Source: Bdellovibrionota bacterium
GTDB lineage: Bacteria > Bdellovibrionota_C > UBA2361 > JBGSMV01
Direction: 5' to 3'
Length of the DNA stretch: 37,988 nt
Assembly: GCA_041739995.1 (NCBI GenBank)
Contig: JBGSMV010000075.1
Coordinates: 1-37,988, forward strand
Under the pieces are notes generated by a model. The model made no database searches. It was given only the letters and a program-made list of their open reading frames with translations, and was not told the DNA's origin. Below, piece by piece: positions 1 to 37,988 of the stretch; position 1 is the first letter of the stretch, and every line of letters begins with the position of its first letter. The position numbers and the translations under genes were made by a program.

Positions 1-171
1 GCCTCCTCAAGCCTTCGGTTATTCACAAACCACAGCTCACTATTCCTGGCTCTAGTGGTCAGGAACGATGCGTACTCAGAACTCTCTATGCGTGGATGAT
101 AGCCCATACTGGGCTATCTATTCGGTATTCGCCTAGAGAAGTTTCCTCCCAAGGTCTCTGAGGGAATGGGG

Positions 172-1362
172 TCAGCGGGCGACTACAGTCAGGCTCGGGG
201 TCGCTGATCTCACGGAGACTGTTGCAGCGGAACCGTGTAAATAAACCGCCTCGCCAGGAAGCAGGGGGCAAGATTCGCTCTCGATGCAAACCTCGGCATC
301 ACCATCAATGCTGAGCAGAATCATAGGTCCGGTCGCTTGGATCGACGCTTGCTCGTCAATTAGCCCAAGCTGAAACTCATCACAGAGTCTTGGATACCAA
401 GCGACACCGCTCGATGACGCAGTAACATCAGCTCCTTCCTTAGACCCGGCCTTAAGAATATTCGGATACTCACTCTTAAAATCTAACATACCAAGCAAGG
501 TCTCTCGGTCCTGATGCTTGGACGTTAAACCCGCTCGAACCACGTTATCCGAGTTCGCCATGCACTCCACCAACTGCCCAGAAAGATACGCATGCGGAAC
601 ATTCGCACGAATAAACACTCCCTCAAAACGCTGCAATTCTACTTGGTTCAAGAGCAATGCGATAAGAAGGCCCACATCGTGATGTGGATGATCAGTCCAC
701 AATTTCATAAAGAGCGCTTCGTTCGCGTCCAGATCTGTTCGCTTCGAGATACTCTTGTAAAGAATGCTGTTGAGCGTTTCTACCTGTAAAGAGGTTAGAG
801 AATAGAAAGTTCGAACTAGCCTTTCTATATACCCAATGCGGGCTCCCGAATCTGAACTGACTAGCTCCTGCACTGCCTTTTCAAAGTCGGGATGCAGCTG
901 AATGAACGCCTGCATTTCCGCTTCCTTCTTAAATCCATACAGCAGTCTGGTGGTTGAAAGCGCAATCCCAATCTCCGGTTTATGATTGTCATCGGGAAAA
1001 TTATTGGGGTCCTGCCGATGTAGCTTCCTTGCAAGTTCACGGTTCGGATGCGCCTGAATTGAGAGTACCGAGTTGATATCGAGCACTTTCAACAGAAACG
1101 GGAGTGCTTCTTGCGTAGACTTCTTTTGGGAATCTCCGACCAAGTCTGTGGATAACAACTGCGCCAACGTTCGCTGAGAATCGATAACCAGCGGAGAAGG
1201 AGCGTTCGGATGCGCCCCAAACCACAACTCCGCACAGGGAGTCTCTTCAGAAACTCCTGTCGTCCCCAACAATCCACCAAGCTTAGCGACAAGCGAATCA
1301 CGTGCAGGAGATCCCCACGAATAGAACTGCGGTACTCCCCTTATTTTCCAAAGGCGTGTCAT
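172..1362 (-). CDS. manA: mannose-6-phosphate isomerase, class I
   Basis: Type I PMI motifs YSWG, AELWFGAHP, LPFLLKVLD, LSIQAHP, DDNHKPE, PHAYLSG, ECMANSDNVVRAGLT. Confidence 0.93.
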   Translation of the reverse strand: MTRLWKIRGVPQFYSWGSPARDSLVAKLGGLLGTTGVSEETPCAELWFGAHPNAPSPLVIDSQRTLAQLLSTDLVGDSQKKSTQEALPFLLKVLDINSVLSIQAHPNRELARKLHRQDPNNFPDDNHKPEIGIALSTTRLLYGFKKEAEMQAFIQLHPDFEKAVQELVSSDSGARIGYIERLVRTFYSLTSLQVETLNSILYKSISKRTDLDANEALFMKLWTDHPHHDVGLLIALLLNQVELQRFEGVFIRANVPHAYLSGQLVECMANSDNVVRAGLTSKHQDRETLLGMLDFKSEYPNILKAGSKEGADVTASSSGVAWYPRLCDEFQLGLIDEQASIQATGPMILLSIDGDAEVCIESESCPLLPGEAVYLHGSAATVSVRSATPSLTVVAR

Positions 1363-1618
1363 GCCACTTACTCTTAATGTAACCGTTCACGGGTTGTTAC
1401 AGGTCACTGCAACCAAAACCCAATTCTGCGTTACCCCGAAGACGACCACAGAATGGTCTCCATTCAAGTATTTTTCAGCCCAATAGCTTACTAACACCAC
1501 CAGTTAACTCTAACTCGCGAACGGACCTCGTAATTTGATGTCTGGCTGGCACACCGAAACGTTTGGGCTCTGTACGATCTGCTAGCATGCTGAGTCAGAA
1601 GTTCATTTAAGTATTTTT

Positions 1619-1681
1619 CTCGTTGTTCTCGTTGAACTCATTGTGTAATTCATTAAATATATTCACAACGAGAACAGCGAG
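1619..1681. repeat. intergenic inverted repeat (16-bp arms)
   Basis: CTCGTTGTTCTCGTTG (1619-1634) vs CAACGAGAACAGCGAG (1666-1681), one mismatch, AT-rich spacer. Confidence 0.6.
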
Positions 1682-1752
1682 CTCGGCGACAATTATTCAT
1701 CGAACTCTTAACTAAGGACACCAGAGAACCTCTGAATTATCCGTGTTTCTAT

Positions 1753-1843
1753 CTTCGTGCACTTTGTGGTCTTCGTGGTTCGATTAAATTTAGTCCAATT
1801 TCTGGGGTTTTTTTGCACCACTAAGACCGCCAAGACCACTAAG
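1753..1843. repeat. inverted pair of 3 x 9-bp degenerate repeats
   Basis: CTTCGTGCA-CTTTGTGGT-CTTCGTGGT (1753-1779) faces ACCACTAAG-ACCGCCAAG-ACCACTAAG (1817-1843). Confidence 0.55.
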
Positions 1844-1860
1844 ATTTAGTTTTTCAGAGT

Positions 1861-2964
1861 CTAAGTACCTCGCGCACACGCGAGCACCTCTTGAGCCTTA
1901 CTGTCCCGCTCCTCTGAACCCTTAAAGACTGCGGTCACATGCCCCACCTTTCTCCCTTCCCTTGGCGCCTTGCCATACCAATGAAAATGCACCTGAGGCA
2001 TTGCCAACAATTTCTTGGCGTCAGGTCGCACACCGATTAGATTCACCATCAGCGAACTTCCCTTGGGCCTAGTACTTCCAAGAGGCATTCCCATCACTGC
2101 GCGAATATGATTCTCGAATTGACTTGTTTCAGAGCCCTCAATAGAGAAGTGCCCAGAATTATGAACCCGCGGCGCCATCTCGTTCGCCACTAGCTTACCA
2201 TTTACCTCAAAGAGCTCTATGGTCAGCACTCCCACATAGGAAAAGTGTGCAAGCACCCGCGTGGCGAAGTCCTCTGCTTCTTGCTGAAGACTTTCCCCAA
2301 CTCTATTTGCTGGACAACGCGAGGTACGCAAAATACCTTGATGATGAACGTTCTCAATCAAGGGATAGAACTTAGGATCTCCCGAGCGGCCTCTCACCGC
2401 TATGATTGATAACTCTCTTGTGAATTCAACTAAGCGCTCAACAATGACGTCTTGTCCTTTCAATGTGGAGAGCGCTTCGAGTATTTTATCTTCCGAACGA
2501 ACCACCGCCTGGCCTTTGCCGTCGTAGCCAAGCCTTCGTGCTTTAAGCACACATGGTACGCCGAACTTCGAGACAATGCCCTTATGGGACTCATTCGCTT
2601 GAACCGCTGGCAACTCAATCGAGTCAACTACGGGAATACCTAATTTACGAAAGCATTCTCGTTCTGCGAATCGATCTTGCGCCACTCGCAGCGCTTCAAT
2701 ACCAGGCTGCAGCGCTACGCGTGAAGCCACATACTCTGCCGCCTCTACCGGCACGTTCTCGAACTCATAAGTGACCGCATCGAGTCCTTTGATAAAGCTA
2801 TCGAGGGCTTCGGTATTGGAATAATGCTCGCACATGTGAGGAGCTACTGCGCTCACCGCGCTGGGGGGCGTAGGGTCAAAGAATCGGAAACTACACCCCA
2901 ATGGATATCCGGCCAGAGCGAGCATGCGCCCAAGCTGACCAGCACCGAGAATTCCAATGTTCAA
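1861..2964 (-). CDS. purK: N5-carboxyaminoimidazole ribonucleotide synthase
   Basis: [59 protein letters not shown]; directly downstream of purE. Confidence 0.96.
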
Positions 2965-3605
2965 CGCGGCTCTCCACGTGGTTTGCGCTTGTTGGATCGC
3001 GCGCCACTTGCAGGCGAGCGTCCCTTTGGTTCACGTCGCTCTATCGCGCGCGGCCCCATCTGCTGCGTAGAAGACATTCGCGGCTTGGCGGAGCGCAAGC
3101 GCGTAGTGCGCTTTACCGTACGCGGATCTCCAATGCCTTGAATGCGCTCAGTCTGCGTAGCACGGTAGTGCCGAAGCATTTTTCCAACGGCGGCATCAGT
3201 CAACGCAAGAATAGCCGCAGCCAACAACGCCGCGTTCACCGCTCCCGCACGTCCAATCGCCATGGTGCCGACAGGAATTCCTGCTGGCATCTGCACAATA
3301 GAAAGCAACGAATCCACACCGCGCAATGTTCTGGATTCAATCGGAACCCCCAGCACTGGGAGCAGCGTTTTCGCGGCACACATGCCCGGAAGATGCGCCG
3401 CACCGCCGGCTCCAGCGATGATAACTCGAAGCCCACGCCCCTCAGCTTCTTCGCTGTAGCGAAACAGCAAGTCTGGCGTTCGATGCGCGGACACTACTTG
3501 AACCTCATACTCGATTCCGAGTGCCCCAAGCGTGTCGGCCGCCTCGCTCATCGTCTCCCAGTCAGACTGAGATCCCATGATGATTCCGACCTGTGGTCGA
3601 AACAC
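2961..3605 (-). CDS. purE: N5-carboxyaminoimidazole ribonucleotide mutase with basic C-terminal extension
   Basis: [49 protein letters not shown]. Start placed at the in-frame GTG at 3605 because the ORF-track start (3677) overlaps icd. Confidence 0.93.
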
Positions 3606-3639
3606 GAGGCTACGCGGAGTCGAGCCTCGTTGGCGTCTC

Positions 3640-5091
3640 TTATTCGCCTTGTAAATGGGAATAACCGGGGACCCCATCGTAATTCCTCAACGTTTCAATT
3701 TTTGCAATTACTAAGCTCTTCTCATTAACCTTCCCCATCAGCTCAACCACTTCAGCAAAAGGCACTGACTGAGCTTTAGGATCGCCTACCACGAAGCGAC
3801 AACGGTACTGATCTGAAAGAAACGTCTCTGGCATTCCTTCTGGCCAGACCTTCACGCCGCGATTGGACATGCCCTGTAATTTGAGCCCCGCGCAGTTACA
3901 CGCAACCAACTTTTCCGCGATCGCCTTTGGATCTCCGAGATCGGTGACGTACAAATCAACTCCAACCACATCCTGTTTTACCTCACCTGCAGGCCTGGTG
4001 TAGAACTTTGATGCGTCGATCATCGCCGCTGCGCGATACTGCACGGCTTTAAGCGTCTCAGGCGTCTTACCGAGGCGCTTAACCACTGCATTCGCAAATT
4101 CCTTGGTTCCGACTTTCTCGCGCGAACTTCCCTGGGTATAAATGTCGTAAGTATGAATGCCTTCTTCAATGGTGCGAAGCCATGCGTTGTGCACTCGAGA
4201 TGCGGCATCGGCCTCACCGATATGGACTAGCATCATTACTGCTCCCATCAGCAGCCCTGAGGGGTTGGCGAGATTTTGTCCTGCACGTCGCGGCGCAGAA
4301 CCGTGAATAGCCTCAAACATGGCACATTTATCACCAATATTCGCTGAGCCTGCGATACCGACCGAACCAGCAATTTGAGCCGCCACATCGGAGAGAATAT
4401 CTCCGTAAAGATTCGGCATTACGACTACGTCGAACACTTCTGGTGAGTCGGCGAGCTTCGCGGCTCCAATATCGACAATCCAATGCTCATTCTCTATGTC
4501 CTTATACTCCGTTGCAATACGATCAAAGACTTTGTGGAAAAGACCATCAGTGAACTTCATGATGTTGTCTTTGGTAAAGCAGGTCACCTTTTTGCGGTTG
4601 TTTTGACGCGCGTACTCGAAAGCATAGCGCACAATCTTTTCGCAGCCCGGCGCAGTGATTAACTTCAGCGTTTCGTATGTCTCAGGGGAAATTCGATATT
4701 CAATTCCAGCGTAAAGATCTTCTTCATTCTCTCGTACGATCACCACATCCATGTTCGGGTGCTTCGTATCAATGAACGGATGGTAAGAGACACAAGGACG
4801 CACATTGGCGAAAAGCCCAAGGGTCTTTCGAACGGTGACATTGAGACTCTTATATCCACCACCTTGAGGAGTGGTGATCGGAGCCTTTAGAAAAACTTTG
4901 GTGCGTCGCAGCGATTCCCAAGCGCTGGGCTCGATACCGGAAAGATGCCCTTTATTGTAGACACTCTCGCCAATCTCTATCTGTTCGAGCTCTAACGCAG
5001 CTCCTGCAGCATTTAAGATCTGCAAGGTAGCCGCCATAATTTCAGGCCCGATGCCATCGCCATGCGCTACTGTAACGGCTGTTTTTTTCAT
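3640..5091 (-). CDS. icd: NADP-dependent isocitrate dehydrogenase (long form with C-terminal domain)
   Basis: [62 protein letters not shown]. Confidence 0.95.
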
Positions 5092-5413
5092 AAGCAGAGA
5101 TCCTTCGTAAGTCGCTAAGAGTTATCCCTCGGAAAAGCTTGCGCGGACGAAACCAAACCGTGCGCCCCACGATACTTTCCGAGCTAAAGTCGATCGGTGC
5201 GAAACTTAACAATATCAGTGGCTTATACCGAGGCGGAGAACAACTGTCAAACAAACTCTCAGCACTGGCGCCTCACCTCAGAGCCTCAGAGACGTGCCAG
5301 CATCGCTCTCGGTTGAGCTCCATACTCGACTCACCTAGTCGCCACTTTGCTGGCAATTCCTTAGGTATAATGGGCCTATTTTCTACTTCTGAGTCACCCT
5401 CTACTATTACTGA

Positions 5414-5803
5414 ATGACTACTGAAGAAATCAAACTCCCTCCGCTTGAGCAGGCCCTGCTAGACGTGCTTCAGGCTCTCGACAATCAAATCGCACGGGAA
5501 ATGCAGAGAACTCCCGCCTCGCGTGAGAGTCAGGGGGTGCAAAAGTGGGAGCCCATTGCCACCAGAGTAGAGCGATTGACCGCCTTTATTTTGAGTAGCC
5601 TTGGTGCTCAAGAAGTTCAGCTCGAGTCGCTACTGGTTCTCTGCCAAGCTTCAGTCAAAGCGCTCCGCATGGGGTGCGAAGATCTTGGCAAGGAGGGCCT
5701 AGGCAAGATGCGCAGCAATTACTGCGCGGGAACGTTTGAGGCAGTCATTAACGACGCGCGCACGGGCACAGACCTGCTCAATGATACACCACATCTGAGC
5801 TAA
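5414..5803 (+). CDS. hypothetical protein, predicted helical
   Basis: 129-aa ATG ORF with protein-like composition filling the gap; no recognised motif. Confidence 0.6.
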   Translation: MTTEEIKLPPLEQALLDVLQALDNQIAREMQRTPASRESQGVQKWEPIATRVERLTAFILSSLGAQEVQLESLLVLCQASVKALRMGCEDLGKEGLGKMRSNYCAGTFEAVINDARTGTDLLNDTPHLS

Positions 5804-5854
5804 TCTTCGATCTACATATAAGTGGGTAGCTAACTATCCTGTCTCGAACAGAAC

Positions 5855-6634
5855 TTAGTGGAAGAGAATCTTTTTAGAACTGCCCGACATGCGCATCTCA
5901 TTCACTTCCCTGCGCTCTTGCGGGTCGGCCACTTTCTCAAGCGGCACTCCTTGAACGAGAATGCGAGCCTCAAATGAGCGCGCGATGCGCTCGATCCGAC
6001 GCTTGAACTGAATGAATTTGATGGCTAAGGCAAAAAACGTCAGTCCTACAAATACACAAAATCCTGCTACTGCCGCGGCGACTAGCTGCGGTGCAAAAAG
6101 CGTACACACTCCGATCGCTATAAAAAATATCCCCGGGGTAAACCAAAGACCGAACGACATGCGCTCAGCAACCTTTCCGCACCCCGTGTAAAGACGATCG
6201 CGTCGATGTTGAAGCGCCTTCACCAAAGCCTCACGGCTTTTAGAAACCAGCCCCATGATATTCGATCGCAAAGAGCTCATACGTCTTGCAAGGCCACCGA
6301 ATGGTGCCGACGAGGCGTTGCTCCGCTCTTTTGAACTTTCTCGTTCGTTATTTATGGGATGGAGTTGCTCTGTGTCATCGCAAGTCGAAGCTGCAGTAGC
6401 TTTGCCTGCAGCATTATTCACCGTGCAATCCCCTGCCATGATCGCCTTTACTGCGAGCCCGCCGCTCAAGCCCGACTCAACACCAGAACTCGCTGGAACA
6501 CTCAGATCGACAGTATCGACGACCGCTGAACTTTCGGCTTCCTTTGACTTAAGGCCATCAGGGCTGCGGTCACGAGCGCTCTTCGAGCGAAGTCGGCGGC
6601 TAAATTGACGATGTGCTCCAAATCTCATGGCCAA
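5855..6634 (-). CDS. hypothetical membrane protein
   Basis: Low-complexity N-terminus and two hydrophobic segments (FGLWFTPGIFFIAIGVCTLFAP; LVAAAVAGFCVFVGLTFFALAI); start uncertain. Confidence 0.6.
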   Translation of the reverse strand: MAMRFGAHRQFSRRLRSKSARDRSPDGLKSKEAESSAVVDTVDLSVPASSGVESGLSGGLAVKAIMAGDCTVNNAAGKATAASTCDDTEQLHPINNERESSKERSNASSAPFGGLARRMSSLRSNIMGLVSKSREALVKALQHRRDRLYTGCGKVAERMSFGLWFTPGIFFIAIGVCTLFAPQLVAAAVAGFCVFVGLTFFALAIKFIQFKRRIERIARSFEARILVQGVPLEKVADPQERREVNEMRMSGSSKKILFH

Positions 6635-6727
6635 GTTTTCTCACACCTATGACTCTTGGGCAAATTTGCTGTATTTTCGCGAGGATCGGGCTTTCCCTGA
6701 AGGCGGGCACATATCACTATACGCCCT

Positions 6728-7246
6728 GTGGACATCTCTACTCTAAACATTTCAGATCTTAATTTCTCTCAGTGGGCACTGCAAACCATTGCCATGATGC
6801 TCACCGCGTTTCTGATCCCTAAACTCAACGTCGACGGACCTATCCCGGCCTTTCTGACAGTCCTGGCACTTGCTTTCTTTAATGCCCATGTTTGGAGCAC
6901 CGCGCTCTTTTTTGAGATTCCAGACTCCGTCTCAGTCCAAGCTCTCACGTTACTGCTCAGCAACAGCATAATTTTTTGGATAATTGTAAAAATCTTGCCA
7001 GGCATCGAATGTGAAGGTTTTTTACCCGCGATCGTCGCACCTGTGGTATTTACCGGCACGATGCTACTTATCTCTCGATATGGCGATTCTATCGAATGGG
7101 GCGTAATTGCAAAGGCGACTCTGGATTTCGTGCTCGAAGTTAAATCGTTCGTGCAGGGCGTTAGTGAAAAGCCCGCCACAGAAACCTCATCACTGCTCCT
7201 TCCTCATTCGCCTTTTCTTTCAATTCAGCGCCTGCTAGTGCGCTAG
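6728..7246 (+). CDS. YvlD/DUF360-like (phage holin 4_2 family) four-TM membrane protein
   Basis: Repeated pattern 'A.LIP.L.VDG..PAFL' / 'KILPGIECEGFLPAIVA' with four hydrophobic helices. Confidence 0.7.
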   Translation: MDISTLNISDLNFSQWALQTIAMMLTAFLIPKLNVDGPIPAFLTVLALAFFNAHVWSTALFFEIPDSVSVQALTLLLSNSIIFWIIVKILPGIECEGFLPAIVAPVVFTGTMLLISRYGDSIEWGVIAKATLDFVLEVKSFVQGVSEKPATETSSLLLPHSPFLSIQRLLVR

Positions 7247-7267
7247 CTCACTTTCCCCTGCAGGAGT

Positions 7268-8260
7268 ATGACCGATCGCTCGCCCTCATCAAAGGAAAAG
7301 CCAGTTACTCGACAAGCTTCGGGGTCCTCTGCCCTGGTCTTGAGCGCCTCACGTCGCCATGTGACCTTAAGTCTCGATCGACAGACCGAAGTCACAGGAA
7401 CTGTTTCCGTGCGAGATCTAGCCCTTGTTCCGGGAGACTTAGTGCAGGTCTCTCATGAGTCCGGGGAATACTTTGCAACCGCTTTGATTCAGCGCCGCAA
7501 TCTGCTCTCGCGTTCCTATCGTGGAGATGAACGTCCAATTGCGGCGAATATTGACCATCTCTTTATCGTTGGTGCGGTTCCTCCACTTCTCAAAACTTTG
7601 TCCATAGATCGCATGGCGGTAGTCGCACACCAACAATCGGTTCCCTGGAGTCTGGTCGTAAATAAGATCGACCTAGGTACTTCGGCCTGTGACAAGATAG
7701 TCGAGCTCTACAGTGGATTAGGCGTGCCAGTGTACCAGACTGCCGCAAAGTTCGGTCTAGGCCTTGAGCTTTTTCAGGACCTACTACTAACACTGCGCGG
7801 CCAGACTCTAGCGTTGTGTGGTATTTCAGGAGTTGGCAAGAGCACGTTGCTGAATGCAATTGCACCAGAGGCCGCTCGAGTCACCGCAGACGTAAGCGAA
7901 AAGTCTGGTCAGGGCCGTCAAACCACCACTCATGCCAGAGGAATTCTATTCCACCCAGTCGCGGCCGGATCACCGACTGCCCCGCAGGGGAATGTCGAAG
8001 AGCTGTCGCCAGAAATAGTGATGATAGACCTGCCTGGGATTCAGCAATTTGGTGTGGAACACCTTACAGTCGAAGACGTGCGTGCTGCGTTCCATGACAT
8101 CATGGAAGTGAGCGCTGAGTGTGAATTTTCAAATTGTTCCCATGTAAAAGAGGAAAAGTGCGCAGTGCGAGCAGCAGTAGCCTCTGGACGCCTTTCGTTA
8201 TCGCGCTTTGAGTCTTTTGTGCACATGTGCCAAGAATTGGAAGCAGCAAAGCCGTATTAG
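7268..8260 (+). CDS. rsgA: ribosome small subunit-dependent GTPase A
   Basis: [37 protein letters not shown]-terminal Zn motif [14 protein letters not shown]. Confidence 0.93.
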
Positions 8261-8286
8261 CCGCAATTGGGGAGTGCAGAGGTCTG

Positions 8287-9060
8287 ATGAACTCCGAATC
8301 TACTCAGCAATCACTTGAAATACTGAGTCACCCATCAGCGAGCTCACCTATCTCAGATCTTTCGCGATCACTACCCTCTCAGTCTGAGTCTCCCCAAACT
8401 CTAGATTGGAAAACCGCGCTTCAAGGTGAGCGCGAGGAAGTTTATTTTAAGTCGTTGCTTGAATTCATTGCGAACGAGCGCGGTGCGGGAAAAACTATTT
8501 ATCCGCAGAATACTGACGTATTTAACGCGCTCTCTCTCACCCCATTTGCGGATGTCCGTGTCGTCATTCTTGGACAAGACCCTTATCACGGACCGAATCA
8601 GGCGCACGGCCTGTGCTTTTCCGTACAACGCCGCATAAAACCACCACCTTCACTCGTGAACATTTTTAAGGAACTAGAGAGCGATGTGAGTGTCAGTCGC
8701 CCATCGCACGGCTGTTTGGAATCTTGGGCGAAACAAGGCGTTCTGTTGCTCAATGCGGTGCTGACTGTGGAAGCCAGTAAACCTGGCTCACATGCTAATC
8801 GTGGCTGGGAGCGCTTTACCGATCGAGTGGTGAGCGAACTAAATCAGAAACGTGAAGGTCTGGTCTTCCTGCTGTGGGGTGCCTACGCTCAGAAGAAAGG
8901 AGCGATGATAGATAATTCAAGGCACCTTGTACTATCGGCTCCCCATCCCTCGCCCTTCTCGGCACATAGCGGCTTCTTCAACTGCCGCCACTTTTCATTG
9001 GCGAACCAGTACCTCCGAGAGCGCAACCTTAGCCCAATAGATTGGTCACTCCCCGAATAG
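8287..9060 (+). CDS. ung: uracil-DNA glycosylase, family 1
   Basis: [44 protein letters not shown]; start placed at ATG 8287. Confidence 0.95.
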
Positions 9061-9065
9061 CGTCG

Positions 9066-9629
9066 CTAATCTGCTCGACCAGCAGTCTGTTCGATAAAAG
9101 CCTTTACGATTGGCTTTGGGATAATGTGGTAGCCATTGTTGGGTTGTAAACTCGAGCGCTCACCAGTAAATTCAAGATGCACATGCAATCCATCGACACT
9201 TCCAATCTGTAAACAATCGTCCAAATCGAAGAGGTCATCAGTGTGCACCGCTTGCATGCCACTGAGCAGCTCTTGCTTGGCTCGGCTTTTCACCTCCTTC
9301 TCATTGTCAGCGACCACAAAGGCATTGGCATGCAACTCAGTGAATTGCCCAGGCAAGTAAGCTCCAAGATTAACGAAAAATAGTTTTTTACCTTCGGTTT
9401 GAGGCGCCTCGCGCAAACAAACACGATGCCCATCGACCTGTTCTAAGGCTACCCAGGAGTCAAGGTGCAAGCCTTCAGGTGAACCGAACCAAAGCTCAAG
9501 TAACCGCGGGTAGGTTTCCTCGATGGATCCACCCCTCACAAAGACCACATCATGCAACTCGGTGTTGCAGCCGGTTGCCCTACCCCCTAGGTAAACGGCA
9601 AAAAGTTTCACATCCATAGAAATTTCCAT
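9066..9629 (-). CDS. DUF1543-like protein
   Basis: KLFAVYLGG...ELHDVVFV, WFG...GLHLDSW, KLFFVNLGAY, H.DD..DLDDC resemble DUF1543 proteins as I recall them. Confidence 0.72.
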   Translation of the reverse strand: MEISMDVKLFAVYLGGRATGCNTELHDVVFVRGGSIEETYPRLLELWFGSPEGLHLDSWVALEQVDGHRVCLREAPQTEGKKLFFVNLGAYLPGQFTELHANAFVVADNEKEVKSRAKQELLSGMQAVHTDDLFDLDDCLQIGSVDGLHVHLEFTGERSSLQPNNGYHIIPKPIVKAFIEQTAGRAD

Positions 9630-10010
9630 TGGGAACAGCGACGGGCTTTCGCCTGATAGACCTTCGAGAGATTACCGAAACAACTAGTGCATTCAAGCAC
9701 TCCGCTGGCACGACAGACCAGAATATCCAATGAAACAAAAAAGATCTGAGAGGTACTCGATCAAAAAAATCGTTTGTTAGGACTTGATTAGTGTCGCCGT
9801 TCTCGATAGTGGTCAGAGCTCGCGCTGAAGTAGATGCTCCAGTACGAAATACAATCGAGAATTGAGTAGATTTGTCTAATGCTTTGTAGCGGTTAGTGGA
9901 TTCGTAGCCATCTTTTAACCGCTGCAAAGCTCTTGGAAGTTAAAGGTTTTCTATTTCCTCTTCGATTTCGCGTTTCGGTGGTGCGTCAGCTTCTATTTCT
10001 GTTTTTTGGC

Positions 10011-10076
10011 TGGCTGACCTACTGCCTTCCCCGAGTGGCTGACCCACTGCCTTTCCCGAGTGGCTGACCCACTACC
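10011..10076. repeat. 25-bp tandem repeat, ~2.6 copies
   Basis: TGGCTGACCTACTGCCTTCCCCGAG / TGGCTGACCCACTGCCTTTCCCGAG / TGGCTGACCCACTACC. Confidence 0.9.
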
Positions 10077-10081
10077 GAACT

Positions 10082-11158
10082 GCGCGACATTGAGGAGGGA
10101 TTGTCCAAACGAGTGGCCCCATTGTGGGACCTCTCTAAGGACGACTCAATGAAGCAAAGGAAAACTTGCCTGTAAGGGCAGGGATGGTGTGGGAGGAGCT
10201 AGTCGATGAGGCGTCCTTCCAGATTGTGGGACTCTGTCACCTACAGGTGGCCGGGTATCAGGCGCTAGGTTGGCCGATTGATCCGGGTTAGGAATATTGC
10301 GACGAACGCCTTCGGGCGTAGCTGAGCCGTATTTCGAGCCCCGGCGTGGAAAGAAGTCGTGAACCTTCAATCCATGAGTACGCCGGATCGGACCAACCTT
10401 GCCGCGCGCCTGACTCTACCGACCCGCGGCGATCCGACAGAGATAATCGACAAATTCTCTGGCGGCCACCAGGCCCAACTCGACCCCCTGGGCAACCCAA
10501 TCCTCGGCCTACGCGATAAACCCATCGCAAAGGTTCGAACGGACGGTTGATCTCCCAGCAACTCGAAAGGGCGTAATGGAAAAGTTCCATCGCTACACGG
10601 TTTGTGGATCAAAACGGAACGGGGCATGGGTACGGCAACCCGCTGTGTGCCCTCCGTTAATGCCTATGGTGTGTCACGACACCTGAAGCGACATCGTGCC
10701 GTTCGCACGGAATCGCCTGGCGGCCCTCCCGGCCGCCAGGCGACTTTGCACTTTTCTAGAGGACCCCCCCGGGGTCCTCTAGTGAGTGAGTTGGTGAGTG
10801 GAGCTCTCGGGTTAGCGAGAACGCGGCGTGTCACGGTGCGGTGCAAGGCACCTGACTGTTTTTCATGTCACGTTTCGTAACACCCTTGAGGAGGTAGCCG
10901 CCCAGGCTCCCCCCACTCCCACCACCTGGGTGAGGCGTCGGTCCCCTGCAAGGGATGACGTCGCACTCCTGATCGCTGACTACTGCGTTTGATCGGCGAG
11001 GTCTCGCAGTACCCGTCCTCGAAGCCTGCTTCGTGCGCTGCAGGTTCGATGCCGGAGTTCACCTCGCGAAGTAAACCCCCTCGGGTTGATGCTCTTCGCG
11101 TTGATGACACGATCAGTAGGGGAATGGAGGCCAAGTGGCGATTTGCACTTGGCCTCCA
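10082..11158 (+). ncRNA. candidate large structured non-coding RNA (~1.1 kb), family unassigned
   Basis: No protein-like ORF; many nested and local helices (see findings); C(UUCG)G and GNRA loops read on the + strand. Confidence 0.6.
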
Positions 11159-11159
11159 C

Positions 11160-11194
11160 CCCTCCCAGGCTTTGGCCCTCCCAGGCTTTGGCCC
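11160..11194. repeat. 16-bp tandem repeat, 2 copies
   Basis: CCCTCCCAGGCTTTGG at 11160-11175 and 11176-11191, then CCC. Confidence 0.88.
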
Positions 11195-11321
11195 ACGGTA
11201 TTAATTATTTGAGTATTTAGTGGTTATTTTTCAGAGGATTTTCCCAAGGTCTACTTCCAAGAGCTGCAGCAACGTGTCCACATATTCGCAAAACCCAGGC
11301 GGCATCCGTCCCAACCCGCGT

Positions 11322-13652
11322 CTACACCTTAACTGACTGAGCTTTGCCCTTAGACAATACCAGTGGCTTGCTCACAAATCCGAGTGCCTCCTGCTCACGG
11401 GTCACACGCACAGTACCGCCACGCTTAAGCTTTCCAAAGAGAATTTCATCAGCGAGAGGATCCTTTATCTCCCTCTGTATCAAGCGCGCCATCGGTCTTG
11501 CGCCAAGCACAGGATCAAATCCCTTCTGCGCGAGGTACTCCCGTACTTCTGTATCCACTATTAATTCAATCGATCGCTCTTTAAGTTGTCCAGAGAGCTC
11601 GGCCAACAACTTCTCAACGATCTTCTGAATGACCGAAGGTGCCAGTGAACTGAAATGTATAATCTCATCGAGACGATTTCTAAACTCAGGCTTGAATAAG
11701 CGCTTAATCGCCTCTTCACGGTGTCCGCTTACTGCCTTATCGCCGAATCCAAGTGCTGCCGCCTTCTCCGAACCGGCATTAGTAGTCAGAATGAGGACGA
11801 CATTCCTAAAGTCTGCCTTCTTTCCATGCGAGTCTGTTAGACGCGCATCGTCCATCACCTGCAATAGAATATGAAACAGATCCTCGTGAGCCTTTTCAAT
11901 TTCATCAAACAGCAACACCGCATGCGGCTGCCTTCTTACCAAGTCAGTTAACTGCCCACCTTCCTCGTAACCCACATATCCCGGCGGTGCGCCAATCAAC
12001 CGAGCGACGGCGTGCTTTTCCATGTATTCCGACATATCAAAGCGATGGAAATGTACTCCGAGCTCTCTGGCGAGCGCTCTTGAAAGCTCTGTTTTGCCCA
12101 CTCCAGTTGGCCCGGCGAAGAGAAAACAACCAACGGGCTTATCATCGACTTTGAGACTCGCGCGACTACGCTTAATCGATCGCACCAGAGACCGAACCGC
12201 AGGTTCTTGCCCAAATACTTGTGAACTAAGCCGCTGTTCAAGAGTTTTAAGTAGCTCTTCATCCGAAGAACTGACACTCTTAACAGGAACTTTGGCGATA
12301 CTCGAAACCACACGTTCGATTTCACGCTCTCCGATAACCTTCCTACGCTTGGCCGAATCTAGAAGCGCGTTCGCTGCTCCGGCTTCATCTAATACGTCGA
12401 TGGCTTTATCAGGTAAAAAGCGATCTGAAATGTGCTTGGCCGACAATTCTGCTGCCGCCTTCAAAGCACTGGGCAAATATCGAACAGCATGATGACTTTC
12501 AAAGCGTGCCTTTAATCCCTTAAGAATTTGTATGGTCTCCGCAATACTCGGCTCGCTTAAATCAATCGGTGAAAAACGCCTGCTGAGTGCTCGGTCTTTC
12601 TCGAAACTCTTTTTGTAGTCTTCGTGGGTAGTGCTGCCGATGCAACGCAGCTTTCCTGATGCCAGTGCGGGTTTAAGAAGATTTGCCGCATCCATGGATC
12701 CACTGCCGGTGGCGCCCGCGCCTACGATGGTGTGAATTTCATCTATGAACAAGATTGCATTGTCGAGTCGCATAAGCTCGTCAACGATCCTTCGCAATCG
12801 TTCCTCAAACTCTCCTCTAAATTTCGTTCCCGCGATGAGAGACCCCATCTGCAGAGAGAACACCCGAGCCCCTTGCAACTTTGACGGAACTTTTCCATCA
12901 ACGATTCGCTGCGCAATCGCGGCCGCCATAGCGGTCTTTCCCACTCCTGGATCGCCTAAAAATAGAGGATTATTCTTCTGACGACGGCAAAGGATTTTCA
13001 ATGCACGCTCTACTTCTTCCTCCCGTCCGATCACGGGGTCAAGCTCGCCAGAGGTTGCCTGTTTACATAAATCTTCAGTGAACTGCTCAAGCCCCTTGCG
13101 ACGTTTGCGTACGGGACCTTCCTCCTCATCCTCGTCACCGTCGAAAGCATCAGCATCTTCCGACTGGCTTGCGCTCATCGCTGAACTTTTGAGCGGGTTT
13201 ATTTTAGAGACTCCATGCGCTACGAAATTCAAAACATCGAGCCGCGTCACTCCCTGCCTTTCTAAGGCATGAACCGCATGCGATTCATCCTCGCTAAAAA
13301 TAGCGATAAGCACATCAATATGCGTGATAAGATCTTTGCCGGCAGCCTGCATGTGAATGATAGCTCTTTGAAGCACACGTCTTAACGCAGGAGTTTGCTG
13401 AGGCTCCATGTCTCGCGCCGCTGCGGGCACATCAGAATCGTCTGATTCAAGCGTCTCAATCGTGTCAAAAAATCTTTCGATGTCTCGGCGTGTTTCTCCT
13501 TCGTCGCCGCCACAGTTGCGAATGACACCAGTGATATCTTCGTCAAAAAGCAGCGCAAACAGCACGTGCTCGACACAAAAGAAAGCGTGATGCCGAGTGA
13601 CCGCTTCACGAAATGCTGCCTCTAGGGTGAAACTGAGTTCTGTACTAAACAT
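11322..13652 (-). CDS. clpA: ATP-dependent Clp protease ATP-binding subunit ClpA
   Basis: Two AAA+ modules (GDPGVGKT; GPTGVGKTE, RFDMSEYMEKH, LIGAPPGYVG), no ClpB middle domain, downstream of clpS. Confidence 0.95.
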   Translation of the reverse strand: MFSTELSFTLEAAFREAVTRHHAFFCVEHVLFALLFDEDITGVIRNCGGDEGETRRDIERFFDTIETLESDDSDVPAAARDMEPQQTPALRRVLQRAIIHMQAAGKDLITHIDVLIAIFSEDESHAVHALERQGVTRLDVLNFVAHGVSKINPLKSSAMSASQSEDADAFDGDEDEEEGPVRKRRKGLEQFTEDLCKQATSGELDPVIGREEEVERALKILCRRQKNNPLFLGDPGVGKTAMAAAIAQRIVDGKVPSKLQGARVFSLQMGSLIAGTKFRGEFEERLRRIVDELMRLDNAILFIDEIHTIVGAGATGSGSMDAANLLKPALASGKLRCIGSTTHEDYKKSFEKDRALSRRFSPIDLSEPSIAETIQILKGLKARFESHHAVRYLPSALKAAAELSAKHISDRFLPDKAIDVLDEAGAANALLDSAKRRKVIGEREIERVVSSIAKVPVKSVSSSDEELLKTLEQRLSSQVFGQEPAVRSLVRSIKRSRASLKVDDKPVGCFLFAGPTGVGKTELSRALARELGVHFHRFDMSEYMEKHAVARLIGAPPGYVGYEEGGQLTDLVRRQPHAVLLFDEIEKAHEDLFHILLQVMDDARLTDSHGKKADFRNVVLILTTNAGSEKAAALGFGDKAVSGHREEAIKRLFKPEFRNRLDEIIHFSSLAPSVIQKIVEKLLAELSGQLKERSIELIVDTEVREYLAQKGFDPVLGARPMARLIQREIKDPLADEILFGKLKRGGTVRVTREQEALGFVSKPLVLSKGKAQSVKV

Positions 13653-13655
13653 TTC

Positions 13656-13970
13656 TCAGTCCTCCTCCATTCGACACCGTAGCGGATAGTCGGCACTACG
13701 TGCTCGTTCATGTACCGTGTGAACCTTCGCCTCTGCGATTTGCTTGGCGAATATCCCGCACAAGCCTTGGCCTGATTTGTGGACCGTCAACATGACCTGC
13801 ACTGCCTCAGCCGGAGATTTTTTGAATACCCCTTCAAGGATAGACACGACAAAGTCCATAGTGGTGTAGTCGTCATTCAGGAGATACACCTTGAATTGCT
13901 TAGGCAGTTCCACCTTCGTTCGACTACGCTCAGCCGTAGCAATTCCGCTTGAACTCTCGCTATCTGCCAT
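13656..13970 (-). CDS. clpS: Clp protease adaptor ClpS
   Basis: KVYLLNDDYTTMDFVV, MLTVHKSG.G.CG, AEAKV, YPLRC. Confidence 0.96.
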   Translation of the reverse strand: MADSESSSGIATAERSRTKVELPKQFKVYLLNDDYTTMDFVVSILEGVFKKSPAEAVQVMLTVHKSGQGLCGIFAKQIAEAKVHTVHERARSADYPLRCRMEED

Positions 13971-14038
13971 ACATCTCTATAATCAAGTATACTTAGGTCC
14001 GTAGCAGGGCGAAACCAGAACGCCACCCATGACGTAAG

Positions 14039-14707
14039 ATGCCAATAAAGTCCTTTCCGCCACACGAGTTAGCTGATGAAGACGGGTTATTGGCCGTCGG
14101 AGGCGACCTCTCGGTCGACAGTCTATTGCTGGCCTACAGAAATGGTATTTTCCCCTGGCCCCTGGATGAGGAAGTACTGACCTGGTTCTCCCCAGAGCCA
14201 CGCGCCCTGCTGTTTTTAAGCGAGTTTCACGTTTCAAAGAGCCTCTCAAAGGAGCTAAAGCGTGCGCCCTTTAGATTTAGCACTAATCAGGCGTTTGATC
14301 GGGTCATCGAGCAATGCGCTGCGGTGAAGAATCGCTTCGACTCACGCGGCAGGCCTCAGCCAGGAACCTGGATTACCACTGACATGGTTCATGCCTATCA
14401 GCAACTTTATCGGGCAGGATTCGCCCATAGCATCGAATGTTGGGAAGAATCTGAGCTAGTCGGCGGGCTCTATGGCGTCGGTATCGGCTCTTACTTCGCG
14501 GGGGAATCAATGTTCTATCTGCGGCCGAATGCTTCGAAGTTAGCCATGTGCCATCTAGTAGAGCATCTCTCTAGTAGAGGTGTGGAGTGGATTGACTGTC
14601 AGGTGATGACTCCTTTGTTTCAGTCCTTTGGTGCCCGAGAAGTTTCCAGATCGAAGTTTCTTGCATTACTCTCAACAGCAATCTCGCGCGACGCCATTCT
14701 TTTTTAG
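14039..14707 (+). CDS. aat: leucyl/phenylalanyl-tRNA--protein transferase
   Basis: GLLAVGGDLS, AYRNGIFPW, W.SPEPR, TWIT, AHSIECW, LVGGLYGV, FAGESMF, NASK, IDCQ. Confidence 0.95.
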   Translation: MPIKSFPPHELADEDGLLAVGGDLSVDSLLLAYRNGIFPWPLDEEVLTWFSPEPRALLFLSEFHVSKSLSKELKRAPFRFSTNQAFDRVIEQCAAVKNRFDSRGRPQPGTWITTDMVHAYQQLYRAGFAHSIECWEESELVGGLYGVGIGSYFAGESMFYLRPNASKLAMCHLVEHLSSRGVEWIDCQVMTPLFQSFGAREVSRSKFLALLSTAISRDAILF

Positions 14708-14723
14708 CCTCTTGGATAAATGC

Positions 14724-15431
14724 ATGCCCTCTCGAAAAAAGTCTCAGCGTGTTACCTCGTGGCAAACCGTTCTGGTAGTCATTTTTTGCCTGGGAGTTTT
14801 CGGGGCGATTCTGGATCTCGGCACCCTTCCAGACGGTAGCGAATTTGTAGGGAAGAATCCGTCTTCAACTGCTCTGATTAACTCTCGTGCATTGGAAAGA
14901 ACGCCCCCTCTAAAAACAGAACTGCGCTGGCGAGCACTCAGTCAGATATCACCGTCCTTACAAAAGGCAGTCATTATCTCCGAGGATATGAATTTCTACT
15001 CGCATGCGGGCTTTGATTGGGCTGAGGTTCAAAGCGCTCTCAGTCAGGCGCTTCGACACTTAAGTTTCCCACGCGGCGCGTCTACCATTACTCAACAACT
15101 AGTAAAAAACCTCTATCTATCAGAATCGAAGAACCCGTGGCGTAAAGTGCGTGAGGCGGTCATTACCAGCCAGATGGAGAGTCATTTGTCCAAGAGTCGA
15201 ATTCTGGAACTCTACCTAAACGTGATTGAGTGGGGAGACGGAATCTATGGTGCCGAGGCTGCCGCCCAGCACTACTTCTCTTCGTCCGCTAGATCTCTAT
15301 CAAACGAACAAGCTGCATTTCTGGCTGCAATAATACCGAATCCACGGTCCACCTTTAATCCCAAACTTCACCCCACACGAGTGGAAAAGCGCACTCAGTT
15401 CATTCTCAAACGCATGCAGCGCAGAAAATAA
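14724..15431 (+). CDS. mtgA: monofunctional peptidoglycan glycosyltransferase (GT51)
   Basis: SEDMNFYSHAGFD, RGASTITQQLVKNLYL, RKVRE, SKSRILELYLNVIEWG; N-terminal TM; start placed at ATG 14724. Confidence 0.9.
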   Translation: MPSRKKSQRVTSWQTVLVVIFCLGVFGAILDLGTLPDGSEFVGKNPSSTALINSRALERTPPLKTELRWRALSQISPSLQKAVIISEDMNFYSHAGFDWAEVQSALSQALRHLSFPRGASTITQQLVKNLYLSESKNPWRKVREAVITSQMESHLSKSRILELYLNVIEWGDGIYGAEAAAQHYFSSSARSLSNEQAAFLAAIIPNPRSTFNPKLHPTRVEKRTQFILKRMQRRK

Positions 15432-15442
15432 CTGGCGGGCTT

Positions 15443-15611
15443 GTGAGAAAGTGCCCTCCTTTGCACCTTCTCACTCGCTCCAAGTTTCTTTCGCGCGACG
15501 AGCGGCGCCAAATCCGCGTCGCTTCGCGTACTTGCGCTTCACTCCAGTCCGCGGTCGGACATCGTGTCCTCCCTATCAGCGTTATGAAAAGAGTTTTTCA
15601 CAACGCTGATA
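15443..15611 (-). other. structured intergenic element / possible terminator between convergent genes
   Basis: Hairpins 15443-15454 with 15463-15474 and 15574-15590 with 15595-15611; each single mismatch becomes a G-U pair on the - strand. Confidence 0.5.
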
Positions 15612-15621
15612 AACGTTTACC

Positions 15622-16545
15622 TTAGGAATCGCCAGCATTCTTTGGGTTGGCAAGATCAAACGCGCGCTGCATGGACATCCACTCTCGCGCTGTTTTTCCC
15701 AGAACGCGCGCGAACTCACGAGCAACAGCGTCATTTAGGCCCATCTGACATGAAAGCACCGCATCGAATTCTTCGGGGGAAATACGCACTGAAGCCAGAA
15801 GACGCTCGCGTGTAAGGCCACGCTGCTCCATGAGGGTTTGAACAAATTTTCCGGGGTGCTCGGCCTTTTTAGTTCGCACCTTACTCTTGGTCGACAAAGA
15901 TTCAGTCGAGGGCGGCTCCACTGCTTCGAACACATCACTGAGTCCTGTCAAAAATTCGACAGGATGCTTACTCTGCAGTTCCTGCAAAGACGGCGAAATG
16001 CGCTTCATTTCTCCAAGCGCCGATCCGCTTCCCTTTCCTCCATCCATGCGAAATCGCCACATCTCATCCACAAGCGTTACTGCTTGCGTCGCAAGCAGGT
16101 TCACTGACTTGATGACCCGGGTCGCAGTCTGAATCGCTCTCTCTCTCGCAGGGTCAAGGATCTTCATCAATAAATCTTGGAGCTGCTCGCTGGTGTACGG
16201 CTCACTAATAAAGCCATCCACGCCATCTAGATACGAACTGACCACACTCTCGAGTTTATTGCTGGTATGTCTGTCAACGGTAAGCACCATCGCCGTGTCA
16301 GGAGCTTTTGGCAGACTCGCAACCTCACGGATAAAGAGCTTTACTTCGTCTATGCCGAATGATGAGGCAAAGAAAATTACGTCGAAGGCCTCTTCACCAT
16401 TGAGCAAAGCGCGCGCGTCTTCAAAGCGCCGCAGCGTATGCACATCACCCTTAAAGACTACTGCCGCAAGGGCGTCTCGAAGAGTCGATCTCGAATCAGC
16501 ATCTGGCACCAGTACCATTATGCGAAGTCTATCGAGTCTCAGCAT
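15622..16545 (-). CDS. receiver-like domain fused to a C-terminal HigA-type HTH
   Basis: N-terminal CheY-like pattern (IMVLVPD...FDVIFF...GVDGFISEPYT); C-terminal HPGKF...RGLT...AREFARVLGKTAREWMSMQRAFDL. Confidence 0.7.
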   Translation of the reverse strand: MLRLDRLRIMVLVPDADSRSTLRDALAAVVFKGDVHTLRRFEDARALLNGEEAFDVIFFASSFGIDEVKLFIREVASLPKAPDTAMVLTVDRHTSNKLESVVSSYLDGVDGFISEPYTSEQLQDLLMKILDPARERAIQTATRVIKSVNLLATQAVTLVDEMWRFRMDGGKGSGSALGEMKRISPSLQELQSKHPVEFLTGLSDVFEAVEPPSTESLSTKSKVRTKKAEHPGKFVQTLMEQRGLTRERLLASVRISPEEFDAVLSCQMGLNDAVAREFARVLGKTAREWMSMQRAFDLANPKNAGDS

Positions 16546-16622
16546 GTGTTAATCCCTGCGCACTAATACTTGCGCAATAACCCGGCTTCTCCACTGAGAA
16601 AGCCTCATCTGGCTATCCACGC

Positions 16623-17339
16623 TCACGCCCTGCCCGCTCTGGTCGGACACGAAAGAAGAGTTTGTAGATGCTCCCACACAAGTTGAGCAATAATACGCTG
16701 CCCCTTCTCATTCGGATGAATCCCGTCTGAAATGTTTAAATCGGCACGCGCAGCAACATCCTGAAGCAGGAAGGGAATTAAGTCGAGTCCCTTCTCTTTA
16801 GAGAGCTGAAAAAACTGGCTTCTATACAAGGCCTGGAACTCCTGGCCAAAATTTGGCGGGGCTTCCATGCCGGCTAATAGAATCTTTATCGTGGGCGTTC
16901 TTTGCCTCACCTTCTCTACTATTCCCGCAAGATTCTGCCGCATTAAGACTGGATCCAGCCCCCTCAAAGCGTCATTCGCACCCAATGCAAGCACAAGTAC
17001 CGCATACGGCGTATCCAAGTAGCGCTCGATTCGACGCAGTCCTCCTGCGCTGGTGTCACCACTGACTCCTGCATTGATAACTTCGAGCTCTATTCCTTGC
17101 GCCAACGCGAGCACACGCACCTGCTCGGGAAAAGCAAGCGATACCCCCACTCCGTAGCCAGCGGTCAGGCTGTCACCAAGAAACAGCACTCTACATTGCG
17201 GGAATTGCTTCTTCTCCTCTACAGGTAGCTCTGCATAGCTGACCGAGCACAAACCAAGCAGCCCAAATATAATTAAGTGTCGAAAACCTCTGCTCACGAC
17301 CCCGAGTGCGTTGCTGACATGCATAATCCACCGTACCAT
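16623..17339 (-). CDS. tesA: SGNH arylesterase / acyl-CoA thioesterase I
   Basis: LFLGDSLTAGYG, NAGVSGDTSAGG, LGANDALRG, DGIHPN; divergent from ybbA; true start may be downstream. Confidence 0.88.
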   Translation of the reverse strand: MVRWIMHVSNALGVVSRGFRHLIIFGLLGLCSVSYAELPVEEKKQFPQCRVLFLGDSLTAGYGVGVSLAFPEQVRVLALAQGIELEVINAGVSGDTSAGGLRRIERYLDTPYAVLVLALGANDALRGLDPVLMRQNLAGIVEKVRQRTPTIKILLAGMEAPPNFGQEFQALYRSQFFQLSKEKGLDLIPFLLQDVAARADLNISDGIHPNEKGQRIIAQLVWEHLQTLLSCPTRAGRA

Positions 17340-17368
17340 CTACCTACGATAATCTTGAAATAGAAAAG

Positions 17369-18052
17369 GTGCACGTGTCTCTGCTACAGCTTAAAGAACT
17401 TTCAAAGACCTACCACAGTGCTAATCATATCATCACTGTGCTCAAGCGAGTCTCTCTACAGATCCAAAATGGAGAGCGCTGCGCCCTAATCGGCCCATCG
17501 GGAAGCGGAAAAACCACGCTGCTCGCACTCGCAGCAGGTCTGGACACTCCAAGCGAAGGATCCGTCATTCTGGACGGGCAACACATTAATCAGCTTTCTG
17601 AGGACCAACGAGCTGCACTGCGAAATCGCTCGGTAGGTTTTATCTTTCAAAATTTTCAACTTATCCCGTCCCTCACCGCCTTAGAGAATGTAATGCTGCC
17701 CGCTGAACTTCTTGCCGCTCAGTCCCTGGTCCATATTGAGCAGCACGCCACGCAGCTTCTGATTGATGTTGGTCTTCGTGAGCGCGTCAGCCACTACCCC
17801 GTACAACTCTCCGGAGGAGAGCAGCAGCGCGTCGGCATTGCGCGTGCCCTCATAAACGAGCCTAAGATAATTTTTGCGGATGAGCCCACCGGAAATCTTG
17901 ACGGGGAAAGCGCCAGTCACGTTTTAGACCTGCTGATACGCATTAACGACGAACGTGCTACCAGCATTCTATGCGTTACCCACGATCAACGAGTAGCTGA
18001 CCGCATGCACCGCTCAATGGAAGTCAGAAACGGCGAATTGGTAGACCCATGA
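17369..18052 (+). CDS. ybbA: ABC transporter ATP-binding protein (YbbA/LolD-like)
   Basis: [28 protein letters not shown]; tesA-ybbA-ybbP arrangement. Confidence 0.85.
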
Positions 18053-20592
18053 GTTTTTTGCGCACGTCTTTTCGCCTCGGCCTTCGTGAAGCGCGAGGTT
18101 CCTGGAAAAAACTGCTGGTGTTTGCTTCAGCAATCGCACTTGGCATCGCCGCTATGTGCTTTGCGCGTGCACTGAATATTACGCTTGCAAAGAGCGTAGC
18201 GCTTGAGTCTCGGCAACTGCTCGGCGCTGATGTGATGCTCTCGTCGCGAGAACCCATCGCTGCCAGCATTATCGAAACCCTTCGCTCGAAAGTCGTAGCC
18301 CTGACGCTTGAGACCAGGTTTCGTAGCATGGTGCGTACCACGACAGGCGCGTTCCATATCACCCAGGTTCGCGGCTTTGAAGGTTCGTTTCCTTTCTACG
18401 GGGAGCTCATTACCCAGCCACCTGACGCGTGGCAACGGGCCCAGAGTTCAGAAACGCCAGCGGTAATCATCGATGAGGTTCTTGCCACTAAGCTTCAGCT
18501 CTCTCCTGGAGACTCGCTTGAGGTAGGCGGTTTCTCTGCGCAGGTTTCTGGAATCGCACTGGCAATACCCGGGGACACTTCCCCTATGTACGCGTTCGCT
18601 CCTCGCATATTCGTTGCAGACAAGCATATTCCAAAGAATCAGCTACTCTCGCGTGGCGCGATTGCCGACTATTTTCTCTATATCAAACTTGCTGACGAAA
18701 TCTCGGATCAGCAGTTCGTCGAAGAAATCTCGCCGCTGCTCGCTCAGTCTCGGCTTGAGTCCACAACCGTCGCGGAGCGACAAGAACTGCTTGGAGAAAT
18801 CAGTAAGAATCTTTCTTCTTTTTTTGGTTTAATCGGTCTGATTACGCTGTTCTTGGGGGGACTTGGCGCGGTCTCGACTCTGAGTTTCTATCTGCGCCAA
18901 AAGCGCAGTACCGTGGCCACACTAAAGTGTCTTGGCGCCTCACAGCGCTGCATAGAAGCGACATTTAGCGCCCAGATTCTCATGGCGGCTGCCGTTGCCT
19001 CGCTGGTCGGTGCCGTCAGCGGTGTGCTGATTGGGTACTACGCTCCATTGTGGTTTTCGAAATGGCTGCCCTTTCAGGTCACCCCCACGTTCGCGTGGAA
19101 CGAGTTGCTGGTGGGTATCTTGGTGGGAACTTTCTCGCTCGCTCTAGTACTTTTCCCTTCACTAGCCAGCTTAGCTCGCGCCACGCCTCTCGAAGTGTTG
19201 CGGCCTTCAGAGACTCCGCTAAGCAGCAACTCTTTCTGGCAGTCTTTTTGGCAATATTTTCGGAAGGGTGCTCCTCTGTTGCTTACTGTTTTCTTGCTTG
19301 GCGTTCTCTCCTCAGACAAGATTTTGTTCGGGCTGCTGGCCGCTTCAGGTGTGGTGCTTACCTTGGGACTCCTATTTTTCTTCACCATAGTGCTTCGTCG
19401 AGGCATTCGCCGATTTCGAACTCCACAGCTGCCGTTACATACCCGCTATGCACTCAGCAGCCTTGATCGACCAGGAAATCAAACCTCTCTGCTTATGGTG
19501 AGTTTTGGGTTGAGTGCCATGCTTTTAAGCGTAGTGCTCGTATGTCATCACGCGCTTCGCTCGCAAACTGAGATTGCTCGCAGTGGGGTGACTTCGACTG
19601 CTTTTATGGTCGACATACAGCCAGATCAACGGCCGCTTATCCGCGATACTTTGAGTGAGTTACAGATTCCTCTAAAGCAGGAGTCAGAGATTCTTCTGAT
19701 GCGCCTCAACAAAATTGGTGATCGCTTAGTATCAGATCTTTCTAAAGATCCTGAGAAGCCAATCTCTAAGCGCTCACTCAATCGTGAGTATTGGTCGACG
19801 TCCCGCGCTGATTTGCTTGAAAGCGAGAGTGTCGTCGAGGGAGTTTGGATCGCACGGGTGGCGGAAGGGTCCGACATTGTTCCCGTCTCAATTGAACGAC
19901 GCTTCATGCAGCGGCTTGGCTTGTCTTTGGGAGACATGCTGGAGTTTGATATGGCTGGAATTCCTATTCAGTCTCAGATCACTAGTGTACGTGAAGTGAG
20001 ATGGGAACGAATGGAGAGAAATTCTTTTCTGGTGTTCCCGGAAGGCAGCCTAAAGCAACCTCCTCATTTTATGGTGATGGGAGTGTTAACTTCGTCTGCC
20101 CAGCAAACTGCGCAGCTCATGGCGGCCCTTTCCAAATCAGCCCCAAATGTCTCAGTGTTTGATGTGCGCTCTGCGGTCGCCACCATAGATGGCATCTTGG
20201 AGTATCTACTTAAGGTTCTCTCCGCTCTATCGATTCTGGTATTCCTCGCAGCGGTAATCACGATGTTTGGGGCGGTCTCACTTGGACGTTCCGAGAGACG
20301 GCTTGAACAGGCGCTGCTGCGCACTGTGGGAGCAAGCCGGCGCTTTGTTGAGCAAACACTCACTTATGAATACGCTATTCTTGGGATACTCGCTTCTGTG
20401 CTCGGCATTGGCTGTAGTTTTCTCGTTTCGTTCCCCATCGTCGTTTGGGGATTTAGAATTCCTTTTTCCGCACCTGTGATGCCCCTTATCGCACTTACGC
20501 TAGTGCTCCCCTGCATCGTCGTCGTGCTCATCAGAGCATCGAGAGGCAAGTGGTGGACAATCTCCCCTGCTGAATCGCTTAGGAATTTATAA
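18049..20592 (+). CDS. ybbP: ABC transporter permease (YbbP-like, FtsX family)
   Basis: REARG, LLGAD, FPFYGEL, ATLKCLGAS, DIQPDQ, ALLRTVGAS; duplicated TM blocks; ATGA overlap with the upstream ATPase. Confidence 0.85.
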   Translation: MSFLRTSFRLGLREARGSWKKLLVFASAIALGIAAMCFARALNITLAKSVALESRQLLGADVMLSSREPIAASIIETLRSKVVALTLETRFRSMVRTTTGAFHITQVRGFEGSFPFYGELITQPPDAWQRAQSSETPAVIIDEVLATKLQLSPGDSLEVGGFSAQVSGIALAIPGDTSPMYAFAPRIFVADKHIPKNQLLSRGAIADYFLYIKLADEISDQQFVEEISPLLAQSRLESTTVAERQELLGEISKNLSSFFGLIGLITLFLGGLGAVSTLSFYLRQKRSTVATLKCLGASQRCIEATFSAQILMAAAVASLVGAVSGVLIGYYAPLWFSKWLPFQVTPTFAWNELLVGILVGTFSLALVLFPSLASLARATPLEVLRPSETPLSSNSFWQSFWQYFRKGAPLLLTVFLLGVLSSDKILFGLLAASGVVLTLGLLFFFTIVLRRGIRRFRTPQLPLHTRYALSSLDRPGNQTSLLMVSFGLSAMLLSVVLVCHHALRSQTEIARSGVTSTAFMVDIQPDQRPLIRDTLSELQIPLKQESEILLMRLNKIGDRLVSDLSKDPEKPISKRSLNREYWSTSRADLLESESVVEGVWIARVAEGSDIVPVSIERRFMQRLGLSLGDMLEFDMAGIPIQSQITSVREVRWERMERNSFLVFPEGSLKQPPHFMVMGVLTSSAQQTAQLMAALSKSAPNVSVFDVRSAVATIDGILEYLLKVLSALSILVFLAAVITMFGAVSLGRSERRLEQALLRTVGASRRFVEQTLTYEYAILGILASVLGIGCSFLVSFPIVVWGFRIPFSAPVMPLIALTLVLPCIVVVLIRASRGKWWTISPAESLRNL

Positions 20593-20604
20593 ATCTAGAT
20601 TGGG

Positions 20605-20994
20605 TTATTGGAGGCCGCCAAGCTGGCTGTTCCACATGTAGGCGGTCAGAAGATTGAAGTGTGTTCCCTCTTGGTGGAAAGAGCGCCCAGTGAAGTGGGT
20701 GCTGCTGCCCCAGAACATAGCGATATCAACCCCGTTAGATCCCTCAAAGCCAGGCAAAGTCGCTTTACAGGCTGCCGCACCAATGCAATCAGCGTAGGCT
20801 TCGTTCTCAGCAAAGAGAGCTTCTTCTCCTGTCGCTGCGCTATGAAGGTCGCTAAGACTGCGTGCATCGTGTCCGCGCTGCTTGTAGGTAGCAAATTGTG
20901 GGATAGCGATCACCGCGAGGATGCCGATTATGGAGACGACTATCAGCAGCTCGATCAAAGTAAAACCTTGCTGATGGTGGGCGGAGAAGCTCAT
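20605..20994 (-). CDS. type IV pilin-like protein with N-terminal cleavage/methylation motif
   Basis: QQG^FTLIELLIVVSIIGILAVIAIPQF. Confidence 0.9.
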   Translation of the reverse strand: MSFSAHHQQGFTLIELLIVVSIIGILAVIAIPQFATYKQRGHDARSLSDLHSAATGEEALFAENEAYADCIGAAACKATLPGFEGSNGVDIAMFWGSSTHFTGRSFHQEGTHFNLLTAYMWNSQLGGLQ

Positions 20995-21308
20995 AGAGAG
21001 TAGGAATCGTCCGGCTCAAGTGATGAATTTAGGTTCGAGCGCTTAGTTAAGAGATTTACTCAGCACTTTCTTTTAGTTCGCTCTAGGAGTTTCTGGGGCG
21101 CTCTCTAAGGGCTTCCCTGTATCATGGAAATTAATTGTATATTTACAAATAGTTAAGCTACTAACGGCGTTTGAATAGTCCCACTCTGAGTGGTACCCTG
21201 GCTAAGGTCTTCTTAAGACAACTTTGCGAGGTTTCCAAAGCATCACCGACTGACGGCGGAGTTGAGGAATCCTATTTTTGCAATTTTCTAGCACCAAGGA
21301 CTCTCGAC

Positions 21309-22622
21309 ATGTCAGGTCATATTGCAACCGATTCGGCTTCACCAAAGGCAGCCCTCAACGCCGGCGTTGGTTCCGCATGTACTGGCCTTCAAGATTTAAC
21401 AGGGCCGAGTGCGCAGGTCCCTAGTTGGATAACAGGCTCTCGTGAGTGCCAGGTCGGCATTGCGGATAATATCTCCATCTTCAAGGAGAATCACAAAGTT
21501 ATCCTACGTCTCTGCGATTCTAAAGGCGCTGACGGTAATCCGAAGAACGTGGTTGAGTTTGAGGTTGATCCTTCCGCATTGTCTGCGTCACTTGCTGAGG
21601 AACGAGAAGCGCTTAAAATGTTGCTCCCCAATTTCACAGAGAAAGGGTTGGTCAAGTCCGAGCTGTTTCGCCGACTGTCCTCCGATCAAGGAGAACTCTT
21701 TAAGATAAAGCGACTGAACGTAGCCGATCGCTTTGTAGAAATTAACGCCGTACTCGCAGAAGGAGCCGTGGTGTCAGGCAACCTGGCGGATTCTGTGCTC
21801 TCACTTCGAGGCTCTGGGGCTCATTTCCAGAATCTAAATATTTCCGGAGCGTCGGTAGTCGCCCTTCAGTGTGAGGACTCTTCCATCAGCAATTTTGCTA
21901 TGGATCGAACCTCAGTGCTAATGGGCAACCTCTCGGGTCTTTCTCGTGGGACCGATGCAAGTCGAATCGAAGCCCATGCAGTGGGCCTCATGGTCGACCG
22001 AGTCGGATCGAATACATCGCCAGAACTCTTAAGAGAGATGTTCCTTGGCTCCCGACTTTCGAAAGACTCCTTTGATCTTTCGCTGCTTGGGAACTCAGCA
22101 AAGCAACTATCGATTGGAGATCTTCTCAAGGACGAGGAAGCGCTCAACCAACAATTCACCTCAAATCATTTTGGAAACCTCCAAACATTAGTTGACGGCT
22201 CAGTCCCTGTTCCCGCTCTATTTACCAACGTCGGAATTCATAACGTACGCGCCTCCCGTGTGCAGGAAAACTCATTACAGATTGAACTCCCTCTCCAGTC
22301 TCCGATCAAAACCGAAAATGGCGCCATGGTAAGAGCGGTAATTCTTGAGATGCCAAAAGCGCTCGACAGTGTGACACCGACAGCCGCTTTGGCGCCAAGC
22401 ACTCCACGCATTGATCTTCGCGTTTCCACAGAGATTGAGGGTGGCAAACAAGTTACAGGAGACGTTGAAGTTAAAGAGCTCGCTCCCTCTCGATTGCTTC
22501 ATTTGTGGGCCCTCAGGGCGCTGTACCTAGCCAAGGGGCGAGTGCTTTCAGACCAGGAACTCGTGGCCTTTGCCGCCTGCGCGCATGATCAGATGGTGGA
22601 AGTAGCGGGCCGTCTGACTTAA
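21309..22622 (+). CDS. hypothetical protein
   Basis: Long ORF (track start 21171); ATG 21309 preceded by AAGGA; no family recognised. Confidence 0.7.
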   Translation: MSGHIATDSASPKAALNAGVGSACTGLQDLTGPSAQVPSWITGSRECQVGIADNISIFKENHKVILRLCDSKGADGNPKNVVEFEVDPSALSASLAEEREALKMLLPNFTEKGLVKSELFRRLSSDQGELFKIKRLNVADRFVEINAVLAEGAVVSGNLADSVLSLRGSGAHFQNLNISGASVVALQCEDSSISNFAMDRTSVLMGNLSGLSRGTDASRIEAHAVGLMVDRVGSNTSPELLREMFLGSRLSKDSFDLSLLGNSAKQLSIGDLLKDEEALNQQFTSNHFGNLQTLVDGSVPVPALFTNVGIHNVRASRVQENSLQIELPLQSPIKTENGAMVRAVILEMPKALDSVTPTAALAPSTPRIDLRVSTEIEGGKQVTGDVEVKELAPSRLLHLWALRALYLAKGRVLSDQELVAFAACAHDQMVEVAGRLT

Positions 22623-22785
22623 GCGAGCAGAAACACCGCCTTATATTCACAGACTGACATTCACAGTCTGATATTCAATCACAAAAACTGTAACGCGACT
22701 CTGAGACAAGAAGAGAGGCCACCATCGCCGAGTCCCATCGCCTCAGAGACCTTGGGATTCACAAAAACGTTATAGAATCAGTAGG

Positions 22786-23565
22786 CTAGCGGAACTTGGC
22801 CGGCCGCTTCTCGCGCACGGCCGAGAGCCCTTCAGCAAATTCAGCGCTCGCATAATTGACTGACTGGCATTGGGCTTCGCGTGAAAGGGAGTCGGAGAGC
22901 GCAGGTTGAGGCGAGCGCAGGCTTACTAAAAGCTGCCTAATGGATTCTGGCCCACCGCTACAAATCTCATCGGCCATCGCTCGCGCTTCCTTCATCACCT
23001 CAGTACTCTTTACCACCCGTGAAACGAGCCCTATTCGGTGCGCTTCGCTCGCAGAGATGATTCGACCGGTCAAAAGCAGCTCAGCGGCCATTCCTACCCC
23101 AAGTATTTGTGGCAAGAAGAAGGTGGCACCCATGCCTGGATGCAGCCCAAGCCGAACAAACGTGAACCCAATCTTGGCTTCTTCTGCCACCACACGAATG
23201 TCGCAGGCACTCGCCACACACATTCCGGCACCAACCGCCGCTCCATTGATCGCAGCAATCAACGGCACCTCAAGTTCTCTGATACAAAGAAAGGAGTCAT
23301 AAAACGCCAACATACGAAGCCGATTCTCCTCAGGAGAAAGGCTGCGTTTGGCATCAAGCATCTTTAAGTCCCCACCAGCAGAAAACGCCTTGCCTGAACC
23401 CGTAAGGATAATTGCGGAAAGGTTCTCGCGCTCACTCCGAAGGGAATCCACTACGGCCCGAAAGTCCCGCGCCATACCTTCTCCCATCGCATTCAGGGAG
23501 TCGGGATCGTGCAGGGTAATGACGCTTATAGCTGGTGTCAGTTTTTCGAGAATAACTTTAGACAT
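22786..23565 (-). CDS. enoyl-CoA hydratase/isomerase family protein
   Basis: LTGSGKAFSAGGDL, PLIAAINGAAVGAG, ACDIR, GLHPGMGAT, AELLLTG, EKRPAKF. Confidence 0.92.
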   Translation of the reverse strand: MSKVILEKLTPAISVITLHDPDSLNAMGEGMARDFRAVVDSLRSERENLSAIILTGSGKAFSAGGDLKMLDAKRSLSPEENRLRMLAFYDSFLCIRELEVPLIAAINGAAVGAGMCVASACDIRVVAEEAKIGFTFVRLGLHPGMGATFFLPQILGVGMAAELLLTGRIISASEAHRIGLVSRVVKSTEVMKEARAMADEICSGGPESIRQLLVSLRSPQPALSDSLSREAQCQSVNYASAEFAEGLSAVREKRPAKFR

Positions 23566-23588
23566 GCGATGCCCCTTTCCTTCTTGCT

Positions 23589-24380
23589 TTAATCCGCAGA
23601 ACCCACCATTGAGCGCGCTCCCTCAAGGCCCTGCGCCGTTCCGATATCAGCCCATTGCGCTGCCCCAAGATCAACCTCTATGAGTTCTCGCCCTTCACGC
23701 AGCGCCTTCATGTAGACCTCAATCAACGAAAATTCAGTGGGAAAACCCTGCATGTATTTAAAGATTTCCGATGAAAGCATTTGAACCCCACAGAAGCCTT
23801 TTTTGGCAACCGGCTCATCACGAGCCACTGCGACTTCTATCTCTTGGCGACCTGAAGCGCCTTGAAATCCCAACAATCGTCCGCCATTCCCAAAAAGAAG
23901 ATAGCTCGACTCTTCACGCTGCATGGTAAGTAGCGCCCCAAGCAACTTCGCATTATTGCCGGCGGCTTGGTCGGTGCGAATAATCTTCAACACTCGATGA
24001 AGCCGTTGGAGCTCAAAAGTACAGTGAATGTCAGCATTCACCACCAAGAACTCGCTCTCTGAAGCGAAGAAATCTTTTACCTTGAGCAGGCCCCCTCCTG
24101 TCCCAAGCAACTGCGCTTCGTCGCTAAAAGAAATCCTGAGCGTCCTACCCTTGGTAGCAAACAGATCGGGCACCATCCACTTTTCGGCGACCCAAGTGCG
24201 CACCTGATCGGAGAGATAATGCAGATTGACTATTACTTCTGTAACCCCGGCTTGCAGGAGCCAGGAGAACACGCGAGCAAGCATCGGCTCTCCTCCGACG
24301 TCAACTAAACACTTAGGAGTGGACTCGGTGAGTTTTCCTAATCGGGTTCCTTTCCCCGCGGCTAAGACCATTGCTCGCAT
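23589..24380 (-). CDS. sugar-phosphate nucleotidyltransferase (MurU-like)
   Basis: MRAMVLAAGKGTRL..LT...PKCL, VNLHYL, LLGTGGGL, VNADI, WADIGT. Confidence 0.88.
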   Translation of the reverse strand: MRAMVLAAGKGTRLGKLTESTPKCLVDVGGEPMLARVFSWLLQAGVTEVIVNLHYLSDQVRTWVAEKWMVPDLFATKGRTLRISFSDEAQLLGTGGGLLKVKDFFASESEFLVVNADIHCTFELQRLHRVLKIIRTDQAAGNNAKLLGALLTMQREESSYLLFGNGGRLLGFQGASGRQEIEVAVARDEPVAKKGFCGVQMLSSEIFKYMQGFPTEFSLIEVYMKALREGRELIEVDLGAAQWADIGTAQGLEGARSMVGSAD

Positions 24381-24598
24381 TCACAATCCTGAAACGACGT
24401 CTTATTCAACTTACTGTGCCAGGCCGACTGGGCTAATTGATACGCCACAATAAGAACTAACACATCGGATATATTAGCAATACTACCATTTCTGCATGAC
24501 CAAGCGGCCAAAAGCTACTCGCCTAAGAATATTGCGGCCCTTCTCCAGGATCTCTCATCTGAACTTTTGACACAGTTTCAAGGAAGATACTCGGTCCT

Positions 24599-25603
24599 AT
24601 GGTTCGCGAACTCTCAAATACTGAGAAAGCTGCTCTCACTCTCCTTACCTTGGGGAAAGAACTCGCGTCTCAAGTGCTTCAGAATCTTAACGAGCAAGAA
24701 GTTAAGCGAATCAGCCGCGCCTTTATGGCCGTGCATGAGGTAGACCGAGAAACTCAGTTCAGCATCCTTAGAGAATTTCATACCATGATCAAGGCGACCG
24801 ACACCGTGTTGGTCGACGGTCGCGAGTTCGCCAAGGACGTTATCTCGTCCGCCTTCGGTGATCAGGCTGGTGAAGGACTACTTGACTACATCTCAGGCTC
24901 AAAGAAGGAGCCAATCAGTACCATCATCCAAGACGTGCCAGAGAAGATATTGAATTCATTCATCGCCGCCGAACATCCGCAGACGATTGCGTTCTTGATG
25001 ACCAAAATGAACCCTGATCAAGCTGCCTCGATTGTGCAGAAAATGGGCGAAGAAACTCAAACAGATGTTCTGATCCGCATTGCTCATTTGAACAACGTGA
25101 AGTCTGACGTGTTGGACGAAGTTCGTGAGGTTCTTCGCACTCAGCTTCGAGGCGGAGGTTTGACCGAGGAGGAGGAAGTCAGCGGTCCAAAATCAGCCGC
25201 CAATATCCTCAACTTCGTCGAAAGAACCAACGAAGAACGTATCCTGTCCGAAATCGAGGAAATGTACCCAGACCTCGCCGAAGGCATTCGCAATCTCATG
25301 TTTACCTTCGAAGACGTCAAAAAGATCGACGACCGCGGTATTCAAACTGTACTCAAAGAGATCCCTCGCGATCAGCTTCTTCTTGGACTCAAAACGGCCA
25401 GCGAAGAGCTGCGAGACCTACTATTTCGCAACATGTCGCAACGTGCAGCTCTTATGCTCACCGAAGATCTCTCCACGATGGGACCAGTCAAACTCAAAGA
25501 TGTCGAAAAGGCTCAGCAGTCTATTGTCGACACCGTTCGCCGCCTCGAAGCCGAAGGCAAGATCGCTGTCGGTGGTGGTGGTGCCGAGGATCAGTTCGTA
25601 TAA
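24599..25603 (+). CDS. fliG: flagellar motor switch protein FliG
   Basis: KAA..LL.LG, EHPQTIA, MFTFED, LKTASEEL, NMSQRAA, GPVKLKDVEKAQ. Confidence 0.95.
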   Translation: MVRELSNTEKAALTLLTLGKELASQVLQNLNEQEVKRISRAFMAVHEVDRETQFSILREFHTMIKATDTVLVDGREFAKDVISSAFGDQAGEGLLDYISGSKKEPISTIIQDVPEKILNSFIAAEHPQTIAFLMTKMNPDQAASIVQKMGEETQTDVLIRIAHLNNVKSDVLDEVREVLRTQLRGGGLTEEEEVSGPKSAANILNFVERTNEERILSEIEEMYPDLAEGIRNLMFTFEDVKKIDDRGIQTVLKEIPRDQLLLGLKTASEELRDLLFRNMSQRAALMLTEDLSTMGPVKLKDVEKAQQSIVDTVRRLEAEGKIAVGGGGAEDQFV

Positions 25604-25695
25604 CCCTCCTCCCGCTGTCTTTGCCCATGAAGAGCCCTCCCACTTAAAAACCGAATGCTTCTACTTCCTGGCCAGCTCCTGCTAAGATCGCGCCC

Positions 25696-26442
25696 ATGGA
25701 GACTGTCTCTTCCACTCGAGTGAATGGCCCCGGGCGTGTCGCCGCCGGACTCACCCTTGCAAGCTATGTCATTTCTCATCCGTCACTTTGCTGGACCTGG
25801 CTTGGCACTCGCTCAATCGCAGGGCAACTCCGTCTGCGTGAATACGTTCTCACTCTAATTTTGGTGAGCGTCGCCGCCGGGTTTCTGCGCAGCGTCGCGA
25901 TTGGGGTTTATGTGCCAGTGTACGGGTTCTGGCGTATGCCGTTCCTTGACGCACTCGGATACTACAGCGTTGTGCTGCTGTGGTGTGCGGGAATGGTGCT
26001 TGCAGGAAGTCTTCTCCTTCGGACATTAGCAAGCAGATTCGGTGGCCAACAAACTGACTTTCGCATTTGGGTTGGCGTGGTGGCCTTTGCAAGTACTCCG
26101 TTTCTTCTCTCGGGACTGCTGGTCTTCGTTCCCTCCGAAATACTACGTACCCTACTCTCGCTTGGTACACTCTATAGTTTGTTCCTCTTTCGGCGCGGCA
26201 TCGAGAACCTCAACCTTGTCCCACCGACTCAGCAGTCCATTTTCTGTGTGGTAGGCTCCCTTTCCATGATTTCTATCGGCGCCCTCTCTTTGTGGTTGCT
26301 CATGTCGCTGTGTATGCCGTCTTACCCCGCCCGATCGCTGAGCGAGCCGGTGCTTAGTCATGATGTGCTTGACTTTAAGAGGTCTCTAGAACAGCTTGCG
26401 TGGCAGAAATATGGCCTCTCACTACATGGAGAACCTATATGA
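25696..26442 (+). CDS. Yip1-like multi-pass membrane protein
   Basis: About five hydrophobic helices with 'LASRFGG', 'VAFASTP', 'LYSLFLF.RG' patterns. Confidence 0.6.
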   Translation: METVSSTRVNGPGRVAAGLTLASYVISHPSLCWTWLGTRSIAGQLRLREYVLTLILVSVAAGFLRSVAIGVYVPVYGFWRMPFLDALGYYSVVLLWCAGMVLAGSLLLRTLASRFGGQQTDFRIWVGVVAFASTPFLLSGLLVFVPSEILRTLLSLGTLYSLFLFRRGIENLNLVPPTQQSIFCVVGSLSMISIGALSLWLLMSLCMPSYPARSLSEPVLSHDVLDFKRSLEQLAWQKYGLSLHGEPI

Positions 26443-26879
26443 AAAAGACCGCGCGCCCATCGTCCAGAATCTCAAGCACTACTAAGTCAGCTGCAACTAA
26501 GTCGGTGGGCTCCGACAAATCAAAAATTTCTTCGTTCTCGAGCGCCTGCTACAAGATTCTCTCGCAAGTTCCTCGCGGCAAGGTCACCACCTATCGTCTC
26601 ATCGCCAAGGCGCTTGGTTCCCGCGCAGTTCGTGCAGTGGGCACGGCTATGGCAAAAAATCCCTTTGCGCCGCGTATTCCTTGCCACCGAGTAGTTCGTA
26701 GTGACGGTAGCGTGGGAGAATACAATGGGGGCGCAGAGAAGAAGCAGCTCATGCTTAGGCGCGAAGGTATCCAGATCAACAACGGTAAAGTTTCTGACCT
26801 TTCTGATGTATTGTTCGCTCCAAAACCAAGCAAAAAGGCGCCCAAGACGCGCCGAGCGCCAACTTCAAAATCGCGCTAA
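26439..26879 (+). CDS. methylated-DNA--protein-cysteine methyltransferase (MGMT family, C-terminal domain only)
   Basis: VPRGKVTTY..IA, RAVGTAM..NP, IPCHRVV active-site motif; ATG 26439 overlaps the upstream TGA. Confidence 0.88.
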   Translation: MKKTARPSSRISSTTKSAATKSVGSDKSKISSFSSACYKILSQVPRGKVTTYRLIAKALGSRAVRAVGTAMAKNPFAPRIPCHRVVRSDGSVGEYNGGAEKKQLMLRREGIQINNGKVSDLSDVLFAPKPSKKAPKTRRAPTSKSR

Positions 26880-26903
26880 TAAAAAATTTCTTTTTAGGCT
26901 CCC

Positions 26904-27779
26904 TTAGGACACGCAGCGCGCTCGCACTTGCTCAAAGATACGTCTCGTTTCTCGAAGCTGAGTACCAGCCACCAGAGCCTCTATGCGGGTAATCTCTTGC
27001 TCGAGTTCGAGCCAGGACTGATCGACCGCAGCAATAGCTTCCGGTAGTGCAACCCCCGCAAAGAAATTAGAGGCATCGTCATCACGGTCCAGAAAATCAT
27101 CCACCAATTGAAAGAACATCCCGAACTGCTCTCCCAACACGATGAGTGCTGTCGAATGCTCTTGTGGAGCCGCACTGGTCAGACATGCCAGTTGTGCCGC
27201 AGCCTTAAATAGCGCCGCCGTCTTATGGCGATGAGTATGTAAGATTCCGTCTACTCCTGGCTGTGCGGCACGATCAAGGAGTTGTCCAAAACACACGCTG
27301 CGGTACGCCTCTGAGAGAATTCGAACCGCTTCAAGCCGCATGGATCCATCAAGAGCTTCTTCTTCAACGCAGACCGAAAACGCAAAGGGGACCATGTAGT
27401 CCCCGATCAAAATTGCCTCTGCTTCACCAAACTGACGATGCAGAGTAGGCCTACCACGGCGTTCGTCGTCATTGTCGATACCCGGCAAGTCATCATGAAC
27501 AAGCGACGCACTGTGAATGATTTCTAACGCAGCTGCGACTGAAAAGTGCGCGCGCGAAACGTCACCGCTGATGTCTGATACCAGCGCAAGAAGGAAAGAC
27601 GGTCGAACCCTCTTACCTCCCCCGTTAAGGCTGTAGCTGACGATGCTCCGAATACTTGCTGTAGGCGCCCACTGAAACTCAGGCAGATGTCTCAGGGCTT
27701 CTTCGACATAGCTCTCAAAAGCCTCGCGAATTTGTGTCGCGTCGATACTCGGTGGATTGCTTGCCAAACCCCCTCTCAT
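26904..27779 (-). CDS. ispA: polyprenyl (farnesyl/geranylgeranyl) diphosphate synthase
   Basis: GGKRVRP, HSASLVHDDLP..DNDDERRG.PT.H, GQLLD, KTAALF, FQLVDDFLD; ATG 27779 overlaps the folC stop. Confidence 0.85.
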   Translation of the reverse strand: MRGGLASNPPSIDATQIREAFESYVEEALRHLPEFQWAPTASIRSIVSYSLNGGGKRVRPSFLLALVSDISGDVSRAHFSVAAALEIIHSASLVHDDLPGIDNDDERRGRPTLHRQFGEAEAILIGDYMVPFAFSVCVEEEALDGSMRLEAVRILSEAYRSVCFGQLLDRAAQPGVDGILHTHRHKTAALFKAAAQLACLTSAAPQEHSTALIVLGEQFGMFFQLVDDFLDRDDDASNFFAGVALPEAIAAVDQSWLELEQEITRIEALVAGTQLRETRRIFEQVRARCVS

Positions 27780-29140
27780 GTTCCCCTCTTCTCCTCGTTT
27801 CGGTCCGCCTGAGTAGAAACATGCCTGTGGCGTTGCTCCCATAGTGGAGGATTCTGGGCGCCAACCAATTCCCGCACCGCTCCGATCAGATAGATGGAAC
27901 CGACAACAACGATTGGGGGCTTTGGCGATCTCTCTACGTTCGAGTTGGTAGAGTCTGTGCTCTCTTTAAAGCTGGAGAAACAGCGCTGGTAGTCATCTTC
28001 AAAGATGTCAGCGCTTACTCCAATACTCGATAAATATTCGGCAATGCTACTACAAGAAACCGCAGCACCAGACTGCGGCTTAAGAAGCCTCCATGATGCG
28101 GCAATGAGACATAGCTGATCGACCATCACTCGCCAATCTTTGGTATTAATTACTCCGAAACACAAATCAACTCTTTGATTATACTCTGTATTTATGAATT
28201 CAACTAACGTTTGAATACCTGCGGGGTTGTGTCCTGCATCGAATACAATTTCTCGGCCTTGATAGTTTACTACCTCAAGACGTCCAGGCCAGAACGCTGC
28301 ACTTACCCCAGCAGAGATAGAACTGTCTGAAATACCTATAAGCTTCGCCAGTTGTGCGGCTACTCCTGCATTTACTCCTTGATGTGCGCCTCGTAACGCA
28401 GGTAGCACCGAAAGATAGCTTCCTCCAGAATCACTATAAACAAATCCCTCTGGATTTGACGCACTACAGTTGAATTCACGCCCATAGGCACAGACGGGAG
28501 CCCCTATTTCCGCAGCTATTCTCTCAATCTCAGTCCTTGAATCATCTGAAATTTTGCCTAAAACGACAGGAACACCAGCTTTGACAATGCCGGCCTTTTC
28601 TTTTGCAATTAGCTTTGTCGTTGACCCCAAAATCTCAGCGTGATCCATCGAAATCGAAGTGATGGCACACGCCGTTGGGTTCTTGATGATATTTGTTGCA
28701 TCAAGCCGTCCACCTAAACCAACCTCAACAACCATCCAATCCACCTGACAATTTCGACAAATATCAAAGAATATCAGAGTAATAGCTTCGAAAAAGCTAA
28801 GTTCAATACCATGCGTTGATGTGATTTGGCGCAGCTCCTCCGCGGACGCATCGATGACTTCATCGTCGACAGGAAGCCCGTTAATAACTACTCTTTCGTT
28901 GAGCTTAGAGAGATGCGGCGAAGTAGTTAAACCGACCGAATAGCCTTCTGCTCCGAGGATGGCGGATAAAAAGGTGGCGACACTCCCTTTCCCGTTCGTT
29001 CCCGCTATATGAATGCTTTTAACTTGGTCTTGAGGATTTCCCCAAAGCTTAGCAACCGAGCTCACACTATCTGTGGTGAAACCGCCCTTTCCGTTCCATG
29101 GCGGCAGCACTGTGAGATAGGACAATCCAGGGCCAGTCAT
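27776..29140 (-). CDS. folC: folylpolyglutamate synthase / dihydrofolate synthase
   Basis: IHIAGTNGKGS, TSPHL, SFFE, EVGLGGRLDATN, DH...LG, EKAGI, WPGRLE, DAGHN, GSIYLIG; start placed at ATG 29140 (GAGG upstream) rather than 29215. Confidence 0.92.
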   Translation of the reverse strand: MTGPGLSYLTVLPPWNGKGGFTTDSVSSVAKLWGNPQDQVKSIHIAGTNGKGSVATFLSAILGAEGYSVGLTTSPHLSKLNERVVINGLPVDDEVIDASAEELRQITSTHGIELSFFEAITLIFFDICRNCQVDWMVVEVGLGGRLDATNIIKNPTACAITSISMDHAEILGSTTKLIAKEKAGIVKAGVPVVLGKISDDSRTEIERIAAEIGAPVCAYGREFNCSASNPEGFVYSDSGGSYLSVLPALRGAHQGVNAGVAAQLAKLIGISDSSISAGVSAAFWPGRLEVVNYQGREIVFDAGHNPAGIQTLVEFINTEYNQRVDLCFGVINTKDWRVMVDQLCLIAASWRLLKPQSGAAVSCSSIAEYLSSIGVSADIFEDDYQRCFSSFKESTDSTNSNVERSPKPPIVVVGSIYLIGAVRELVGAQNPPLWEQRHRHVSTQADRNEEKRGT

Positions 29141-29151
29141 TACCGCCTCGA

Positions 29152-29168
29152 TGTCCCACCGTGGGACA
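29152..29168. promoter_or_regulatory. palindrome TGTCCCAC-C-GTGGGACA, candidate parS copy 1
   Basis: Perfect 8-bp arms around 1 nt; repeated 71 bp away; downstream of parB. Confidence 0.6.
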
Positions 29169-29223
29169 AAATTACACTTACGCAGGTTGTTCGAATCACT
29201 AACACCTTCTGTCAAAATCTAGC

Positions 29224-29238
29224 GTCCCACCGTGGGAC
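29224..29238. promoter_or_regulatory. palindrome GTCCCAC-C-GTGGGAC, candidate parS copy 2
   Basis: Identical 15-bp core, 16 bp from the parB stop. Confidence 0.6.
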
Positions 29239-29254
29239 AGCGGCGCCGACTCTA

Positions 29255-30133
29255 CTATGAAGCCCCTACTAGACGTCGAAAAATCTCTTGAAGATCTTGG
29301 CTTGAGTAGAAATCAACTACTAGTCTTCCAGCCTCTCCCCCAGGCACTACTCGAAGCATTTTTACTTTAAGTCCCAGCGCGCGCTGAATTTCGTCTACAA
29401 TCCTTCGATCCTCTGGATCTCCCTTCTGTTCCTGCTGAGCCTCGGCTGTGTCTCGTGACGAACTTCCCTTCATGTTCTTCTGAAGATCGCCTCGAGTAAG
29501 TGAATCTAGATCACGCAAATAGCTGGCTCGAATCGCTGGATCTGAGATCTTGGCGAGAAGAAGAATCTTCGACTCTGAAGCACCGTCCTTTAGGGCGTTA
29601 AGAAGATCGTCTGGTAGCTCAAGAATCTCCAAACTTCGCTGCACCATGCTCTTGGAGACGCCAAGTCTTTCCCCGATATCTCTTACGCTAAGTTTGTAAG
29701 TGTCTCTTAGAGCGCCAATGGCGTGCGCACGTTCCAGTGGGCTCAAATCAGCTCTTTGAAGGTTCTCTACTAGCTGAATTGCAAGAGTTCGATCCTCCGC
29801 CCCCTCTTCCCGCTGATCGATGATAGCTGGAATTGACTCCATACCGGCTAGTGCAGAGGCACGTAAACGACGCTCTCCAGAGATGAGGGTATACTTTCCA
29901 GGCGAGGCTCCGGGACTCACGAGTATTGGGGTAAGCACTCCATAGGTCTTGATGGAATGAGCGAGCTCGGCAAGCTTATCTTGATCAAAATTTGTTCGAG
30001 GCTGCTTTGGATCACGTTCAATTGAAGCGACCTGCAACACTCTATACGGAATTCCACCTCGCTCTCGATCCCCAAGTGCTGGCCCAGAAAGTAGCGGATT
30101 GTTCGCAAGAATCAGCTTTCGTTTTGATGACAT
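29255..30133 (-). CDS. parB: ParB/Spo0J family partition protein
   Basis: QPRTNFD...ELA.SI...GVLTPILV, SGERRLRA, ENLQRADLSPLE.A, HTH 'SVRDIGERLGVSKSMVQRSL'; start placed at ATG 30133. Confidence 0.93.
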   Translation of the reverse strand: MSSKRKLILANNPLLSGPALGDRERGGIPYRVLQVASIERDPKQPRTNFDQDKLAELAHSIKTYGVLTPILVSPGASPGKYTLISGERRLRASALAGMESIPAIIDQREEGAEDRTLAIQLVENLQRADLSPLERAHAIGALRDTYKLSVRDIGERLGVSKSMVQRSLEILELPDDLLNALKDGASESKILLLAKISDPAIRASYLRDLDSLTRGDLQKNMKGSSSRDTAEAQQEQKGDPEDRRIVDEIQRALGLKVKMLRVVPGGEAGRLVVDFYSSQDLQEIFRRLVGAS

Positions 30134-30258
30134 GTGACTTCCTTCTCCAAACATCTGCAGCTAAAACACCAACTATCAAAAAATCAGCTCAGGGTGCCGC
30201 GAACAAACACAAGGCACTCTATAAACTCTGTAAACGTCGTGCGAAAATGGTTAGATTC

Positions 30259-31050
30259 TCACCGCTTGGAATTCAACAGCTCCACCGCCAGAGCCGCATA
30301 GTCTTCAGCTCCAGACGACTTTGGAGAGTATTCAAAAATGGATTGCCCCTGCGATGGTGCTTCAGCTAGGGCAACATTCGAGCGGATAATGGTATCAAAC
30401 ACAAGATCGCCAAAGTACGCCCTTATAGTGTCGGCTACTGCTCTGGCTAAGCGCTTGCGGTTATCGTGAAGACAAATAAGTACGCCACCAACCACGAGTG
30501 ACGGGTTATAGATGTTGCGCACTTGGTCGATAGTATCGAGCAGCTGTCGCACGCCATGGAGAGCCAGGTATTCGCTCTGCACTGGAATAACGACTTTGTT
30601 CACTGCAGCTAGGGCGTTTAGGGAGAGAAGTCCAAGAGCTGGAGGGCAATCGATCAGAATAACATCATAGTCAGCGACAACAGATTGAAGAGCTCGCTTT
30701 AAAATGAGTTCTCGTCCGACAACACCACCAAGCTCAAGATCCGCAGCGCTTAGTAGTAAGCTAGAGGGAACAAGGCTTAGCCGCTCTGAGCGTTGTATGA
30801 CCACGTCCTTGATCGTTTTTGAGCCTTTGAGAACGTCGTAAATCGTGAATTCAGGTGGAGGAGGGCGGTCTCCTGGAACTTCCATGGATTCATCTGGTGT
30901 ACCTAAACCAAGATGAGTGGTCATGTTGCTTTGAGCATCTATGTCGACCAGCAACACGTTCTTTCCGTGAGCAGCAATCGCTGCCCCAAGATTAACGGTA
31001 GTCGTGGTCTTTCCAACGCCACCTTTTTGATTCACCACTCCAACAATCAT
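30259..31050 (-). CDS. parA: ParA/Soj family ATPase
   Basis: NQKGGVGKTTT, LVDID.Q.N, DVILIDCPPALG, PVQSEYLAL.G, I..NV.LAEAPS.G. Confidence 0.95.
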   Translation of the reverse strand: MIVGVVNQKGGVGKTTTTVNLGAAIAAHGKNVLLVDIDAQSNMTTHLGLGTPDESMEVPGDRPPPPEFTIYDVLKGSKTIKDVVIQRSERLSLVPSSLLLSAADLELGGVVGRELILKRALQSVVADYDVILIDCPPALGLLSLNALAAVNKVVIPVQSEYLALHGVRQLLDTIDQVRNIYNPSLVVGGVLICLHDNRKRLARAVADTIRAYFGDLVFDTIIRSNVALAEAPSQGQSIFEYSPKSSGAEDYAALAVELLNSKR

Positions 31051-31295
31051 ACGCGACTTTTCTTCAATAAATTCAACAAATAAGAAGGTGCGTGCGTTAA
31101 CTGTCTCGACTTTGGCGGATGTCTTTCGCTTGGAAGTTCAGCCCTAAAGAGTTCACGTGAAATCAAATAACGAAGACCTCGCATGAGACCACGGAAATCT
31201 GGCAGAATTCGGACTGAAAATCCATTAAATCTATGGCTCATTGGTAATTACTTATGCAGATTCACGACAAGAGCCGGGGACATGTGTGCGTCACC

Positions 31296-31443
31296 CCTCG
31301 TGTATCGAGATTGATAATCCTCGTGTATCAGCACAAGTTCCGAGATAACTCGTGAACTGAGAGTGAGTAAGCTCGTGCTTCAGAGGAAGCATTCACGAGC
31401 TTTGAGAGTAGGGGACTCGTGCATTGACTGTAATATCCTCGTG
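31296..31443. repeat. iteron-like array (7 x CTCGTG core)
   Basis: CTCGTG at 31297, 31320, 31349, 31372, 31416, 31438 and inverted CACGAG at 31394; spacings 23,29,23,22,22,22; CCTCGTGTATC occurs twice. Confidence 0.8.
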
Positions 31444-31445
31444 TC

Positions 31446-31555
31446 TTGAAATAAATATTCGAGGTTAACCTGCTGTTATTGTAGAATAAATTTGCCGCTC
31501 ACTTTAAACATGTTAAATAAACATAAATTGTTTAACTAACTGAAAGTAAGTTAGG
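31446..31555. promoter_or_regulatory. AT-rich tract, candidate unwinding element and/or rep promoter
   Basis: e.g. ACTTTAAACATGTTAAATAAACATAAATTGTTTAACTAACT, directly after the iteron array. Confidence 0.55.
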
Positions 31556-31568
31556 TTCCGATTCAGAA

Positions 31569-33458
31569 ATGGATCAGTTGTTATTTTCAGAATCGATCAT
31601 CGGTCCGAGCTCTAACCAGGGAGCTCCACGTGCAATTTCGCGCGATGAAATGAACCTTGCCGAGTTTCCGTTAGCCGTCCTTTCCACGCGAGTAGACTCG
31701 CGCATCAAGACATTAGAGTTTTCCGATTCTTTGATCAGTCGAAATGGAGAATCAATCGAGCGTAAGTGGATCATAACCGGTGCCGACAAATTTGGCCTTC
31801 CCACATCTTCCGATGACGAAGTCTTGCTCGGTTTAATGAAGCTTACTGTCGATAATGGATTTCGGGACCGCAAAGTTTTCTTTAGTCGTTACGAACTGCT
31901 CAAAATTCTTCGATGGACGACTGAGGGCAGGAGTTACACAAGATTGCAGCGCGCGCTCGATCGTTTGAGCGGAGTAAGAATTAAAGCGACGAACGCGTTT
32001 TTTGATAACGAAGCCAAGTCACATAGTACCCGCAACTTTGGAATCATTGATGCCTACGAGATCAATGATGGTCGAAGTGTAGATGCCAAGCCAAGCTTCT
32101 TTGAGTGGAGCGAGGCAATGTTCAAGTCGTTCCAGGTCGGCTTCATTAAGAAACTGGATCTCGATTTTTACTTAAGCCTTTCAAGTGCAATTTCCAAACG
32201 GTTGTATCGCTTTCTTGACAAGCATTTTTGGTACAGATCACGTCTCAACATGAATCTTTTCGTGCTAGCACACGAGAAAGTGGGGGTCTCAAGAAACTAT
32301 CGCTTTGCAAGTTCACTGCGTCAGCAAATCGATCCAGCACTTGAAGAATTAAAAGCTCAAGGTTTCATCGCTGAATATGCTTATTCGGGGAGAGGTAAGG
32401 GCACCGAGGTGATGGTGGTAAATGCTACTGCACGACCTAGAGTGTCTACCAGTAAGGGCAGTGACCAACAGGCACTCTCCGCAAAAGTTCCTTATACGGC
32501 TGAAGCGCGAGGGGATTCAAAGGGTACCTCGGGGTTCGCTCAAGTGATGGATGTTGAAGGTAAGGGCGAACAGTCATACCGCAAGCCATCCCGCGGTGGA
32601 GCGACGTCGGACGAACGGAATAATTCTGACCGGCTAGGTCCCGTGCTGGCCAAAAGCGAGGGCGTCTCGCATAGCGGTAATCGAGAAGCCACAAACTGGA
32701 ACTTACGCGAGTCAACTCGCAGTTCATTTGGAAGTCACAGTTCATCTGGAAGTCACAGTGGCGAGGCACCAGTAGGAATGACCTCTTCGGATGCGCTCGA
32801 CAGTTCTTTTCCTGTTTTCCAGCAGGCACTTGCCCATGCACTTGTTGAGCGAGGAATTCAGCTTCCACAAGTCAAACGGTTGCTTCGAGATCGTGATGAA
32901 GGGTTGTGTGAGCGCATGAGCGCAATAGTTGCTCATTTTGATCAGCTGCGTTCCTCGCGAAGCCACTTAATTAGCCGCAGCCCAGTGGGATTTCTGTATC
33001 GAGCGATGGAGCGCCCTGAAAGCTTTTCGCTGCCAGGCGAGGGGGTCGCACGCGATCGACGTTACGGTGAACGAGAATTTGTTTCAGTACCGAGGGGCTC
33101 GATGGAAACGAGAAGTTCTGGCCTCGTCGAGCCAACGCGAAGTGAGTCCACAGCACGTGAGCCAGGGCTACGTGAGGAACGGCGCAATGAAGAGCTGGCG
33201 CATTTGCAGGGCCAGTATTTAGAAGCTCGTAAGCGCAGCATGCAGCACCTCCGCGAGCAGGTTGAGCCTGAAATGCTTTCAAAAATTGCCAGTGAAGTGG
33301 AGGCAGGGCTCGCAAAGGTACGAAAGCTTATTTCTCCAACGCGCTTTGAAGAAACCCTGCAGCATGGCATCGAGGAGCACCTGGCCAAATTGTTTGTTTA
33401 CCCGGAATTCGATGAGTGGCTTCAGCAAACTCGAAGGGCCAAACTGAAATCTCGTTGA
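31569..33458 (+). CDS. repA: plasmid-type replication initiator protein (RepA-like) with long C-terminal extension
   Basis: RDEMNLAEFP, W.ITG.DKFGLPT..DDEVLLGL, FSRYELLKIL.W...GR.Y.RL..AL.RL, KRLYRFLDK resemble winged-helix plasmid initiators; iterons upstream and divergent parAB. Confidence 0.8.
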   Translation: MDQLLFSESIIGPSSNQGAPRAISRDEMNLAEFPLAVLSTRVDSRIKTLEFSDSLISRNGESIERKWIITGADKFGLPTSSDDEVLLGLMKLTVDNGFRDRKVFFSRYELLKILRWTTEGRSYTRLQRALDRLSGVRIKATNAFFDNEAKSHSTRNFGIIDAYEINDGRSVDAKPSFFEWSEAMFKSFQVGFIKKLDLDFYLSLSSAISKRLYRFLDKHFWYRSRLNMNLFVLAHEKVGVSRNYRFASSLRQQIDPALEELKAQGFIAEYAYSGRGKGTEVMVVNATARPRVSTSKGSDQQALSAKVPYTAEARGDSKGTSGFAQVMDVEGKGEQSYRKPSRGGATSDERNNSDRLGPVLAKSEGVSHSGNREATNWNLRESTRSSFGSHSSSGSHSGEAPVGMTSSDALDSSFPVFQQALAHALVERGIQLPQVKRLLRDRDEGLCERMSAIVAHFDQLRSSRSHLISRSPVGFLYRAMERPESFSLPGEGVARDRRYGEREFVSVPRGSMETRSSGLVEPTRSESTAREPGLREERRNEELAHLQGQYLEARKRSMQHLREQVEPEMLSKIASEVEAGLAKVRKLISPTRFEETLQHGIEEHLAKLFVYPEFDEWLQQTRRAKLKSR

Positions 33459-33745
33459 AGTTGAATGCGCCTCGAATTCTCCAGATATCTATAGAGCTCA
33501 GCTCACGGTTACTCGCTTGGGCGACCAAACGCCTTACTCTCTCCGCGTGGATAGAGTAACTGGTGACAGGCATTTTATCCGGCATTCTCTCGAAGTTCTT
33601 CAACGCAGGGTCTGGGCGGAAGGGAGTCAAAATACGACCATATTGAAGGTGTGTACGGCGCTCTCAGCAGCTGGGACTTGGCACGAAACCTGCTTTGAGT
33701 CGGTCAAGGATAAGGAAATCCTTCCGCTCAACTCATGGCAGAGAT

Positions 33746-34672
33746 ATGCGAGTGAATCCGCTAGGAATGTTTCGAGACGTGCAACGCCTGGTGGCGGAGC
33801 CTGCCCATGCTCGCGAGCGAGGCCAGATTGATTTCGATAAGACCCTCGCCGGCGTAGCCCAAGAAATCGAAGGACGACAGGTAGTTAAAAGCGTTGTGGA
33901 AACACACCTTCAACCTCCAGCTCCAGCACCTAAGCAGGTAGCCCTTGCAGATCCGCAGCTAAAATTAGCTCCGCTCGACGCGATTCGAGTTCCCAGTGTG
34001 CCGGTACAACCGGAAGTTGGACAGCAGGAACAACCCAGTGAAAGCGTCAGAAGTCCGACACTGGTAAGCGCCAAGCGCGTCTCGACTCCGGACCCTTACA
34101 TGGGCCTCACCAGAGCAGAGCGCGAGGAGGCGGTGGCGTCCCTTGTACGCGATGCCGGAGCCCGCCATGGGGTGGACCCTGTGCTGAGCTTTGCAGTGGT
34201 CGCGGTGGAGTCGTCCTTTAACCCACGTGCCGTGAGCAGCGACGGTCATGAGAGCAAGGGTCTGATGCAGTTGCTCGACTCTACTGGTCGAGCGCAGCTT
34301 CGCCTTTCGGAGGGCGCCAACGCCTACGATCCGTTTCATCCACCGCTCAACGTTGATTTAGGCGTGCGCTATCTCCGGGATCTTCATGACATGTTCTCTC
34401 AGCCCACCAAGGTGACAAACGACCTCACCACTGTTGCAGCGGCAAATTCCTCCTCTTTGGAAAAACTTGCCGTGGCTTCCTACAACGCTGGACAGGGCAG
34501 AGTTGCAGCGGCGCAGCAGCGTGCTGATCGAGAGGGAAAAAATCCTGGGGTTTACTCTGAAGTTGAAGCCTATCTCCCACAATCAACTCAAGAATATGTG
34601 CGACGCGTGATGGATCGCAGAGAGCATTCCACGATGCGTTTTGGGGTGAGCGAAAGCGAGAAGGAAGCCTGA
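33746..34672 (+). CDS. SLT-domain lytic transglycosylase
   Basis: HGVDP.L..AV..VESSFNPRAVS, GLMQL, NVDLGVRYL, ASYNAGQG, TQEYVRRV; start placed at ATG 33746. Confidence 0.9.
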   Translation: MRVNPLGMFRDVQRLVAEPAHARERGQIDFDKTLAGVAQEIEGRQVVKSVVETHLQPPAPAPKQVALADPQLKLAPLDAIRVPSVPVQPEVGQQEQPSESVRSPTLVSAKRVSTPDPYMGLTRAEREEAVASLVRDAGARHGVDPVLSFAVVAVESSFNPRAVSSDGHESKGLMQLLDSTGRAQLRLSEGANAYDPFHPPLNVDLGVRYLRDLHDMFSQPTKVTNDLTTVAAANSSSLEKLAVASYNAGQGRVAAAQQRADREGKNPGVYSEVEAYLPQSTQEYVRRVMDRREHSTMRFGVSESEKEA

Positions 34673-34815
34673 TTTTTTGAGTTGGCAAGGGGCTTGCAAA
34701 GGAAGGTTCCGGTGAAGTTGGAGTAGTGGTTTGTGTGTTGGTGCTACCGAACGGATCGCGTAGCGCTCAGAAGAAGGAATTTTGGGGAAGGATTAGGGCC
34801 AAGGAGAATTAGGCA

Positions 34816-35676
34816 ATGACTATTAACATTCGAACAAACGTTCCGTCACTACTATCACAACGTAATCTGGAACAGACCAGTTCACGACTGAACACAGCCT
34901 ACGAGCGTTTATCCTCCGGTCTTCGAATTAACCGCGCACGTGATGACGCGGCCGGTCTTGCAATCGCTGAAGCTCTTAAAGCTGACGGCAGAATCGCAAG
35001 TGTTGGTATCAGAAATGCGAGTGATGGTATTTCAATCATCACCATTGCGGACCAAGCGATCGGACAAATCACCAATGTATTGAGCCGACTCGCTGAGCTT
35101 GCACAACAGTCAGCGAACGGTGTGTATGGAAACACCCAACGGTCAGCGCTTAGCAACGAATTTATTGCACTTCAATCTGAAATTGAGCGTATTGCGATCA
35201 CCACTGAGTTTAACGGACTCAAACTATTGAGCGGTGGGGCTGAAGTCGTCTTTCAAGTCGGATTCGACGGGAGCTCGACTTCTCAAGTTTCCTTTCAAGG
35301 TGTGGCGGCGACACTCGCATCGCTTGGATTGGCTGCCTTGGGCTCTTCGGCTCCGCAGTATTCAATTGTTGGCGGTACTGAGCTCGAAGCTCAATCATCA
35401 GCACGTTTAGCGCTTGATGCAATTAATGCCGCGATAACCTCCGTGACCCGAAATCGAGGCACCTTGGGTGCTGCGGAAAGTCGGTTGGAGGTGACTATTG
35501 CGAACTTGCAAGTTGCCCGAGAAAACTTCCAGGCAGCAGAAAGCCGCATTAGAGATGTTGATGTGGCCTCTGAGGCTGCTGAGTTGACACGATTGAATAT
35601 TCTGCAGCAAGCAGGCGCCGCAGTACTGGCGCAGGCCAATGCACAGCCGCAGCTCGCGCTGCAGCTGATTCGATAA
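34816..35676 (+). CDS. fliC: flagellin
   Basis: INIRTN, ERLSSGLRINRARDDAAGLAIA, RGTLGA.ESRLE, AESRIRDVDVA.E, AQAN. Confidence 0.95.
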   Translation: MTINIRTNVPSLLSQRNLEQTSSRLNTAYERLSSGLRINRARDDAAGLAIAEALKADGRIASVGIRNASDGISIITIADQAIGQITNVLSRLAELAQQSANGVYGNTQRSALSNEFIALQSEIERIAITTEFNGLKLLSGGAEVVFQVGFDGSSTSQVSFQGVAATLASLGLAALGSSAPQYSIVGGTELEAQSSARLALDAINAAITSVTRNRGTLGAAESRLEVTIANLQVARENFQAAESRIRDVDVASEAAELTRLNILQQAGAAVLAQANAQPQLALQLIR

Positions 35677-35796
35677 GGTAGTAGGGGTCGCTCTTCACTC
35701 GTAGGAATGGAGCGAAGAGTTGACAGGTAAAATACACGGATGAACACGCGAGCCCAACGGGGATGGGAAGCGTAAGCTAGAAAGAGGTAGGGAACC

Positions 35797-36657
35797 ATGA
35801 CCCTCAATATTAGAACGAACGTATCATCGATTAAGGCCCAGAAGTCACTGACCGAAACAGGTCTGCGACTACAGACGGCCTACGAGCGACTTTCATCGGG
35901 ACAACGTATCAACCGCGCAAAGGATGATGCCGCTGGTCTCGCGATTGCGGAGAGCTTAAAGGCTGATGCCCGAATCGCGACGGTCGCTATTCGAAATGCG
36001 AATGACGGTGTCTCGATTGTGGCCATCACCGATGGTGCGATCGCTCAGATCACAAACGTCCTAAGTCGACTCGCAGAGCTTGCTCAACAGTCAGCCAACG
36101 GCGTGTTCAGTACGGGGCAAAGATCTGCGCTGCAGCTCGAGTTCACCGCACTGATGAGCGAAGTTGAGCGTATTGCGCTCACCACAGAGTTCAACGGGTT
36201 GAAACTTCTAAGTGGCGGCGGTTCTGTTACTTTCCAGGTTGGCTTCGACGGCTCTTCAATGAGTCAGGTGGCCTACTCGGGTGTGCAGGCCACATTGGCT
36301 GCGCTTGGTCTGGCGGGGGTGAACTCGTCCGTACACACCTACTCCGTTAATGCGGGCAGTGATCTCGAGGCACAATCAGCAGCGCGCCTTGCGCTAGACG
36401 CAATTAACTCAGCGATTACCTCTGTCACGAGAAATCGTGGAACGCTGGGTGCTGCTGAAAGTCGATTGGAAACTACCATTCAGAATCTGCTCACTGCGCG
36501 AGAAAACTTCCAGGCAGCAGAAAGTCGAATTCGAGATGCCGATGTTGCCGCAGAAGCAGCAGAACTGACACGACTCACCATTCTCCAACAGGCGGGAACG
36601 GCGATTCTGGCGCAAGCGAATCAGCAACCACAGTTGGCGTTGCAGCTGCTCCGATAA
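35797..36657 (+). CDS. fliC: flagellin (second tandem paralogue)
   Basis: Same conserved N- and C-terminal flagellin motifs, same 286-aa length. Confidence 0.95.
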   Translation: MTLNIRTNVSSIKAQKSLTETGLRLQTAYERLSSGQRINRAKDDAAGLAIAESLKADARIATVAIRNANDGVSIVAITDGAIAQITNVLSRLAELAQQSANGVFSTGQRSALQLEFTALMSEVERIALTTEFNGLKLLSGGGSVTFQVGFDGSSMSQVAYSGVQATLAALGLAGVNSSVHTYSVNAGSDLEAQSAARLALDAINSAITSVTRNRGTLGAAESRLETTIQNLLTARENFQAAESRIRDADVAAEAAELTRLTILQQAGTAILAQANQQPQLALQLLR

Positions 36658-36773
36658 GTCTAGGCTCGCTAACTTCGCTGAGGCGCATACGAGCCAGGCG
36701 AAGGAAAGGAAGGTCGGTCCTCAAGGAGGCCCAGCGCTTGGCGCACCTCTCGCAAGCCGTAGGCGATTCTCTA

Positions 36774-37760
36774 TTAGAAATGGTATCGCGAGGCCTGAAA
36801 CCCAACAGCCTTGCGCACTCGATTTAAGACGGGGAAGCCAATTCCAAAGGCACGCTGAGCTCCATCTTGAAGGACTTTCTCCAGATGGGGTTCATCGGAG
36901 CGAAGTCGTTGGTAACGTTCCCGCGGTTCTCGGAACTCCGCATTTATCACCTCGAAAAGTTCTTCCTTCGCATGCCCCCATCCCAGGCCGCCAGCAGCGA
37001 GACGTTGAGAGAGATCTTGGAATTTTTCCGGTGTGGCAAATAGAGAAAAGAAGTCGGAAACGAGTGTCCCCTCAAGCTTCTTTGGAGCTTCGAGCGCTGT
37101 AGAGTCGGTCTTAATAGACATTACAAGCTTTTTAAGAGTCTTCTCGTCACAAAAGATTGGGATCTCATTGCCGTAGGACTTGGACATTTTTTTGCCATCC
37201 AACCCGGGCACCGCCATGACCTCTTGCTGAACTCGAGGTTCTGGAAGCTTTAGGCAGCCATCGCCGAAGAGGGCATTAAAAGAACCCGCAATGTCGCGTG
37301 CCATCTCAACGTGTTGCTTTTGATCTTTTCCGACCGGAACGATATCGGGATCGTACATAAGAATGTCTGCCGCCATGAGAACCGGATAGGCAAACACTCC
37401 GTGGTTCACTTCGCGTTGTTGAGCAAGTGCGTCCTTATAAGCATGCGCTTTTTCAAGAAAGCCCATCCCGGTGCAGCAGCTTAAATACCAAGCAAGCTCA
37501 GCCACCATCGGAACGTCGGACTGTCGGTAGAGAATATGCTTTTTATGGTCAAACCCGAGTGCGAGCCAACAAGCCACCAGGTCGTAACTATACGCACGCA
37601 TGAGGGAAGCATCTCGAAGCGTGTTGACGGTATGCATGTCTGCAAGAAAATACAGGCACTGATAGTCGTCTTGGCGCGCGAGGGCAGGACGAATCATTCC
37701 CAAGTAATTACCGAGGTGCACATTGCCCGAAGGCCTTATACCAGTAAGAGATCGCTTCAT
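36774..37760 (-). CDS. trpS: tryptophan--tRNA ligase
   Basis: TGIRPSG.VHLGNY, YPVLMAADIL, VPVGKDQKQHVE, KMSKS; start placed at ATG 37760 because the track start runs into the tRNA. Confidence 0.95.
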   Translation of the reverse strand: MKRSLTGIRPSGNVHLGNYLGMIRPALARQDDYQCLYFLADMHTVNTLRDASLMRAYSYDLVACWLALGFDHKKHILYRQSDVPMVAELAWYLSCCTGMGFLEKAHAYKDALAQQREVNHGVFAYPVLMAADILMYDPDIVPVGKDQKQHVEMARDIAGSFNALFGDGCLKLPEPRVQQEVMAVPGLDGKKMSKSYGNEIPIFCDEKTLKKLVMSIKTDSTALEAPKKLEGTLVSDFFSLFATPEKFQDLSQRLAAGGLGWGHAKEELFEVINAEFREPRERYQRLRSDEPHLEKVLQDGAQRAFGIGFPVLNRVRKAVGFQASRYHF

Positions 37761-37808
37761 TCTAAGAGCACACCGAAGAAAGCAGGATAGGGGGTTTATT
37801 AAATAAAA

Positions 37809-37885
37809 TGGTCGGGCTGAGAGGATTTGAACCTCCGACCTCTCCCACCCCAAGGGAACGCGCTACCAGTCTGCGCCACAGCCCG
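37809..37885 (-). tRNA. tRNA-Pro (GGG)
   Basis: CGGGCTG...TGGTAGCGCG TTCCC-TTGGGGT-GGGAG ...GGTTCAAATCC...CAGCCCG-ACCA; 77 nt cloverleaf with encoded CCA. Confidence 0.95.
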
Positions 37886-37988
37886 AAACAATCTACTTTT
37901 CGCCGATACTGCCCTTTGGGGTGCTAGGGTCTCAATGTTCGCACTTGCTCACATTGAGCGTCTGTTATGAATTCTACCGCAATCGCTT

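Follow-up and report, generated by a model that had tools for sequence, protein, structure and literature searches.

We find that a gene-free stretch of approximately 1.4 kb in the genome of an uncultured member of the Bdellovibrionota, a phylum of mostly predatory bacteria, is best explained as a single-copy gene for a large and highly structured non-coding RNA, encoded on the plus strand and occurring in one genus of the phylum. The stretch lies between a gene for a DUF1543 protein and clpA in the window analyzed here, the whole 37,988 nt of contig JBGSMV010000075.1. The RNA is most likely new, restricted to its lineage and a member of no described family, and we consider it reasonably probable that it is independently transcribed from the plus strand and processed to a structured product of at least 0.83 kb. 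To our knowledge, very few bacterial non-coding RNAs are longer than 500 nt. A preliminary description, made from the letters of the window, had proposed an undescribed large structured RNA at 10082-11158; this proposal is upheld by RNA contigs confined to a core of the stretch, by conserved ends that pair with each other, by structure-preserving change between two relatives, and by the lack of an Rfam match in any of three loci. Its extent of about 1.1 kb had to be revised on two counts: the unit is larger, reaching from approximately 9774 to 11273, and RNA was found for 10083-10911, which is less than the whole 1.1 kb. The parts of the unit, its neighbors, and the RNA contigs are listed in Table 1.

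Table 1. Features of the structured RNA locus and its surroundings, in window coordinates
Feature	Position	Strand	Evidence and remarks
Left neighbor, DUF1543 gene	9066-9629	-	Pfam, E 1.5e-29; outside the unit
Conserved upstream box TTGTTAG..TTGAT.AG	9774-9791	+	Three-way alignment; left limit of the conservation common to the three loci
Leader hairpin	9881-9930	+	9881-9895 pairs with 9916-9930, 15 bp, one U-G; sequence and minimum-energy fold
Left arm of the long-range "frame" helix	9921-9940	+	Complementarity, conservation, minimum-energy and centroid folds
Leader helix H1	9955-10100	+	9977-9990 pairs with 10063-10076; extends to about 35 bp in the minimum-energy fold
Tandem repeat, 25 nt x 2.5	10011-10073	+	Tandem Repeats Finder, 94% matches; each unit includes a copy of the H1 3' arm
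Core found as RNA	10083-10911	+	Metatranscriptome contigs; sharp end at 10083
Two perfect G+C-rich hairpins, 13 bp and 12 bp	10713-10782	+	Sequence check
3' multiloop (10969-75/11110-16) and terminal 13-bp hairpin (11125-11158)	10969-11158	+	Minimum-energy fold; outside RNA-contig cover
Tandem repeat, 16 nt x 2.2	11160-11194	+	Tandem Repeats Finder, 100% matches
Conserved 3' end, including right frame arm 11253-11270	11233-11273	+	Alignment with G001
Right neighbor, clpA	11322-13652	-	Pfam; outside the unit
RNA contigs, run X5	10083-10588, 10761-10911		0-3 differences
RNA contigs, run X6	10083-10272, 10342-10517		0-3 differences
RNA contig, run X7	10083-10485		0-3 differences
RNA contig, run X8	10251-10506		0-3 differences

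The stretch folds far more stably than its surroundings. All 14 helices listed in the preliminary description were found where it had placed them, 12 of them as perfect reverse complements; the helix 10267-78/10387-99 has a one-base bulge, and the helix 10165-71/10176-82 uses G-U pairs. A recount likewise gave 43 G+C in 60 positions at 10681-10740, and the G+C content of the stretch as a whole is 57-61%, against 52.4% for the genome. Both the 3' multiloop and the nested helices of 10202-10451 form in the minimum-energy fold, and the core holds that nested series together with a UUCG loop (10311-14) and a GUAA loop (10172-75). The folding z-score against dinucleotide shuffles, a check that had been suggested with the original proposal, is -4.30 on the plus strand and -3.23 on the minus strand for 10083-10590 (100 shuffles). 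Across 9801-11300, 200-nt windows give z-scores of about -1 to -6.5, the window 9901-10100 reaching -6.46 on the plus strand vs. -1.91 on the minus strand, and 200-nt windows in the flanking genes stay mostly within ±1.5 with an extreme of -1.8. There are 153 perfect hairpins of at least 10 bp in the 3.8-Mb genome, and nowhere but here do three of them fall within 1.5 kb. The mean folding energy of the stretch in 300-nt windows is -0.41 kcal/mol/nt, compared with a median of -0.29 and a most negative value of -0.353 among the 58 other ORF-free gaps of at least 600 nt. No other ORF-free stretch of the genome is as dense in hairpins or folds as stably.

Comparison with known RNA families gives no assignment for this structure. 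We searched the 4,227 families of Rfam 15 with the gathering score as the criterion, and the sole match in the whole window is a tRNA at 37812-37885, so that the Rfam search proposed in the preliminary description returns no family for the region. At E ≤ 10 the region yields 12 matches, all far below cut-off (the best has 25.7 bits vs. a cut-off of 97); none is to a large RNA, intron or ribozyme family, and 9 of the 12 are to hairpin models of miRNA precursors. The loci of the two relatives described below give six matches, likewise sub-threshold and of the same sort. GOLLD, ROOL, OLE, HEARO, raiA, group I and II introns, and self-cleaving ribozymes have no Rfam match at the locus, and nothing observed here points to ribozyme activity. 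The earlier statement that tmRNA, RNase P, and rRNA signatures are missing also stands, as there is no rRNA match in Rfam and the genome carries both its RNase P RNA (C39:22696-23144; 258 bits) and its tmRNA (C41:45932-46326; 155 bits) elsewhere. A 6S RNA was found nowhere in the genome with a model that detects 6S RNA in only 5 of 14 control genomes. We also considered a protein sponge of the CsrB/RsmZ type and rejected it on GGA counts of 26, 20, and 16, where 26.8, 23.2, and 20.2 are expected; no shared enriched 5- or 6-mer was found. In literature searches on Bdellovibrio and on known large RNAs we found no large structured RNA described for the phylum.

Two relatives of the unit were found: one in a genome of the same genus (G001; the genome of the window is G000 hereafter) and one on a metagenome contig (L070). 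BLAST of the region against 61 relatives and 124 genomes of the phylum returned nothing except a 41-nt match in G001 to the right end of the unit, 11233-11273, which is 85% identical (E 1.9e-7; E 5e-6 with nhmmer). Pairwise comparison with G001 shows 81% identity at the left end, 9921-9962, and a further match at 9762-9791. The 1.1-1.3 kb between the conserved ends does not align between G000 and G001. The preliminary description had proposed collecting homologues by BLAST and nhmmer; this yielded the conserved ends in G001, and for the G000 interior it found no homologue.

The conserved ends pair with each other. Positions 9928-9940 and 11253-11265 are perfectly complementary over 13 nt at a distance of 1312 nt, the helix reaches 17 bp with GCUGC/GCAGC past a 2-nt bulge, and it closes both the minimum-energy and the centroid fold of 9875-11285. 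The left arm is the same in all three loci save for an A>G change at 9938, and this is compensated by T>C at 11255, giving an A-U pair in G000 and a G-C pair in G001 and L070. In all three loci the complementarity of the arms spans 1.1-1.3 kb. Conservation ends at 11273 between G000 and G001, and between G001 and L070 it begins 150-230 nt upstream of the left arm and ends approximately 10 nt past the right arm. Within this upstream part, the 9-bp core of the leader hairpin, AGCTTTGCA/TGCAAAGCT, is kept in G001 and L070; the alignment places a C-G pair in these two loci at the position of the U-G pair in G000, and the 3' arm of the hairpin shares 10 nt with the start of the left frame arm. G001 and L070 have a 14-bp hairpin to which the 5' strand of H1 is homologous, and a block CG.T..GGTGGTG in H1 is conserved in the three-way alignment. 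Judged by these alignments, the frame and the leader are clearly homologous in the three loci. Further upstream, the conserved box at 9774-9791 might be a promoter, a guess made from its position alone.

The unit does not depend on the genes beside it. L070 carries both arms and is flanked by a collagen-repeat gene and a histidine-kinase gene, with no clpA; since its flanking genes differ, the unit is independent of its neighbors, in keeping with the earlier claim of "no associated protein." The DUF1543 protein has no match in any of four family relatives, G001 included, and in three family relatives (G002, G003, and G005) other genes directly follow clpA. The ClpA proteins of G000 and G001 are 74% identical.

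Searches for further loci returned no others. Of the 124 phylum genomes, only G000 and G001 match a covariance model built from the leader and left arm. A pattern for the frame gave 22 loci in genome contigs, with the right arm present only in the contig of G001, and one match, in a member of the Pseudobdellovibrionaceae, sits within a 507-codon ORF; the 22 loci found in metagenome contigs include L070 as the only genuine one. A 16-nt pattern with two mismatches matched all of 61 genomes, and its reversed control matched most of them, so this search was uninformative. A single exact 16-nt match in another genome (G022) gave only the 16-nt arm when compared with the region by BLAST.

Paired arms around a non-coding segment also invite an explanation at the level of DNA, in which the unit is an invertible (phase-variable) segment or a non-autonomous transposon and the arms are recombination sites. 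Like invertible segments and miniature inverted-repeat elements, the locus has inverted repeats of 13-17 bp around a non-coding segment of about 1.2 kb; the repeats recur 1.1-1.3 kb apart in three loci, the interiors differ between species, and the genomic context of L070 is different. We nevertheless regard such an element as quite unlikely. The unit is present in one copy in G000 and one in G001, where a miniature element or insertion sequence is expected in multiple copies, and the conservation that continues for approximately 150-230 nt beyond the left arm implies that the arms are not termini. Reading of the flanks revealed no target-site duplication, and the 28 ORFs scanned between 172 and 26442 include no recombinase, transposase or mobile-element gene. 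Moreover, the compensatory change and the G-U pairs suit pairing in RNA, and no strand-switch joint was reported for the RNA contigs described below.

The two relatives allow the evolution of an interior to be followed. The interior of L070 aligns with that of G001 (65% identity over 966 nt, E 4e-38), and in the alignable interiors about 60% of positions are identical and 40% of aligned positions differ. These differences have a non-coding pattern. Mismatches are spread evenly over the three codon phases (11/12/11, 12/13/10, and 20/19/21), so there is no codon periodicity; 22 of the 27 indels shift the frame, the other 5 being multiples of 3, and no ORF is common to the two interiors. That the locus is a broken or unusual protein-coding gene, as its stop-free runs of up to 110 codons might suggest, is therefore exceedingly improbable, the more so as every frame across 9963-11232 in G000 contains 9-20 stops, in agreement with the earlier remark that all ORFs here are short, and as the four longer internal ORFs tested (86-100 aa) match no Pfam family.

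The same alignment argues for the preservation of base pairs. The G001 interior folds with z = -7.58 on the plus strand and -5.51 on the minus strand. We folded one sequence alone, scored its helices of at least 4 bp in the other sequence, and compared the outcome with substitutions shuffled within 60-column windows. In this comparison of two sequences, 224 of 331 predicted pairs are kept, vs. 192.5 ± 7 in the local shuffles, a number that 0 of 2,000 shuffles equals; the remaining 107 of the 331 are broken in the relative. Double changes number 33-34 vs. 23 ± 4.2 in the shuffles (P 0.005-0.018, from the only two alignable sequences). On the minus strand there is also an excess, although a smaller one (25 double changes vs. 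17.8, P about 0.035). The homologues that the preliminary description had proposed to examine thus display an excess of double changes and no codon-type conservation. We take this as real, if modest, evidence for structure-preserving evolution, based as it is on two sequences.

The interior of G000 stands apart from the other two. With nhmmer, comparison of G000 to G001 and L070 recovers the ends only. In a search with a covariance model built on the central hairpins, the expected place comes seventh (E 2.5), and the best match is on the other strand (E 0.13). G001 and L070 share 15 identical blocks, of which 11, including all of those of at least 15 nt, have no approximate match in the G000 interior, and the remaining four are 10- to 11-mers. 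A kinase fragment encoded by L070 shares 67% identity with G001, vs. 45% with its best match in G000, which suggests that L070 is probably a nearer relative of G001 than of G000; because of this, plain divergence may explain why the G000 interior cannot be aligned. Replacement of the G000 interior is equally possible, since four interior blocks of 15-20 identical bases are common to G001 and L070 and missing in G000. As the G000 interior has no detectable homology to those of G001 and L070, the three loci may carry different RNAs.

At 10666-10681 a GUCACG loop is closed by a 5-bp stem, resembling a hairpin that G001 and L070 have at a comparable relative position, possibly by chance.

RNA from the locus is present in environmental samples. 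According to a word index, nine metatranscriptome runs (sediment, 2020, and aquatic, 2024) and four DNA runs hold part of 9640-11320. We compared the contigs of four RNA runs (X5-X8), which give neither strand, level nor true ends, with positions 8000-13700. In all four runs, contigs 99-100% identical to the window are found, and all of them lie inside 10083-10911 (Table 1), at low depths of 2.9-7. Run X7 also contains a related piece of 44 nt. In three of the four runs, which have three study codes and come from at least two campaigns, a contig starts at exactly 10083, with no loose end. The tandem repeat near this position is, by our reasoning, unlikely to cause the common break, because the exact stretches that its copies have in common are about 20 nt long and so fall short of the 31-letter words used by the Logan index. 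The UDG and DUF1543 genes have no RNA contigs in the four runs, and the clpA matches are pieces of 33-53 nt that appear to come from other organisms, since they carry 3-6 differences and are embedded in longer contigs. The segments 9640-10082 and 10912-11320, which contain both frame arms, lie outside the contig cover, and we do not count this as absence. DNA carry-over would have covered the flanks too, yet they are bare, which argues that RNA of the core is much more abundant than that of its neighbors.

Such RNA might also arise from a non-functional spacer, that is, decaying foreign or mobile G+C-rich DNA that is transcribed incidentally and whose RNA persists because it is hard to degrade. 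The G+C content above that of the genome, the tandem repeats on both sides, a G000 interior with no detectable homologue in G001, L070 or the 124 phylum genomes, and the lack of such a gap after clpA in related families would all fit this explanation. We judge it unlikely: perfect hairpins of 12-13 bp and z-scores as low as -6.5 would be lost without selection, the ends are conserved and covary between species whose ClpA proteins have diverged as far as stated above, and G001 and L070 retain pairs above the level of the shuffles. There is also no sign of a mobile origin, as BLAST of the region matches no phage or plasmid, viral contigs match neither the frame pattern nor two interior stretches, and mobile-element genes are missing from the scanned ORFs.

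Several features of the locus favor the plus strand. The tetraloops read as UUCG and GNRA on this strand, both in the window and in L070 (UUCG and GCGA); conserved helices contain G-U pairs, which would turn into A-C if the minus strand were read; the z-scores are stronger on the plus strand, most clearly at 9901-10100; and the excess of compensatory changes is larger there. If the minus strand were the one transcribed, the RNA would have its 3' end at 10083 and would belong to a neighbor, either to clpA as a long structured 3' UTR or to the DUF1543 gene as a leader. Both neighbors are encoded on the minus strand, which itself folds well (z = -3.2 and -5.5), and the contigs are silent on strand, but we find this alternative very unlikely: the RNA contigs leave 10912-11321 bare, and none of them joins the core to either neighbor; L070 has neither neighbor and G001 has no DUF1543 match; on this strand there is no hairpin followed by a U-run at 10083; and the loops, G-U pairs, and z-scores point the other way.

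We propose that the plus-strand RNA is made from a precursor cleaved in its stems, because the RNA end at 10083 falls within a predicted long helix, namely in the 3' strand of H1 in the predicted fold of 9875-11285. A primary transcript of approximately 1.4-1.5 kb would start upstream of 9881 and end just past 11270. Its ends (9921-9940 with 11253-11270) would pair in a long-range helix of 13-17 bp, beside which the leader helix of about 35 bp (9955-9990 with 10063-10100) would form. A double-strand-specific nuclease would then cut the stems, as RNase III does in rRNA precursors, where flanking sequences pair in long stems. The RNA freed by this cleavage would be stable and G+C-rich, start at 10083, and measure at least 0.83 kb, and it would accumulate far above the neighboring mRNAs. 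A scan of 9400-11600 with the sigma-70 consensus gave 0 promoter-like sites; no convincing terminator was found at the 3' end, and one weak terminator-like site lies at 10835-10852.

The proposed precursor resembles an rRNA precursor in that sequences approximately 1.3 kb apart around a structured RNA pair in a long helix and in that the RNA end at 10083 lies within a predicted long double-stranded stem. It differs in having no rRNA match in Rfam and in a stem that has been conserved better than the interior, where rRNA shows the opposite, and here cleavage by RNase III would be by analogy. In the intervening sequences of 23S rRNA helices, too, a conserved basal stem carries an interior that varies, without homology, from one close relative to another. 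These sequences are shorter, lie inside rRNA, and are discarded, whereas in the unit described here the interior accumulates. As for invertible segments and miniature elements, the single copy, the lack of a nearby recombinase or target-site duplication, and the conservation past the repeats set the unit apart.

Among bacterial RNAs, the closest likenesses are to OLE, ROOL, GOLLD, and HEARO. Like them, the unit covers hundreds of nucleotides with many nested helices and multiloops, exceeds its surroundings in G+C content, has no obligatory neighboring protein gene, is present as RNA above the neighboring mRNAs (judged here from the presence of contigs), and has a narrow or patchy distribution. 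It departs from them in that it matches none of their Rfam models, that the locus is longer (0.83 kb or more as RNA, with 1.1-1.35 kb separating the frame arms), that three loci are known in which same-genus interiors cannot be aligned, a sign of fast sequence turnover, and that it has no phage or plasmid context. We guess that it is an architectural or scaffold RNA of the OLE, ROOL or GOLLD kind, and think a role as a protein sponge or as a regulator acting by base pairing less likely. OLE, ROOL, and GOLLD are reported to form homo-oligomers (PMC12286853).

A bolder possibility, which we find doubtful, is that the leader and the long-range stem form a frame for expression and processing that carries different, non-homologous giant structured RNAs in different species of one genus. 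The freed RNA, of at least 0.83 and perhaps about 1.2 kb, would then be a new ornate class, larger than any bacterial structured non-coding RNA except rRNA, and it might, like ROOL and GOLLD, self-assemble.

OLE, GOLLD, ROOL, and HEARO each opened unexpected biology. The layout of the unit described here is unusual, with paired ends that are conserved and an interior that has been replaced or has diverged past recognition. If confirmed, the RNA would offer a new large fold for structural work and a test case for how an architecture may be kept while the sequence of the RNA turns over.

Two short tandem repeats lie immediately outside the ends of the element described by the preliminary reading (10082-11158), one on each side. 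We find by repeat scan and predicted fold that the left repeat holds the leader helix's 3' arm in three copies, and this triplication allows three alternative pairings in the predicted fold.

Tandem repeats flanking the preliminary element
Repeat	Window position	Unit and copies	Location
Left	10011-10073	25 nt x 2.5	Immediately outside left end
Right	11160-11194	16 nt x 2.2	Immediately outside right end

The DUF1543 gene adjoining the candidate RNA unit (9066-9629) has no match in any of four family relatives searched with its protein, including the same-genus genome G001, and may be a recent acquisition by the source genome. On the G001 contig that carries the related unit (L003), a 17-bp hairpin with no counterpart in the source genome is inserted within 1700-1810, separating the right arm of the unit (the 3' half of its frame helix) from the clpA stop codon. 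Upstream of the G001 unit, at the very start of the contig, lies another G+C-rich stretch (1-240; 64%) with many hairpins, including a perfect 19-bp hairpin at about 181-230; this stretch, which is interrupted by the contig end, could be a second structured RNA in G001.

Elsewhere in the window, the one remaining G+C-rich patch (2800-3700; 59%) is purE, which encodes AIR carboxylase and is overlapped on the opposite strand by a spurious ORF; this patch is not a second structured locus. The lowest value of the cumulative GC skew falls at about 31 kb (about 31000) and is a possible sign of an origin or terminus of replication.

Between the window and the near-identical metatranscriptome RNA contigs there are three differences: G>A at 10139, in a terminal pair of the predicted fold; G>C at 10176, in a loop-closing G-U pair; and T>G at 10323, in an unpaired stretch. 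In addition, a 163-nt RNA contig (run X7, record 12) matches the window only at 10246-10289 (44 nt, 5 differences), its remainder being sequence unlike the window. The contig may be a piece of a related RNA from another organism, and it offers a possible route to homologues of the interior type found in the source genome.
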